Positions 1-64,000 of a stretch of 64,000 nucleotides of DNA are shown here, one piece after another. The stretch comes from Desulfatiglandales bacterium (GTDB lineage Bacteria; Desulfobacterota; DSM-4660; Desulfatiglandales; Desulfatiglandaceae), in contig OY759599.1 of the NCBI GenBank assembly GCA_963662465.1, positions 7,904,001 to 7,968,000 of the forward strand. The letters run 5' to 3'. The notes beneath the pieces were generated by a model. The model was not told the origin of the DNA. It saw nothing but the letters and a program-made list of their open reading frames with translations, and did not search any database. Position 1 is the stretch's first letter; the number at the start of each line of letters is the position of its first letter. A program made the translations under genes and the position numbers.

Positions 1-297
1 GAGCCAAAAAAACTCAGCCGTGGGACACGGGAGCAGTTGTATCTGGCCATTCGTTTCGGATACATCACACAGCATGGCCACGGGAAAGATCTGTTGCCCC
101 TTGTGATGGACGATATCCTGGTGAATTTCGATCCCACCAGGGCCAGAGAGGCCGCAAAGGGCATTGCCTCTTTTGCCGAGAGTCATCAGGTCCTCTACTT
201 CACCTGTCACCCGGAGATTGCAGCGCTTCTACAAGAGGAGAGCGGCAGAGCTGTTCTGTACCACCTGGAAAACAGCAGATTTGTGCAAAACCCATAA
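1..297 (+). CDS. C-terminal part of a YhaN-like/SMC-type AAA ATPase (5' truncated by window)
   Basis: LSRGTREQLYLAIR signature-like motif, PLVMDDILVNFD (Walker B/D-loop) and QVLYFTCH (H-loop). Confidence 0.8.
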   Translation, partial: EPKKLSRGTREQLYLAIRFGYITQHGHGKDLLPLVMDDILVNFDPTRAREAAKGIASFAESHQVLYFTCHPEIAALLQEESGRAVLYHLENSRFVQNP

Positions 298-727
298 ACT
301 GCCGGTTTGCTCGGTCAGTATCGTTTAAATGACTGTCTAAGAACATTGCAAGAAACCCATAATTTGCCTGACCCCTTTTCCGTCTTTTTTCCCTCCTTCT
401 CATCTGGTCGCAGGGTATCGGCCCATACCGATGATGGGGACGGTGTTCAAGACGCATATGTCCCGAATTCTCGACGAGTCGTACAGGGCGTGCTTTGAAC
501 CAGTGAACAGCTATAAAAAGTCTTGTTTAACCAAAAAGAATGCGATATTATTGAATCCTGGCAGGGATGCTCGGTTAAGTCTGATTTTGTACTTGAAAAC
601 AGATGCCATGTTTAGCATACTTTCAGATTAAGTACTCGCAGTTATGGAGAGACAGCTTGATCCGTGTCCAATCTGGGATATCTCGTTCGATCGGAATGGC
701 TTCAATACGATACGGAGAATAAAATAA

Positions 728-979
728 GTGCCCGATTGGCATCGCTTTGAACCATCGAATTTTGAATATGACTTTGAGAAAGACAAATTATCTGTCCACC
801 ATATCTCGTTCAACGAGGCGGTAGAATGTTTCTTTTCTGACTATGAAGTCCGGAAGAACAAACAATATCGAGACCGTTATCAATTGATCGGGAAGACAAT
901 TGGTGGGCGCAAGCTAAAGATAATTTTCCAACTCAAACCCAAGAGCATTGTCCGCATTATTACCGGGTGGCCCATATGA
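728..979 (+). CDS. BrnT-family (DUF497-like) toxin
   Basis: FEYDFEKDKL..HHISFNEAVECF..RYQLIGKT..IVRIITGW pattern; ATGA overlap with next gene. Confidence 0.7.
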   Translation: MPDWHRFEPSNFEYDFEKDKLSVHHISFNEAVECFFSDYEVRKNKQYRDRYQLIGKTIGGRKLKIIFQLKPKSIVRIITGWPI

Positions 980-1275
980 CCGCAAGGAACGACAAGATAA
1001 GGCAAAATATTTCGGCTCAGGAAATCGACCGCATCGTAGTGGAGCAGGCCGATAACGATTCCAAATGGGAAGGCCCCATTTATGTGAGTAAGTCGAAAAC
1101 TGCTTCCTTGACCATCCCCGCGACCCTTGCAGCACGAGCGGCTTTCCTGGCTAGAGTGCACAGGGCAGAGGGGCTCGATGAGTGGCTGACTCGCATTATC
1201 CGAGAGCGAATTGAGCTGGAAGAAACCGCTTTCAGTGAAGCAAAACATGAAATGTATTCCAGGAGTGGCACCTAA
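976..1275 (+). CDS. Putative antitoxin (CopG/RHH-like C-terminus)
   Basis: Coupled to the toxin via ATGA at 976-979; C-terminal SLTIPATLAARAAFLA..LTRIIRERIE is ribbon-helix-helix-like. Confidence 0.55.
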   Translation: MTARNDKIRQNISAQEIDRIVVEQADNDSKWEGPIYVSKSKTASLTIPATLAARAAFLARVHRAEGLDEWLTRIIRERIELEETAFSEAKHEMYSRSGT

Positions 1276-1623
1276 TAGCTGTCTGGATGATCCGTACTTT
1301 CCGTTTCCGGGGTTTTTTTCTCGTTCCCAAGTTCTCCACTTTAAGTGCTTTCCTGAACACGGTCACGGTTCCTTCGATAGTCCGTTTGGCTCAATACGAC
1401 AATCTTGAAGCTTTTCTGGATCGGCTTCAAAAGGAAGATGGGCTACTCAAAAAGTGGTGTGATGTTGAACAGAAAGGTTTGGTCAGAAAGCGGAAGGAAT
1501 CTAAAGAGTTGATTAAACTGCAAGATTTCTCTGAAGGCTGTTGCCAGAAGCAATTGGCAAAGGCTGCTTAAAGCAAATATCGCGCCAAAAGATCAAATTA
1601 TCAAAGAACTATTTTTCGAAAAC

Positions 1624-2037
1624 TCAAGTATTTAAGTACCTGAATACATATTTTATGATATGTACCGTTCGTATACGCCACTCATCGTCGTAAGGGCTTT
1701 CTACTAACACACGACCAATCATATCAGTATAATTGTGATCATTTGGATCGATTACAAAATTCTCAGATATCTTTCCAAGGTTGTTGCCAAATTCATCGAA
1801 AAGACCTTTCTGCTTTGCTTGGAGCATCATATCAAGTGCCAATGAAATTGGGATTCGCCAATATGCCCCTTTCTCAAAGTAAAACCGCCGGTTTGTTCTG
1901 GAACTTGGCCGGGTTTCTCGCCAACTAATACAACTGAAATTTGGGATTAAATCGATTCGATTTTGTCGGACAAGTTTAATATTGCCGGACTGTACAAGGT
2001 CTTCCTGATGATACTTTGCCATACGGTCTCCTTTCAC
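1624..2037 (-). CDS. Hypothetical protein
   Basis: 137-aa AT-rich ORF; AGGAG precedes the internal ATG (MAKY). Confidence 0.45.
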   Translation of the reverse strand: MKGDRMAKYHQEDLVQSGNIKLVRQNRIDLIPNFSCISWRETRPSSRTNRRFYFEKGAYWRIPISLALDMMLQAKQKGLFDEFGNNLGKISENFVIDPNDHNYTDMIGRVLVESPYDDEWRIRTVHIIKYVFRYLNT

Positions 2038-2246
2038 CCTGGCGGTGTTGATTGCTAACAGTTAGGATAGGTGAAAAAGTTTCCATGTATTGTGCTTATA
2101 TATCACAGAAAAAATCTCCCCTGTTATGATATTGCTATGTAAGATATAGAAAAAAAGATACTGGTTTTTCCATATATTGCATACTAGCGATAATAGCATT
2201 GAATATGCGCAAACCTAGCCAAAGTCAGTTTTTAAATATGAACTAT

Positions 2247-2351
2247 TATAGTGCCGGTCAAATGACTCGATACCAGATTTAAGCCCCAAATACCTTAAAA
2301 ATGGGGCTTTCAAGTCTCAAAACAGTATCAGGTCATGTGACCGGCACTATA
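2247..2351. mobile_element. MITE-like element with ~27-bp terminal inverted repeats
   Basis: TATAGTGCCGGTCAAATGACTCGATAC (from 2247) vs reverse complement of GTATCAGGTCATGTGACCGGCACTATA (to 2351): 24/27; inner AAGCCCCA/TGGGGCTT stem. Confidence 0.6.
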
Positions 2352-2556
2352 GTCCCCGCATCTTTCCAGTTTTCCTCTTGTATTCCATGCGCATAAAATC
2401 CCCCAGTACCCCATGAAATCCGGCGAAGGCTGGCGTAGTTCTTAGAACTTCATCCTGCGGCCAAAAATCCTTATGCCAGTACTCAAAGCGGGACTGGAAA
2501 CGAAATCCATTTCACAGGTGCCCTCTTTTAAATAATCAAAAAGTCAAATGACCAAA

Positions 2557-3459
2557 TCATCCATCGTTTTGGGAACGCACCGCAAAGGCCCGAAAGTTGT
2601 AGACGTCGTTGCGGGTGCCCCACCCGCCGCCGTAGCCGAAGTATAAGTACCTGGTGATAGAGGAATCTTCAGTTCCACTTGACCACACATACCGACCAGT
2701 GGTCTTCAAAAGAGGCGCCATGTTCTGATCCTCAAGCCCTTTCTCATGGATGTCTTCCAGTTCATTCAATGTAGGCATACGCCAACCGCCGCCTCCTGTG
2801 TTTCTTAATTTGTTCACCCAGGACTTTGCCTGCTTCCACGTCGTGTCCTTGTCCGGTCCAGCTATCCACTCAAGACCTGTTTTCGTATCCTTCACTATGT
2901 TGTTCCCGGCAGAAATATCATGCCCTTGTGTCTGCCCTGAATCGACTGGCGACGCGGTGGGCGATTTCCCATTCTCAAGCCTAAACTCGACTTCCTGAAA
3001 TTTGTCAGGGGTCAGTTCAACTTCCTTTCGGGAACGCACCGCAAACGCTCGGCGGTAGCTGGAGGCGTTGCGGTAGCCCGAGATGTAGTGCCATTCCCTG
3101 CTGCCGAGGGGGAAGTAGAAGGCCCTGGCCGTATAGGAGCCATCAGTTTCACCCGACCATACATGCCAACCAGTGGTCTTCAAGAGAGGCGTCATGTTCT
3201 GATCCTCAAGCCCCTTCTCATAGATACCTTCCAGTTCATCCATGGTAGGCATTCGCCAGCCGCCGCCTGTTTTCAGGTCGGCCACCCATGATTTCGCCTT
3301 ATCCCAGGTCGTATCCTTGTCCGGCCCCGCTATCCACTCAAGACCGGTTTTCGTATCCTTTACGATGTTATTCCCTATAGCTGCATAACGTTCGTCGATG
3401 CCTCTTCCGGAATGCTGACGACATTGATCCTGCCCTGGTTTTTTATCAGTTGGAACCCT
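2557..3459 (-). CDS. Two tandem DUF1566 (Lcl C-terminal, C-type-lectin-like) domains; probable 3' part of the upstream kinase gene
   Basis: Two copies of GNNIVKDTKTGLEW..TTW..AKSWV..GGGWRMPT..EL..W..RAFAVRS. The frame is open up to 3459, and the first domain starts upstream of the only start codon (GTG 3285). Confidence 0.75.
   Translation of the reverse strand, partial: RVPTDKKPGQDQCRQHSGRGIDERYAAIGNNIVKDTKTGLEWIAGPDKDTTWDKAKSWVADLKTGGGWRMPTMDELEGIYEKGLEDQNMTPLLKTTGWHVWSGETDGSYTARAFYFPLGSREWHYISGYRNASSYRRAFAVRSRKEVELTPDKFQEVEFRLENGKSPTASPVDSGQTQGHDISAGNNIVKDTKTGLEWIAGPDKDTTWKQAKSWVNKLRNTGGGGWRMPTLNELEDIHEKGLEDQNMAPLLKTTGRYVWSSGTEDSSITRYLYFGYGGGWGTRNDVYNFRAFAVRSQNDG
2571..3375 (-). repeat. 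Tandem duplication of the DUF1566 coding unit (~2571-2907 and ~3030-3375)
   Basis: Highly similar framework DNA, divergent 3' segments, identical 16-mer GGGAACGCACCGCAAA at 2571-2586 and 3030-3045. Confidence 0.85.
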
Positions 3460-5792
3460 TCATTTAGAATGCTTCCCGGCAAAATCTGAATCTCTTTTTC
3501 GACATCGATATACGAATCGAGTTTAAGTGTAATAGTTTGTTTTCCAGGTCCAATCTTTAGTTTGACGTTCGTCTTAAAGTTTGACATCTTGCCATTAACC
3601 CAGATAGTGGCACACTGTGGAAGGCTATTCAGATTGAGGTGGCAAGGAATGGGTTTGAGCGATTCATCGAGTTTTACCTCTTGATCCAAATTTACGGCCA
3701 CGTCCCCTGAAACCTCTTGATGATTATCCGCCTCAAACCTGTATTTATGGGTTCCTGCCGTTACATCCGCCACGGTCAGCGGCGGTTTGCCCATCAGTTT
3801 CCCATCAAGATAGAAACGGGCAGGATAGGCATCAGAGAAAGTCTTGGCGCTTACATTGATGCTGCCGGTCTGATGCTCCAGAATAACATGGATACGGTTC
3901 TCTTCATCAGGGATGATTCTTTCAATCCGACTCACGGGGAAAAAGCCGTTCATCTTCAGACGAATAGTCTTTTTACCAGCGCCCACACGATCTATTGTTA
4001 GCGGAGTTGCGCCTCGTTCAATCCCATCCACAAGAACGGTTGCCATCTCCGGTTCCGATGTGATAACCAGGGTTCCGACACCTTTCTCTTCTCCGGTTTT
4101 CAAGGCAGTCCCCGAAGTGGCCGAAATAACGCGATCACCTTTATCTTTACTCAGACCAAGACGAGAACGAAAATCCTTCTCCAGGAATTCGCTTTCACTC
4201 GAATCAAGCCCGAGTTCTTGTGACTTTGCGGTGAGGGTTGTGCGCACATTTTCCGGTAATTTACCATCCGGGGCAAAGGCGTACGCAAACTCAAGGGCTG
4301 TCAGAAATTGATCACCGGGCATAGGCCCGGACGGAGCGGCTTGGAGTATCTCAACTGCCGCTTGCTCGGGCGAAAAGAGATCTAACAAGGTGGAGATATC
4401 GGCTAATCTCTGGTCTACCTCAATTCTTGTGGCCTTATTCAAGAGATCATCGATCTTGCTTGCCGTGTCTTTTCCGAGCCCCTGAACGTACCGCTCAATA
4501 GGCTCCAGGTCGTGAAAACCGATCAGTCGCCCTGTCAAAATTCGATAAATCATCACACCGAGGGAAAAGACATCAGCCCGCCGGTCCGTCTCTTTGAATC
4601 CCCCGCGCTGTTCAGGAGCGCCGTAGTATTGGGTGGCTAAATTTGTACCGGTTACAGTTTCAAATGCCTTTGATAGCAAATTCGCCCTGCCGGTCTCTCG
4701 GGCCAGACCAAAATCTCCAATATATGGGCGGTCGTCTTTGTCTAAAAGAATGTTGGCGGGCTTGAGATCCCGATGGATGATGGACTCCGATCGATTATGA
4801 AGCCAATGGATCGATGTCAGAATTCCGCTAATGATCGGGAAGGCCCTGTCATAGCTGAGATATCCGCCTCTCCCAGTTTGCAATAGTTCGTCATCAGATC
4901 CGATCAGACTGGAGAGGTTTTTGGGGTAATAATCCATGGTAAGGTAGGGCTTTCCCCGCCATGTCTTGGTATGGCGTGCGTTGACAATTCCGGGAACGCC
5001 TTCCGTGGAGAGCCGGAGCATAATGCCTGCTTCGCGCCGGAATCTTTCCTTGAGTTCGGAAAGAGAAAGGCCCGATTCACGGACTAAATTAGGCTGCGGG
5101 GAAAAGATTTTTATGGCCGCCTGAAACGAAACCCCTTTTGGCGATGCTAAAAAGACCGAAGCAAATCCACCACTGCCAAGCCTGCGTTCAATAACGTAAT
5201 TGTCGAATTCCTGGAGGTTGTCCGGTAGGACATAAGACCGTTCCTGGGCCGCCTGGTAGTCTGAATGCATCGTTTGAGGAAGTCGACCGCCAGAACGACG
5301 CAACTCCTCCACCAACATAACAAACTCATCGGCGTTGTCCTCCAGGTCCATCTCCTTGAGCCGCCCAATGATCCCCTCATGCTTTTCCTTTTGAGCATTT
5401 TCCCTCAACTTCTGAAAACGTCCCTGATATTCTTTATAGAGCCCTTCTGCCTCCGGTCTTGTCTTTCCGGAATAGACTCCTTCCTTCAACCCCTCGTCAA
5501 TGGAATCCAGTATCCCTTCGATAAGGCTGTAGTTTGGCCCGTCAAAAGGCGTACTCATGAGTGTGGTCCGATGTTCGGTCAGGCGCTTTTGGTGGAATTC
5601 TTCCATATATGCATCATGACGATCCTTGATCACAGCCAAGGCCTTACCGGTCTCTTGGCGGTTATCAAGGGCATCTTTTAGGCAATTGACAGCCCCTTCA
5701 AGATCATGAGACTCGTAAAGCTGCCGGGCCTTGTCAACAGCCGAGGCCTGCCCGGTTGAGAACACCCCCTTCATACGATTAAGAAAGCCCAT
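3375..5792 (-). CDS. Hanks-type Ser/Thr protein kinase with C-terminal PEGA repeats
   Basis: LGSGGFASVF, AAIK, HRDLKPANILL, DFGLA, APEQ, DVFSLG; PEGA-like repeats (GTLVITSEPEMATVLVDG..TPL). Confidence 0.92.
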   Translation of the reverse strand: MGFLNRMKGVFSTGQASAVDKARQLYESHDLEGAVNCLKDALDNRQETGKALAVIKDRHDAYMEEFHQKRLTEHRTTLMSTPFDGPNYSLIEGILDSIDEGLKEGVYSGKTRPEAEGLYKEYQGRFQKLRENAQKEKHEGIIGRLKEMDLEDNADEFVMLVEELRRSGGRLPQTMHSDYQAAQERSYVLPDNLQEFDNYVIERRLGSGGFASVFLASPKGVSFQAAIKIFSPQPNLVRESGLSLSELKERFRREAGIMLRLSTEGVPGIVNARHTKTWRGKPYLTMDYYPKNLSSLIGSDDELLQTGRGGYLSYDRAFPIISGILTSIHWLHNRSESIIHRDLKPANILLDKDDRPYIGDFGLARETGRANLLSKAFETVTGTNLATQYYGAPEQRGGFKETDRRADVFSLGVMIYRILTGRLIGFHDLEPIERYVQGLGKDTASKIDDLLNKATRIEVDQRLADISTLLDLFSPEQAAVEILQAAPSGPMPGDQFLTALEFAYAFAPDGKLPENVRTTLTAKSQELGLDSSESEFLEKDFRSRLGLSKDKGDRVISATSGTALKTGEEKGVGTLVITSEPEMATVLVDGIERGATPLTIDRVGAGKKTIRLKMNGFFPVSRIERIIPDEENRIHVILEHQTGSINVSAKTFSDAYPARFYLDGKLMGKPPLTVADVTAGTHKYRFEADNHQEVSGDVAVNLDQEVKLDESLKPIPCHLNLNSLPQCATIWVNGKMSNFKTNVKLKIGPGKQTITLKLDSYIDVEKEIQILPGSILNEGFQLIKNQGRINVVSIPEEASTNVMQL

Positions 5793-5834
5793 GGCTAAAT
5801 CCTCAGGATTTGCATTTAAACATCGGAAATCGGG

Positions 5835-6620
5835 TTACACCGGAAAGGCCCACCATTCAACAAAAAGATATCCAACAGATAAGAAAGCGAGCCCGAATCC
5901 GAGCTGGATCAGAATATATACGGTCTTGTTCTCCCTTGAACGAAGGTTATAGAAAACGCTACGGTTGAGAAACCGGATGACACCCAGCATGACCAGCAAA
6001 GAAAGGAAACCAATCCCTCCTTTCCACCAACCTGAAACAAGCCTTTCCCTAACCAGCGGCCATTCCCATCCATTAATGCTGTTCTGGGCGTGAATCGCGG
6101 TGGCCGTTTCGGCATCCCAAAGCGCTGCCTGAATCACGGTTTCATTTCCGTTCAGCCAGTATGTCCCGGTGAGGAAATACCTCGCCCCCAGGACCCTTCC
6201 CACCGCAGCCGCAGTCTCTTCATTAATCATGAAATCGGTTTCACGTTTTTTCATGTCATAGAATTTGTCCATGTCGCGCATCACATACATGAACTTGTTC
6301 GACCTGTCCATTGCCATGCCCAATTGTTTCTGAAGGCGTATGCCGAAAGGAAGGACTTCTTTGGTCCCCTCTTCCCTGAAAAGGTACACTGCAACCGTTT
6401 GCCGGTCGCCGAGCGCCCAGGGGATTTTCCGGTACTCCTTCCCCCCGGGTTCCTTGAACACAAACCGCCATACCGCCTTGCTATCCAATTCCGTGACCAC
6501 TTGTTCCGCCAGCTGCTGGAGAACATCTGTGGCCTCCGGATAGACGTCCGCAAAGGCGGTGCTTGAAGCCAGAAGCGCTATATACACCAGAAAAATAAAA
6601 AAGGTTTGTTTTGTAATCAC
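5835..6620 (-). CDS. Membrane protein with CsgG/FlgO-like exported domain
   Basis: Signal peptide (..STAFA/D), AAAVGRVLGARYFLTGTY motif, two C-terminal hydrophobic helices. Confidence 0.55.
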   Translation of the reverse strand: MITKQTFFIFLVYIALLASSTAFADVYPEATDVLQQLAEQVVTELDSKAVWRFVFKEPGGKEYRKIPWALGDRQTVAVYLFREEGTKEVLPFGIRLQKQLGMAMDRSNKFMYVMRDMDKFYDMKKRETDFMINEETAAAVGRVLGARYFLTGTYWLNGNETVIQAALWDAETATAIHAQNSINGWEWPLVRERLVSGWWKGGIGFLSLLVMLGVIRFLNRSVFYNLRSRENKTVYILIQLGFGLAFLSVGYLFVEWWAFPV

Positions 6621-7824
6621 GACGACTCCACCTCAAAAGAGAAACCTAATATTTATTGGGTGGAATAGAAAAGATGAAAAGCTACACAGTCTTTATCAGA
6701 GATCCCCTTTGCAGCTAGGATAATAGTGCGATTGGGGTAAGTATTTCAAGTGCTTTCTTAAACATTCCAGAACGTGATAAGGAGAGGAAAGATTCTGGAT
6801 TACTTTTTATTTATCGGTAATAAGCCGGGTCAGACCAGTTCGCTTGAGTTTCCAGAACTAATACATTCTGCTTGGGGAAATAAACAGCATAAAATGGCAA
6901 TGTATCCAATTACATTTATGAAAACAACGGGATTCAAGATTACATCTGCCAGCCTTGAAGTCACAGATTTCGCTTTCGTAGACCAATTCCCCTGGGATCT
7001 CACCAGTAAATGAAGAAAATTTTCCATAGAGACGGGAAATTGGAAGACGCCACACAGACACAAGATAGTAGGTGCAAAAATTCGCTTCGAGGCTCCAACC
7101 ATTTGACATAACATGACAATCTAAACAGCTGGCGGCTTGAAAAACCTTGTGATACCTTTTTTGCATTGGCGTATCAGAAAAAGGTCTCCATCTTGGAAAA
7201 ACAATAGCGGGTATATCATACCGATATCACACGTGATTACTGTTTTCGAACGGCTGTGAGAAATAGCAGTAATTACAGGTCCACCTTGAACGCACTATTA
7301 GCAGGTATTCCAATGCAGCTATTGCAGCAAAATCTTGTCAAACAACCTGTTCAAATTTCTAATGCGAGGTCACAAAACTTCCACAGACGTTTTGGCGCTT
7401 GCGAAACCACAAAGTAGAAAAAGGCATCTACCTTGCGCCAACGACCCGGGTTTGTTGGGAGGAAAGAGGCCGGCAAAAAACATCCCAGATTCTGCTAAGA
7501 ACAAAGGCAAATCATTTAATGGGGGTGGTTCAGGAGGGGTGTGTTTGAAATAATGGTCGGTGAAAGCTGGAAGATGTAGCCTTTACTCTTTTAGTAAATT
7601 TTAAGTATGAAAATTTCTATTTTTAATCTTTAATATCAAATAGTTGTTGCAGTTATGGTGTTAAATGTGGTAACCGTTCACAGGGGGCAGTAATCAGGGT
7701 GTAGAAAAAGCAGTTTCGATTCGCAAATCTGAGCCGGATAAACCGGAACAGAAAAAAATATCACGCAAAGGTCCTGAATTCACTGTTCAGACAAGAAGAC
7801 ACTGGATAAACAGGGAGGAGAACG

Positions 7825-8580
7825 ATGAAAGTTTCACTTGGACGATTGCTTTTGTGGGTTTTGTGCATCTCTTTACCGATGAGAATTTGTGCTGTTGCCG
7901 CCGAATCTGAATTCTCAGAAAACCTTTCCATTGCGGAGAATTCTGAAAAAGGCTTGAGAGATCGCATTGTGGCGATACTTTATTTGGGGACATCCGGAGA
8001 GGAGCAGGCATTGAAACCGATGCTTGCAATCCTGATGAACCAGAAAGAAAAAGAGGGAATCCGGTGCGGGGCCGTCAGGGGCCTGGCGGATCTGGAACAG
8101 GGAAGGCCTCAGGTCATTTCCGGTTTTGAACAGGTGTATCGCGAACCGGGCGCGGGAGAGAATCTCAGATATACGATCCTTTTTTCCCTGGGTCGGATGC
8201 GGGCTGGGGAATCACTCCCGCTCCTTTCCGATGCCCTTTCCGATCCAAGCGAAATGATCAGGTTCAAGGCTTCGCAGGCAATAGGGAATATTGGGACGGT
8301 GGCGTCAGGAGCACTGCTCATCACCCATCTGAACAAAGAGCAGGACAAGATGGTTCGGGCCGAAATAGTTCGGGTCATGGGAGGTGCAAAGGGCCCTGAG
8401 ATCCAGAAGGTGCTCATAAAGACACTCCTGTCTGACCCATCGCCCCTGGTGCGCTGGAATGCAGCCCTTACCCTGGAAAAGTTTGAACCTTTGAGTCCGG
8501 ACGTACGTTCTGCCATTGCGCCCGCAATCAATGATGATTCCCCCATGGTTCGAAAAACGGTGAAAGGAATACTGCAATGA
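7825..8580 (+). CDS. Exported HEAT-repeat protein
   Basis: Signal peptide; repeats such as LSDPSEMIRFKASQAIG and LSDPSPLVRWNAALTL; GGAGGAG RBS. Confidence 0.85.
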   Translation: MKVSLGRLLLWVLCISLPMRICAVAAESEFSENLSIAENSEKGLRDRIVAILYLGTSGEEQALKPMLAILMNQKEKEGIRCGAVRGLADLEQGRPQVISGFEQVYREPGAGENLRYTILFSLGRMRAGESLPLLSDALSDPSEMIRFKASQAIGNIGTVASGALLITHLNKEQDKMVRAEIVRVMGGAKGPEIQKVLIKTLLSDPSPLVRWNAALTLEKFEPLSPDVRSAIAPAINDDSPMVRKTVKGILQ

Positions 8581-9542
8581 AAAAAAAATCTTTTAGAGCC
8601 AATTTCAAAACGCCCCCTTTTGCCCGATCTTTGTGTCAGGCTCAAATTTTAATCCTCGAAATATCAAATATATTCCTGTGGGTAAAATTTTTGACTTCCT
8701 TGATCTCGAATAAAATTGAGCATTTTAAAACCGGCTCTTTTATTATCTTGTTCTTCTGGTTGTTCTTCTGGGGTGGGGAATGTGTGGCCCTGGAAAAAGG
8801 GGCACTGCTGTATCACACCAGTGCCAACGGCATTATTTACGGTAAAACGGACCAACTGGAATTGCCCTGTTCCGTGCTGCAAGCCGTGCTGGGTCAATTG
8901 AAATCGGGCCACGTGGGCTTGTATATAGGGGGTCTTCGCATTATTCACGCCGTGTTAGAGGGAGTTGTGGAAACGGATTCGAAGAATTTTATCCCTGTTG
9001 ATGAAAAGGAAGAAAGCGTTGTTTACTTAGGGGCCAAATTGCCGGTGAACTATGATGATCCCTCGGAATGGAGTGAGGAAAGAAAGGAGCAGATTGTTCT
9101 GATAGCCAAAGAACAGGTTGGCAAAGGATACGATCTCCTCTTTAAGAAGCAGACTGGTCCTGATTCAGGAGATTTTACCTGCGTGGGCTTTGTGGAATAC
9201 GTGTTTGAGCAGGTAGGCTATATTGTTACCCCGATGGGTTATTACAGTGGGGGGCCGGGCGGCAAAAGCTATACCCAGGTGTACAACTGCGAGTCGACCT
9301 TGTGGCAGGACTGGGATGGTGTCAATACGTTTGCCGAGGAGGTCCGGTTCTCCATGTTCACCCATCCCCTTGACTTCTGCTGCGGCAAGGAATTTGAAGA
9401 CCGGAAGTATATGTTTTTTCCCTACACCCAGTTCTTGCAGGGCAGTACTGTTGCAGTGGAGACCGATATCCCCGTGACGGACGGAGAAGATTCTGGTGGT
9501 GGAGGCGGAGGGAGTTGCTTTATTGGAACTGTTGGGCATTGA
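8577..9542 (+). CDS. Permuted papain-like (YiiX/YebB-type NlpC/P60) enzyme with Gly-rich CFI C-terminal tail
   Basis: GHVGLYIG..IIHA precedes GKGYD..FTCVGFVEYVF (His-before-Cys permutation); ends SGGGGGGSCFIGTVGH. Start uncertain. Confidence 0.7.
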   Translation: MKKKSFRANFKTPPFARSLCQAQILILEISNIFLWVKFLTSLISNKIEHFKTGSFIILFFWLFFWGGECVALEKGALLYHTSANGIIYGKTDQLELPCSVLQAVLGQLKSGHVGLYIGGLRIIHAVLEGVVETDSKNFIPVDEKEESVVYLGAKLPVNYDDPSEWSEERKEQIVLIAKEQVGKGYDLLFKKQTGPDSGDFTCVGFVEYVFEQVGYIVTPMGYYSGGPGGKSYTQVYNCESTLWQDWDGVNTFAEEVRFSMFTHPLDFCCGKEFEDRKYMFFPYTQFLQGSTVAVETDIPVTDGEDSGGGGGGSCFIGTVGH

Positions 9543-9948
9543 ACTTTTTTAGCCTCTCAATTCCATGATTCCGGAAGAATGGTGAAATTGCTGAATACTG
9601 TTTCCACAGGCCAAGATGCTGTGGTATCTTTTTTATGATTTCGGGGAAAAGCTGAACATAAACCCAAAACCTTATCGGATTTCAGATAGAAATAAGATAG
9701 TGGCAGTCCCTTGTCGGACCACAAAAACAAAGCCACACTTTTCCCAAACAACCATTTATAGAGCATCTCAGTAGCAAAATGGCCGTATATCAAGAATTTC
9801 AATGCCAAAATCTGTGGCCCCTTTCACCTTTTTGGGCTTCAAGGAATTCAACGCGTTTAAAAAAAACGAGCATTTTTTGCCCCCTTACTCTCTTTTTGAT
9901 GAAATCGGGCCCCGCTTCTACAATATTTCGGAAAAAGGCGCCGGGCAA

Positions 9949-11445
9949 TTAAACCCATCTCCGAAGATACTCATTCATGCGAAGTTTTCGTTTCGTACTC
10001 GCCGAAGTCATGTAACGGACCTTCCCAAAGACCGGTCTTTCAGGGCCCCACGCCCGGTCGTGCCGACCCAGAATCCAAAAGATGCCCGTATAGGAATTGG
10101 GATCCCTTCCATCCAGGGCGTAACGGTTGTTAAGCTTTTCCATGATCCGAAGGGCATCCGTCGGCGTGGCGGACCAGTGCAATATCTTTTTTCCCCAGAG
10201 CATTCGAAGGTAATTGTGAATCCTGCCCTCTTCTAAGAGTTGATTCTGGGCGGCGTTCCATATGGGATCATGGGTGCGGGCTTCTTCAAATTCCTGCATC
10301 GTATAAAGAAACGGCCTGGGATCTTTGTGGTGTTGTTCAAGCGTCTGAATGGCCCAGTTGGGGAGAGAGCCATATTCGGGGTAATCGGGCCGGTTGTGGC
10401 AGAACTGAAACCCCAGTTCCCGCCAGGTGATGATTTGATCCAGAAAGGCCTCGGCATTTTCGTCCATTCCCCACCACCCTTCTCTCTGCCCTTTTGCCTG
10501 TTCGGCACACTTTTTCGGCGACCACTGTTGTTGTTTCAAAATCTCTTGAACAACCTCATGTGAAGAGATGTGTCCGAAATGAAGGTATGGCGAAAGACCG
10601 CTTTCAGCTGCCGAATCCGGATGGTTCCGATTTTTTTTATAGGATGAAAACCGTTCTTCCATAAACATTTTGAAAATAGGTCGCGCTTCACCCGTCCCGC
10701 CCCGTTCTTTCACTGGCTGTACCTGGTGATCAATGGGCAAGGTCTTTACGAAATTCCTGATGGGATTGTTTGTGTCAAAAGACATGACGGGCCATCTTTT
10801 AGCGACGGTCGGGGGGATGACGTCAAGGATCTCCCGTTTGAGTCCGGAAAAAGGCCGGGCTTTCGGTTGCTGGTTAAGAAGCATCAGCAGGTGTTTCTGG
10901 GAAAAACGCCTGAAATGGTAGGCGGCCTGGAAAACCTTATCGGATAGGCGAAGCGGGATCAGACCGTTGCTGTCCACCTTTTCCATGAGTACCCCCACCT
11001 TTCCGGCAGCGGCCTTTGTCATGGCGGGAATGAAAAAGCACGGAAAGTGGTCCGTAACGATAACGCAGGCATTCCGGGAGAGGCTTTCAAGGAGCCCTTT
11101 CCCTTCACCCCGGACTCCCTCCACATAGGGATAGTAGGAAACCGGCCCTTTGGCCAGTTCACGGGCGTTATGGGCCATGCCTTCCAGAACAAAGGCATGG
11201 AGTCTGTCGCCGGCCCAGGGGTAGTCGCACCGAAGGGCCTCCAATACCAAGAGGGGTTTTTGCAACGCTTTGGCCCAGTCCACGGCCCGGTCCAGCGCAA
11301 AATTCCAGCTAACCCGTCTGAAAGCCGTCATCCAGTAGAGAACAAAGTCGCCATGGGGATTCACCGAATCTTTGTTACAGGACATTACACGCAAGCTTGG
11401 GACAGATCCGTTCAATTTCAAGGCATCTCCATAAAACAATCTCAA
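9949..11445 (-). CDS. phrB: Class II CPD deoxyribodipyrimidine photolyase
   Basis: VLYWM..R..N.AL, SGLSPYLHFGHIS, THDPIWNAAQ, HNYLRMLWGKKIL, ALDGRDPNSY, VFGKVRYM. Start may lie slightly downstream. Confidence 0.92.
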   Translation of the reverse strand: MRLFYGDALKLNGSVPSLRVMSCNKDSVNPHGDFVLYWMTAFRRVSWNFALDRAVDWAKALQKPLLVLEALRCDYPWAGDRLHAFVLEGMAHNARELAKGPVSYYPYVEGVRGEGKGLLESLSRNACVIVTDHFPCFFIPAMTKAAAGKVGVLMEKVDSNGLIPLRLSDKVFQAAYHFRRFSQKHLLMLLNQQPKARPFSGLKREILDVIPPTVAKRWPVMSFDTNNPIRNFVKTLPIDHQVQPVKERGGTGEARPIFKMFMEERFSSYKKNRNHPDSAAESGLSPYLHFGHISSHEVVQEILKQQQWSPKKCAEQAKGQREGWWGMDENAEAFLDQIITWRELGFQFCHNRPDYPEYGSLPNWAIQTLEQHHKDPRPFLYTMQEFEEARTHDPIWNAAQNQLLEEGRIHNYLRMLWGKKILHWSATPTDALRIMEKLNNRYALDGRDPNSYTGIFWILGRHDRAWGPERPVFGKVRYMTSASTKRKLRMNEYLRRWV

Positions 11446-11466
11446 GGGTTCTCTGTTGGATCAATT

Positions 11467-11928
11467 TTAAGGTTGCAGATCCGAAACCACCCCATAGTGG
11501 GACCGTGTGGGACCTTCCAGGAATAAATAGGACTCAACACTGATTTTAACAGGCTCCCCCTGGGGATTTTTAAAAAAATTCTTAAGTTCAGGATGTCTAA
11601 TGGACAATATGTTGCGAATCCGTTTCCGTTCCAGTTCCTTCAGAACCCTGTTGAACCGTCCGGAAACCGTAAGGGCAAGTGTTTCCGCTGGGTCGAAATC
11701 CAATGAACCCTGCCGGGTGTCAATCAAGAGGCTGACGGCCGGATTCTCACACATATTTTGATATTTTCGGCCCTCATTCAATGTCATGAGGTAGATTTCA
11801 TCACATGTTGTATTGCTCGCATAGGCCATCAACGAACAGTATGGCTGATTATTCGATGCCGTGGCCAGAACGCAGGTGTTCTGTTTCCGTATTAGATTCC
11901 TGATTTTTTCACGAATATTTTCATTCAT
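11467..11928 (-). CDS. Pyridoxamine 5'-phosphate oxidase-like (split-barrel) protein
   Basis: CVLATA..QPYCSLMAY..RKYQNM.ENPAVSLLID. Confidence 0.8.
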   Translation of the reverse strand: MNENIREKIRNLIRKQNTCVLATASNNQPYCSLMAYASNTTCDEIYLMTLNEGRKYQNMCENPAVSLLIDTRQGSLDFDPAETLALTVSGRFNRVLKELERKRIRNILSIRHPELKNFFKNPQGEPVKISVESYLFLEGPTRSHYGVVSDLQP

Positions 11929-12111
11929 CGATTTCCCTCATGGGATAATGTCATAGGTGTCATAGTCTGTACCCGATAATACCAAAATTCTGATTTTAGG
12001 GTCAATCAAATAGATGGTTTCAAAGCTTGACACCACGCAATGGATGATTAATTTAAAATCTCTTATTGATAAAATCGAATATTGTAAACCCGCCCTGAAT
12101 AAGGGGCCACG

Positions 12112-12150
12112 AGCCGGGTTTCACCATACAGGTGATTCACGGCTTTTTTT
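12112..12150 (+). terminator. Hairpin plus U-tract directly before the methyltransferase RBS
   Basis: AGCCGGGTTTCACC/GGTGATTCACGGCT (11/14 paired) then TTTTTTT; GGAGG at 12153. Confidence 0.35.
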
Positions 12151-12165
12151 ATGGAGGTAATTTTT

Positions 12166-13227
12166 ATGGCGTCATCAAATTCTTTTCCCAGGGGTCATGA
12201 CGTGGAATTGAACCCCCTTCACCGTCCGGACGCTTTTTCCAGACTGGACGATTCCAATGACAAACATTTTTATGAAACCGACCGGTTTGTCAGCCATCTT
12301 GATTCGGTGGCGCTTTCAACGGTCGAGCATATCATTTCAAGCCTCATCTTGGAAAAAGATCCCGTGATTCTGGATCTGATGGCGGGATGGGACAGCCATC
12401 TTCCGAGCGATTTAAGGGCTTCTGAAATTGTCGGACTGGGCCTCAATGAAAACGAATTGAAAAAAAATGAACAGCTGACTTATTATGTTGTTCACGATCT
12501 CAATCACAACCCCCGTCTCCCTTTTCCCAATGATACCTTTGATGCGATCGTTAACACGGTGTCAGTGGATTACATGACGCAACCGGTTGCTGTATTTGAG
12601 GAGGTGGGGCGAATCCTGAAACCGGGTGGACTCTTTCTGGTTATTTTTTCAAACCGCATGTTCCCCCAAAAAGCCGTCAAGGTCTGGCGGGATTCAGATG
12701 AAAATGAACGGGTGATTCTTGTGAATGAGTTATTTGAGCTTTCGGGTGCATTTGAGGAAACATCCCGTTTTGCATCCAAAGGGAAACCGAGACCAGAGAA
12801 TGACAAATATGCCGGACAGACCACGGTAAGCGACCCCGTTTATGCGGTCTATGCTGAAAAAAAAGGCGGCGGCGCCGGCCGGAAAAGGCTGGTTATCAAA
12901 AGCGTTTTTGGCGAAAAGATGCCGGAGGAACTTCTTGAGAAAAGAAAGGCCGCGGTCAAAGAGACCCTTCGGTGCCCCCATTGTGACGAAAAGCTGCAAA
13001 AATGGGAGGTGCCGGACAACCCTTTCTGTCAGACCTGGGATAACGATTTCATGTACATTTGTTTCAACGATGCGTGTCCCTATTTTGTCAGGGGGTGGGA
13101 CAGAATGTACAGTGAAACCAACCAGGGCATGAGCTACCGTCTCATGTACAACCCGGAAAAGGACCGCTGTATGCCAATTCCGGTGCCGACCCATATGGCA
13201 CTGAAAGACGGCATCATGGAGGACTAG
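12166..13227 (+). CDS. Class I SAM methyltransferase (type 11-like) with C-terminal Cys-rich Zn-ribbon domain
   Basis: FY..DRFV.HLD, ILDLMAGWDSHLP, VSVDYMTQP, FSNRMFPQKAV; C-terminal CPHC..CFNDAC. Confidence 0.85.
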   Translation: MASSNSFPRGHDVELNPLHRPDAFSRLDDSNDKHFYETDRFVSHLDSVALSTVEHIISSLILEKDPVILDLMAGWDSHLPSDLRASEIVGLGLNENELKKNEQLTYYVVHDLNHNPRLPFPNDTFDAIVNTVSVDYMTQPVAVFEEVGRILKPGGLFLVIFSNRMFPQKAVKVWRDSDENERVILVNELFELSGAFEETSRFASKGKPRPENDKYAGQTTVSDPVYAVYAEKKGGGAGRKRLVIKSVFGEKMPEELLEKRKAAVKETLRCPHCDEKLQKWEVPDNPFCQTWDNDFMYICFNDACPYFVRGWDRMYSETNQGMSYRLMYNPEKDRCMPIPVPTHMALKDGIMED

Positions 13228-13347
13228 GGACATCGTCAGATTATAAGTTACTCAAAGGCTTTCGGTTTTTTTCCTACAATTTGGGCAGCCTTCTATGCAA
13301 TTCCATACGAGTTTTGCGTGGCATATAAACTTATAACCTGAAGTCCC
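13227..13347. repeat. Small element with imperfect terminal inverted repeats
   Basis: GGGACATCGTCAGATTATAAGTT (13227-13249) vs reverse complement GGGACTTCAGGTTATAAGTT (13328-13347). Confidence 0.45.
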
Positions 13348-13360
13348 CCATTATTCTAAG

Positions 13361-13606
13361 GGCTCATCGCGGATTAACGTGAAAATCGCTACTGACTTCG
13401 CTTTCGCACTCGTTCCCATGCTCTGCGTGGGAACTGTTTTCGGACGCTCTGCGTCCCGGTTTGGACCCCTAAGAAATGGGTCTGTAGCGGTTCAAAAGAC
13501 GAATTGTCGGACGCGGGAGCGTCCAAGGTAGGTTCCCACGCAGAGCATGGGAACCAGCCCGAGAGAACAACAAAATTCTCTTCTTCACGTTAATCCGCGA
13601 AGACCC
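13361..13606. mobile_element. MITE with 23-bp TIRs and 8-bp target-site duplication (ISL3-like ends)
   Basis: TIRs 13361-13383 and 13584-13606 match 21/23; ATTCTAAG repeated at 13353-13360 and 13607-13614. Confidence 0.8.
13412..13554. repeat. REP doublet (REPIN-like long palindrome)
   Basis: GTTCCCATGCTCTGCGTGGGAAC (13412-13434) and its perfect reverse complement (13532-13554), with inner GGACGCTC..GCGTCC palindromes. Confidence 0.8.
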
Positions 13607-13620
13607 ATTCTAAGAAACCA

Positions 13621-14772
13621 TCATTTCGCTGCCGTTTCCCGAACCTTCTTTTTTCTTAATCTCCTGGCGCCCTCAAGCAGGATCAGGCCTGCCAGAAAGA
13701 TCATCCCCCATTGGTTGAGGGTGGGAATGGGGGTTGGCGGTTGGGGGTCGTCGCCCGGGACATACTTCCAGGTTTCGCCCGATAACCGTCCGTTGTTTTC
13801 GCCGCCGAACAGGAACATGTCGACTTTCCGGTCGGCATCGATTACCGGCACGGCGGCGCCATAGGATTGGACCGGGCCATCCGGTTGTTGGGTCCAGATA
13901 TTCTGCGCGACGTCATATTTCCAGGTTGCGCCGATATCCGTGCCTTGCCCATCACGTCCGCCGGCAATCCACAGGTTTTCGCCGTCGCTGATGCCACTCA
14001 GGTTAAAAACCGGGACCGGGGCGGACCGGCCGGCATCAATATCAATCAAGCCGTTGGTTGCCGGGGCGGACCCGCTGACATTGATATCGAGCCAGCCGTT
14101 GGTTGCCGGGTCGTAGACCAGGATATTGCCATAAAGCTGTTGGCCGTTCGATCCGCCGATGACGTACATCTTGCCGCCAACGACCCCGGCGTAATGGCCG
14201 TAGCGCTGCGGAGTGGTGTCGGAGGCGGTCTTGCGATACCATCTGTTGGTTTCCAGGTTATAGCTCCACAACTGATTGTCGATCATTGAACCCGAAATGC
14301 CGCCGTAGACATAAATTTTGTTGCCGATGGCCACCATGCTGTAATCAATGCGCGGGCTGGGCCAGTCATTGTCGGGCACGATCGGGGTCCAGCTATTGGC
14401 CTGAGGATCATAACACCAGCCATCGGTGATGTTGTAGCCACCGCTGACCATTCCCGAAAAGATGTACATTTTGTTATTGGCAACGACCGCCTTGTGGCCG
14501 TAGCGGCCTACGGGCTTTTCGTCCAGTGGAAAAAGCCTTTTCCATTCATTACTATCTCTGCTGAATTGCCATAAATCGTTGAGGATGGACGAATCATCAC
14601 GTGTTTCGCCCACTCCCCCGAACATATAGACTTTCCCGTTGATTTCGGCCATGCTATGGCCTTTGCGCGGGTTGGGGCCATCACCGGGGACTTGTTGCCA
14701 GCCCTCGTCGGCGCAGAGCCAGCTCGGCATGGTTAGCAGCAATATCGCCAGAATCCACCATTTTTTTATCAT
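13621..14772 (-). CDS. Exported Kelch-repeat beta-propeller protein with IPTL-CTERM sorting signal
   Basis: Signal peptide; Kelch repeats (GKVYMFGG, NKIYVYGG, GKMYVIGG); PIPTLNQWGMIFLAGLILL followed by basic tail; GGAGG RBS. Confidence 0.9.
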   Translation of the reverse strand: MIKKWWILAILLLTMPSWLCADEGWQQVPGDGPNPRKGHSMAEINGKVYMFGGVGETRDDSSILNDLWQFSRDSNEWKRLFPLDEKPVGRYGHKAVVANNKMYIFSGMVSGGYNITDGWCYDPQANSWTPIVPDNDWPSPRIDYSMVAIGNKIYVYGGISGSMIDNQLWSYNLETNRWYRKTASDTTPQRYGHYAGVVGGKMYVIGGSNGQQLYGNILVYDPATNGWLDINVSGSAPATNGLIDIDAGRSAPVPVFNLSGISDGENLWIAGGRDGQGTDIGATWKYDVAQNIWTQQPDGPVQSYGAAVPVIDADRKVDMFLFGGENNGRLSGETWKYVPGDDPQPPTPIPTLNQWGMIFLAGLILLEGARRLRKKKVRETAAK

Positions 14773-14806
14773 CACCAACCTCCTTTTTGTCAAAAATCAA
14801 AATTAG

Positions 14807-14836
14807 ATGATAAAATAGGAAGTTATTTTTTGTCAA
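14807..14836 (-). promoter_or_regulatory. Sigma70-type promoter candidate for the Kelch gene
   Basis: TTGACA-N18-TATCAT on the minus strand. Confidence 0.4.
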
Positions 14837-15035
14837 CGAAAAGTGAGCTCATCTGGTGACGAGTGGACTTTCCCAAGAAACCATCATTTCGCCGCTGTTT
14901 CCCGAAATACAACACGGGACAATATTCTGGTGGTTACCTACGATCTGACGCTGAATCCTGCCTTGACTCGAGATGAGCTGTGAACCGACAACCGTGAATA
15001 TGTCAAAGCTTCCACTGATCAGGAGGCAGTGTGAA

Positions 15036-15289
15036 CTCAGGCCTTGACCCTGGCCATTACGCCGGCGATATCCTCTTGATTAAACTGATAGGGCGTTGCG
15101 CAATGCCGGCATTTGATCTCCATGGGAAAAGGGCCGTTTTCAGCCAGATCCTTCAGGTCTGACATGGGAAGCATGGCCAGCATCTGTAGAACCCGGTTAT
15201 GATTGCAGTGGCACATGAACTCAATCCGGTGATCCCCCAGAAATTGGGGATTCAGACCCTTGAAAACATTTGAAACCAAGGTTTCAGGC
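15036..15289 (-). pseudogene. hslO: Duplicated 3' fragment of hslO
   Basis: About 10 substitutions over ~255 bp relative to 16986-17239 (offset 1950); no 5' part. Confidence 0.9.
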
Positions 15290-15800
15290 TTTTCTCCGCT
15301 GTTAAAAGAGAACCGCGGAGCTGAACTGAATCTGGATCACATCCAGGCCATGCTCCCCGGCGACACGAATGTTGCTGCTGAGGATTATGAAATTGAACTG
15401 AAATCGAACCAGGCAAACTTTCCGACCGCCGATGTACACGGGCCGGCCGGCCTGGGCGGGGTGTGCGGGGAATATATCTTCGATAACACGCTTACGCTTG
15501 TCAGGGAAGATGCTCTGAAGCTGTTTTCAGAAACGATTGAATCCCATCCTGCAGGCACAGTCACCCTCATCACCACCGGCCCTCTCACCAATCTGGCCCG
15601 CTTCATCGAGCAGTGCCCGGAAACGGTCAAAAAACTGCGGCGGGTCATCGCCATGGGCGAGGTTTTCTTTAAAGTCCGGCAACCGAAGCCAGGCCGCTGA
15701 ATTCAATATCCATTTCGATCCCACGTCCGCCAAAAAGGTGGTTGAATTCCGCCGCGCCCCCAAGTCTTCCGGTCTTGGCCGATGGCATGAGACCCACTAG
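15290..15800 (+). pseudogene. Nucleoside hydrolase (IunH-family) fragment, frameshifted
   Basis: DVHGPAGLGG, TGPLTNLA, VIAMG in one frame; GN..AAEFNIHFDP in another; N-terminal DxDxGxDD motif absent. Confidence 0.75.
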
Positions 15801-15836
15801 ATACAGCCCCTTCTGCGTGAGGGGGGAAGAAGCCCC

Positions 15837-16319
15837 CTATTGGGGATAAAGGATGTTAAGACCTTGAAAATAGGCACGATAAAAACCACGGTCCCTGGTA
15901 ATGAATCGGTCTGCCTGCACCTCGGCATGCGCACCGATCAAAAAATCCGCGATGATGTGCTGCCGTGAAGTAATGGTTTTTCCGCAAAAACCGCAGATTA
16001 CCTGATTATGCCTGCCGCAGGCCGGACAGCCAAATCCTCGTTTTCTTCGGCCCAAATAGGTCTTCCACGCCAGGCTGGCTCGGAAAAGAGATGCCTTATT
16101 TGAAGAAACCATCCTGATGCCCGTATCGCGAATGAATGTATCAAGGTTTTCGGCAGACAGAAATTGAGAACTCAACTCAGCGTAAACCATCTCGCAAACG
16201 ATGAGTTCATCATTGCCGGGCTCGGTCGTCAAACAGCGTAATGAAGAATGGAGATGTTCCGCATTGGGAATCAGAATATCGAGCAGTATATTCGTGTCAA
16301 TCGCCGTAATCACTGACAT
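15837..16319 (-). CDS. vapC: PIN-domain (VapC-like) toxin with Zn-ribbon insert
   Basis: IDTNILLD, VYAEL, IADFLIGAHA, TRDRGFY; insert CPACG..CGFCG. Confidence 0.85.
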   Translation of the reverse strand: MSVITAIDTNILLDILIPNAEHLHSSLRCLTTEPGNDELIVCEMVYAELSSQFLSAENLDTFIRDTGIRMVSSNKASLFRASLAWKTYLGRRKRGFGCPACGRHNQVICGFCGKTITSRQHIIADFLIGAHAEVQADRFITRDRGFYRAYFQGLNILYPQ

Positions 16320-16539
16320 CTCCTCGCAATTCGTTAACGACGTCATCGGGTCTTTTTCCGTGTAGATGGCTTAGAAAACCCACATATTTTGACAGGTTAT
16401 TGATGTGTGGTTTCTTTTTGCTGAGGACGACTTTGGTTTCTTCCACTTCAAAAATAATTTCATCACCGGCCTTTATGTGCATCAATAACCGGATTTGTTG
16501 GGGAATCGTTACCTGACCTTTTTTGGTTACTCTGGGCAT
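16297..16539 (-). CDS. AbrB/MazE-family antitoxin
   Basis: VTKKGQVTIPQQIR..IKAGDEIIF; overlaps the PIN gene; CTTACTGTAAG palindrome upstream (16560-16570). Confidence 0.88.
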   Translation of the reverse strand: MPRVTKKGQVTIPQQIRLLMHIKAGDEIIFEVEETKVVLSKKKPHINNLSKYVGFLSHLHGKRPDDVVNELRGDVSDYGD

Positions 16540-16986
16540 GTCATCACCTTTTGAGAAGTCTTACTGTAAGTATTACCTTCTAAAGAATATACGTCAAGTG
16601 AAAATACTCTGGACGGCGATTCCCACTATGAAGATTGATTGGGCCCAAAATCAGCGGAAGACGCATCTTGCCAACCTTTGCAGATCGTTTGCTGCTAATG
16701 AATCGCTGATGCTCGGCGACGGATATGATCGTCGCGGCGCTGGCGCAAACGCCGTCCATGTACTTGTAAATGGGGATCGGACTTCTAATGGCTGCCGGAA
16801 CGATTGTTGTCGTTGCTGCCCCTGTAGCTGCAGCTGCGGCCATTGGCGGACTGGTTTACCGGCTCTTCAGCGACTGATGGCACTTTTTAATTTCCGATGG
16901 AAAAATTCTTGAACATATAGGGGTCGGTCAATTTGTTACTCATTGCGCCGCATGGGAATCTTGCTGTCACACAGTGTGAACGAAAC

Positions 16987-17922
16987 TCAGGCCTTGACCC
17001 CGGCCATTATTCCGGCGATATCCTCTTGATTAAATTGGTAGGGCGTTGCGCAATGCCGGCATTTGATCTCCAGGGGAAAAGGGCCGTTTTCAGCCAGATC
17101 CTTCAGGTCGGACATGGGAAGCATGGCCAGCATCTGTAGAACCCGGTTATGATTGCAGTGGCACATGAACTCAATCCGGTGATCCCCCAGAAATTGGGGA
17201 TTCAGACCCTTGAAAACATTTGAGACCAAAGCTTCAGGCGCTTCTCTATCCGCAAATGCCGTACCGATTGACGGCAGGTCCGCCGCCATGGCTTCAAGAT
17301 TGTCGATGGCGGCTCCATCGGCGCCGGGCATGACCTGTAAAAACAGGCCTCCGGCCCCGGTCGTATTTCCCCCGGGATCAAATTTGATGCTCAGGTTGAA
17401 GACCGTGGGGGTTTGTTCGGATTTGAGGTAATAGTATGCCAGGTCCTTGGCAATGCTGCCGTACATGAGTTCCACCTGGCCTGTAAAGGGTTGTTTCGCG
17501 TCCCTGAAGGTTTTGGCGACCGACAGGAAGCCGGCCCCAAAAAAGGGGGAAAGGTCGAAGTCTTGAAGGGGTTTGGTGATGGGGATGGGAACGTTTTTCA
17601 AATATCCCCGGACTTCGCCAAAGGCGTTCGCTTCCACCACAAGGCCTTTGATGGGACCCGAACAGTCTATTTTCAGACAGATCCGTTCATCTCCCTTGAG
17701 CCCGGCGCACATCAAAGCGGCTCCCATGTAGGCATGCCCCAGCACCAGGGTTTCCAGGATGCCCAGTTCATGGTTGGCCCGCATTTCATTGACCATGCGC
17801 GTTCCGTGCAGAATGGCTCCTCTGATCATGCCGCCTGAAAGGATGAAATGATAGAGTTTGTCCCTGGCATTGGCTTTAAGCTGGTCTTTCAAGGTGTTGC
17901 CGTAAGGTTGTTTCTTGATCAT
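16987..17922 (-). CDS. hslO: Hsp33 redox-regulated chaperone
   Basis: GPIKGLVVEA..GEVRGY, YYLKSEQTPT, AGGLFLQVMPG, CHC..CRHC zinc motif. Confidence 0.93.
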   Translation of the reverse strand: MIKKQPYGNTLKDQLKANARDKLYHFILSGGMIRGAILHGTRMVNEMRANHELGILETLVLGHAYMGAALMCAGLKGDERICLKIDCSGPIKGLVVEANAFGEVRGYLKNVPIPITKPLQDFDLSPFFGAGFLSVAKTFRDAKQPFTGQVELMYGSIAKDLAYYYLKSEQTPTVFNLSIKFDPGGNTTGAGGLFLQVMPGADGAAIDNLEAMAADLPSIGTAFADREAPEALVSNVFKGLNPQFLGDHRIEFMCHCNHNRVLQMLAMLPMSDLKDLAENGPFPLEIKCRHCATPYQFNQEDIAGIMAGVKA

Positions 17923-17941
17923 GGGTTACCCGCCCTTGTGT

Positions 17942-18193
17942 TTAAAATTTTCTGATTTTTTTGAACAGATATTCCAGCCCGTTCACTTTAATTTCGTAAA
18001 CCGAGCGCAACATGACGCCCAGTTCCCCCGACGGAAAGCCTTTTTGTGAAAACCATACCACGTAGGGTTCGGGAAGATCCACGAGATAACGGCCGGCATA
18101 TTTGCCGAAGGGCATGCGCGTCTTTGCAATTTTCAACAGGAGGTCATAATTGGGAGCCACTGGCGTCCCTTCATCCAAGTGTTTTTGGCTCAT
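17942..18193 (-). CDS. DUF3820-family protein
   Basis: MPFGKYAGRYLVDLPEPYVVWF..GFPSGELG..YEIKVNGLE. Confidence 0.85.
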   Translation of the reverse strand: MSQKHLDEGTPVAPNYDLLLKIAKTRMPFGKYAGRYLVDLPEPYVVWFSQKGFPSGELGVMLRSVYEIKVNGLEYLFKKIRKF

Positions 18194-18228
18194 TTACATT
18201 TTTTCTCAAATGGTCAAGTGGAAGGGGT

Positions 18229-19356
18229 TCAGATTAAACCTTTCTCTTTTAATTTTTTGAAAAGGGAACCTCCCTGGTTCATGCTGTTGATGACAACAGA
18301 CGAAGTGATGGTTGCGGATGTAACAGCATCGACCTCGGAATCAAATGGCAAAGGATTGAAAACGTACTTTCCAACAACCTGTTGTCGCATTTTTTGGATG
18401 TCTTTTTCATCCCAGGGCTCGTTGCCGTACTTGGTCAATTCCAAAGGGATAAAATCCAGCACCTTTCCGGTATGATCGAAAATATAGATAAAGTGCGTAT
18501 CATGACAGAGATCGCAAGGGATTTTTCGGCTCACGACCCGTGCAAAAAGCCTAATTTCCGAAGTGCCCTTATGCTCTTTGCTGGTGTATAAGATCTCATC
18601 CTTGTCAAGGTCCACCTGTTTGATGCTCGTAAACCCATCGGCATGTTTGAAAAACGCCTGCACAATCTCCGCAAGCAGTTTCGTTTCCGGAAACGGTGTG
18701 TCCGGATGATCCGATTTGATCGCGGTTGCTTCAGCCCTTATTTGAACGGTCGGAACGTCTTCCTTTAAAAGGGATTGAATGTTATCATAAATTTGCTGGT
18801 AATCCTCATTGAATCCTAAATGGGCGCCGGCGATGATACCTCTGTTATTTTCGTGATCAATCTTCACGTACATCGCCAGGGGCGTCGGTGTTCTTCCAAT
18901 AGCGTCATATAACTTATATTCCGGATCTTCAATCACCGGGTAGGGAACCTTGAAGTGCTTCCTGTACAATTGGATATACTTGTCCTGATTGCCTGAGGCA
19001 ATGGATATTATTTTGATTTTTCCCTGAATATGGGGGTTTGCCTCTATCAATTCGTACAGTTTGTTGTATGCGGGGACCTGTTTTCGACAGCTGCCGCAAT
19101 TGATATTCATGATTTCGACCAGAACCAGGTCCGCTTTGAGGTTTTTCAGATGAAAAGTGGGGTTCCCCTTTGTTTCCAGGTATTCGGAATCTTTGGGGTC
19201 TCTGGACATTTTCAGGGGTAAGTCTGGAAAAAGATTCCCTTTCCGAAGGACAGCGTTCCGGCTGGAAAAAGCGTCGGCGAAATAACCTGAAAGGCCCGGG
19301 AGAATAATTATTCCGAAGAAAAAGACTGGCAGTATATGACGAATCCATTTTTGCAT
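18229..19356 (-). CDS. Exported redoxin (TlpA/AhpC-like) fused to a CxxCH and FMN-binding-like domain
   Basis: N-terminal hydrophobic segment; CGSC thioredoxin-fold motif; CDLCH; VDAVTSATITS. Confidence 0.7.
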   Translation of the reverse strand: MQKWIRHILPVFFFGIIILPGLSGYFADAFSSRNAVLRKGNLFPDLPLKMSRDPKDSEYLETKGNPTFHLKNLKADLVLVEIMNINCGSCRKQVPAYNKLYELIEANPHIQGKIKIISIASGNQDKYIQLYRKHFKVPYPVIEDPEYKLYDAIGRTPTPLAMYVKIDHENNRGIIAGAHLGFNEDYQQIYDNIQSLLKEDVPTVQIRAEATAIKSDHPDTPFPETKLLAEIVQAFFKHADGFTSIKQVDLDKDEILYTSKEHKGTSEIRLFARVVSRKIPCDLCHDTHFIYIFDHTGKVLDFIPLELTKYGNEPWDEKDIQKMRQQVVGKYVFNPLPFDSEVDAVTSATITSSVVINSMNQGGSLFKKLKEKGLI

Positions 19357-19527
19357 GGGCGAATGCCTTGCCGGTTTATGGGATCGTGATGTTTACAGGT
19401 GAAAAACTTGGGAAAAACAGCGACTGCAATCCATGGGGAGGACAAATCCTGCTTTTCCATGGATTACGGCCGCTGCGGGTAGAATGCCGAATCAAAACCG
19501 GCGGGTTGTCGACCTCCGATTTTTCAA

Positions 19528-19959
19528 CTATTGTACCTGGATTTCCCCTTTACCCTTGATGCCGCCAGGGGTTTCGACGGTGTATTTATAGGTGCCTTTT
19601 TCGTTAAATCGCAGACTGGTTGTTCCACCCAGTTTAATCCAGGTGGTGACGTAACAGTTTTTTGAGTCCATTTTGAAGCCGGTTTCCGCATCCGAGACGT
19701 CATCGCAGACCTTACCTTCTTCGAATATTATCTTTACCTCATAAGCGCGCGCCCAGTTGTTCCAAATTACCACGCTGCCGGGTGAGATGGCCAGGATTTC
19801 AGGTTCCAGACGTATGCCTTTGACATTATAGCTTTCGCCTCCCATGATTCGGACGATTCGCGCTTCCGATGCGTTGACTGTCTCTTGGTTCACCAGAATG
19901 GCGCTCAGGCAGAATACGAAAAGTACTCCCATAAAAGTTGTTATTGCTTTTTTGCTCAT
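19528..19959 (-). CDS. Exported cupredoxin-like protein
   Basis: Signal peptide; LEPEILAISPGSVVIW.N and F.EKGTYKY; type-1 copper ligands not evident. Confidence 0.6.
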   Translation of the reverse strand: MSKKAITTFMGVLFVFCLSAILVNQETVNASEARIVRIMGGESYNVKGIRLEPEILAISPGSVVIWNNWARAYEVKIIFEEGKVCDDVSDAETGFKMDSKNCYVTTWIKLGGTTSLRFNEKGTYKYTVETPGGIKGKGEIQVQ

Positions 19960-20005
19960 AAAGGCCTCCTTAAATTGAGATTCAATAAACTTTCCTTAAA
20001 TTGGA

Positions 20006-20034
20006 AATATAGGTGATTTCTATTTATTCGTCAA
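20006..20034 (-). promoter_or_regulatory. Sigma70-type promoter candidate
   Basis: TTGACG-N17-TATATT upstream of the cupredoxin-like gene. Confidence 0.45.
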
Positions 20035-20235
20035 CGAAAACATGGGAAAATCCGGTAAGCATACCCTTCCATTAGCGTCTGTTAATTGGATCAACCTAAT
20101 CCGGTAGATTGGGTGACAGGTGAAGTTTTCTATGGTAAGAACTGTATCAGGGTTTGATTTTGATTAATTTATGAGAATCAAAAGGGGGGTTTTAAACTCT
20201 TTTTAAGCGGGTATTTGAAAGGAACCAACTGAGCC

Positions 20236-21147
20236 ATGTCAAAACCCCTTTCACAAAACAGCGGGAAAATTTCCGTTTTTCTGCCCTATGCCCTGTTGCT
20301 GGTCCCGCCCCTGTGCTGGGCCGGCAACGCCGTGCTGGCACGCGGCGTCGTGGATGTGGTGCCCCCCATCAGCCTCGCCTTCTGGCGGTGGTTCATGGCT
20401 TTTGCCATCCTGTTCCCTTTCGCTCGCCGTCAGGTGAAGCAGGATTGGAAAATGGCCATGCAGTCCTGGAAATGGTTGCTGCTGCTCTCTTTTCTGGGGA
20501 TTTCCTGCTTTAATTCGCTCCTTTATACGGCGGCTCACACTACCACCGCCATCAATGTGGCGCTGATGCAGACCGCCATGCCGGCCATGATCATTTTGAT
20601 ATCATGGGTGGCTTTCAGGGAAAAAATTACGCCTGTCCAGGTGGTGGGGGTCATGGTCTCCATGGTGGGGGCCGGCCTTATTGTAATTCATGGGCAATGG
20701 CAAATCCTGTTGTCCATGTCCCTGGTTGAAGGCGATGTGTTGATGCTCATTGCCGTGTTTCTTTATGCCCTTTATTCGGCCCTTTTGAGAAAGCGCCCGC
20801 CCATTCATCCCCTGAGCCTCCTGGCATTGACCTTCGGGTGGGGGACCTTGATGCTGTTGCCTTTCTACCTCTGGGAACTCATGGTGGTGGGGTCTTTTGC
20901 CGTCAGTTTTGCCGCCATTATGAGCATTCTCTATGTGGCCCTGTTTCCTTCGATTATTGCTTACTTCTGCTGGAATCGGGGCATTGAACTGATCGGGGCC
21001 AACCGGGCCGGATTATTTACTTATCTGATTCCTTTTTTTGCCTCGGTAATGGCCATTCTTTTCCTGGGAGAAACGCTGCGCGGATATCATGTGATTGGGA
21101 TGGCCCTGATTTTTGGTGGGATGGTGATATTCAACCGCAGGGGTTAA
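20236..21147 (+). CDS. EamA/DMT-family transporter
   Basis: About 10 TM helices; WAGNAVLAR, PPISLAFWRW, WNRGIELIGANRAG. Confidence 0.92.
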   Translation: MSKPLSQNSGKISVFLPYALLLVPPLCWAGNAVLARGVVDVVPPISLAFWRWFMAFAILFPFARRQVKQDWKMAMQSWKWLLLLSFLGISCFNSLLYTAAHTTTAINVALMQTAMPAMIILISWVAFREKITPVQVVGVMVSMVGAGLIVIHGQWQILLSMSLVEGDVLMLIAVFLYALYSALLRKRPPIHPLSLLALTFGWGTLMLLPFYLWELMVVGSFAVSFAAIMSILYVALFPSIIAYFCWNRGIELIGANRAGLFTYLIPFFASVMAILFLGETLRGYHVIGMALIFGGMVIFNRRG

Positions 21148-23369
21148 CCCCCTTTTGTGATATCCAGGCGCAGGCTGCAACGCAAACACCGACTGGCCTC
21201 TTTGAGGGCCATCTCTTCTGAAAATCCCAGTTCCACCTGCTCAAAATTATTCACTCGCTTCTCAATGGGGAGGATGGGCATGGGCATCCTTTTAATCAGA
21301 AATTGATCTCCCTGTTCCAATTGCGGCGATAGTTTTGAAGAATTGAAGGCGCCCAAATCGATGATGTCGCAGCCGCCGAGATAGCAATTTATGGCATTGG
21401 CGGCTTTGGCGCCCATGGCAATGGCGTCCGTTACGGTTTTCGGGCCGCTGACGGCATCCCCGGCGGCGAAGACCCCTTCCCGTTGGGTCATAAAGGTTTC
21501 TTCCGAGACCTTGAACCGGCCTTTGGCGTTGGTGTTCGAGCTGAGGGTTGCGGGGATTTCGGGGTATTGGCCGATGGCGATCAGCACGGAATCCGTCTCA
21601 AAGGAAAATTCAGAACCTTTGATGGCTTTGGGACGGGGTCTGCCGCTGGCATCGGGCCTTTTGAGTTTGTATCGAAGGCATTGGATTCGAATGCCGGCAT
21701 CCGTTTTTTCAAAAAGGGTCGGTGATGCCAGATACTTGAATTGAATGCCTTCTTCCGCCGCCAGCTGAATTTCTTCGGGATGGGCGGGCATTTCGTTTAT
21801 GGATCGGCGGTAAACCACGGTGACCTCTTTTAAACCCAGACGTTTTGCTGTCCGTGCGGCATCCAGGGCCACATTGCCGCCCCCGATGATGACAACCCTT
21901 TCACCCAAAAAGACCTCTTTGCCCAAATTGATATGGCGAAGAAATTGAACGGCCCCCTGGACCCCGGGAAGGGTTTCGCCTTCGACGCCGAGGGATGTTT
22001 CCCCATGAGCGCCGATGGCCATTAAAACGGCGTCGAAGCCCTGGTCGAGGAGGTGATCAACGGATGTTACCAGGTGATCGGGGACGAACTCAACGCCCGT
22101 TTGGCGGAGTTTCAAAATTTCAGCGTCCAAAATCTTTTCCGGAAGGCGGAACCGGGGAATCCCGGAAAGGGGCATGCCGCCAGGTCTGTTTAAGGAGTCA
22201 AAAACAGTGACGTCGTGCCCACCGTGTTTTCGAAGGTAATAGGCGGCGGAAAGTCCCGCGGGCCCTGATCCCACTACGGCGACTTTCTTGTTTGAAACCA
22301 GACTGGGGGGTGTTTCCGCTTTATTTTCGGCATGTTCCACAACGAATCGTTTCAGCGCTTTTATGGCAACGGGTTCGTCCATATCCCCGCGTCTGCATGC
22401 TGTTTCGCAGGGATGGGTGCAGATGGTTCCGCACAGGGATGCAAAGGGGAGTTTTCTTTGAATAACGGTAAGAGCCTCATCGTACTTCCGCTGCGTAATG
22501 GCGTGAATGTAGCCCGGTATATCAATTTGTAAAGGGCATGCGGCCATGCAGGGGACGATGGCTTTCTTTCGCTCATCTTCCTTTAAGGTCGGTTTCCATT
22601 TTTCCGTTTTATCCACCAGTGCGCCGGTGGGACATACCGCTACGCACCCGAAACAGAAATGACAACCGGAGGCTTGAAAGGTTTCGGCTTTGGCGCCGGC
22701 AACGGCTCTGCCGCCCTGCATTACATATCCAAGGGCATTGATGCCGCGGACCTCTTTGCAGAACCGAACGCAGCGGGTACATCCCACACAGAGATTCGGG
22801 TCAAATTCAAAAAAAGGGTTGTCGCCAATGGGTGAAAATTCAATGGGGTCCCTGGGAATTGTGATGCCGATCATGCCCACATGGTCGGCGATGCGGATCA
22901 GCTCGCAATCGCCATACCCGGGACAGGCCACGCATCGGTCCGGAACATTGGCGCTTCTCACGCAGACGCCGAAGGGTGGACATCGTGGATCGCGATCGCA
23001 GGTGATGCAGATGTTGGGATGGCGCCCCAGGATCTCCTTGAGCCTGTCCTTTCTTTTTTGTTTTATTTCATCGGTTTGGGTAAAGACCGTCATGCCGCTT
23101 TCTACAAGGGTTTGACAGGCTCTCACCGGTGAATCCTGTCCCTGAATCTGAATCAGGCACAGGTTGCATGCCCAATTCGGATCCAGGGTATTATCGTTAT
23201 AAACTTTTTTTTGTCCATGATACACGAATGCATCGGGGGCCACATCCGTTGCGGGCACATCGGGATGAGAACAGAGAGACGGAATGGCGATACCGGCCTT
23301 TCGGGCCGCCTCAAGAAGGGTCGTTCCTTTTTCTGATTGGACTTTCCGTCCATTGATGGTTAGTTCCAT
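21144..23369 (-). CDS. FAD/NAD(P)H oxidoreductase (GltD/PreT-like) with N-terminal 2Fe-2S and 4Fe-4S domains
   Basis: NuoG-like N-terminus (IPSLC, CNLC), CVGCTRCVRFC, PCMAACP..CTHPCETACRR, GSGPAG, GGGNVA, EASRCLRC. Confidence 0.88.
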   Translation of the reverse strand: MELTINGRKVQSEKGTTLLEAARKAGIAIPSLCSHPDVPATDVAPDAFVYHGQKKVYNDNTLDPNWACNLCLIQIQGQDSPVRACQTLVESGMTVFTQTDEIKQKRKDRLKEILGRHPNICITCDRDPRCPPFGVCVRSANVPDRCVACPGYGDCELIRIADHVGMIGITIPRDPIEFSPIGDNPFFEFDPNLCVGCTRCVRFCKEVRGINALGYVMQGGRAVAGAKAETFQASGCHFCFGCVAVCPTGALVDKTEKWKPTLKEDERKKAIVPCMAACPLQIDIPGYIHAITQRKYDEALTVIQRKLPFASLCGTICTHPCETACRRGDMDEPVAIKALKRFVVEHAENKAETPPSLVSNKKVAVVGSGPAGLSAAYYLRKHGGHDVTVFDSLNRPGGMPLSGIPRFRLPEKILDAEILKLRQTGVEFVPDHLVTSVDHLLDQGFDAVLMAIGAHGETSLGVEGETLPGVQGAVQFLRHINLGKEVFLGERVVIIGGGNVALDAARTAKRLGLKEVTVVYRRSINEMPAHPEEIQLAAEEGIQFKYLASPTLFEKTDAGIRIQCLRYKLKRPDASGRPRPKAIKGSEFSFETDSVLIAIGQYPEIPATLSSNTNAKGRFKVSEETFMTQREGVFAAGDAVSGPKTVTDAIAMGAKAANAINCYLGGCDIIDLGAFNSSKLSPQLEQGDQFLIKRMPMPILPIEKRVNNFEQVELGFSEEMALKEASRCLRCSLRLDITKGG

Positions 23370-23424
23370 GGTTGTCGCCTCTGTTGCTCCCGATCTAAAT
23401 GGTTTGCACTTGAACCCCTGGTTT

Positions 23425-24738
23425 TTATCCCTCCAGACTGACGCCGATAACCGGATGTTTCTGCTCGACCATGCTCACCGCGTTTTCAGGGCAAATGGCC
23501 TGGCATAAGCCGCAACCGATGCAATAGCGCGAATCGATAACGAGTCTCAGCGGGTCGGTTTGAATGCTTCTGGCGGAACAGATGCCGTTGGCGCATCGAC
23601 CGCATCGCGTACACAGCCTGTCGTCCACGGTGGCAATAAAATCTTCGTTTCGCCAATCCAGTTCTTCAACGGGTTGAATGTACTTAACGCCCAAGCCGAT
23701 GAAATCCTCCACGCTGCTATATCCCATTTGGTCCATATAATCGGAGAGGAACTTCAGGGCTTCGTTAATGATGCCGGTTCCTTTCCAGAGAAGTCCGGAG
23801 GAGTATTCGCAGATTCTGGCGCCCAGCATCATTGCTTCAACAATGTGTTCAGGCTCCATCAGTCCGCCCACGCCGGCTTGTTCAATGCCCGGTACAAATG
23901 CGGAAATGACACCCAGATTTCGATACAGCAGGAACCGATCCCAGGGTCCCAGGGCCGCGCAAATGGGATTGGCGCTCATTCCCACCCATTTGCCTTTGCC
24001 GCCTTTATAAATATCCGGAGGCCCGCAGGTAATGGGGGCATTGATCCCTGTGATGAATTTCGCGCCTGCTTTCTGAATTTCTTCGGCGAGTCCAATGAGT
24101 CTGGGAAATCCCGTTTCAGGGGTCAGTTTGACGCCCACGGGGATGTTGACGCGATCTACAACCGCCTTGACCACGGGCGCCAGGAGTGCCGGCGAGTCCC
24201 CCAGCAGGCACCCGGCGGCTTCACACATTTCCCCACATTGATAGGCATGAACGGACTTGGCTTCAGTGGCGGGAATGGGGCAGGAGACGTTCATCTCAAT
24301 GATGTCGGCGCCGGCGTCTTCCGCCTCTTCACAGTGGTCAGCCCACCCTTCCGGGTCAGCGCCTGGACCGATCATATTGGCGATGACCGCCACATCATCG
24401 GGCAGATTCTCCCGAAGACGTTCGATCATGTTAAGGCCGGGGTTCAGCCGACACATGATTCTGGCCGCTTCCGTGGCCACCAGGAGTCCTTCCATGGCAA
24501 AGGGCGCTCTCGACCGGACGTTCTGGAACTTCCATGCGGGCGGCTTGTTCCGGGGATGTTCTTCTTCGGGGCAGATAAAAGGTGTATGCACGTATCCCAC
24601 GGCAAGATCCGCATAGCGTCGCAGGTGATCCGTCTCTGCTTTCGAGTCCCCGATGCCTGGGTTCAGAACCGCGTGGGATGCTACGCCAAGGGGGCTTCTC
24701 AGTTTTTTCCCAACAAAAGTAACACTTAAATCCGCCAT
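23425..24738 (-). CDS. Dihydropyrimidine dehydrogenase PreA-like FMN protein with C-terminal 4Fe-4S dicluster
   Basis: DLSVTFVG..LRSPLGVAS, EMNVSCP, VGVKLTP, CTRCGRC..CIGCGLCQAICP. Confidence 0.75.
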   Translation of the reverse strand: MADLSVTFVGKKLRSPLGVASHAVLNPGIGDSKAETDHLRRYADLAVGYVHTPFICPEEEHPRNKPPAWKFQNVRSRAPFAMEGLLVATEAARIMCRLNPGLNMIERLRENLPDDVAVIANMIGPGADPEGWADHCEEAEDAGADIIEMNVSCPIPATEAKSVHAYQCGEMCEAAGCLLGDSPALLAPVVKAVVDRVNIPVGVKLTPETGFPRLIGLAEEIQKAGAKFITGINAPITCGPPDIYKGGKGKWVGMSANPICAALGPWDRFLLYRNLGVISAFVPGIEQAGVGGLMEPEHIVEAMMLGARICEYSSGLLWKGTGIINEALKFLSDYMDQMGYSSVEDFIGLGVKYIQPVEELDWRNEDFIATVDDRLCTRCGRCANGICSARSIQTDPLRLVIDSRYCIGCGLCQAICPENAVSMVEQKHPVIGVSLEG

Positions 24739-25138
24739 GCGTCTTCCTCCATAATTTTAAGGTGGGTCTTCTATGATGACTTTTTTTGAATGCTTTCAGC
24801 ACCATGACGAAATGGATAAAGCATAAAACATACCAAACTGCAGGGTCTCTTTGAGATCGCGTTAACTGTTTGATTTTAAATGATTTAAAATAACGGAATG
24901 TCAAAATGAAATGAAAGGTTTGAAAATTTATTTCAATTTGATGTGGAAAGCTTCTTTCAATGTTCCCCACGTTATGATAGTTGCCCTATGCGTCGGATCA
25001 TGACAAGTTTTCAAAATAGGGTATGGGGTCACCTCTTGATTTGTGATTTGGGAGGCGTTATGGTGTCTTTTATCGGTTGCACACAATATATTTCCCTGCT
25101 ATATGTATATGCCTATATAAATTCAGCAGGGTTGTTTT

Positions 25139-26452
25139 ATGGACATCACGACATTTACCCTTTCGAATCCGTGGCGAACAGGCCGGGACTGGGATGTCCC
25201 GGCTATTGAGAGATCGGTCACCGGCGAACTATTAAAATGGTTGGATGAGCCCGAGATCTTGATTCTTTCCGGGGCCCGCCAAGTTGGAAAAACCAGTGTT
25301 GTTTATCAGCTAATCGACTGGCTCATACGCACCGAAACCGCTAAACCGGAAGATATCTATTACTTCAATCTTGATTTCTCTGGTATTTCCGAATTCCTGG
25401 AAGATCAGGGGCGCTTCCTTCGCTTTCTGGATGTGGAAATGAAGCGAAAGATTTTTGTATTTATTGACGAAGTGCAGCGGCTTCCCCATCCGGGTGTTTT
25501 CATCAAAGCGCTTCAAGACCTGCATCTCCCGATAAAATATATTTTGACCGGATCTTCGTCACTCGATATTCGCACCAAAACACATGAAGCATTAACAGGG
25601 CGGAAACAGGTTTTCCATGTAGAAACGCTCTCGTTTGATGAATATGTGAAGACCATTCCGGCGTTGTCTTCGTTGCCCCTTCTGGATCGCGGGAATTATC
25701 AAGCCTATCTTGGCGCTTTGAATGATGCTCTGCGCGCATACGGTGTCTACGGTGGATACCCCGCCGTGGTGTTAACCTCCGATCCTGAAAAAAAGGCAAT
25801 GCGCCTTCATGAGATTTTTTCCAGCTATCTTGAAAAAGATATCGCTGGATTTTTGAAGGTGGAAAATGTTCCGGCTTTCCGAAAACTAGCTACTTTATTG
25901 TCGGCACAACAGGGGAATCTGGTCAATATAGAAGAACTCAGTTCTACTCTCGGGCTTCACCGTGAAACCGTCACAAGGTATATATACTTCTTGGAGGAGA
26001 CCTTTGTGATAAAACGCCTAACGCCTCTTTTTTCAAACCCTAGAACAGAGTTGAGCAAAATGCCCAAGATTTATTTTGCCGACCCGGGTCTGCGAAATCT
26101 TGCCATCGGCAGCTTCAACGATTTTTACGTACGGCCTGACACCGGTGAGATCGTAGAAGGTATTGTCGCTGCTCATCTTTTCAGGGGTCGTATCTTATCA
26201 AACCGGGTCAATTTTTGGCGGACTAAATCCGGTGCTGAAGTGGATTTCGTCATATCGAGCGCAAAACCGGTTCAAAGTATCGAAGTAAAAGCCGGGATTT
26301 TGAAAAAAGTCTCCATCAGTAGAGGTTATCGTTCATTCCTTTCCAAGTATGGCCCGGAAAAAGCTGTTATTTTGAACAGTACCCTGTGGTCCGAGGCGGA
26401 AATAGCCGGATGCACAGTAGAGGCAATTCCTACAGTTGCGTTTCTGTTGTAG
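25139..26452 (+). CDS. AAA_14/DUF4143 ATP-binding protein
   Basis: GARQVGKT, IDEVQ, TGSSS, YGGYPAV, KIYFADPGLRN, EVDFV..IEVK. Confidence 0.92.
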   Translation: MDITTFTLSNPWRTGRDWDVPAIERSVTGELLKWLDEPEILILSGARQVGKTSVVYQLIDWLIRTETAKPEDIYYFNLDFSGISEFLEDQGRFLRFLDVEMKRKIFVFIDEVQRLPHPGVFIKALQDLHLPIKYILTGSSSLDIRTKTHEALTGRKQVFHVETLSFDEYVKTIPALSSLPLLDRGNYQAYLGALNDALRAYGVYGGYPAVVLTSDPEKKAMRLHEIFSSYLEKDIAGFLKVENVPAFRKLATLLSAQQGNLVNIEELSSTLGLHRETVTRYIYFLEETFVIKRLTPLFSNPRTELSKMPKIYFADPGLRNLAIGSFNDFYVRPDTGEIVEGIVAAHLFRGRILSNRVNFWRTKSGAEVDFVISSAKPVQSIEVKAGILKKVSISRGYRSFLSKYGPEKAVILNSTLWSEAEIAGCTVEAIPTVAFLL

Positions 26453-26469
26453 TCGCCGGACCGCCAACC

Positions 26470-26574
26470 GGGCAGACACACAGGTCTGCCCCTACGGGGA
26501 CATCGCGGTCAATGTCACGCCTGATTTTCCTGGTTATCGCGGTCTTCCGTAGGGGCAACCCCCTGTGGTTGCCC
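26470..26574. repeat. GTAG-family REP pair in inverted orientation
   Basis: GGGCAGACACACAGGTCTGCCCCTAC (26470-26495) and GTAGGGGCAACCCCCTGTGGTTGCCC (26549-26574). Confidence 0.75.
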
Positions 26575-26702
26575 TGTTCGCTTGTTGTTTCCTCAATTTT
26601 GATAACGCAAATCTTCTATAACCCACCGTAAAGATACCGCCGTTCCGGGGATGGAAAATTGTTAAATTTGACATCGCCCATCATTGTTACTACAACAACT
26701 AC

Positions 26703-26981
26703 ATGAAATGGGATGAGGCGAAGCGCATCAAAAACCTGATGAAACACGGCCTGAATTTCAAGGATGCGAACAAGTACTTGAGAGCCCGTTTCGCCTTGAT
26801 GTGGAAACGGTGCGGAATAATGAGCGATGTACACAGTCGTTTGTTTATGTATTTGACCGTCTGGCTGTGTTAACCGTTGTCCATGCCGAAGACGGTGAGC
26901 GTGTTATCAGTTTTCGCACGGCCGGCTGGCCGGGAAGAAAGGGAAGTTTATCATGAGTGGCTTGAAAATGAATTTGAGTAA
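26703..26981 (+). pseudogene. brnT: BrnT toxin pseudogene (two frameshifts)
   Basis: MKWDEAKRIKNLMKHGLNFKDA / VLESPFR..VLTVVH..RVISFR / REEREVYHEWLENEFE* across frames. Confidence 0.8.
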
Positions 26982-27258
26982 ACAGAAAGATACGATTCTC
27001 GCCACAACCGCCGTTCCGCCCAAGGAAGGGGATTTTGTATGGAACGGTAAAGACGAAGACGACCGCCCTTTAAGTAAACAAGAAATGCGGGCAGGTATCA
27101 AAAGAGCCGGTGGACGTCCAAGGCTGAACAAACCAAAAAAGTCAACCACCATCAGGCTAAATGCTGAGGTATTGGATTTCTTCAAGGCCCATGGCAAGGG
27201 GTGGCAAACCAAGATCAACGACGTCCTTCAGGACTATGTGGAATCGACGCGTGGATAA
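26968..27258 (+). CDS. brnA: BrnA antitoxin
   Basis: GGRPRL..KKSTTIRLNAEVLDFFKAHGKGWQTKINDVL. Confidence 0.9.
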   Translation: MNLSKQKDTILATTAVPPKEGDFVWNGKDEDDRPLSKQEMRAGIKRAGGRPRLNKPKKSTTIRLNAEVLDFFKAHGKGWQTKINDVLQDYVESTRG

Positions 27259-27519
27259 AAGGGGGCACAATTTTCTCGTGTTCGGATTTGATTCGGCCGA
27301 TTTTTTCCCATGCGCTGATAATTGAAATGGGGGCTTGATCATCTTTTCGGCCGGAATTGTTGGAATGATGAACCTGTGTGAGAGGGTTCCAACCGGGAAA
27401 AGTCGTGGCGGGACGCCGCTCGCACAGGTTCCGTGCAAAATCAGCAGCCTGATGAAATTTGCGTACGATATTGTTGTTGGTTCAGGGTAGCCGAAGCGAT
27501 GATCAGTGCCCCTTTCCCC

Positions 27520-28908
27520 TCACATTTTCGGCGGGACCCAGCCTCCCAGTTCTTTTTCCAGAAATCCGGCTACTTGCAGGGCTACATCCTCCCGCCAGGG
27601 ACGGGCCACTACCTGCACGCCCAGAGGCAGACCTTCGGGCGTTTGTCCCACCCGGACCACCGCCGCGGGCCAGCCGGTGAGGTTCCATGCGCAGGTGTAT
27701 GAAAAGCCGGGGAGTGCTTCGGCGCTCCCGCCATGGGGAAGCGCGGGATAGGGGTTGGGCGGGCAGATAATCACATCACAGGTCTCCATGAATGCCAGCA
27801 TGCGGCTGCGAAACATATCCAGCTGAAACAACAGACCGCAGTAGTCAGGGGTTGTCATGGGATTTGCCTGGGCCTGGGCCAGCAGTTCCTGAATGAAGGG
27901 ATGGGGTTCCTTCGTGCCATACATTTGAAGCAGCATCTGAATTCCAGCCCCCCCATCACCCATCATTAATCCCATAAACAATTGAAATGTCGCCTCGATG
28001 CCCTCCGGTCGGACCTCGGAAACGTGTGCGCCTGCCCCTTCCAGCGCTTTGGCCGCGGACGACACAGCATTTTGAACCACGGTGTCGGGGGTTAGAATGC
28101 CGTTATCCAGATGGAAAGTCACACGCAGTTTATCCAATTCAACGGCATCGGGATTTCCCAACGGCATGGGCACAATCGCCGGATCCCGCCAGTCCACGCC
28201 TGCGATCACGGGCAGAATCAGTTTTAAATCTTCCACATATCGCGCCATGGGCCCGATCTGGGTCAGCGCATCCATGGGACCGCCCGGGGGCAGAATATGC
28301 CCGGTTCTGGGTACTCGGCCCGATGTGGGCCGAAGGCCGGCAATGCCGCACCAGTGGGAAGGCAGGCGAATGCTGCCACCCGTATCGCTGCCGATTTCAA
28401 AGGGAACGCCTCCTGCAGCCACGATGGCGGCTGCCCCTCCGCTGCTGCCCCCGCTGGTTCGGGACAGATCGTAGGGATTGTTGGTGCGGCCATAAACCAG
28501 ATTGTCCGTTTCAAAGGCCAGGGTCAATTCCGGCGTGTTGGTTTTCCCCACCAGAATCGCCCCAGCATCCCGCAGTCGCGAGATCACCGTAGCATCCTGC
28601 GCCGGAACAAAATCTTTTCGGCCCAGCGTACCGCCCGTAGTAATAAAATCCGCGGTATCCAGGTTGTCCTTGATGGTCATGGGAACCCCATGCAGGCATC
28701 CCCGTATCTCTCCTTTGGCAAGTGCCTCATCCAGTTCTTTGGCCAAGGCCAGCGCCCGGTCTCCATCCATCTGTACCACGGCATTCAATTTGGGATTCAC
28801 CGCTTCGATCCGCTCCAGGCAGGCCCTGACCAGTTCAAAGGATGAAATGTCCCGGTTTCGCACGGCAGCAGCCAGCGATGTGGCGGACTGAAATATTTGT
28901 TTCGTCAT
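27520..28908 (-). CDS. Amidase-signature family enzyme
   Basis: GVPMTIKD, GKTNTPEL, GGSSGGAAA, GSDTGGSIRLPS. Confidence 0.95.
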   Translation of the reverse strand: MTKQIFQSATSLAAAVRNRDISSFELVRACLERIEAVNPKLNAVVQMDGDRALALAKELDEALAKGEIRGCLHGVPMTIKDNLDTADFITTGGTLGRKDFVPAQDATVISRLRDAGAILVGKTNTPELTLAFETDNLVYGRTNNPYDLSRTSGGSSGGAAAIVAAGGVPFEIGSDTGGSIRLPSHWCGIAGLRPTSGRVPRTGHILPPGGPMDALTQIGPMARYVEDLKLILPVIAGVDWRDPAIVPMPLGNPDAVELDKLRVTFHLDNGILTPDTVVQNAVSSAAKALEGAGAHVSEVRPEGIEATFQLFMGLMMGDGGAGIQMLLQMYGTKEPHPFIQELLAQAQANPMTTPDYCGLLFQLDMFRSRMLAFMETCDVIICPPNPYPALPHGGSAEALPGFSYTCAWNLTGWPAAVVRVGQTPEGLPLGVQVVARPWREDVALQVAGFLEKELGGWVPPKM

Positions 28909-28945
28909 GGGGTTCTCCTTTCTGTTTTTCCTTTTTCATTTTATC

Positions 28946-30850
28946 TCACTTCAACCCCGCTTGGTGAAGCGCGTTCAGAAAGCGGTCGTTATCCTCTTTT
29001 TTCTTATAGGACATGGCCTTTACATAATACTCCGCGGAGAATCCGGGATGGATTCGAAGGACTTCTTTGGCGGTTTTTCGTGCTTCTTCAATACGACCGG
29101 ACAAGCTGTATCCTTCGGTCAGGCCGATGAGGGCCAAGAGTTCGTTGGGGTTTACCTGAAGGATTTTTTTGTATATTTCTATGGCCTTATCATACTGCCC
29201 CAGAATATTGTAGGTCATGGCAAGGGTGATAAAGAATACCCCATCCGGTTTAGGATTCATTCGGAATGCCTTATTGATCCATTGAAGGCCCTCTTCCGGT
29301 TCACCCGCAAAGCTGTAAATACAGCCTAGCCATATATGGGCAGGATATGAATTGGGATCAACCGCCACTGCTTTTTTCCCCTCTGCGATGGCCTCGTCAA
29401 AACGTCGTTCCGTCATATAGACTTTGGCAAGTAACGAACGGCCATAGCCGGAAGACGCATTCAAAGAGATCGCCTTTTGCGCCAATTGGCTTGCCTGCGC
29501 CAAGGCCTTCTCCGGGGACGGCGTGAGGCCCAGCCATACGCCAAACATATTGATCCAACCCAGCATGGTGTACGGCGTTGAGTAATTTGGGTCCAAGGCA
29601 ATGGCTTCTTGAAATAAGGGTGCTGCCCGACGAACATCTCCTTTAGCGAAATATTCCATTCCCTCCGTGTATTTCTCAAACGCACTCAGGTTGTTGGTGT
29701 TGCCATGCCAGATAACCGCGCTTCCTCCACCCGTCAGCTCTACATTAAGCGTTTTCATAAGCTTCAGGGTGATTTCATCCTGGATGGCGAACATGTCCTT
29801 TATGTCCCGGTCGTACTTTTCGGCCCACAGATGTTTTCCGGTTGCAGCGTCAATCAATTGGGCCGTGATGCGCACCTTGTCGCCGGCTTTCTGAACGCTT
29901 CCCTCCAGTACATATTGAACGCCCAGTTCTTTGGCCACCTGCTGAATTTTTACCGGCTTTCCCTTGTAGGTGAACGAGGAGTTTCTGGCGATCACGAACA
30001 ACCCGGGATTCTTAGAGATGCCCGTAATGATGTTTTCGGTAAGCCCGTCGGCGAAAAACCCTAACTGTTTGTTTTCGCTCATATTGTCAAAGGGGAGTAC
30101 GGCTACGGAGGGTTTTTCGGACAACGCTGGGGGTGTTGCTTTGGATGGCGCCGTGGTGGTGGCTTTTTTGGATGCGGTTTCAACGGGAGTTGCGGCAGGG
30201 CGTAGATAGAAGTACCAAAAGGTTCCAGCCGCGAGTATCAGGGCAAGGATGATCGCTAAGGCTGTCCATGGCGGCTTCTTTTGGGTCACTACCGCTTTTT
30301 CTTTCACCTCTTCTCTATCCCCCGGTATCATGGGCACTTTGTAAACCCGAACCGGTTTGGCAATGTTTTTTACGGAATGCTCCCCAATAAAATTGTAGCC
30401 TAAGGCCAGCTTGTTCTCGATTTGATCATAGGCCGTTCCGGAAATACAGATGCCTCCGCCGTCTGCCAATCCCTCGATTCGGGCAGCAATGTTGACCCCG
30501 TCTCCATAGATCCGGTCTCCTTCCTGGATAATGTCTCCGAGGTTTACCCCGATACGGAAAATCATCCTGCGATTTTCCGGGAGGTCTTCGTTTTTGACTT
30601 TCAGGACATTCTGGATCTCCACGGCACACTGGACCGCATCGACGACGCTGGCGAACTCCGCCAGAACATTGTCCCCGGGGGCATCCACAACGCGTCCTTT
30701 GTATTGTTTTACGAGAGAAATTACAGTCTTTCGGTATTCGGTTATGGTTTTTACAGTCTCAATCTCGTTATCACCCATGAGTCGACTGTAACCTTGAACA
30801 TCGGCGCTGAGGATGGCTGAAAGTTTTCTTGTAACCTCATTGTTATTCAT
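28946..30850 (-). CDS. Class III adenylate/guanylate cyclase-TM-TolB-like-TPR protein
   Basis: LSAILSADVQGYSRLM, FRIGVNLGD..GDGVNIAAR, TM helix, PSVAVLPFDNMS, TPR repeats. Confidence 0.92.
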   Translation of the reverse strand: MNNNEVTRKLSAILSADVQGYSRLMGDNEIETVKTITEYRKTVISLVKQYKGRVVDAPGDNVLAEFASVVDAVQCAVEIQNVLKVKNEDLPENRRMIFRIGVNLGDIIQEGDRIYGDGVNIAARIEGLADGGGICISGTAYDQIENKLALGYNFIGEHSVKNIAKPVRVYKVPMIPGDREEVKEKAVVTQKKPPWTALAIILALILAAGTFWYFYLRPAATPVETASKKATTTAPSKATPPALSEKPSVAVLPFDNMSENKQLGFFADGLTENIITGISKNPGLFVIARNSSFTYKGKPVKIQQVAKELGVQYVLEGSVQKAGDKVRITAQLIDAATGKHLWAEKYDRDIKDMFAIQDEITLKLMKTLNVELTGGGSAVIWHGNTNNLSAFEKYTEGMEYFAKGDVRRAAPLFQEAIALDPNYSTPYTMLGWINMFGVWLGLTPSPEKALAQASQLAQKAISLNASSGYGRSLLAKVYMTERRFDEAIAEGKKAVAVDPNSYPAHIWLGCIYSFAGEPEEGLQWINKAFRMNPKPDGVFFITLAMTYNILGQYDKAIEIYKKILQVNPNELLALIGLTEGYSLSGRIEEARKTAKEVLRIHPGFSAEYYVKAMSYKKKEDNDRFLNALHQAGLK

Positions 30851-31311
30851 CGAATCATCTCCTTGAAAGCCTGGCATCAAATCATGCTTGAATTTTTGCG
30901 ACAACGTTTTCCAAAATACAAAATTAAGTTTTGTTGAATTGAAATGTAGCACAGAAAACACAAATCGAAGACATGAAATGAATATCACTAATCCTGTTTA
31001 AGTCAAGCAAATTATCAGGTTTTCGGTCTGGTAGGGTTTTTCCGCCCAAAATCGGAAAAGCCGGATCAAGTGGCATCAACAGTTTGGCACTGGCAAGGTT
31101 CTCCGATAAATTGATTGCCAGTTTGTCGGCCAGGTTGTCGGCCAGGTTGGCATTATGTGCCAACAGAGCATTAACTTCAACGAGCAGAATCGTTTTGAAA
31201 GTGTTTGAACGTTTCTCCGGTTGAGGCGGAAGATCAGTTTTTTGTTTCTATTGATTTAAAAATGGTATCTGCCCGCCACCATTTCAGGGTAAACGCTCAT
31301 GACAAGGGGAT

Positions 31312-31998
31312 TTGCCAGCCCTGCGGATGAAAATAACATCTACCGCTTTTAAGCTAACGGCTAACGGCTGTATTTTCATGGTAAAAGGGGTTCCGGGCAC
31401 CCGGGCAATCGTAAACGGCCCTTTTTTCATGGACAGATTCGAAGTGAGCAACCGGGAATACAAGGAGTTTGTAGATCTGGGGGGATACGGCGATCCCAGA
31501 TACTGGAAAGAAGAATTCAGGAAAGACGGTAAAGTGATACCGTGGGAGGAGGCTGTCAAGACCTTCGTGGACCGAACGGGCCGACCCGGACCCGCCGCGT
31601 GGGAAGGGGACGGGTATCCGAAAGGGCGGGATGATTACCCCGGCTCCGGTATGAGCTGGTATGAAGCTGCGGCCTATGCACGGTTTCGCAATAAGACCCT
31701 TCCCACACTGTACCATTGGGCTCGTGCCGCTTTCACCAGAGATGATTACACGACGCCCTTGACGCCGAGCCTCATTACTCAAAGCAATATCGAAAAAACG
31801 GCGGACCTGCGATTCTTCGATCCTTATACAATCCTTCCCAGATCCGAAGAATCCCTGGAAACCTTCAAGAAAATGTTTTCTTATGAAAAAGGGCCGCTCC
31901 ATCCCGTGGTGGAATCTCGAAAACCCGGGGGAAAAGAATGGGTTTGGGAGAAAGTGACCATCACCGCCGCCTATCCGGGCTTTCGCACTTTTAGATAA
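31312..31998 (+). pseudogene. FGE-sulfatase (SUMF1) domain gene remnant
   Basis: FFMDRFEVSN, SWYEAAAYARF..LPT present; C-terminal GNVxEW part absent; truncated at both ends. Confidence 0.65.
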
Positions 31999-32429
31999 AA
32001 TGAAAAAAAGAAAGTTTCCAATTTATCAAACAAATCCAATATTTTATATCAAAATGCTGTTTTTTTATAAAATAATAAATAATTGAAAATTTTAGTAAAA
32101 TTTTTCTGAAAGCAAATGTAATACCTGTAGAAATGCCCCCTTCAATATCATTATCGTCTTGACTATGCTCCTCATTTTTGGGTATCCTTAAATTATCTGC
32201 ATGGTGAGTTCATGTGATTATTTGATCATTTTTCTGTTGGTAATTGTTGCTATGGGAGTAAATATTATGAGGCTCGATAGATTTGGAGGCATCCATATGA
32301 AAATTCTCGCTAAGTTGGATGTAAATTACAAGTATTTGCTGGTAAAGAATGCTTCCCCCGATTGAAAAAAGTAAGGCGAGCGCGTAGTACCTGTATTTTT
32401 AAAGTCCTAAAATAACTAACCTTACCAGA

Positions 32430-32444
32430 TGGCAGGGATCATGC
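32430..32444 (+). promoter_or_regulatory. Sigma54 (-24/-12) promoter candidate
   Basis: TGGCAGGGATCATGC (GG-N10-GC), ~170 bp upstream of 32617, after an AT-rich tract. Confidence 0.35.
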
Positions 32445-32616
32445 GAGTTGTTCAAAAAACCCCTAGCTTAACGCGGGAAAACCTTTCCCGGTTTTTTAAC
32501 CGGTATTTCCTCACGCCGCGGGCGCCGCCTCCTTTGCGTTTCCCACCTTTCCATTTTTGGACAGAGCGTAAAGCGCATTTTCCGCAAAATTTTTAAATGA
32601 ACGTGAGGAGGCAGAC

Positions 32617-34299
32617 ATGAACAAGACAATCAAAATTAAACTTTTTACCCTGGCCCTGTTTGCGGCCTTTTTCTGTTTTTCCGCCGGCCACGCACTGGCA
32701 ACCTACCCGGCGCCCCAGTTCAAAACGTCAATGGTGTTTTCTTTTCTAAACGATGACGGAACTTCGGGAACCTTTTTCTTCGCAAGGGTCAGCGGTCCTT
32801 CGCCGGAGGACATTACCGCATTAACGGTGACCGGGCCTTCGGGAACATTCAATCTGGTTCCCGGACTTTCTTTTAAGGACCTCGGCATGATCTATTATTA
32901 TGCACAGGGTTTGGTGGTGGACGATGGCACTTACACCTTCAGTGTCACGGACAGTCAAGGCCGTACGGCCACAATAGATGACTCGTTTGCCTACATGGAT
33001 TCATTGCCCCAAGTGGATTCCACCACCATGAGTCCGGCCATGGGGTCGTATGTGGGGACCACCACGCCGACACTCAGCGCCTCTTCGGTCAGTGGCGATT
33101 ACCGCTATGAGATCATGGTGTGGGATATGGACGGAAGAGCCATGTGGTTCCATGGCACCAACCTCAGAAAACCTACCATCACCATTCCCTCGGGTGTACT
33201 TCTGCCCAACATGGCGTATCGCTGGGCGGTGCGTGTGTGGGACGTGGCGCGGGAGAATTATCACGAAAGCAAACCCTTGTATTTTTATACCGGCACCAAA
33301 GGGGATCCGGTATTAAATATGGCGGGTGTTTTATCCTATCCCTTGCCCACGGGTATCTCCAATGTGGCATATGGTCGCGGCATTAACACGGCGCCCTGGG
33401 ATATTGCGGCGTTTACGGTGACCGGCCAGGATGAGGCGGTCTACAATCTTGCCGCCACAAGGGCTGTCAGTTTTCAGATGCCGGCCTGGAACTATGCATT
33501 CGTGATGCAGAATCCCCCGGCCTCCATACCGGATGGCGCCTATGTATATACATTTACGGATAAATCCGGAAAAACCGCTACCACAAGCGTAAACTATACC
33601 TACAATGCCATTCCCGAGTTTTCAGCCGATGAGCGGGTACCGGAAAACAATGCCTACTTTGATACGCAGCGGCCCACCTTCAGCTGGGGCCGTGTATCGG
33701 GGGACCCCGGAGACGGCAGCTATCTTTACTCGGTACGCATTACCGATTATACAACCGGGATCAGGTGGTATGATTCCCCGCGAAGCCCCGTGACCTCTTA
33801 CACGCTTCCCAACGGGCTGAATCTGCCCAAAGGGAGTTCCTATAAATGGATGGTGACGGTCTATGACGCGGCCAACAACAACTACAGGGGAACGGATTAC
33901 CGCATCTTTACCATCAACGGCCCCACTTATCCGGTGTGCGACATTAAAGCCAATGGATCGGATGGTCCGATTGTGGTCTCCTCCTCGGAACAGGTTCTGA
34001 TCTCCATTGAGCTGGATCCCGGTGAGTATGTGGGGCAGAACGCGGACTGGTGGGTGAGTGCCTACACGCCCTTTGATCCCCCCGCCAACTGGTATTCCTA
34101 TGTCTATCCGGGTACCTGGAAACCGGGAATTTTCATGTTCGCCAACTGGCAACTCTTTTCACTGTTTCCTCCGGCCGATGTGTTGTATTTGAATCTGCCT
34201 GTGGGGATCTACACCTTCTTTTTCGCCGTTGATTATCCCGATGAAACGCCCATGGGACCGTGGCTGATGATGGATTCGGTGAAGGTTCAGGTGCAGTAG
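32617..34299 (+). CDS. Secreted protein with internally repeated Ig/FN3-like modules and a shared C-terminal domain
   Basis: Signal peptide (AGHALA/T); two similar halves (DG.Y.F..TD..G.TAT..Y.W.V.V.D); GAGGAGG RBS. Confidence 0.75.
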   Translation: MNKTIKIKLFTLALFAAFFCFSAGHALATYPAPQFKTSMVFSFLNDDGTSGTFFFARVSGPSPEDITALTVTGPSGTFNLVPGLSFKDLGMIYYYAQGLVVDDGTYTFSVTDSQGRTATIDDSFAYMDSLPQVDSTTMSPAMGSYVGTTTPTLSASSVSGDYRYEIMVWDMDGRAMWFHGTNLRKPTITIPSGVLLPNMAYRWAVRVWDVARENYHESKPLYFYTGTKGDPVLNMAGVLSYPLPTGISNVAYGRGINTAPWDIAAFTVTGQDEAVYNLAATRAVSFQMPAWNYAFVMQNPPASIPDGAYVYTFTDKSGKTATTSVNYTYNAIPEFSADERVPENNAYFDTQRPTFSWGRVSGDPGDGSYLYSVRITDYTTGIRWYDSPRSPVTSYTLPNGLNLPKGSSYKWMVTVYDAANNNYRGTDYRIFTINGPTYPVCDIKANGSDGPIVVSSSEQVLISIELDPGEYVGQNADWWVSAYTPFDPPANWYSYVYPGTWKPGIFMFANWQLFSLFPPADVLYLNLPVGIYTFFFAVDYPDETPMGPWLMMDSVKVQVQ

Positions 34300-34318
34300 G
34301 GTTTTAAGGTTTTAATAA

Positions 34319-34351
34319 AGGCATCCTTTTGTTCGTTTCAAAAGGATGCCT
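34319..34351 (+). terminator. Intergenic 13-bp perfect hairpin
   Basis: AGGCATCCTTTTG-7nt-CAAAAGGATGCCT followed by GACTGTTTTT. Confidence 0.5.
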
Positions 34352-34374
34352 GACTGTTTTTAAAGGAGGAAAAA

Positions 34375-35703
34375 ATGATTTGTTTAAGACGAATGTTTCT
34401 AGGCTGTATTTTTGCTGTCCTGATTATATTGGGTTGCGGTTCGGCCTGGGCTGCCTACGAAATTGGGCATACCAGCGTGACCTTTACCGATGCAGACCGG
34501 GGGGACCGGGCTGTACCGGCTGAAGTGTATTATCCGGCGGATGAAGCCGGTGAAAATGTTCCGGTTTCATCGGGATATTTTCCTTTGCTTGTGTTTTCAC
34601 ACGGCTGGCAAACACAAATTATGGCCCATAATCCGTACTGGAAGGGGTTGGTTCCCCAGGGATATGTGATGGCTTTTCCAACCACTTACCTGGGCAGTTC
34701 AGTCCCCATGGATGGTTATGCGGCGGATATTTCTTTTCTGTTGAAGGTTTTACTGGAAGACAGGTTAACTGATGATTCAATGTTTTTTGGGCATTTAACA
34801 GATTCGTCGGCTTTGATGGGATATTCCATGGGGGGCGGCGCTTCCTTTATCGCTCAGGACCTGAAGCCTTTGGCGCAAACCATTGTTGCGGTTGCGCCGG
34901 TGGGAACCGTAGCCGGATATGGGTATAGCATGTACGGCACCAACCCTGCGGATGCCGCCAGGGAGGTTACGGCGCCCGTGCTCATCATGGCCGGTGAGTC
35001 AGATTGTATTTGTCCGGTGATGCAGCATCAGACTCGGATTTATAATGCACTCCCATCACGCTTGAAAGCCATGGTGAATATCATGGACGGCAAGCACTGC
35101 GGGTTTTCCGACATTGTCTATAATTACGGTTGTCCTAGTGCCGAAAGCTCATACTGTCCCGGTTCCACGGGCATTCCCGTTGCGCTTCAGCTGGAGATTA
35201 CCCTGGAATATGTTCAGATGTGGTTGGATGCGATTTTAAAGCGACAAAACACAGCATGGAGCGATTTTGAGGCTTCAGCCACGAACGATACCCGCATTGT
35301 GTACGGGGTTTCCGATCCGACGGGACCCGTGTATCCCAGGTGTGACATCAAGGCCGATGGATCGGACGGGACGGTGACGGCTTCCTCCCAGACGCCCGTA
35401 ACCATTGCCATGAGCCTGAATGTGGGGGATTTTAAAGGCCTTGATGCCGACTGGTGGGTGGCGGTGAATACGCCTTTTACCGCTCCCGGCAACTGGTACA
35501 GCCTGGTTCAGGAGGCCGGATGGAAGACGGGTGTGAACGGCTATCTGCAAGGACCCCTTTCCGATATTTCAGACCCTGTGACGGTCTTGAACATGGCACT
35601 CCCCAAAGGAGCCTACACCTTTTATTTCGCCTTGGATAATCCGGACGGCCTCCCCACAGGTCCGTTTCTGGGTCTGGATGCGGTTTCGGTGGCGGTGGAG
35701 TAA
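34375..35703 (+). CDS. Secreted alpha/beta hydrolase (chlorophyllase/cutinase-like) with shared C-terminal domain
   Basis: Signal peptide (SAWA/A), FPLLVFSHG, GYSMGGG nucleophile, GESD, GKHCGF. Confidence 0.85.
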   Translation: MICLRRMFLGCIFAVLIILGCGSAWAAYEIGHTSVTFTDADRGDRAVPAEVYYPADEAGENVPVSSGYFPLLVFSHGWQTQIMAHNPYWKGLVPQGYVMAFPTTYLGSSVPMDGYAADISFLLKVLLEDRLTDDSMFFGHLTDSSALMGYSMGGGASFIAQDLKPLAQTIVAVAPVGTVAGYGYSMYGTNPADAAREVTAPVLIMAGESDCICPVMQHQTRIYNALPSRLKAMVNIMDGKHCGFSDIVYNYGCPSAESSYCPGSTGIPVALQLEITLEYVQMWLDAILKRQNTAWSDFEASATNDTRIVYGVSDPTGPVYPRCDIKADGSDGTVTASSQTPVTIAMSLNVGDFKGLDADWWVAVNTPFTAPGNWYSLVQEAGWKTGVNGYLQGPLSDISDPVTVLNMALPKGAYTFYFALDNPDGLPTGPFLGLDAVSVAVE

Positions 35704-35793
35704 CCTAACCGTTTTGTTTTCATGCAGGAGGAATAAAGGGGGTCATTATCCTCTTTTTCTTATAGCACATGGCCTTTACATAAAAAAAAGACT

Positions 35794-37131
35794 TTAGGGC
35801 CGGAGATTGTATTTTCTTATTTTTTTTCGGAGGGTGGGCCTTGTGATCTCCAGGATCTCACAGGCTTGACCCTGGTTCCAGCGGGTATGGGCCAGGGCCT
35901 TGATGATCTGTTCTTTCTCAACTTGGGAGAGGGACTTGATCCGGGCCGAATCCTTATTTTCGGGACGGCGGTCAAACAGGTCCGGAAGACAGTCAGGGAG
36001 TAGTACGGACCCTTTTGAGAGTACCACGGCACGGGTCAGCACGTTCTCCAGTTCCCTCACATTGCCGGGCCATTGGTAATGGATGAGCGCATCCATGACA
36101 TCCTTGGGAATCCGGGTGACCCGTTTATGGAGTTCCGTATTGATTTTGTTCAGTAAATGCTCAACGAGCGGTGGGATGTCCTCTTTTCTGCGGCGTAAGG
36201 GCGGTACATGAATTTCCACCACCTTGAGTCGAAAATAGAGGTCTTCTCGAAATTGTTTTTCTTCGAGCATGCGAGTCAGATCCCTGTTGGTGGCGGCGAT
36301 AATCCTGGCTTTTGACGTGAGCCTTTCTTCGCCTCCCACACGTTCAAATTCCCTTTCCTGTAAGAATCTCAGGAGCTTGACCTGTAAGGCCGAAGAAAGC
36401 TCTCCGATTTCATCCAGCAGGATAGTGCCATCCCTGGCCTGTTCGATCTTTCCTTTTTTTCGCGAGACGGCGCCCGTGAAAGCGCCTTTTTCATGGCCGA
36501 ACAACTCGCTTTCCAGCAATGTCTCCATCAGTGCGGAACAATTGATGGGGACAAACGGCGCGTTTCGAAAGCTGCTGTTGTAGTGAATGGCCTTGGCGAT
36601 CAATTCTTTTCCCGTGCCGCTTTCGCCTTGTATGAGGACCGTTGCCCGGTTGTCCGAGACCATTGCGATGGTCTTATAAATTTGCTGCATGGCCCGGCTT
36701 TTCCCGACGATATTGTCGGGCTTGTAGTCCCTTGAAATTTCCGTGATGAGTTCTTCCAACCGGTGGGTCAGATCGAGATTGTGGGCCACCTTGTCGACAA
36801 CGATCTCCAGTTCATCGGCATCGATCGGTTTTCGGATGTATTCATAAGCCCCTTTTTTCATGGCGGCAATGGTGGTTTCCATGTCATGGAATGCCGTCAT
36901 GATGATGACAGGGGTCTCTTTCCGTTTTTTCTTTAGCTGTTGAAGTACCTGGATGCCGTCCATTTCCGGCAGGCGGATATCGAGGATCACAAGGTCGGGC
37001 TGTTCCCGGTCAAATGCACGGATGGCGGACAATCCGTCTCCGGCGGTGACCACTTCATACCCTTTTCCGAGCATCACCATTTCCAGGGTCTCGCGAATGG
37101 GCTGTTCATCATCAACAATCAGGATTTTCAT
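35794..37131 (-). CDS. Sigma54-dependent response regulator (NtrC/AtoC family)
   Basis: REC domain, GESGTGKE, ESELFGHEKGAFTGA, WPGNVRELEN, Fis-type HTH. Confidence 0.95.
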   Translation of the reverse strand: MKILIVDDEQPIRETLEMVMLGKGYEVVTAGDGLSAIRAFDREQPDLVILDIRLPEMDGIQVLQQLKKKRKETPVIIMTAFHDMETTIAAMKKGAYEYIRKPIDADELEIVVDKVAHNLDLTHRLEELITEISRDYKPDNIVGKSRAMQQIYKTIAMVSDNRATVLIQGESGTGKELIAKAIHYNSSFRNAPFVPINCSALMETLLESELFGHEKGAFTGAVSRKKGKIEQARDGTILLDEIGELSSALQVKLLRFLQEREFERVGGEERLTSKARIIAATNRDLTRMLEEKQFREDLYFRLKVVEIHVPPLRRRKEDIPPLVEHLLNKINTELHKRVTRIPKDVMDALIHYQWPGNVRELENVLTRAVVLSKGSVLLPDCLPDLFDRRPENKDSARIKSLSQVEKEQIIKALAHTRWNQGQACEILEITRPTLRKKIRKYNLRP

Positions 37132-38990
37132 GGCATGGATGACTCTAAGGGAAACAGAAGTCTGATGCGTACGCCGTATCGAGGCCTACTCGTTACCTGA
37201 ATCCGGCCCTTGTGGGCTTCGATGATTTTTTTTACATTGGGAAGCCCCAGGCCCGCCCCTTTTGTTTTGGTGCTGAAGAAGGGCTCAAATATTTTCCCCA
37301 TGTTTTTAAGGGGGATGCCGCGGCCGCTGTCCTTGATTTCAACCCTGACGGCCTTCTGCCCCAGGCGCATGGAAAAACCGGTGATTACTTCAAGGGTTCC
37401 CCCATGGGGCATGGCGTCTATGGCGTTTAGGATCAGGTTTAAAATCGCCTGCTGCATTTTTTCATAGTCCATTGTCAGGGGCGGAATCGTCCGGGCCGTC
37501 TTTATGACCATGCGAATATTGGCCGCTTCAATTTTATCGCTCAATAACAGGATGCATTTGTCGATGATTTCACGAACGTCACGATTAACTTTATTTAACT
37601 TGACCGGGGCTGAAAAATCAAGGGTATCCTCCAGTATGCGATCGAGCCGCAGAATTTCACCGGAAGCAATTTCAAGACGCCGCTTGTCGAAACCTTCAAG
37701 GTCCAGGTTCCTGGCGAGAATTTGAATATTGGTTTTGATGGCGGAGAGGGGATTCCTGATTTCATGGGCGATATTGGCCGAAAGTTGACCGATTGTGGCC
37801 ATGTGCTTGTTTTCCATGACTTTCCGTTCTGACTCCTGAATGTCCTCGTGCAGCCTTGCACTCTCAATGGCCACGGCAATCTGATTGCCGATCAGCGTCA
37901 TAAGATCAATTTCGTCGCGGTTGAAATGGTGGGGGGTCCGGGTTGCCACCGTCAGCACCCCCACAATCCGATCCTTGTTCATGAGGGGGACGGAGAGAAT
38001 GGATTTGATATTTTCTCTTTTCAATGCCGTTTCAATGGCATGGGGGCATTTTGTGTAATCATCATAAACAACGGCGGTTTTCTGCTGAACCGCCTTGCCT
38101 GAAACGCCTTCCCCCATTTTGAGTCTGCTGACGCTTTTAAAAAAGTCCTGAGAGAACCCTTTCTGTGCCGTGAATACCAACTCCCCCCGGTTTCGATCCA
38201 GAAGGTAAATGCCGACCTGTTTGTCTCCGATGATAGCAGAAAGTTCCCTGATCACGAGATTCAGGATCTCCATCATGCTCCGGGTGTGAATGATGGCCCC
38301 GGAAATCTTATTCAAGGCGGAGAGCTGAATGTTTTTTCGGGTGAGAATCTCCTGCATGCGTTTTTTTTCATTCAACAGGCTCTCAAGATATTCCGCCTTT
38401 TCCTTGATGGTCATGCCCCATTCGGGGGGCGCAATGCCCATTTTTTTCAAGGCGGGTTCCGTGCCGATGATAAATTCGCATTCATCATCTCCCCTGGCAA
38501 TACAGTTGTTTTCCACGGAAATAAGGTTTTGTTTTCCGGAAAAATGTTTCATGAACGACAATAGAACACCGGTGGTATAATGACAAACAGGCGATTCCGA
38601 GTGGCGCTTGTTCTGCAAAAAGGCCCATGCCTCAAAAGTATCCAGGCAGGTAATGCGAACAAACCCTTTGGAAAACGCCAGGTCTCTGATTATGAAATCG
38701 CCGAATCCGGCTTCCGAGAAAATATTGAGCGCTTCCTTTAGCCCGTTCACCGTTCGGTCGAGAATTCCCTTGGCAATGGCGGCGCCGGAAAAAGATTCCG
38801 AATGGCCCGCTTCAAACAACACCCGTCTGGCGGTATCTTCTCCGGCAAACAGCATCATGGAAAGCACGATGTTGACCCAGCTGCCCGAGATGTCCAGCAG
38901 GCACATGCGTGATCCGGATACGTCCAGCCAGCCCCTCTTTTTTTTAGCGATATACTTGCCCTGGTGACTTTTCAAGGCCTGAATTTGCAT
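37128..38990 (-). CDS. Sensor histidine kinase with V4R and GAF input domains
   Basis: V4R (AGFG..C..E..CIARGDDECEF), GAF, AHEIRNPL, NLILNAIDA, GAGLGL. Confidence 0.9.
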   Translation of the reverse strand: MQIQALKSHQGKYIAKKKRGWLDVSGSRMCLLDISGSWVNIVLSMMLFAGEDTARRVLFEAGHSESFSGAAIAKGILDRTVNGLKEALNIFSEAGFGDFIIRDLAFSKGFVRITCLDTFEAWAFLQNKRHSESPVCHYTTGVLLSFMKHFSGKQNLISVENNCIARGDDECEFIIGTEPALKKMGIAPPEWGMTIKEKAEYLESLLNEKKRMQEILTRKNIQLSALNKISGAIIHTRSMMEILNLVIRELSAIIGDKQVGIYLLDRNRGELVFTAQKGFSQDFFKSVSRLKMGEGVSGKAVQQKTAVVYDDYTKCPHAIETALKRENIKSILSVPLMNKDRIVGVLTVATRTPHHFNRDEIDLMTLIGNQIAVAIESARLHEDIQESERKVMENKHMATIGQLSANIAHEIRNPLSAIKTNIQILARNLDLEGFDKRRLEIASGEILRLDRILEDTLDFSAPVKLNKVNRDVREIIDKCILLLSDKIEAANIRMVIKTARTIPPLTMDYEKMQQAILNLILNAIDAMPHGGTLEVITGFSMRLGQKAVRVEIKDSGRGIPLKNMGKIFEPFFSTKTKGAGLGLPNVKKIIEAHKGRIQVTSRPRYGVRIRLLFPLESSMP

Positions 38991-39014
38991 TTTTTTGTTG
39001 ATGGCGTACTCCTT

Positions 39015-41303
39015 CTACTGCATGCACACGCGCCGCACCTGGGAAAAGTCCGTCAGACCCAGACAGACTTTTCGGATGCCTTCCTGCATGAGGGTGGTCA
39101 TGCCGTCCTTTATGGCCTGGGTTTTCAGCTCTTTGACTTTTGAATGGTTCTGAACCATTGTCTTGATGTCATCCGTACCCACCAGTAGTTCATGAATAGC
39201 TGTCCTTCCCGCATAGCCGGTGTGGCCGCATTTTGAACAACCCTTGGGTTTATAGAGGACGAAATCGTCGCCATAGGCGTATCCAAGTCGGTCGAAATCG
39301 CCCTCATAGGCCCTGACCAGGGCATCGAATTCGCTTTTTTCGGGATGGTAGGTTTCCTTGCAGTCCTTGCAAAGGGTTCGGACCAGCCGTTGTGCCAGGA
39401 CCCCCAGCAGGGCATCCGCGAAATTAAAGGGGTCCATGCCCATGTCCAGCAGCCGGGTGATGGTTTCAGGCGCGCTGTTGGTATGAAGGGTGCTCAGGAC
39501 CAGATGACCGGTCAGCGACGCTTCAATCCCCATGGTGACGGTTTCCTTGTCGCGCATTTCACCCACCATGATCACGTCCGGGTCCGCCCTCAGAAAGGCC
39601 CGCATGGCGGTGGCGAAATTGAATCCGATTTTTGGAATGACCTGGACCTGGCGAAGCCCTTCCTGGGTGATTTCCACGGGGTCCTCGGCGGTCCAGATCT
39701 TGGTTTCGGGTTTGTTGATATAGCCCATGGCCGCGTGAAGGGTGGTGGTTTTGCCGCTTCCCGTGGGTCCCACCACCAGTACGATGCCGTAAGGCTGGGA
39801 AATCATTTCCACAAAGGATTGATAGCACGAATCGCTCATCCCCATCTTGTTTAAGGGAAGCGGTTTGCCGGCGGCCAGCAGCCTCAATACCACGTCCTCG
39901 TTGTTTCCGGCGGTGGGGATGGTGGCCACGCGGAGTTCAATGTCCAGGGGGGCATATTTCTTGAATTTGATTTTGCCGTCCTGGGGTTTGCGTCTTTCGG
40001 AAATGTCCAGATCGCTCATGATTTTAAGGCGGGAGATGATGGCCCTTTTGAAGGTGTAGGGAATGGTCTGGTATACCTGGCAGGCCCCGTCGATTCGGAA
40101 CCGGATCACGGTATTCTTTTTGCCCGGGCGGGGTTCCACATGAATGTCGGAAGCTTTTCGGGTATAGGCGTCGATAATGGTCTTGTTGATCAGCTGAACG
40201 ATGGCCCGGTCGTCCTCGGCCACCCCCTCGTTTTCATCGGGTTCGTCGTCTTCCTCGGATTTCAATTGGCCTAAAATGTCCTCAATGCTTCCCGAATCCA
40301 CAATGAGTTCCTTGCCGCTCCCCACAAAGAAATGATCGATCATTTTAAAGATATCTTCACGGATGGAGACGCAGTACTCTGGTTCTTTTTTTTGAATGAT
40401 CCGTTTGATGATATCCCGCACCGGAAGATAGTTGGGGTTTTCCATGACCACGGCAATTTTGCCTTCCGCCTCACTGATAGGGACAAACCCATGGGTTTTG
40501 AAAAAACTCGCCTTAAAATCCTTGAGCAGTTCCCCCGGTGTGACCATGTTGTCGTCGTAAGGGATAAAGCGGGTTTTGTAATGATCCGACAAGGAATTGC
40601 CGATAACATCTTTTGAGATTTTAAAATCAGACATCAAAACCGCTTCAGCGCTTTTTCCGGTCTTTCTGGCAAGGGTGATGGCTTCGCTGATTTCCTTCTC
40701 CGATATAATGCCGTTGGAGATCAGGAACTGAAACTTTGTGGGTTTGGCGGTTTGTGCGGCCTTCTGGTTTTTGTAGATGGCAATGCCCATCACTTTTGAA
40801 ATATCCAGTACCGCCGCCTGGTCCGCCTGGTTGAAGCATTTCCCGTTTTTTTTGTTGATGAGTTGAATGACGCCTAACAGGAAGCGCTCATAAATCACCG
40901 GCGCCACCAGTACCTGCTTTGTGCAATAACCCGTTTTTTCATCCCAGCTGCGGTCAAATGTCAGGTTCGAATTAATGCTCTCGAGTTCATCTGCGTTTCG
41001 AACATCCTTTATATTGAGAAGCTTACCCGTGGCGGCACAATATCCGGAAAGGCTTTTGAGGTTGATGGGCACCCGAATTTCTATGGGTTCTTCTCCGGTT
41101 TTTATTTTTGAGTAGATTTCTCTTTTTGCGGTATCCACCACATAGATTGTCAATCGATCCGCATCAAAAAAAGTCAAAAGATCACTGTGAAGTTTCAGTA
41201 AAATGTCATTGGTGTCTTTGGCGGAATGAATTTTGGTCGTAATTTCATTTAGCTTTTTCTGGTAATTGAGCTGTTCTTCAAGACTTTTTTCCCGAATGTC
41301 CAT
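39015..41303 (-). CDS. GspE/PilB-family secretion ATPase with N-terminal GAF domain
   Basis: ASDIHVEP, ERRKPQDG, GPTGSGKTTT, LRADPDVIMVGEMRD, LSTLHTNSA, CxxC..CxxC. Confidence 0.92.
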   Translation of the reverse strand: MDIREKSLEEQLNYQKKLNEITTKIHSAKDTNDILLKLHSDLLTFFDADRLTIYVVDTAKREIYSKIKTGEEPIEIRVPINLKSLSGYCAATGKLLNIKDVRNADELESINSNLTFDRSWDEKTGYCTKQVLVAPVIYERFLLGVIQLINKKNGKCFNQADQAAVLDISKVMGIAIYKNQKAAQTAKPTKFQFLISNGIISEKEISEAITLARKTGKSAEAVLMSDFKISKDVIGNSLSDHYKTRFIPYDDNMVTPGELLKDFKASFFKTHGFVPISEAEGKIAVVMENPNYLPVRDIIKRIIQKKEPEYCVSIREDIFKMIDHFFVGSGKELIVDSGSIEDILGQLKSEEDDEPDENEGVAEDDRAIVQLINKTIIDAYTRKASDIHVEPRPGKKNTVIRFRIDGACQVYQTIPYTFKRAIISRLKIMSDLDISERRKPQDGKIKFKKYAPLDIELRVATIPTAGNNEDVVLRLLAAGKPLPLNKMGMSDSCYQSFVEMISQPYGIVLVVGPTGSGKTTTLHAAMGYINKPETKIWTAEDPVEITQEGLRQVQVIPKIGFNFATAMRAFLRADPDVIMVGEMRDKETVTMGIEASLTGHLVLSTLHTNSAPETITRLLDMGMDPFNFADALLGVLAQRLVRTLCKDCKETYHPEKSEFDALVRAYEGDFDRLGYAYGDDFVLYKPKGCSKCGHTGYAGRTAIHELLVGTDDIKTMVQNHSKVKELKTQAIKDGMTTLMQEGIRKVCLGLTDFSQVRRVCMQ

Positions 41304-41523
41304 TGATGCAAAATCCTTTGAATAGGCGTTTCTTTAAAAAGAAAGTATAGATCAATGAATAATTGAGTCAAGAAGAAAGAAATCAGAATATCAGTTTGCG
41401 TGCGAATCGGTTGGGATTTAAAGTTGCCATGGCTCACATCCATTAAGACATTGACATTTTCAAATAGATTCGATCAGAATGGAAACGATTTCAAGAATGT
41501 CGTAACTTCAAGGAGGACCCAAT

Positions 41524-43830
41524 ATGGAAATCACAAAACGCGAATGGCCCGTACTCATTATTTCAGGGCAGTATGATGCACGGGATGATGAAGGGCACAG
41601 ACTGCGGCAGTTGATTGAACAATTAGAGAAGATCCAGGATTGTCGGGTCATCCCGTCTTATACCTATGAAGACGCCTACGAGATATTCCGTTCCAGGTCC
41701 GACTTTGGATGTATTGTGGTGGATTGGGATATCCCCGATGAGGATGCGGGTGAAGCCACAACGGCCGAAGCATTGATCGTCAAAATGAGGAAGCGGCACC
41801 GGGCGGTTCCGATTATCCTGCTGACGGGCCGGAGTGAGATGGATAGCATTCCGACGGAAATTCTGAGGGATGTCAATGACTGCCTCTGGAAGACGTCTGA
41901 AACCATCAGCTTTATGGCGGGTCGTATTGCAACGCACGTGGTGGACTACGTGCGAACCGTGTATCCGCCTTTTTTCGGCGCAATGGTGCAGTACGCCAAT
42001 GAATATAAATTCGCCTGGCACACCCCCGGACATATGGGGGGGGAAGGGTTCCTGCGGAGTCCCTCGGGGGTGGCCCTGTTTAAATTCTTCGGGGAAAGTG
42101 TATTTCGCTCGGACCTTTCCGTTTCCGTGCCGGAACTGGGAAGTCTTCTGGAACACAGCGGCGTGACGGGGGATGCGGAAAAAAACTCGGCACGGGTATT
42201 CGGCGCTGATCAGACCTATTATGTCTTAAACGGCACCAGCAATGTGAACCAGATTATCTGGCGAAGCCAGCTCGTCCGGGACGACATCGCCTTTGTGGAC
42301 CGGAATTGCCACAAATCCCTCAACTACGCCATGGTGATCACCGACGCTTATCCCGTCTACATGATCCCCCGGCGAAACAAGCGGGGCATCATCGGGCCGG
42401 TGCGTCTGTCGGAGTTTTCGCCCGAGTCCATCCGGCGAAAAATCAGGGAAGACGCTCTTATTCCCGAGGAACTGAAGGGGAACGAAGTGAAAATGTCGGC
42501 CCTTACCAACTCCACCTATGACGGGGTTTGCTACAACGTGGTCAATATCAAGCGGCAACTGGAAAAGAGTGTGGAAAACCTCCACTTTGACGAAGCCTGG
42601 TATGCCTATGCCCGTTTTCACCCCATGTACAAAGACCACTACGGCATGACCGATGATGAACTGGATGAAAACCATCCGCCGATTTTCTGTTCTCATTCCA
42701 CCCACAAACTGCTCACCGCCTTCTCACAGGCCTCCATGCTGCATATCAAAAACGGGGGCAAAGTCAAAATCGACCCCGATGAATTCAATGAATCCTACAT
42801 GATGCACGGTTCCACGTCTCCCCAGTATATCATGATCGCGTCTCTGGATGTGGCGACCCGCATGATGGACGACAACGGCCAAGTCATGATGAACGATATT
42901 ATCCTGGGGGCCATCCGCCTGAGGCAAAGGGTGGTGAACATCGAAAAAAACCTCCAACGGAAAAACAAGGATGACTGGTTTTTCGGCATGTGGCAACCCC
43001 GGCAGATCCATGTGAACGGCAAGCTGACGCCCTTTGAGCAGGTGGATGCCGATTTCCTGGCGGATCATCAGGACCCGTGGGTCATGAGCAGCGAGAATAA
43101 CTGGCACGGGTTTGATGAGATGGAAGAAAACCATTGCATGCTGGATCCCATCAAACTGACCTTTACCACCCCGGGAATCGATGATCACGGAAAGATGCAG
43201 GATGAGGGCATCCCCGCGGCCATCGTAACCGAATACCTTATTCTGAAAGGCATCGTCTGTGAAAAAACGGACTATTATTCCTTTTTGCTGCTGAATTCCC
43301 TGGGCACCACCGAAGCCAAGCAGGGAACCCTGCTCTCGGCCCTGTTGCGGTTTAAGGATCTCTATGACGCAAACACGCCATTGTGCGAGATCTTTCCCGA
43401 ACTGGTGCGCGCATACCCGGATGTTTATGGGGAGGTCGGGCTCAAGCAGCACTGCAACGACATTCACGGTTACTGGAAGGAACACAAAATTCTGGAAAAG
43501 ATGCAGGAGGCCTTTCAGGTGATTCCCGATCAGGCCATGAAGCCTTCTGAAGCCTATCATCAGGTGGTGCGGAAAAAGGTGGAATTCGTGGAACTGGACC
43601 ACATGATGGGCCGAACGCCCGCTGTGATGATGGTGCCATATCCCCCGGGCATTCCCATTATGATGGGGGGCGAAATGATGAATGAAAAAGCCGGTCCCAT
43701 ATTCGAGTACCTGAAGCTGAGACAGGATTTTGAAAACGTCTATCCCGGTTACGAAAGTGAAATCCACGGTGTGGAGAGAACCGAACGGGATGGGAAGAAG
43801 TTTTTCAGAACATTGTGCGTGAAGATGTAA
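41524..43830 (+). CDS. Orn/Lys/Arg decarboxylase with wing domain (AdiA/Ldc-like)
   Basis: WHTPGHMGG, LNGTS, DRNCHKS, NSTYDG, HFDEAW, STHK (PLP lysine), YPPGIP. Confidence 0.95.
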   Translation: MEITKREWPVLIISGQYDARDDEGHRLRQLIEQLEKIQDCRVIPSYTYEDAYEIFRSRSDFGCIVVDWDIPDEDAGEATTAEALIVKMRKRHRAVPIILLTGRSEMDSIPTEILRDVNDCLWKTSETISFMAGRIATHVVDYVRTVYPPFFGAMVQYANEYKFAWHTPGHMGGEGFLRSPSGVALFKFFGESVFRSDLSVSVPELGSLLEHSGVTGDAEKNSARVFGADQTYYVLNGTSNVNQIIWRSQLVRDDIAFVDRNCHKSLNYAMVITDAYPVYMIPRRNKRGIIGPVRLSEFSPESIRRKIREDALIPEELKGNEVKMSALTNSTYDGVCYNVVNIKRQLEKSVENLHFDEAWYAYARFHPMYKDHYGMTDDELDENHPPIFCSHSTHKLLTAFSQASMLHIKNGGKVKIDPDEFNESYMMHGSTSPQYIMIASLDVATRMMDDNGQVMMNDIILGAIRLRQRVVNIEKNLQRKNKDDWFFGMWQPRQIHVNGKLTPFEQVDADFLADHQDPWVMSSENNWHGFDEMEENHCMLDPIKLTFTTPGIDDHGKMQDEGIPAAIVTEYLILKGIVCEKTDYYSFLLLNSLGTTEAKQGTLLSALLRFKDLYDANTPLCEIFPELVRAYPDVYGEVGLKQHCNDIHGYWKEHKILEKMQEAFQVIPDQAMKPSEAYHQVVRKKVEFVELDHMMGRTPAVMMVPYPPGIPIMMGGEMMNEKAGPIFEYLKLRQDFENVYPGYESEIHGVERTERDGKKFFRTLCVKM

Positions 43831-43846
43831 CACAAGGGAGAACAAC

Positions 43847-45154
43847 ATGACCCATGAGACCAAAAAACTGGGGCTGATCGGCGCTGTTTTTCTGATTGTA
43901 TCGAGTCTGGCCGGCAGCGGCGTCATCGCTTTGCCGCAGCAACTGGCGGCCACCGGTTCGATCACCCTGATTTCATTTATACTGGTGACCATCGGCGCCT
44001 TGTTTCTGACCCTGGTATATGTGCGGGCGGGCGCCCTTTTTGATGATCCCAGCCCGACTGCACTGGCAACCTATGTCAGCCCGATCCTCGGTGCAAAGAG
44101 CGGATGCTTTTACGTCTATGGGAACCTGATCTCCAACGTATCCATTCTGATTGCGGGCCTGGGTTACCTGGCCATGTTTGTTCCTGCGCTCAATCATCCC
44201 ATTGTACTGGGGATCACCGTGATTGCGTTGATCTGGGTGTTTGTGGCCATGTCCCTTCGCGGGGTCGGCATCATCGCCAAGGTGGTATCCGGCACCGTAA
44301 CGCTGTTGCTTATATCGGTTATTATCACTGCCACGGCGGGATGGCTGGATTTTGATCCCGCCCTGTTCAAACAGAACTGGAACGTTTCGGGGGACTCCGC
44401 CGGTAAGGCCATCATGTCCGGATTTGCCATATTGATCTTTGCCTTTGTCGGCGTGGAAAGCGTCGCTACAAACAATGAACAGATTCGCAACCCGAAAAAG
44501 GTTGTCCCCGTTGCAACCATTCTGGGCTTTATTATCGTTGCTGTCATCTACATCGCTTCCACCACCGTAATGGAAGGCATGTTCCCCTCCAGGGAAATTC
44601 AGACCGCACCGGCTTCATTTGCATTGGCCATGCAGCACATTTGCCATTCGAAAATTATCGCCGACGTGGTTTCCGCGGTGATGGCCATTGCCTGTATCGC
44701 CAGTTTCCTCGTCTGGAACCTGTCATCGGCCAGTGCCGCCAAAACCAGCGCCGACAATGGATATCTCCCCAAAGCCTACGCTTATACCAACAAACATGGG
44801 ATCAACAGCAAAGGACTTGTCATCAACGGCGTTATTATGACGCTGGTTGAACTGATCCTCATGACGCTGGGCAGCAACGTCGCTGTCGCATTCAATATTA
44901 CCGTAACGATCTCGGTTCTTTTGCTTCTCTTCCCCTACTTCTGGTCAGGCATTGCCCTGCTGAAAAAAGACAAGGAAACAGGGGCGAAATCGATCAGCAC
45001 TAAAATCATTGTATTTATGTCGTCCGTTTTCATTATGTCCGCCTTTGCGTCGGCCACGCTGGATGAACTCTGGTTGGTCATCGCCCTGGTGATGATTGTA
45101 ATGGCCGTATATGCATTACTTTTTACGAAAAAAAATGAGGATGCAACATGTTAA
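43847..45154 (+). CDS. APC-family amino acid/polyamine antiporter (AdiC/CadB/PotE-like)
   Basis: GSGVIALP, FAFVGVES, NPKKVVP; multi-TM; follows the decarboxylase. Confidence 0.9.
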   Translation: MTHETKKLGLIGAVFLIVSSLAGSGVIALPQQLAATGSITLISFILVTIGALFLTLVYVRAGALFDDPSPTALATYVSPILGAKSGCFYVYGNLISNVSILIAGLGYLAMFVPALNHPIVLGITVIALIWVFVAMSLRGVGIIAKVVSGTVTLLLISVIITATAGWLDFDPALFKQNWNVSGDSAGKAIMSGFAILIFAFVGVESVATNNEQIRNPKKVVPVATILGFIIVAVIYIASTTVMEGMFPSREIQTAPASFALAMQHICHSKIIADVVSAVMAIACIASFLVWNLSSASAAKTSADNGYLPKAYAYTNKHGINSKGLVINGVIMTLVELILMTLGSNVAVAFNITVTISVLLLLFPYFWSGIALLKKDKETGAKSISTKIIVFMSSVFIMSAFASATLDELWLVIALVMIVMAVYALLFTKKNEDATC

Positions 45155-45918
45155 TTGACAGTCATTGTCACCTGGATATGAAAGATTTTGACAAAGACAG
45201 GGCCGAGGTGCTTGAGCGGGCCCGAAGGGATGGCATCGGTCATATGATCACCATCGGCATCGATGTGCAAAGCTCGGCGGCGGCCCTGTCCCTGGCCCGG
45301 GAATATGATTATATTTCCGCGACTGTGGGGTGCCATCCCCACGATGCGGATCACTGTGGGCCCGGGGATCTCCAGAAACTGGCAGGCATGGCACTTGAAC
45401 CGGAAGTGGTGGCCTGGGGGGAGATCGGTCTGGATTATTTTCGCAACTATTCGGAAAAGGAAAATCAGCGAAAGATTTTCCGGGAGCAACTGGACCTGGC
45501 GGATGCGGCAAACCTTCCCGTGATCATTCATGATCGAGAGGCCCATGAGGAGGTCTATGCCCTGTTGAAACAAATGGGAAAAGGGGAGCGGAAAGGGGTT
45601 ATCCACTGTTTTTCCGGGGATATGGACCTGGCGGAGGCCTTTATGGCGCTGGGATATTACATCTCAATCCCCGGCACCGTGACCTACAAAAACGCGCATC
45701 ATGTCAGGGAGGTGGCCTCCGTCATGCCGCTGGACCGCATGCTGGTGGAAACCGATGCCCCTTTCCTGGCCCCCGTACCCAAACGGGGCAAACGAAATGA
45801 ACCCGCCTATGTGACCCATACGGCCCGGGAAATTGCCAAACTACGCGATATTCCCTTTGAAACCCTTGCCGAACAGACCACCCGCAATGCCGGGATACTT
45901 TTCGGCTTACCCTTGTAA
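45148..45918 (+). CDS. tatD: TatD-family nuclease
   Basis: IDSHCHL, GEIGLDY, IIHDRE, HCFSG, ETDAPFL..RNEP. Confidence 0.95.
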   Translation: MLIDSHCHLDMKDFDKDRAEVLERARRDGIGHMITIGIDVQSSAAALSLAREYDYISATVGCHPHDADHCGPGDLQKLAGMALEPEVVAWGEIGLDYFRNYSEKENQRKIFREQLDLADAANLPVIIHDREAHEEVYALLKQMGKGERKGVIHCFSGDMDLAEAFMALGYYISIPGTVTYKNAHHVREVASVMPLDRMLVETDAPFLAPVPKRGKRNEPAYVTHTAREIAKLRDIPFETLAEQTTRNAGILFGLPL

Positions 45919-45919
45919 A

Positions 45920-46522
45920 ATGAAACCGATACCTATCGATGAAGCGCATCCTTTGATTCTGGCCTCCGCCTCTCCCAGGCGGAAACGCTTGTTGACCCAA
46001 ATGGGGCTTTTGTACCGGGTGGTTGTCAGCCGTGTGCGAGAAGAAGACAATGGGGAAAGCCCCGAGAACTTATGCCGAAATCTGGCTGTTTTAAAGGCAA
46101 GGGAGGTTCATGGCCGTGAGAAGCCCTCCTGGATTCTGGGGGCGGACACCATTGTGGTGGTAGCGGGCAGGGTGCTGGGAAAACCCGAAAGTCATGAAGA
46201 CGCCCAAGGCATGCTTTCCCTCTTAAGCGGTAAAGCGCATGAGGTGATCACCGGGTTTTGCCTTCTAAACCCGTCGGGTGGGATTGCCCATTCCGAGTCC
46301 GTGATTACCGAGGTCCGATTTAAGTTTTTGACTGAAGAAGAGATTACCGGCTACATTCGGACCGGTGAACCTTTCGGGAAGGCCGGCGCATACGCCATTC
46401 AAGGGGTGGGGGCATTCATGGTGGAATCCATCTCAGGGTCCTACACCAATGTGGTAGGCCTTCCCATGTGCGCTCTGGTTAAGGCACTGGTGGGATGCGG
46501 TGCGCTCAGTGTTTTTCCCTGA
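45920..46522 (+). CDS. maf: Maf-family nucleotide pyrophosphatase
   Basis: LILASASPRR, GADTIV..LGKP, KAGAYAIQG, GSYTNVVGLP. Confidence 0.95.
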   Translation: MKPIPIDEAHPLILASASPRRKRLLTQMGLLYRVVVSRVREEDNGESPENLCRNLAVLKAREVHGREKPSWILGADTIVVVAGRVLGKPESHEDAQGMLSLLSGKAHEVITGFCLLNPSGGIAHSESVITEVRFKFLTEEEITGYIRTGEPFGKAGAYAIQGVGAFMVESISGSYTNVVGLPMCALVKALVGCGALSVFP

Positions 46523-46524
46523 CA

Positions 46525-46932
46525 TTACTTACTGATGAATGAAATAGTTTCAAGGCTTGGCACTCTTTCAAATTCGTTGGTATTTTCAGTTAACACAGCA
46601 CAATTATGAACGATTGCTGTTGCCGCGATAATCAAATCATGGGCGCCAATCATTTTACCTTGCTTGGCCAGGGTTGCAAATAAACCGGCATGTACTCTGG
46701 CTTCTTCAGTCTCAAAACCCAAGACAGGCATTTTTGCCAACACTGATTCGACAAAAGCAGAACGTCGAGTTCTTTGTGCGTCATTTTGGGCATAATGAAC
46801 GCCAACTAATAACTCTGACGTTGTTATGGCGCTGATATATACGTTTCCATATTTTTCCCATTTTGAAAAATCGATTGGATTACCTGAACGTTCAGAATGA
46901 ATAAACACATTGGTATCCAGTATTAACCCCAT
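46525..46932 (-). CDS. vapC: VapC PIN toxin
   Basis: ILDTNVFI, SAIT.SEL..G, GAHDLIIAATA, T.N.NEFERV. Confidence 0.92.
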   Translation of the reverse strand: MGLILDTNVFIHSERSGNPIDFSKWEKYGNVYISAITTSELLVGVHYAQNDAQRTRRSAFVESVLAKMPVLGFETEEARVHAGLFATLAKQGKMIGAHDLIIAATAIVHNCAVLTENTNEFERVPSLETISFISK

Positions 46933-47192
46933 TGGTTCTGCTCCATGGGAATTTGATTTCTGATATTTGCTAAATCTTTTGCAAAGGCTTTTGAATCCTC
47001 AGCAAGCGAAGGAAGTTCATGGAAAAAATTATTTAAATTTTCAACTTTTAATGGTGACTCTGGAGAAACCGGAGATATCCGAGCTATGACTCTGTTTCCT
47101 CGCTCTAATTCGACAATGGTTCCTTGATAAAAAACCCGGTTCATCAGATCTGAGAATTGACGAACAGCTTGTGTGACACTTATACGTTCCAT
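46923..47192 (-). CDS. Phd/YefM-like antitoxin
   Basis: ISVTQAVRQFSDLMNRV..G..V.LERG; overlaps vapC. Confidence 0.8.
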   Translation of the reverse strand: MERISVTQAVRQFSDLMNRVFYQGTIVELERGNRVIARISPVSPESPLKVENLNNFFHELPSLAEDSKAFAKDLANIRNQIPMEQNQWG

Positions 47193-47214
47193 ATTTATCC
47201 CCTTTTTTTTAGAC

Positions 47215-47233
47215 TAATCATATAATATGATTA
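47215..47233. promoter_or_regulatory. Palindromic operator candidate of the vapBC pair
   Basis: TAATCATAT-A-ATATGATTA, perfect palindrome just upstream of the antitoxin. Confidence 0.55.
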
Positions 47234-47449
47234 TCATACTATCCGTTATGTGCTTTGTAAAGGAGTTTTTGTAATATCTACGGAACAAGAGTATCGGAAG
47301 GAACTCTTTCCCTGACTTTTCCAGCAAACGTTGTAACCGATTTTAACCTATCGGCTCTATAGTGGGTAAATAAACGACAAAGACACACGTTCAGTTTCAG
47401 GATTAATGCAAATTCAACGGGTTGTTGATGGTTGAGAGGTTACGGAAAA

Positions 47450-48424
47450 ATGGACGGAAAAATTTCTCGAAGATCATTTATCAAAGGCAGCCTGGCGGTT
47501 GCGGGGGCGGCTGTAGCATCCTCCCTGCCGCTGCCGGAAGCCGTCAAGGCGTCTTCCGTGGAGGAGCTGGCAACCCTCATCGATATCCGGAAATGCATCG
47601 GTTGCGAGGCCTGCGTGGAGGCGTGCCAGGAAGTCAATGCGCCAAAATTTCCCGAACCGAAAAAGCCCTTTCCCAAGATGTATCCCAGTCGGGTGAAAGT
47701 GTCCGACTGGTCCGATAAAAGAGATGTGATGGATCGGCTGACCCCTTACAACTGGCTGTTTATCCAGGAAGCAACCGTCACGGTCAATGGAAAGGAAGAG
47801 ACCTTTACTATCCCCAGGCGTTGCATGCATTGCCAGAACCCCCCTTGCGCGGATCTTTGCCCCTGGGGCGCGGCCAGCAAGCTGAAAAACGGCATCACCC
47901 GGATCAATGCGGATTATTGTCTGGGCGGGTCCAAATGCAAGGTTGTCTGTCCCTGGCACATTCCCCAGCGGCAGACCGGCGTGGGCTTGTACCTGGACCT
48001 GTTGCCCGCCTTTGCGGGAAATGGCGTTATGTACAAGTGCGACAGGTGTTATAACCGGATTGCCGATGGAAAGTTGCCTGCCTGCATCGATGCATGCCCT
48101 GAGAATGTGCAGAAAATCGGTCCCCGAAATGAAATCTTGAAGGAGGCCCATGCCATTCAAAAGGAGATCGGCGGATACATTTACGGGGAAAAGGAAAACG
48201 GCGGCACCAACACCATCTATGTTTCCCCCGTGCCCTTTGAAGACCTGAATCGGGCCATTGAAAAGGGTCCGGGAAGACCGAACTTAAAGTCGGTAAAGGA
48301 TTCCATGGCGCAGGCGGACAACCTGGCCAAGGCCATGGTGATTGCTCCCATCGCCGGTGTGGCCGCGGCTGCGGCAAAATTCTTTGTCGGCGCTAAAAAA
48401 AGCATGGGATCGGAGGGCAAATAA
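47450..48424 (+). CDS. Tat-exported 4Fe-4S dicluster protein (FdnH/NrfC-like)
   Basis: SRRSFIK Tat motif; CIGCEACVEAC, CMHCQNPPC, KCDRC..PACIDACP. Confidence 0.9.
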   Translation: MDGKISRRSFIKGSLAVAGAAVASSLPLPEAVKASSVEELATLIDIRKCIGCEACVEACQEVNAPKFPEPKKPFPKMYPSRVKVSDWSDKRDVMDRLTPYNWLFIQEATVTVNGKEETFTIPRRCMHCQNPPCADLCPWGAASKLKNGITRINADYCLGGSKCKVVCPWHIPQRQTGVGLYLDLLPAFAGNGVMYKCDRCYNRIADGKLPACIDACPENVQKIGPRNEILKEAHAIQKEIGGYIYGEKENGGTNTIYVSPVPFEDLNRAIEKGPGRPNLKSVKDSMAQADNLAKAMVIAPIAGVAAAAAKFFVGAKKSMGSEGK

Positions 48425-48427
48425 GAG

Positions 48428-48928
48428 ATGAAACCTTCAAATGGAACCAGACTGACAGCGGGAAACAGGGCGATCGCTCGGGTGTTCATCCTGGCCATGG
48501 CGTTGACCGCCTTTACAGGATTCGGTCAGATGCCCATCTTTAAACGCTACTATATTTCTGATATTCCGGGTATGGCCTGGTCGGCCGACTTTTATGCAAC
48601 GCATTTTCTGCATTATCTGGGGGCCACGGTGCTGCTGGGCCTTTTCGCTTATTTTATTCTGGATTATATCCTTACCGGAAGAAAGCAATTCCGCCTGACC
48701 CCTTCGGCTTACCTGCGGATTATCCTTATGGCGGGAATCGTTGCAACGGGCATCCTGAGGGTTTTTAAAAATATGCCGGATGTGCTGTTTTCACCCGCCT
48801 TTACGGCGTTTATTGATATTTCTCACCTGAGCTTCGCCGTTGTTTACCTGTTTACCGCTCTTGTGCTGGCGTTAATGAAACGGGGATGGGTGCGGAAATC
48901 GGACTATTACGGATTGGATTCAATATAG
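48428..48928 (+). CDS. Four-TM membrane anchor (cytochrome b-like)
   Basis: Four hydrophobic segments with His residues; TGFGQMPIFKRYYI; follows the Fe-S gene. Confidence 0.7.
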   Translation: MKPSNGTRLTAGNRAIARVFILAMALTAFTGFGQMPIFKRYYISDIPGMAWSADFYATHFLHYLGATVLLGLFAYFILDYILTGRKQFRLTPSAYLRIILMAGIVATGILRVFKNMPDVLFSPAFTAFIDISHLSFAVVYLFTALVLALMKRGWVRKSDYYGLDSI

Positions 48929-48941
48929 AGAGGAAAGTGTC

Positions 48942-49160
48942 ATGCGTTGTAAACATCATCCCGATCGTGAAGCCGTTGTGCCTTGCCAGAAACATCAAAT
49001 CGGTTATTGCGGTGAATGTCTTGAAAACGGTGTGTCCTGCACGGATCCATTTATCTACTGCAAGTTTCGGACCCAGTGCGTCATCTGGGAAATGGGGCGG
49101 GAGGAGCGGAAGAAAACTGTGCTTGAAGAAGAGGAAAGGGTGGTTCAAGTGGCGGCTTGA
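48942..49160 (+). CDS. Small Cys/His-rich (B-box-like) protein
   Basis: C.HHPDREA...C.KH...YC.EC..C.DP..YCKFR..C; GAGG RBS. Confidence 0.65.
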   Translation: MRCKHHPDREAVVPCQKHQIGYCGECLENGVSCTDPFIYCKFRTQCVIWEMGREERKKTVLEEEERVVQVAA

Positions 49161-49211
49161 AACGGACCTTTCAGAAGGGAGAAGAACGGTTGTGCGGTTT
49201 TATGAAGACGG

Positions 49212-49529
49212 TCATAATTCTGCTAATCGTTTCAATGTATCTGGATGTTTGCGTACCATGAGAATGAGCGCCATTGCCTGATCATTCGGTTTTGATCGCC
49301 CCTGTTCCCATTTCTCCAATGTGCGCTGCGAAATCCGTAAACAGCGCGCAAATACACCCCTTGACAGATTCAATCTCTCCCGAGTTTCCCTGATCGTACC
49401 TGCATCTACCGGAGGGATTGGCCTGTCCTCGATAACATGTGTGCGCAATGTAATCTTGCCCTCCCTATGCCGGCGCATGGCTTCGATCCCTTCCATGATT
49501 TCATCGGATATATTACGTTTTTTGCTCAT
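49212..49529 (-). CDS. higA: HigA-like HTH antitoxin
   Basis: IRETRERLNLSRGVFA..ISQRTLEKWEQGRSKPN. Confidence 0.88.
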   Translation of the reverse strand: MSKKRNISDEIMEGIEAMRRHREGKITLRTHVIEDRPIPPVDAGTIRETRERLNLSRGVFARCLRISQRTLEKWEQGRSKPNDQAMALILMVRKHPDTLKRLAEL

Positions 49530-49870
49530 ATTGATTTCCTTGCTTTTTTCTCGATTTCGATGGCTTTTTTCATCGCCCGTTTCTGTACAATGGTCAAGTC
49601 GTCTGCTTCATCTTTGGCATAAAGGGCAAAAAACCAAATTTGTTTATACTTCATAAGATAATAATAAATGATGCGTAACCCACCTCGTTTACCTTTCCCT
49701 CGCCGTGGATCACGCCAACGCAGCTTGCGAAATCCACCTGTCCCTTGTATTACCTCTCCAATAACAGGGTTTTCCATAAGCGCATATTGGAGAGTCCGGT
49801 ATTCATCATCATTCATATAATCGGGCAAATAACGGGTAAAAGCGGGGGTTTCAAAAAATGTCATCTTCAT
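49526..49870 (-). CDS. higB: RelE/HigB-family toxin
   Basis: FFETPAF, GTGGFRKLRW..GKGKRGGLRIIYY, YAKDEADDL; toxin precedes antitoxin. Confidence 0.9.
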   Translation of the reverse strand: MKMTFFETPAFTRYLPDYMNDDEYRTLQYALMENPVIGEVIQGTGGFRKLRWRDPRRGKGKRGGLRIIYYYLMKYKQIWFFALYAKDEADDLTIVQKRAMKKAIEIEKKARKSI

Positions 49871-50349
49871 GATTTATGTATACGCTATTTGGGTACAAAT
49901 TACAACCAAAACAAGAATGGCGTGAATTCGTAAACCCGTGCTGGGGTGAGTTTCATGAAGCTCCCAACTTTACCGTAGGGAGAAAAACGGTTGTGCGGTT
50001 TTTTTATTCAGTTTTTTCTTGACTCACAATGAATATTTTTCTATGAAGCAGCTCATCTGGATTGAGAAAAGGTTCCCATTGTAAGATTTTCGATGGGAAT
50101 TTTTTCGGCGACCCGTTATGTCGTTATAGGCATAACATAAACGCCCATGTTTTACACAGTATTCTCATTTTTAGGAATTTTAGATTGATTTATGGTCAGC
50201 AAATATTGTATATGGAACTTTTTTTGGCGTTGCGTTATGTCATTTTTGGCACGATAAAACCCTTAGCTTTTGCTCAGGTTTCTCTAGGCTCAAAAAAGCG
50301 AAATAGACGCTGCGTGATTTATATTCCGTAGGCTCGCGGAGGGAAAAAC

Positions 50350-52320
50350 ATGAGGTACGCGGAAACAGGATATAATTTGGAAATTGATTTAGCGACAGGA
50401 AACATTGAACGGGTGGAAACCGACCCGAAACTAATGGAACTTCATCTGGGAGGGCTGGGGACCAGCGTCAAGATACACTGGGATAGGGTTCCCCCTGAAA
50501 CCAAACCCTTTGACCCTGGGAATCTACTCATATTCAGTTCCGGTCTTTTAATCGGCACACCCGCTTACAGCGCTAACCGTGCCATTGTTACCTTTATTTC
50601 TCCTCAAACGGGATTATTGGCATATCCAATGATGGGGGGATTTTGGTCGGCGGAATTGAAGTATGCCGGTTATGACAAGGTGATCTTTCGCAACAAATCC
50701 CCGAAGCTGGTTTACATATGGATACACAATGACAAGGTAGAGATACGTGACGCTGCTCATCTGAAGGGTAAAGGCGCTGTTGAAACGCAAGAGCTTATCC
50801 GGGAGGAATTGAATGAGCCGAAAGCCGAGGTGGCCGCTATTGGTTTGGCCGGTGAAAATCGGGTTTTCGTGGCATCTATCGAGCAGTCCAGGTCAAGTGC
50901 CAGCAGAGGCGGCGGCGGCGCCATTATGGGAGATAAAAATATCAAGGCGGTAGCGGTTCATGGAACGAAGTCCGTCTACCTGGCCCGAGGGGCCGAATTT
51001 ATGGCGCATATGAAGGGGATAACGGAATATATAAAATTCCGGAATTCAAATCCTCTCCCGGGGGTAATGACCATTTTATCCGGAATTGGGTCTCCGGGGG
51101 AGATGAAACACACAGATGAGAAGTGGCATACTGAAAGTTTTGCCTGGGGAAATGCCCGTGCTCGCAGGAAAGACTTTTGGACCAAGGAAATCGAGGAAAG
51201 TTGGAAAAAGACCCAGTTAAGTACGATAACGCGGTTAATAAGTTGTTTTAACTGTCCGCAGCAATGCGGGGCATTAATTTCCTCCGAGGGCGTTTCAAGA
51301 TACATGATGAAATGTTTCTCGAAACTGACCTACTTAATGGCGGCTTATGTGGATAACCTGGATTTTGGTTTTAAAATTGCTAAGCGTGCTTTTGAGTACG
51401 GCGTGGACTCTTTCTCGACCCCGCAAATTTTGGCTTTCGCTGTTGAACTCTATGAAGCCGGTATTTTGACCGACAAAGACTTTGAAGGGTGTCCCTCCGA
51501 TAAAGAGGGGAGATTCTTCTGGTTGCTTGACAGAGTAGCCCGGAGAGAGGGAATCGGAGATGTTCTGGCCGACGGCGTTTATTGGGCGGCCCGAAAAATT
51601 GGCAATGGGGCGGAAAAATATGACCATAATACGACTAAGAAACATGAACAGATGAACATCAAACTGGGAATGCTGGATCCCCTTTATTACCTCATGTATG
51701 CCACCAACGAGAAGGTGAGTATTACCCAAATGGAAGGGAATTGGCCCCAGGCGCCTTTTCCCAAAAAAGAGGACAGAGAAGCGTTTGTAAAGGATTGGCC
51801 CCAGCTTCCCGATGAAAAGTTTAAGCAATATTTCCTGGATTGGGAACCGCGTGGAGAACACTCAAATCCATATTACCCAACGCCTCAAATGTGCTGTGAA
51901 ATTGTGGATTGGATGGAGATGTTGCACAACATTGATGATGCGCTTTGTTTATGCGCCGGCATGGGATCATTTTGCTTGAAGCCTCCCTACCATATACACA
52001 ATTATCCAAAATTAATCTCCGCGGCGACCGGGATGGATCTGGATGAGGTCGCACTGAAGAAAATCGTCAACAGGAGCCGCAATTTACATAGGGCGTACAA
52101 TATTAGACTAGGCTTGTTGAGAGCTGATGAGAAGCCGCCTGAAGACCACTGGAGAAAGAGATTTCCCGAGCTCGAGGAAGAACTCTTATCGACCTATTAT
52201 GCGTACAAGGGATGGAACGCCGACGGTATTCCCACAAAAGAAAGATTGCATGAATTAGATTTGGATTATGTTGCCGAAGACTTGGAAAAAAGAGGATTTT
52301 TAAAAAATGACCAAGACTAA
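50350..52320 (+). CDS. bamB: Class II benzoyl-CoA reductase W-pterin subunit (AOR family)
   Basis: MRYAETGY N-terminus, DEKWHTE.F.WGNAR.RRKDFW, MMKCF, LKPPYHIHNYPK match BamB as I recall it; bamCDEF follow. Confidence 0.9.
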   Translation: MRYAETGYNLEIDLATGNIERVETDPKLMELHLGGLGTSVKIHWDRVPPETKPFDPGNLLIFSSGLLIGTPAYSANRAIVTFISPQTGLLAYPMMGGFWSAELKYAGYDKVIFRNKSPKLVYIWIHNDKVEIRDAAHLKGKGAVETQELIREELNEPKAEVAAIGLAGENRVFVASIEQSRSSASRGGGGAIMGDKNIKAVAVHGTKSVYLARGAEFMAHMKGITEYIKFRNSNPLPGVMTILSGIGSPGEMKHTDEKWHTESFAWGNARARRKDFWTKEIEESWKKTQLSTITRLISCFNCPQQCGALISSEGVSRYMMKCFSKLTYLMAAYVDNLDFGFKIAKRAFEYGVDSFSTPQILAFAVELYEAGILTDKDFEGCPSDKEGRFFWLLDRVARREGIGDVLADGVYWAARKIGNGAEKYDHNTTKKHEQMNIKLGMLDPLYYLMYATNEKVSITQMEGNWPQAPFPKKEDREAFVKDWPQLPDEKFKQYFLDWEPRGEHSNPYYPTPQMCCEIVDWMEMLHNIDDALCLCAGMGSFCLKPPYHIHNYPKLISAATGMDLDEVALKKIVNRSRNLHRAYNIRLGLLRADEKPPEDHWRKRFPELEEELLSTYYAYKGWNADGIPTKERLHELDLDYVAEDLEKRGFLKNDQD

Positions 52321-52843
52321 GAAAATTAAGACAATCAAGGTTGATGCTGATAAGTGCAATGGCTGCAGAGGTTGTGAAGTCGTCTGTTCCGCCTTTCACA
52401 GCGAACCGAAATACAGCTGTATTAATCCGGCAAAGGCTCGTATTCAAATCATCACTCACCGACTGAAAGACATATGGCTTCCGGTGTTCGCCGGTGAATA
52501 TACGCCGGCCGAATGTGCGGGTAGGGACAAATACGTGATTGATGGAAAGGAATACGACGAGTGCGCTTTTTGCCGGGCTTCCTGCCCATCCCGGGACCTG
52601 TTTAAAGACCCTGATTCCGGCCTTCCGTTAAAATGCGATATGTGTGAAGGTGAAGAAGAGGGTCCTTTGTGTGTTCAGTGGTGCCTCAATGATGTCTTGA
52701 CTTACGAAGAAAGAGAAGAGGAAGTGGAAGAAGAGGAAAGCCCGGAGGAAATGGAGATCGGATTGCAGGCATTGGCAAACCAATATGGACTGGACAAAAT
52801 AATGGAAACCGTCAACCGAATGTCAATGTCCAAGACGAGCTGA
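52307..52843 (+). CDS. bamC: BamC 4Fe-4S subunit
   Basis: CNGCRGCEVVCS, ECAGRDKYVIDGKEYDECAFCRASCPSRD, LKCDMC. Confidence 0.88.
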   Translation: MTKTKKIKTIKVDADKCNGCRGCEVVCSAFHSEPKYSCINPAKARIQIITHRLKDIWLPVFAGEYTPAECAGRDKYVIDGKEYDECAFCRASCPSRDLFKDPDSGLPLKCDMCEGEEEGPLCVQWCLNDVLTYEEREEEVEEEESPEEMEIGLQALANQYGLDKIMETVNRMSMSKTS

Positions 52844-52878
52844 AATATAAAGGCAAAACAAGAGGTTTAAGAAATACC

Positions 52879-54030
52879 GTGGAGAATGTAGCCGACTACA
52901 AAGAGATCATCGATGTCATCAAGGAAAGTGGTGGCGACGCCTTCAAAAGATGCTTCCAATGCGGGTTATGCGATACGGTTTGTCCCTGGAACAGGGTCAG
53001 AAACTTCAGCATGCGCAAGCTGGTCCGACAGGCGACTTTCGGTTTTACCGAGATCGAAAGTGAAGAGATGTGGCTTTGCACCACCTGTGGAAGATGCCCG
53101 CAACAGTGCCCCAGGGACGTCAATCAGATTGAGTCGGGGATCGCATTGCGCAGGGTTGCCACGGAATACGGGGTCTTTCCCGCTTCCGTCAAACCCATCC
53201 GCACGGCCATCGGAAGCCTCACGGGAGAGGGCAACCCCATCGGCGAAGACCGAAAAAAAAGAGCGGATTGGGCCAAGGGCCAGGGAATCAACGCCTTTTC
53301 GGAAGAAATGGAAATTTTATACTTCCCCGGCTGCTACCCCAGCTATGACCCGAGACTAAAAAAGGTAGCTACCGCCACGGCGAAGATTCTCAAATCGGCG
53401 GGGGTGAATTTCGGGATAATCGGGGCAAAAGAAAATTGCTGTGGGGAAAGCATCCGCAAAACCGGCGATGAGGAGTTATTCAAACGCCTGGCCAAGGAAA
53501 ACATCAAAACCTTTATCGATAACGGCGTCAAAAAGATCCTGGTTTCTTCCCCCCATTGCTACCACACCTTCAAAAACGAGTATCCCCAATTCATGGTGAA
53601 CTTTGAAATAGTCCATATTTCCCAGTATTTATTCGAGCTGATGAACGAGGGAAGACTTGCGTTTACCGGGGAATATGAGAAGAAAATAACCTATCATGAC
53701 CCCTGTTACCTGGGAAGGCATAACGGCATATATGAGGAACCCCGGGAGGTTCTGAAAAGGATACCGGGGTTGACATTGCATGAAATGCCCGATTCTCGCG
53801 TGGACAGTCTCTGTTGCGGCGGGGGCGGCGGCAGGGTGTGGATGGAAACCCAAAAGGGGGAGAGATTCGGCGATATCAGAATCGAACAGGCCATTGGGGT
53901 GGGCGCCGAGGTACTGGCGACCTGCTGCCCCTACTGCATTACCATGCTCGAGGACAGCCGGATCACCATGGGCGTCGATGAAAAGATCGAGATTAAAGAC
54001 ATCACCGAGATCATACAGGACGTTATTTAG
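52879..54030 (+). CDS. bamD: BamD (HdrD/HdrBC-like, CCG domains)
   Basis: CFQCGLCDTVCP, CTTCGRCPQQCP, CCG, YHDPCYLGR, CCGGGGG. Confidence 0.88.
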   Translation: MENVADYKEIIDVIKESGGDAFKRCFQCGLCDTVCPWNRVRNFSMRKLVRQATFGFTEIESEEMWLCTTCGRCPQQCPRDVNQIESGIALRRVATEYGVFPASVKPIRTAIGSLTGEGNPIGEDRKKRADWAKGQGINAFSEEMEILYFPGCYPSYDPRLKKVATATAKILKSAGVNFGIIGAKENCCGESIRKTGDEELFKRLAKENIKTFIDNGVKKILVSSPHCYHTFKNEYPQFMVNFEIVHISQYLFELMNEGRLAFTGEYEKKITYHDPCYLGRHNGIYEEPREVLKRIPGLTLHEMPDSRVDSLCCGGGGGRVWMETQKGERFGDIRIEQAIGVGAEVLATCCPYCITMLEDSRITMGVDEKIEIKDITEIIQDVI

Positions 54031-54064
54031 GGATCTTACAAATCTCACATAGGGAAATAGAGCA

Positions 54065-57000
54065 GTGGAAAAAGAACGGATTGAACAACTTAAAAAGGGC
54101 TTCGCGGACGGTAATTTCGGCGATGTGATGGTTGTAGGCGGTGGGGTCAGCGGCATTCAAGCATCGCTGGACCTTGCCACTGCCGGTTTTAAGGTCTACC
54201 TGGTGGAAAAATCGCCCAGCATCGGGGGCCATATGGCCCAGCTGGATAAGACCTTTCCCACCAATGATTGCTCCATGTGAATACTTTCTCCTAAACTGGT
54301 CGAGGTCGGCCGGCATCCGAACATAGAGGTTCTTACTTATACGGAAGTTGATGGCGTGGAGGGAAAAGCGGGAGACTTCAACGTCGCCCTGATCAAGAAA
54401 CCCCGATATATCATCGAGGAAAAATGCACGGGTTGTACCACCTGCGCCGAATACTGTCCGGTGCAATACCCGGATCAATTCAATCAGGACATATCGGAGA
54501 ACAAAGCCGTCCATATCTACTTTGCCCAGGCGGTCCCCCTGATCGCCTATATTGATGAAACCTGTCTTTACCTGAAAGAGAAGAAATGCGCCATTTGTGA
54601 AAACGTCTGTCAGGCCGGCGCCATTGATCTCCATCAAAAGCCGGAGAAGGTAAACATCAACGTGGGGGCTATCATTTTAGCGCTCGGCATTGAGCCCTTT
54701 GACCCCAGGGTCAGGGAGGAATATCGCTATGGACAGTTTGCAAACGTGGTCACCAGCATGGACTATGAACGGCTGTTATGCGCGACGGGGCCTTACGGCG
54801 GGGAGATACGGCGTGCTTCAGACCTGAAACATCCCCATAAAATCGCCTGGATCAGCTGCGTGGGCTCCAGGCGACTGACAGAGGGCAACAACAGCTACTG
54901 CTCCGGCGTGTGCTGCACCTATGCCCAGAAACACGTGATTTTAACCAAGGACCATGATCCCGAGGCTGAGTGTACCATCTTTCACAACGATATTCGCTCC
55001 TTCGGCAAGGATTTTGAACGATACCACCAGCGAACCGAGCAACTCCCCGGGATTCGATTTATCAGAAGCTACACCTCCATCACCCAGGAGGACCCGGAAA
55101 CCAAGAATGTCACGGTGCGATACGCGACCCATGACGCCGGCGTCAAAGAAGAAGAATTCAATATGGTGGTATTATCCGTCGGGTTGAATCCCCCCAAGGA
55201 TTTTCAGGGCCTGGCAGAAAAATTCGGTATTGAGCTGGAACCTCACAATTTTTGTAAACTCAATCCCACAAACCCCATAGAAACCACCCGGCCCGGCATC
55301 TTTGTGAGCGGCGCCTTCCAGGGTCCCATCGATATTCCCGAGTCGGTGTTCAGCGCCAGCGGCGCCGGCGCCCAGTGCGGCCAACTTCTGGATTACCGGC
55401 GCGGAAAACTTTCCAGGGAAAGGATATACCCCCCTGAACGGGATGTGTCCCAGGAAGAACCCAGGATCGGGGTCTTCGTGTGCCATTGCGGGTCCAATAT
55501 CGGAAGCGTCGTGAATGTTCCCTCAGTCGTTGAATATGCCCTGACCCTCCCCCATGTGGTCTATGCCCAGGAACAGCTGTTTTCATGCGCGACCAATTCC
55601 GCACAGGAAATAACGGACATTACCAAAGAAAAAGGGCTCAATCGCGTGGTGGTGGCCGCCTGCTCCCCAAGGACCCTGGAACCGCTCTTTCGGGACACCG
55701 TCCGAGAAGCAGGCATCAACCAGTATTACTACGACATGGCCAATATCCGGGAACATTGCTCCTGGTGCCATTCCAAGGAAAAGGAAGCAGCAACGCAAAA
55801 GGCAAAGGATATTACCCGCATGTCGGTGGCCCGCGCCTGCCTTCTGGAACCATTGCAGGAATTTGACCTGCCGGTGGATAGAAGGGCCCTGGTGGTGGGC
55901 GGCGGCATCGCCGGCATGACCTGCGCGCTCTCCATCGCCGCCCAGGAGGATCATGAGGTTTATCTGATTGAAAAAGATAAAGATCTCGGGGGCATGGTTA
56001 GAAAAATTTACACCACGCTCGAAGGTCTGGATGTTCAGGCCTATTTGCGTGATCTGGTGCAGAAGGTTTACCTGAACCCCTTGATCCATGTGTATACGGA
56101 TGCCGAAATTATAGAAGCGACCGGTTATGTGGGGAATTTTGTCACTCAGATAAAATCCGACAGAGGGCTTACAGAGATCAAGCATGGCGTGGCCGTCATC
56201 GCAACGGGGGCCGATGTATATGAACCCACCGAATACCTCTACGGCGAAGACGACCGGGTGCTGACCCAGCTCGATTTGGAAGACCGAATTGCCAAGAAAG
56301 ACGAAAAGGTCCTTAAAGCCGAGACCCTGGTGATGATCCAATGCGTCGGCTGCAGAAATGAGGACCGGAATTACTGCTCCCGCATCTGCTGCGGCAATGC
56401 TGTTAAAAACGCCCTGAAACTGAAAGAGATCAACCCGGAGATGGATATCTATATCCTCTTTCGGGATATGAGGACCTATGGGTTCAGCGAGGATTATTAC
56501 CGGGAAGCCTCCAATAAGGATGTGAAGTTCATCCGCTGGGAACCGGAAAATCAGCCGCAAGTGGAAGCGGTTACCGAGGCGGGCAAACCCGTTTTAAGGG
56601 TCGCCGTGACCGATGAAGTTTTAGGTCAACAGCTTGGCATAGACGCCGATTGCCTCGTTTTGGCCGCCGCTGTGATCCCCTCCGCATCAACCAAAGAAAT
56701 CGCCGGTCAATTCAAGGTGACTTTGAGCCCGGATGGCTTTTTTAAGGAAGCCCACGCCAAATTGAGACCGGTCGAGTTTGCCGCGGATGGCGTTTATCTA
56801 TGTGGAATGGCCCACTATCCGAAAACCATATCGGAGACCATCAACCAGGCGTATGGAGCCGCGGGCCGGGTCTTAACACTTCTTTCACACGATACGGTTG
56901 TTGCATCCGGTTCCGTTTGCGAGGTAGATGAAAAGAGGTGCATGGGGTGTGGGGCATGTGCCTCAGTTTGTACCTACGGCGCCATTGAATTGCGGAAAAC

Positions 57001-57190
57001 AAAACTGGGTCATAAGGCCGTCATTAATCCGGTCCTCTGCAAAGGGGATGGCCTCTGCAACACCAAGTGTCCGACGGGCGCTATTTTTCTGAAACACTTT
57101 ACCGATGAAGCGCTCTTAAGTCAAATCGATGCGGCCTTTCCAGCGGAAGAGAGCAACCAACCCATGAATGCGGCTGTGGGAGATGTGTAA
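54065..57190 (+). CDS. bamE: BamE (HdrA-like flavoprotein), selenoprotein; merges the 71-aa and 944-aa ORFs (1041 aa)
   Basis: In-frame TGA at 54278-54280 in [19 protein letters not shown], where HdrA has Cys; the frame continues; two FAD domains. Confidence 0.9.
54296..54313 (+). promoter_or_regulatory. Candidate SECIS hairpin of bamE
   Basis: CTGGTCG-AGGT-CGGCCGG stem-loop with G in the loop, starting 16 nt after the UGA. Confidence 0.55.
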
Positions 57191-57238
57191 ACGTACACAA
57201 ACAAATAAAGCCGGGATTACACAAACGAGGGGAAAAAG

Positions 57239-58024
57239 ATGAGTACGGGACTGAAATTTAAACCTAAAATTTTGGGTTTTGTATGCCATTGGTGAGCATA
57301 CGGCGCCGCAGACATGGCTGGAGTTTCCAGACTACAATATGCAAGTGAAATGAGGCTTATCCGCGTCATGTGTTCCGGCAGGGTCGACCTGGAGTTTGTA
57401 CTCAGAGCCTTCTCTAATGGAACGGATGCTGTTTTTATCGGTGGCTGTCATCTGGGTGAATGCAACTATGTGACCCATGGCAACTTCCATACCCTGAACA
57501 TGGTCCTTTTATGCCGGAAGATCATGGAACATATCGGGCTTAATCCCGAAAGGTTGCGCATTAAATTCATGTCCGCCGGGGATGGGATTCCATTCGCCCA
57601 AATGATGAGTGAGTTCATCGCCAAGGTAAAAGAGTTGGGTCCCCTTGGCCATGGCGAAGCTGAAGACATAGACCGAGACGCATTAAAATCAAAAATTGCG
57701 GAAGTAACCAAGCTGATCCCCTACATTAAGATAGCAAAAAGGGAAAAGCTGGCGTCGCGTCTTGAAAATAAAAAAGACTATGAGGGACTTTTTACCAAGG
57801 ACGAAATAGAGGATTTATTTCGCGATGTCGTCTCCTACTATATTGATCCGGAAAAGTGCAAGGCTTGTATGATGTGCGCCAAGAGATGTCCCGCGGAGGC
57901 GATTATCGGTGCAAAGAAGCAAATTCATGTGATTGATCAGGAGAAATGCATCAAATGTGGCACTTGCTTTGAGGTCTGCCCGCCTAAATTCGGCGCTGTA
58001 ACGAAGATTTTTGGAGAGTATTAA
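57239..58024 (+). CDS. bamF: BamF (MvhD-like 2Fe-2S plus ferredoxin domain), selenoprotein
   Basis: ATG 57239 after GAGGGG; FVCHW-U-AYGAAD with TGA at 57293-57295 at the second Cys of MvhD CxxC; RVMCSGRV, GCHLGEC; C-terminal dicluster. Confidence 0.9.
57318..57330 (+). promoter_or_regulatory. Candidate SECIS apical hairpin of bamF
   Basis: CTGGA-GTT-TCCAG; loop G is 28 nt after the UGA. Confidence 0.5.
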
Positions 58025-58026
58025 CC

Positions 58027-58731
58027 ATGACCATCGGTCCATACACCTATGACGAATATATCGAACAGGTCAGTCGTTTTCACGGTCATATCGCCCCCGG
58101 CATGGTGATCGGCGGTTTTATGGTGGATTTGGCGCTCAAGAACCTTCCCGAGGGAGAATTTTTTGACGCGCTGTGTGAGACCAGGGCTTGTTTGCCTGAC
58201 GCGATTCAATTGTTGACGCCCTGCACTATCGGTAACGGCTGGCTCAAGGTGATTGACATGGGTCGCTATGCGGTAACGCTTTATGAAAAATTTGGCGGCA
58301 GGGGGGTACGGGTCTATGTGGACGCCGATAAAACCAAAGCCTGGCCGGAACTGAAGGGTTGGTATTTTAAACTCAAACCGAAGAAAGCGCAGGATTTTGA
58401 CAGGCTCATGGCGGAAATCAAGAATGCCGGGGCCGGCGTTTGCGGCATGCAGACCGTGCGGTTGGATCCAAATTTTATCAAGGTGCGACGCCGCAAGGGG
58501 TTTAGAATCTGCGTGCTGTGCGGCGAGGCCTATCCCGTAAGCGATGGCGCCATCTGCCGGGGTTGCCAGGGGGACGCGCCGTATGTTGCCATGGAAGCGT
58601 CCCCGGTTGATACCGTTCCTATGCAGCCGGAATTAAAAACGGCGCCGGTTGAGGAGGCCGTGGGCCGGCATACCCGTAACGCGCAGGGATCTCGCTCAAA
58701 TGGCGGAAGGCGGCTTCTGCCTGAATTGTAA
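58027..58731 (+). CDS. FmdE-family protein, probably 3'-truncated
   Basis: FHGHIAPGMVIG, CLPDAIQLLTPCTIGNG, CVLCGEAYP..CRGC. Confidence 0.8.
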   Translation: MTIGPYTYDEYIEQVSRFHGHIAPGMVIGGFMVDLALKNLPEGEFFDALCETRACLPDAIQLLTPCTIGNGWLKVIDMGRYAVTLYEKFGGRGVRVYVDADKTKAWPELKGWYFKLKPKKAQDFDRLMAEIKNAGAGVCGMQTVRLDPNFIKVRRRKGFRICVLCGEAYPVSDGAICRGCQGDAPYVAMEASPVDTVPMQPELKTAPVEEAVGRHTRNAQGSRSNGGRRLLPEL

Positions 58732-58826
58732 AAGATGCACTTATCCCAAGTGTCCTTTCGGAAAATAGGGACTGCCCCTCTTAAAGCGACACCAATATGC
58801 CGGTCACATTTGAGCCGGGAAAGTGA

Positions 58827-59615
58827 ATGTCCATGACCCCTGCTGTTGGAGTGACGACCCAGATTATTCGCCATGCGAAATGGTACAAGCATATTCGAGA
58901 GCTCGGTTCCGACGCCATTGAAATCAATCGGCAGAATTCCAAACTGCATTTCAATCTCTATTTTCTGGAAAAAGTCAAAAAATACACGAAAGGATTCGAT
59001 TTAAGCCTTCATTCGGGTACGGCCGGAATTTTCCAGGCGTACGAGCCCTTCACAAAGGCTAACCTTGCGGTACTTGCTGCCGAGGTCGATGTATGCCATA
59101 TCCTCGGAGCACACCAATTTGTATTTCACTTAAATGATGGAATATTGACCCCCGAAAATAAAAAACGCCTGGAATTGGTGATTTCTTACGCCGAGGATAT
59201 GGGTGTGAAAATGCTTTACGAATCCAATAGTACGTTGGTTGCTGATTATGCTTACAATGTCCTTGAAAGCTTTCCGGGACTCGGATATGTCCTCGATTTG
59301 GGACACCTCAACAACGGTTACGGAAGAGGCAAGCTGGGATGCGGGATCGATGAATTTATCCGCCAAGTGAAAAACCGGGTGGTTTATGTTCACGCCAGCA
59401 ACAACTCAGGGAAGCGAGATGAACACAACGGCCTGGAAAATGGAACCCTGGATTGGCGTAATGTTTTGGATATGCTGGATTTTTCAAAAATTCTAAAGAT
59501 CATTATAGAGGTCAGACACATGGACATGGTAGAGAACTCCATGAGGGACTTGATGCAATATCTTGGAAGGGAGATCCCGACACAACGGTATCATGTCATG
59601 GGATTAAGGCGGTAA
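58827..59615 (+). CDS. Sugar phosphate isomerase/epimerase (AP-endonuclease-2 TIM barrel)
   Basis: LYES, LDLGHL, YVHASNNSG.RDEH..G.LDW, IIIEV. Confidence 0.8.
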   Translation: MSMTPAVGVTTQIIRHAKWYKHIRELGSDAIEINRQNSKLHFNLYFLEKVKKYTKGFDLSLHSGTAGIFQAYEPFTKANLAVLAAEVDVCHILGAHQFVFHLNDGILTPENKKRLELVISYAEDMGVKMLYESNSTLVADYAYNVLESFPGLGYVLDLGHLNNGYGRGKLGCGIDEFIRQVKNRVVYVHASNNSGKRDEHNGLENGTLDWRNVLDMLDFSKILKIIIEVRHMDMVENSMRDLMQYLGREIPTQRYHVMGLRR

Positions 59616-59700
59616 TCTTGATCCATCCGTTTAATGCTGAGTGACTCTGTCGCTTTCTTCGTTGCTTCTCTCGGGACGGCAATTATTTCTTGCTAAGGCC

Positions 59701-60894
59701 CTAATGTGCGGTTCTGAGGGGATCTCTCAAAAGGGAGAATATCCTGAGCGGTTGATCAATCCCCTTCAACGGCACAAGTCCCAAATCATAGACCGGCCAA
59801 AGCCCGTCAATCATTTTTTGGGTCTCTTCCCCGATGATAATATCCCCGCCCTGGGCATGGTCCGCCAGGCGGGCCGCCAGATTGGTGACTGGACCTGACG
59901 CCGTGTAGGTCATGCGAGTATCCAGCGTCCCCTTGAAAACGGTCATCCCCACCAGGGCCACCCCCGAGTTAATGCCGATATTGACGTTTACCGGTTCGAA
60001 ACGTCCCGCCATTTCATGGTTGAGCTGGTGGTTTCGCGCATGAATGTCAAAGGCGGCTTTTGCTGCATTCCGGGCGTTGGTTTTGGCGTCGTCATTTTTG
60101 AAGATAATCATGAGCCCATCTCCGGCGGTTTCGTTGATATCGCCGCCTGATCTGTGAATGGGGTCAACGAAGTTGGAAAACATCTCTTCCACCATGTGGT
60201 TCATTTCAACGGCGGTTTTGTTGGCGCTGAGCCGGGTGTACCCTTCAAGATCCAGAAAGAGGACGGAGACGTCCCGGCTCTCTTTTGCTCGGGTGAGCAT
60301 CTCGGGGTTTGACTCAACGATGCGTCGGACGGATTGCGGTACAAAGGGGGATAAGTGTGTCAGTTTCCGGCTGATGTCAAGTTTTTCCTGGGTGATTTCC
60401 CAGTGCTTTTTGGCCGCCATGATGGCATTGCCGGCCATTTCGGAAAGGTCCTTCATCAGATAGAAGTCCTTTTTGGTAAAACGGGCGTTGGGCCGGGATA
60501 CCACATTAATGACGGCCACGATGTCATCATGGACAAATACGGGCATGGCGGCTTCCGGGCCTGTATCGACGGTAGCCCCGTCATGTCTGACAATGGGTTG
60601 GGTTTTCGAAATGACCACCCCTTTTCGGGTGGCCAGGGCTTTCTGGATGGCGGGACGATTTTTTTTACAGGAAAGACAGTTCACGGGCCGATTGTACAGG
60701 GCGCACTGGAGGGGGCGCGTATATTTTTGTGCATCGGGATCCAGCATGATGATGCAGGTTTCCATGGACGATGGAATCAGGGTCCGGACTTCTCCTCGCA
60801 AATTTTCCAGAATTTCATTGACTTCCATCGTTGACGCCAGTTTTTTTGAAAGGCGTTGCTGGGCCTCGAACCGTTCTTTATAATACTTTTGCAT
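59701..60894 (-). CDS. GAF plus class III adenylate/guanylate cyclase
   Basis: VLFLDLEGYTRLS, TAGDGLMIIF, IGINSG, GPVTNLAARL. Confidence 0.88.
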   Translation of the reverse strand: MQKYYKERFEAQQRLSKKLASTMEVNEILENLRGEVRTLIPSSMETCIIMLDPDAQKYTRPLQCALYNRPVNCLSCKKNRPAIQKALATRKGVVISKTQPIVRHDGATVDTGPEAAMPVFVHDDIVAVINVVSRPNARFTKKDFYLMKDLSEMAGNAIMAAKKHWEITQEKLDISRKLTHLSPFVPQSVRRIVESNPEMLTRAKESRDVSVLFLDLEGYTRLSANKTAVEMNHMVEEMFSNFVDPIHRSGGDINETAGDGLMIIFKNDDAKTNARNAAKAAFDIHARNHQLNHEMAGRFEPVNVNIGINSGVALVGMTVFKGTLDTRMTYTASGPVTNLAARLADHAQGGDIIIGEETQKMIDGLWPVYDLGLVPLKGIDQPLRIFSLLRDPLRTAH

Positions 60895-60919
60895 GTGAAT
60901 CAATTCCCATGAATGGGGT

Positions 60920-61903
60920 TTATTTTAACGATGCCGCCAGGCGCTTTAAGCCTTCTTCAATGGAAATGGCGGGCCGGTATCCCAGCTCGTTTCGGGCTGC
61001 ACTCATGTCAAACCAGTGGGCCGTCGAAAGCTGTTTGGCCAGAAAACGCGTCATGGGCGGTTCCCGTTGAATCCTGAGTACGTCGTAGATCATTTCAAGG
61101 AGCTGGCCCGCCGCATATGCCAGATTGACGGGTACGGTGCGATCAATGGGCGCTAGGCCTGCCGCCCCTAGAATGCGGTCCATCAATTCGCCGATATCAA
61201 TGGGTTCCCCCTGGGATATGAAGTAGGCTTTCCCGGAAATGGGAGATCCCGCATGAAGCTTATCCCCTGCCAGGATGTGGGCATCCGCGGCATTGTCAAT
61301 GTAAATGCAGTCTACCCGATGGGGTTTTCTCCCGATTCTGGCAAGCCTGCCCGCTTTTCTTCGTTGAATTAATCGGGGGAGGAAGTTGGGGTCTCCCGGC
61401 CCCCAGATCAGATGGGGTCGAAGGACCACTGTGGCCAGGTCTTTGTCATTTGCGGAAAGTACTCTGCGTTCCGCCATGGCTTTGGTTTTGGGATAATGGG
61501 CCTGGTAAGTTTTCGGGTAGGGCGCTGATTCGTTTGCGCCTTCCATATTGCCCCCGGCAAAAACCACGCTGGGGGAACTCGTATAAACGAGTTTCGAAAC
61601 GTGGTTTTTTTTGCAGGCGTCAATAATGTTTTCGGTGCCGGTCACATTGGCTGCGTAATATGATTTGTAGGGTCCCCATATCCCCGGTTTGGCGGCCACG
61701 TGAAAAACCGTATCACACCCAGCTGCCGCCGATATAACGGCCTTTGAATCCGCCAGGTCGCCCCTTTGGACGTCGATGCCTAAATTGCGCAGTTCAGGAT
61801 AATCGCCCCGGGAGAAGCTGCGTACCTGGTCCCCACGGTTTACGAGCCGTTTGGCGATGGCTTTCCCCAGAAACCCCCCGCCGCCGGTTATAAGTGCTTT
61901 CAT
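60920..61903 (-). CDS. oleD: OleD-like reductase (3-beta-HSD/extended SDR)
   Basis: TGGGGFLG, HVAAKPGIWG, YTSSPSV, YPKTK, RPHLIWGPGD; coupled to oleC. Confidence 0.88.
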   Translation of the reverse strand: MKALITGGGGFLGKAIAKRLVNRGDQVRSFSRGDYPELRNLGIDVQRGDLADSKAVISAAAGCDTVFHVAAKPGIWGPYKSYYAANVTGTENIIDACKKNHVSKLVYTSSPSVVFAGGNMEGANESAPYPKTYQAHYPKTKAMAERRVLSANDKDLATVVLRPHLIWGPGDPNFLPRLIQRRKAGRLARIGRKPHRVDCIYIDNAADAHILAGDKLHAGSPISGKAYFISQGEPIDIGELMDRILGAAGLAPIDRTVPVNLAYAAGQLLEMIYDVLRIQREPPMTRFLAKQLSTAHWFDMSAARNELGYRPAISIEEGLKRLAASLK

Positions 61904-63585
61904 GTTTTTTTTTGCATCCTTTCCCCGGCTAGTTTCCGAGATGCCCAAACCCCGAGCCTGTCCCGGTAGATTTTGGCGTTATGTCGAATGTCGACGGGGA
62001 ACCCATCGTGAAACAGGATGGTTTTAATCTCTTTCGTATGGGGTCTCAGCGCTCCCAGTTCGAGCAGTTCCCGTCTAATGATGTTTTTGTCGGGATCCTT
62101 TAAATGTGCTTCCAGTTCGACACAGAGTACGGGGCACATGACCCCGCCGATGTTGATGCCTGTCAGGGCCGTCCGGAAAACTTTCGGATGGGTATTGAAT
62201 ACCCCTTCGCAGGCAATGGTAAAATGCGTTCCCGAAGGAGTCGCCACCCTGTGGGTTTTCCGTCCGAAAAACCATAGTCTTCCCGCATCGTCCATTGATC
62301 CCAAATCCCCCATGCGATGCCGGAAACCTTTCCCGTCTTTCTCATAAATTTTGGTCAGTCGGGTTGCATCCGCCTTCTTGTAGTAACTACGGGTGGCCAC
62401 GGGACCTTGAACGGCAATTTCCCCCACTTCGCCCACGGGAAGCGCGAGGGCGTCATCCCACCAGGGAATGGGATCATCGGTAATTGGAATAATGGAGACC
62501 CGCATGCCATCCACGGGTTTTCCCACGCAGACGCCCTTTCCCGCATCGGTAAGGCATCGTGTGTGATTGAGAATCTCGTGGCTGCCGATGGAGGATACGG
62601 GCATGGCTTCCGTGGCCCCGTAACCGGTGTGGACCTGGGCTTCGGGCGACAGCATGGTGCAGAAGCGTTCTAATACCACGGGCGGCATGGGGGCGCCCGC
62701 CGCGATGACCCGGCGGAGTGTCGGGAGTTTAACGCCGTGTTTTTGACCGTAACGTCCCACCCGGTCAATGAGGGCGGGGGAACCGAACATGTTGGTGATG
62801 CCGAAATCTTCTATGGCTTCTATGATTTTTCGAGGGTCCACATGGGCGGGGCGTGTGAAATCCATGTGGGGAATTACAATGGCCATGCCCAGGGCCGGTC
62901 CGAAAAGGGCGAAGAGGGGGAAGGTGGGCAGATCGATTTCACCGGGCTCGATGTGATAGGTGTTTCGAATGGATTCCACCTGGGCTGCGAAATTGCCGTG
63001 GGTATAGACGGCCCCTCTGGGTGGGCCGGTGCTGCCGCTGGTAAAGAGGATGGCCGCCGTTTCATCTTGTTGCGTTTGCGCCATGGGGCCCGGGGGAACG
63101 GATTTTCCTAAGCTTCTGACCTTGTCAAGGGTGATGCCTTTCCAGAGCAGGCGTTTTCCCACGGTAATTTGGATTCGAATGGTTTTTCGTCCCCACCCCA
63201 GGGCCACGCGGGCCATATGGGCTTGAGGGATGCCGATGAAGGCTTCGGGTTCCGCCTGTGCCAGGCAGTTTTTGAGGTTCCTGATGCCGATTCCGGGATC
63301 GATGAGTACCGGGACGGCGCCCACTTTAAAAAGGGCAAATGTCAAGGCAAAGAATTCAAGGCTGGGTTTGACCATGAGTACAGTCCTGATTCCCCGTTTA
63401 ACCCCCGCCCGGTCCAGGCCCCGTGCCATAAGATCGCTTTCACGGTCCAGCCGGCGAAAGGTGTAATGGGTATACCTGACCCTACCGTTTCCGTCGCGGC
63501 CCACGGGAAAGCTCACAGCCGCTTTGTAGGGTTGTTTTTCCGCCATTTCAGGGAGGTAGGCCGCGATGTTGATAAAATCAGACAT
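61900..63585 (-). CDS. oleC: OleC beta-lactone synthetase (AMP ligase)
   Basis: NIAAYL, FTSGSTGPP, DLPTFPLFALF, YGATEAMP, HRMGD, FPVDIRHNAKI. Confidence 0.9.
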   Translation of the reverse strand: MSDFINIAAYLPEMAEKQPYKAAVSFPVGRDGNGRVRYTHYTFRRLDRESDLMARGLDRAGVKRGIRTVLMVKPSLEFFALTFALFKVGAVPVLIDPGIGIRNLKNCLAQAEPEAFIGIPQAHMARVALGWGRKTIRIQITVGKRLLWKGITLDKVRSLGKSVPPGPMAQTQQDETAAILFTSGSTGPPRGAVYTHGNFAAQVESIRNTYHIEPGEIDLPTFPLFALFGPALGMAIVIPHMDFTRPAHVDPRKIIEAIEDFGITNMFGSPALIDRVGRYGQKHGVKLPTLRRVIAAGAPMPPVVLERFCTMLSPEAQVHTGYGATEAMPVSSIGSHEILNHTRCLTDAGKGVCVGKPVDGMRVSIIPITDDPIPWWDDALALPVGEVGEIAVQGPVATRSYYKKADATRLTKIYEKDGKGFRHRMGDLGSMDDAGRLWFFGRKTHRVATPSGTHFTIACEGVFNTHPKVFRTALTGINIGGVMCPVLCVELEAHLKDPDKNIIRRELLELGALRPHTKEIKTILFHDGFPVDIRHNAKIYRDRLGVWASRKLAGERMQKKT

Positions 63586-63590
63586 AACCG

Positions 63591-64000
63591 TTACCACCGC
63601 ACTTCCATCATGGTGCAGTTCAGACCGCTGCCGATGCCCATGAGGGCTACCCGGTCCCCCTGGTTGATACGACCTTCTTCAAGGGCCTTTGAAAGGGTGA
63701 TCGGAATGGCCGCCGGTCCCACATTGCCGTATTCGGGAAACGTTTTGAAAACCTTGTTGTCGTCCAGGTCGAGAAGCCCGGTCAGTTTCGCCGTGTGGAC
63801 GGCGCTTACCTGGTGAAGGATAAACTGATCCAGGTCGCCGGGGCGCCATTCCAGTTCATTTTCAGCCTTTTGAAAAGTGGCGGCCGCCAGTTCAAGTCCG
63901 GCTGTCAGGAGGCCGCCGGCATCGGTTTGCATGCTGTCCAGCTGTCCGCGGCAAAGGTCTCTATGTTGGGTTGCGGCCAGGCTGACGCTGCCAAGCAATC
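63591..64000 (-). CDS. oleA: OleA thiolase-fold condensing enzyme (5' truncated by window)
   Basis: HQVSAVH, GNVGPAAIP, LMGIGSGLNC; adjacent to oleC. Confidence 0.88.
   Translation of the reverse strand, partial: LLGSVSLAATQHRDLCRGQLDSMQTDAGGLLTAGLELAAATFQKAENELEWRPGDLDQFILHQVSAVHTAKLTGLLDLDDNKVFKTFPEYGNVGPAAIPITLSKALEEGRINQGDRVALMGIGSGLNCTMMEVRW

Follow-up and report, generated by a model that had tools for sequence, protein, structure and literature searches.

Tandem C-type-lectin-like heads beside a Hanks-type kinase gene as probable orphan variable regions of a lost DGR

Known DGR targets and the layout of the kinase locus

DGR targets of category 'd', as set out by Wu et al. (2018, PMC5758913), comprise DUF1566, DUF823 as well as Fib_succ_major proteins with CLec2 variable regions (VRs), of the type of Legionella LdtA. 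In cyanobacteria, Ser/Thr-kinase variable proteins have been described, with categories such as 'remote VPs' and 'VP homologs' (Vallota-Eastman et al. 2020, PMC7517822). They have a Hanks-type kinase at the N-terminus and a CLec domain bearing a DGR VR at the C-terminus, are mostly predicted to be cytosolic, and have dispersed paralogs, some of which no longer match a template repeat (TR). For Thiohalocapsa PB-PSB1, a preprint (bioRxiv 10.1101/2023.09.22.558884) reports a large genome with several DGRs, 'degenerate' loci with missing or pseudogenised machinery, mobile repeats at the broken edges, and 'antigen sensor' targets in which CLec domains are fused to Pkinase or caspase-like domains. 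Kinase–lectin DGR targets (PMC7517822) and degenerate DGR loci (bioRxiv 10.1101/2023.09.22.558884) are already published, and the locus described here is a probable example of the relic state.

The locus lies in a window of 64,000 nucleotides (positions 7,904,001 to 7,968,000 of contig OY759599.1, assembly GCA_963662465.1) from a Desulfatiglandales bacterium. With the category 'd' targets (PMC5758913) it shares a VR placed C-terminally in a DUF1566 C-type-lectin-like domain, with a scaffold homologous to a TR resident at 404 kb in the same genome; it differs in its 3' end (RAFAVRS as opposed to YVRAVRGG), in the lack of a cognate TR in the genome and in its kinase ORF, where no signal peptide or membrane stretch was seen. 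The cyanobacterial kinase proteins (PMC7517822) have in common with the locus their domain order, a predicted cytosolic location and dispersed paralogs, some of them without a matching TR; the window nevertheless belongs to another phylum, carries PEGA repeats and two tandem DUF1566 heads, lacks the cognate cassette wholly and has a broken fusion frame. The genome also resembles that of Thiohalocapsa PB-PSB1 in its size, its several DGRs, its degenerate loci with mobile repeats at broken edges and its CLec targets on Pkinase or caspase-like proteins; however, most targets there were shown to vary in nature, while in the window no variation was seen in contigs and the template class is gone from the genome.

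The gene at the centre of the locus is an ORF of 805 aa on the minus strand (3375..5792), which encodes a Hanks-type Ser/Thr protein kinase with three PEGA domains behind it. The Pfam profile for Pkinase (PF00069) matches it with E = 3.9e-30 and 105.6 bits, against a cut-off of 31.7, and PEGA matches in 3 stretches with E = 1.9e-27. The translation contains LGSGGFASV, AAIKIF, HRDLKPAN, DFG and GAPE, which we take to be the Gly loop, the VAIK-type Lys, HRD, DFG and APE motifs. Profile and catalytic motifs together identify the predicted product as a Hanks-type Ser/Thr protein kinase. Neither a signal peptide nor a membrane stretch was seen in this ORF, and no hydrophobic stretch of 19 residues occurs in it outside the kinase core, which makes the cytoplasmic location proposed by an earlier, sequence-only reading of the same DNA plausible.

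Downstream, two tandem Lcl_C/DUF1566 C-type-lectin-like domains are coded by 2557-3385 on the same strand, in a frame that is open over 2557-3459 (300 codons) and shifted by -1 relative to the kinase-PEGA frame; in it no start codon occurs before the GTG at 3285, within the first domain. Domain copy 1 (3022..3385) contains the VR1-like segment, ARAFYF...SSYRRA, of 28 codons (3046..3129), which is closed by a constant 16-mer encoding FAVRS (3030..3045) that is the same as the 3' end of the template type discussed below. A linker (2911..3021), the start of which (VELTPDKFQEVEFRL) matches the end of the last PEGA domain in a paralog, separates it from domain copy 2 (2560..2910). The latter carries the VR2-like segment TRYLYFGYGGGWGTRNDVYNFRA, of 23 codons (2587..2655), and a second constant 16-mer (2571..2586), and is followed beyond its stop codon by a spacer of 36 nt (2521..2556) that was delimited by alignment with paralogs and with the template-bearing locus introduced below. 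Both domains match the Pfam family Lcl_C (PF07603) in two stretches with E = 6e-26 and 91.4 bits (cut-off 34.9). The AlphaFold2 model of copy 2 (pLDDT 80.6) presents a C-type-lectin-like fold; its top PDB match is 8q4e, the C-terminal domain of Legionella Lcl (E = 5e-5, TM 0.58), and the next matches are likewise C-type-lectin-like domains. A profile score above the curated cut-off and a modelled CLec-like fold thus support the assignment of the predicted domains to this class.

Marks of DGR mutagenesis in the two tails

The sequence-only reading had described two domains with similar frameworks and sharply divergent ends, and the comparison bears this out: the frameworks share 81-85% DNA identity, while the tails fail to align. 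The tails, which span the last 22-28 codons of the domains, both run into the common 16-mer that this reading had pointed out (TTTGCGGTGCGTTCCC, coding strand), located at 2571-2586 and 3030-3045. Its codon counts are exact: C is the last base of 17 of 21 codons in 2596-2658 and of 21 of 26 codons in 3052-3129. The excess of NNC codons was assessed by conditioning the counts on the amino acids encoded, with codon usage taken from 1443 long ORFs of the same genome. In the VR1-like segment 21 of 27 codons are NNC where 9.6 are expected, a value that was reached in 0 of 100,000 simulations; in the VR2-like segment 15 of 21 codons are NNC where the expected number is 7.1 (P = 0.0002). Both frameworks fall below expectation, with 20/92 (26.7 expected) and 23/126 (36.5 expected). 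Since the excess persists after this conditioning, the bias is not due to amino-acid composition.

The same contrast is seen across 21 homologous domains drawn from this genome, from relatives and from the template-bearing genome described below. In their frameworks, entropy per codon position is 0.61/0.51/1.32, with the third position the most variable, while in the tails it is 1.23/1.19/1.09 and the third positions are mostly C; the NNC fraction is 0.58 in the tail and 0.25 in the framework. An NNC excess at P < 0.01 was obtained for 15 of the 28 family tails examined, with the codon usage of this genome applied to all of them. The family tails share a scaffold of 23 codons, in which fixed TTC, TTC, GGC, TGG, CGC, TCC and AGG/CGG GCN codons are set between the NNC codons, and the variable codons of both tails in the window retain the third-position C of AAC template codons.

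A template of the matching scaffold was sought by setting the NNC codons to AAY, which gave a motif of 21 letters, and by collecting exact matches in 185,579 species, each represented by a single genome. Of the 17 matches obtained, two are AAC-rich non-coding repeats that lead into a DGR-clade reverse transcriptase (RT), one in a Thermodesulfobacteriota MAG (MAG148, JBFMAW010000007.1; here L120) and one in a Planctomycetota MAG (L107). The other 15 are unrelated, with no RT at those loci. A scan of metagenomes with the motif returned 58 matches, one of which (L137) is a template of the L120 type with an RT; among the rest, one is a DUF1566 template of another type and the others are unrelated, most of them encoding one WNNRNNSF-containing protein. 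In viral contigs a first pattern found two stretches, one a different DUF1566-type template (..GFVRAVRA) and one unrelated, and a second pattern had 0 matches, so that neither viral scan gave a template of the L120 type.

The template that had been predicted from the window alone (AAC TTC AAC AAC GGC AAC .. TGG AAC AAC CGC AAC AAC .. TTT GCG GTG CGT TC) exists nearly letter for letter in L120, beside Avd and a DGR-clade RT. The cassette there is ordered as a Peptidase_C14+Lcl_C target (ending ...RAFAVRSRR), Avd, TR and RT. Its own VR differs from its own TR at 15 of 28 adenines and at 1 of 53 other bases, and the same genome holds a second, remote VR of this type.

When the tails of the window are set against the L120 template, the mismatches concentrate at template adenines, as had been anticipated. 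VR2 differs at 16/26 adenines and at 5/55 other bases (Fisher P = 1e-6), with a gap of 3 nt, and VR1 at 18/28 adenines and 7/56 other bases (P = 2e-6), with an insertion of 12 nt; the reference is the template of a foreign organism from which the true donor may differ, so these 5-7 non-adenine mismatches may partly reflect a difference of donor and not decay. Similar figures were obtained with the L137 and L107 templates. The last 20 bases before homology ends, namely the constant 16-mer behind VR2 together with the 4 preceding bases, are identical in VR2 and in the L120 template (20/20). A match at non-adenines combined with differences at adenines strongly supports the view that both tails bear the imprint of a DGR whose template was much like that of L120. 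By origin, then, the tails appear to be DGR-type variable regions, which agrees with the earlier proposal as far as their descent is concerned.

The likeness between the two loci extends beyond the tails, as they share the Lcl_C subfamily ending ...RAFAVRSR, the 23-codon VR scaffold, the 3' anchor and, in part, the spacer after the stop codon. L120 nevertheless has Avd, TR, RT, a GC hairpin and a near-perfect adenine-only pattern (15 adenine mismatches and 1 other), whereas the window has no machinery and its tails show indels and 5-7 non-adenine changes; the scaffold is a kinase in the window and a caspase in L120.

The resident genome: missing template, signs of cassette decay, broken frame

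The genome is closed, in one contig of 8.16 Mb, and rated 100% complete. A cognate template is absent from it in searches by blastn-short, by an adenine-tolerant ungapped scan, by a scan for the scaffold and by the motif, all of which found only coding paralogs. The A-rich non-coding copy next to a DGR-clade RT that the sequence-only reading had suggested looking for was thus found only in other genomes. The genome does hold three further DGRs, which lie at 404 kb, 1133 kb and 3602-3606 kb, and an RT fragment at 2625 kb with a template-like copy. All of these have other templates; the RT is intact at 404 kb and 1133 kb and broken at 3602 kb, and the DGR at 3602-3606 kb is interrupted by a transposase-like ORF. 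As a positive control, the TR–VR pairs of these other DGRs were recovered by the same methods and gave mismatches at adenines in 14/14, 19/19, 21/21, 21/23 and 23/24 cases. Among them is a remote target separated from its TR by about 187 kb, and the two members of a looser pair (23/30) are about 6.3 Mb apart.

Several candidates for a cognate template were set aside. The resident TR at 404 kb has a homologous scaffold (AWNVNFNNGN.NWNNK.NNNYVRAVRGG) and shows 17 and 20 non-adenine mismatches. Short matches of 24 nt in the neighbourhood of further RTs (294 kb, 443 kb, 2371 kb and 3345 kb) correspond to a repeated intron-like element, and a match of 29 nt at genome position 1052962 is an isolated remnant of the VR 3' end and spacer that lacks the AAC-rich part.

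With regard to relatives, an AAC-rich copy of the scaffold was found in none of 105 genomes of the family, many of them incomplete, in a search that allowed up to 3 mismatches and returned 13 matches in 9 genomes. No DGR RT was detected at E <= 1e-5 near homologous domains of relatives (20 loci, up to 10 kb on each side). Measured against what marks an active target, the genome has a DGR-clade RT, lacks a cognate template and contains VRs that are not equal in length to the TR.

These lengths are among the signs that the cassette decayed. VR2 is one codon shorter (-3 nt) and VR1 four codons longer (+12 nt) than the 23-codon scaffold. In addition, an 8-bp GC hairpin follows the true VR of L120, and folding of the sequence 3' of VR2 and of VR1 in the window revealed no such hairpin. 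A GC-rich hairpin or cruciform 3' of the target VR is needed in the Bordetella phage DGR. Two paralogs keep the 36-nt spacer of VR2 after their own VRs, and in L120 it is preserved in part after the true VR; past it the sequence of the window diverges, with neither hairpin nor avd. Directly behind paralogs, stubs of avd are found, one of 44 aa with 80% identity to the L120 Avd at 486 kb and one of 37 aa (68%) at 1171 kb. They break off, and no TR or RT of the L120 type follows either of them. Such truncated stubs behind two paralogs indicate that the cassette decayed.

The link between the kinase and the lectin heads is also interrupted. A paralog at 483943-487302 encodes an in-frame kinase-PEGA-DUF1566x2 protein of 1120 aa, the kinase part of which is 61% identical, and the ortholog in a sister species (G005) is in frame over 1103 aa, with 82% aa identity to the kinase-PEGA part; this ortholog ends in an FGE-sulfatase-type lectin domain and not in DUF1566. 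The alignment with the paralog runs in frame 1 up to gene nt 2394 and in frame 3 from nt 2403, and the homology to the ortholog ends at gene nt 2398, which is position 3395 of the window, where the homology to the paralog also stops (~3395). The out-of-frame junction can thus be placed at 3390..3405. A comparison at codon level shows it to be 10 nt shorter in the window than in the in-frame ortholog and paralog, so that the reading frame is shifted by -1; the DUF1566 linker starts three codons later. The kinase-PEGA ORF continues for 7 codons beyond the broken junction, to a stop at 3375. Kinase and lectin domains are not in one reading frame in the window, and the statement that the heads are attached to a Ser/Thr kinase holds at the DNA level and fails at the protein level.

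The stretch 2400-3600, or portions of it that take in the junction and VR1, recurs free of differences and gaps in contigs from three public runs (X2, X3 and X4; two samples of one study), an agreement that is not independent support as these runs may be the assembly's own source. VR1 is identical in contigs from the two samples and no variants were seen, in assembled contigs only, which drop rare variants. Run X4 has no contig over 2445-2940, and a hole in contigs proves nothing. From a further run (X1, another study, with a small share) the conserved 3' end alone is represented, in short fragments of diverged sequence, which say nothing on habitat.

Probable history of the heads and competing readings

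The best account of these observations is, with fairly high confidence, that the window holds two Lcl_C/DUF1566 domains whose tips were formerly written by a DGR that is now gone from the genome, leaving frozen, orphan variable regions. The lack of a matching template in a complete genome, together with lectin domains out of frame with the kinase, makes the heads most likely frozen relics and not a working diversifying sensor. In an ancestor, a cassette of the L120 type would have copied its template by reverse transcription, the errors falling at adenines, and the cDNA would have been pasted over the tips, with the constant FAVRS-coding 3' end as anchor. The target module may then have been duplicated onto kinase, caspase and secreted scaffolds, all three of which carry DUF1566 in this genome (the caspase at 1603938-1605296). 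Later the cassette would have been lost by deletion, each copy being left as one fixed binding variant, and in the window a late loss of 10 nt would have uncoupled both heads from the kinase. The heads are probably no longer made as a fusion, or solely through rare ribosome slippage. Several points speak against the relic reading: the -1 frame remains open over 300 codons and the NNC signal has kept its strength, so that both the loss and the break of the frame would be recent, or the domains still translated; an in-frame slippery heptamer sits in the frame overlap; and the source culture may hold an unassembled plasmid or phage with the cassette, or low-level variation.

Read as relics, the heads illustrate how DGR-written sequence can be recognised once the retroelement is missing, by NNC codons, inverted variability of codon positions, a constant 3' anchor and the match to a template preserved solely in other genomes. 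They also document how a DGR family with several targets decays, through avd stubs, the lost hairpin, indels and the frame break. For annotation, these genes are not to be labelled as active DGR targets. Furthermore, the family supplies naturally arisen, frozen variants of a lectin head, mounted on signalling scaffolds, across which ligand specificity could be compared.

A more far-reaching possibility, which we hold only tentatively and consider unlikely, is that the output of the retroelement became a heritable repertoire. Many different tips written by an L120-type DGR would have been duplicated, shuffled onto kinase, caspase and secreted scaffolds and kept after the retroelement was lost, copies with an intact 3' anchor would serve as acceptor sites to be rewritten by a horizontally re-acquired Avd-TR-RT cassette, and in the window -1 slippage would give some of the kinase its two heads. 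No fewer than 10 heads, spread over 7 places in the genome, fit this picture, and the orthologous kinase of the sister species bears a different DGR-type lectin tail.

The proposal of the sequence-only reading, that the tails are remote targets diversified now and that the kinase bears two hypervariable heads, would require a DGR acting in trans from elsewhere in the cell, on the chromosome, a plasmid or a prophage. DGRs do act on remote targets (PMC5758913), those of this genome reach about 187 kb and, in a looser match, about 6.3 Mb, the L120 genome has its remote second VR, the RTs at 404 kb and 1133 kb are intact, and the 3' anchor is still the same in all 20 bases as that of the L120 template. 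Even so, this seems improbable. The closed genome yields no cognate template by searches whose positive controls work, the 105 family genomes have none either, and none of the templates resident in the genome is cognate. A VR replaced by template cDNA would be expected to take on the template's length, and hence the departures of both VRs from the scaffold count against live targets, as do the hairpin missing after either VR, the non-adenine mismatches, the identity of VR1 in contigs of two samples and the heads being out of frame with the kinase. Diversification in the present is thus a part of the earlier proposal that was not supported.

The slippery heptamer suggests another way in which the heads could be in use, namely programmed -1 frameshifting that would yield mostly kinase-PEGA and a minor kinase-PEGA-DUF1566x2 fusion of about 1078 aa. 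The sequence A_AAA_AAC (3444-3438, minus strand) lies in the zero frame of the kinase within the 84-nt frame overlap, it is a formal -1 slippage site, a -1 slip there enters the DUF1566 frame exactly, and the shifted frame is the one open for 300 codons; the predicted product would approach the length of the paralog (1120 aa) and the ortholog (1103 aa). No stable stimulatory structure was found downstream, however (z = +0.57, folded with DNA parameters only), and the zero-frame homology to the ortholog runs 43 nt past the heptamer, to ~3395. The break is explained by the 10-nt gap relative to ortholog and paralog, both of which lack the heptamer, and by a rough estimate such a heptamer occurs by chance in about 1 of 10 overlaps of this length. 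Programmed frameshifting is accordingly given little credence.

It is common for a binding loop to be rich in Tyr, Ser and Gly, and together with the lack of a template in the genome this could suggest ordinary coding, in which a Tyr/Gly/Ser/Asn/Asp-rich loop with local codon bias mimics the DGR signature; this reading is hardly credible, being already contradicted by the template match (agreement at non-adenines, differences at adenines), the avd stubs after two paralogs and the entropy pattern, in which third positions vary less than first and second ones in the tail only, and opposed as well by the NNC excess that survives conditioning on amino acids.

Kinase relatives and their lectin tails

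In the sister species G005, the orthologous kinase (contig C17, locus L133, 1477-4785), which shares 82% amino acid identity with the kinase of the window, carries at its C-terminal end an FGE-sulfatase-type lectin domain in place of the two DUF1566 domains. Between these two orthologs, the lectin tail has thus been exchanged for another. Within the same genome as the window (G000), locus L134 (483943-487600) contains a paralog with the kinase-PEGA-DUF1566 x2 arrangement, encoding an intact, in-frame protein of 1120 aa. This gene is followed by a stub of a DGR avd gene, 44 aa long, which ends abruptly at a short inverted-repeat element.

Directly upstream of the window kinase lies an ORF of 261 aa without a Pfam match (5835-6620, minus strand). 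Since a similar ORF, apparently truncated, also precedes the paralogous kinase (G000 483377-483949), the 261-aa ORF and the kinase may form one unit.

DGR components elsewhere in the genome

The tail closest to a template in G000 belongs to a Peptidase_C14 (caspase)-DUF1566 protein encoded at 1603938-1605296 and matches 49 of the 53 scaffold bases (TGG AAC AAC CGC...). Its domain architecture is that of the true DGR target in L120, the reference cassette from a Thermodesulfobacteriota MAG; no DGR cassette was found after the G000 gene.

An intact DGR RT is encoded at 1133259-1134400; an HRDC-like ORF lies upstream of it, and its template is of the FGE-sulfatase type. The best VR match of this template is the end of a 1326-aa protein (7469359-7469492), at a distance of 6.3 Mb, and the two form an imperfect pair, with 23 of the 30 mismatches falling at adenines. 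Across the whole of G000 there are 47 RVT_1 matches, most of them in families whose members are identical or nearly so; these are likely to be group II intron RTs.

Repeats and small ORFs in the window

Downstream of the lectin gene, at a distance of 200 nt, lies an imperfect inverted repeat (2249-2352) with arms of ~29 nt around ~45 nt, and one other copy, diverged, occurs in G000 at 4780038-4780146. Further along, a 49-nt inverted repeat (13401-13565) contains the motif ..CGTTCCCA.GCTCTGCGTGGGAAC.., which is also found upstream of the 1133-kb DGR (1132.6-1132.8 kb), and a related motif is present where the 486-kb avd stub breaks off. The window also holds a 263-nt direct repeat (15034-15296 and 16984-17246), its copies 95% identical and 1950 nt apart.

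On the plus strand, a small ORF (728-979) matches the BrnT toxin below threshold (score 31 bits, cut-off 34.5) and overlaps a 102-aa ORF without a family match (967-1275, plus strand); the two are possibly a toxin-antitoxin pair.
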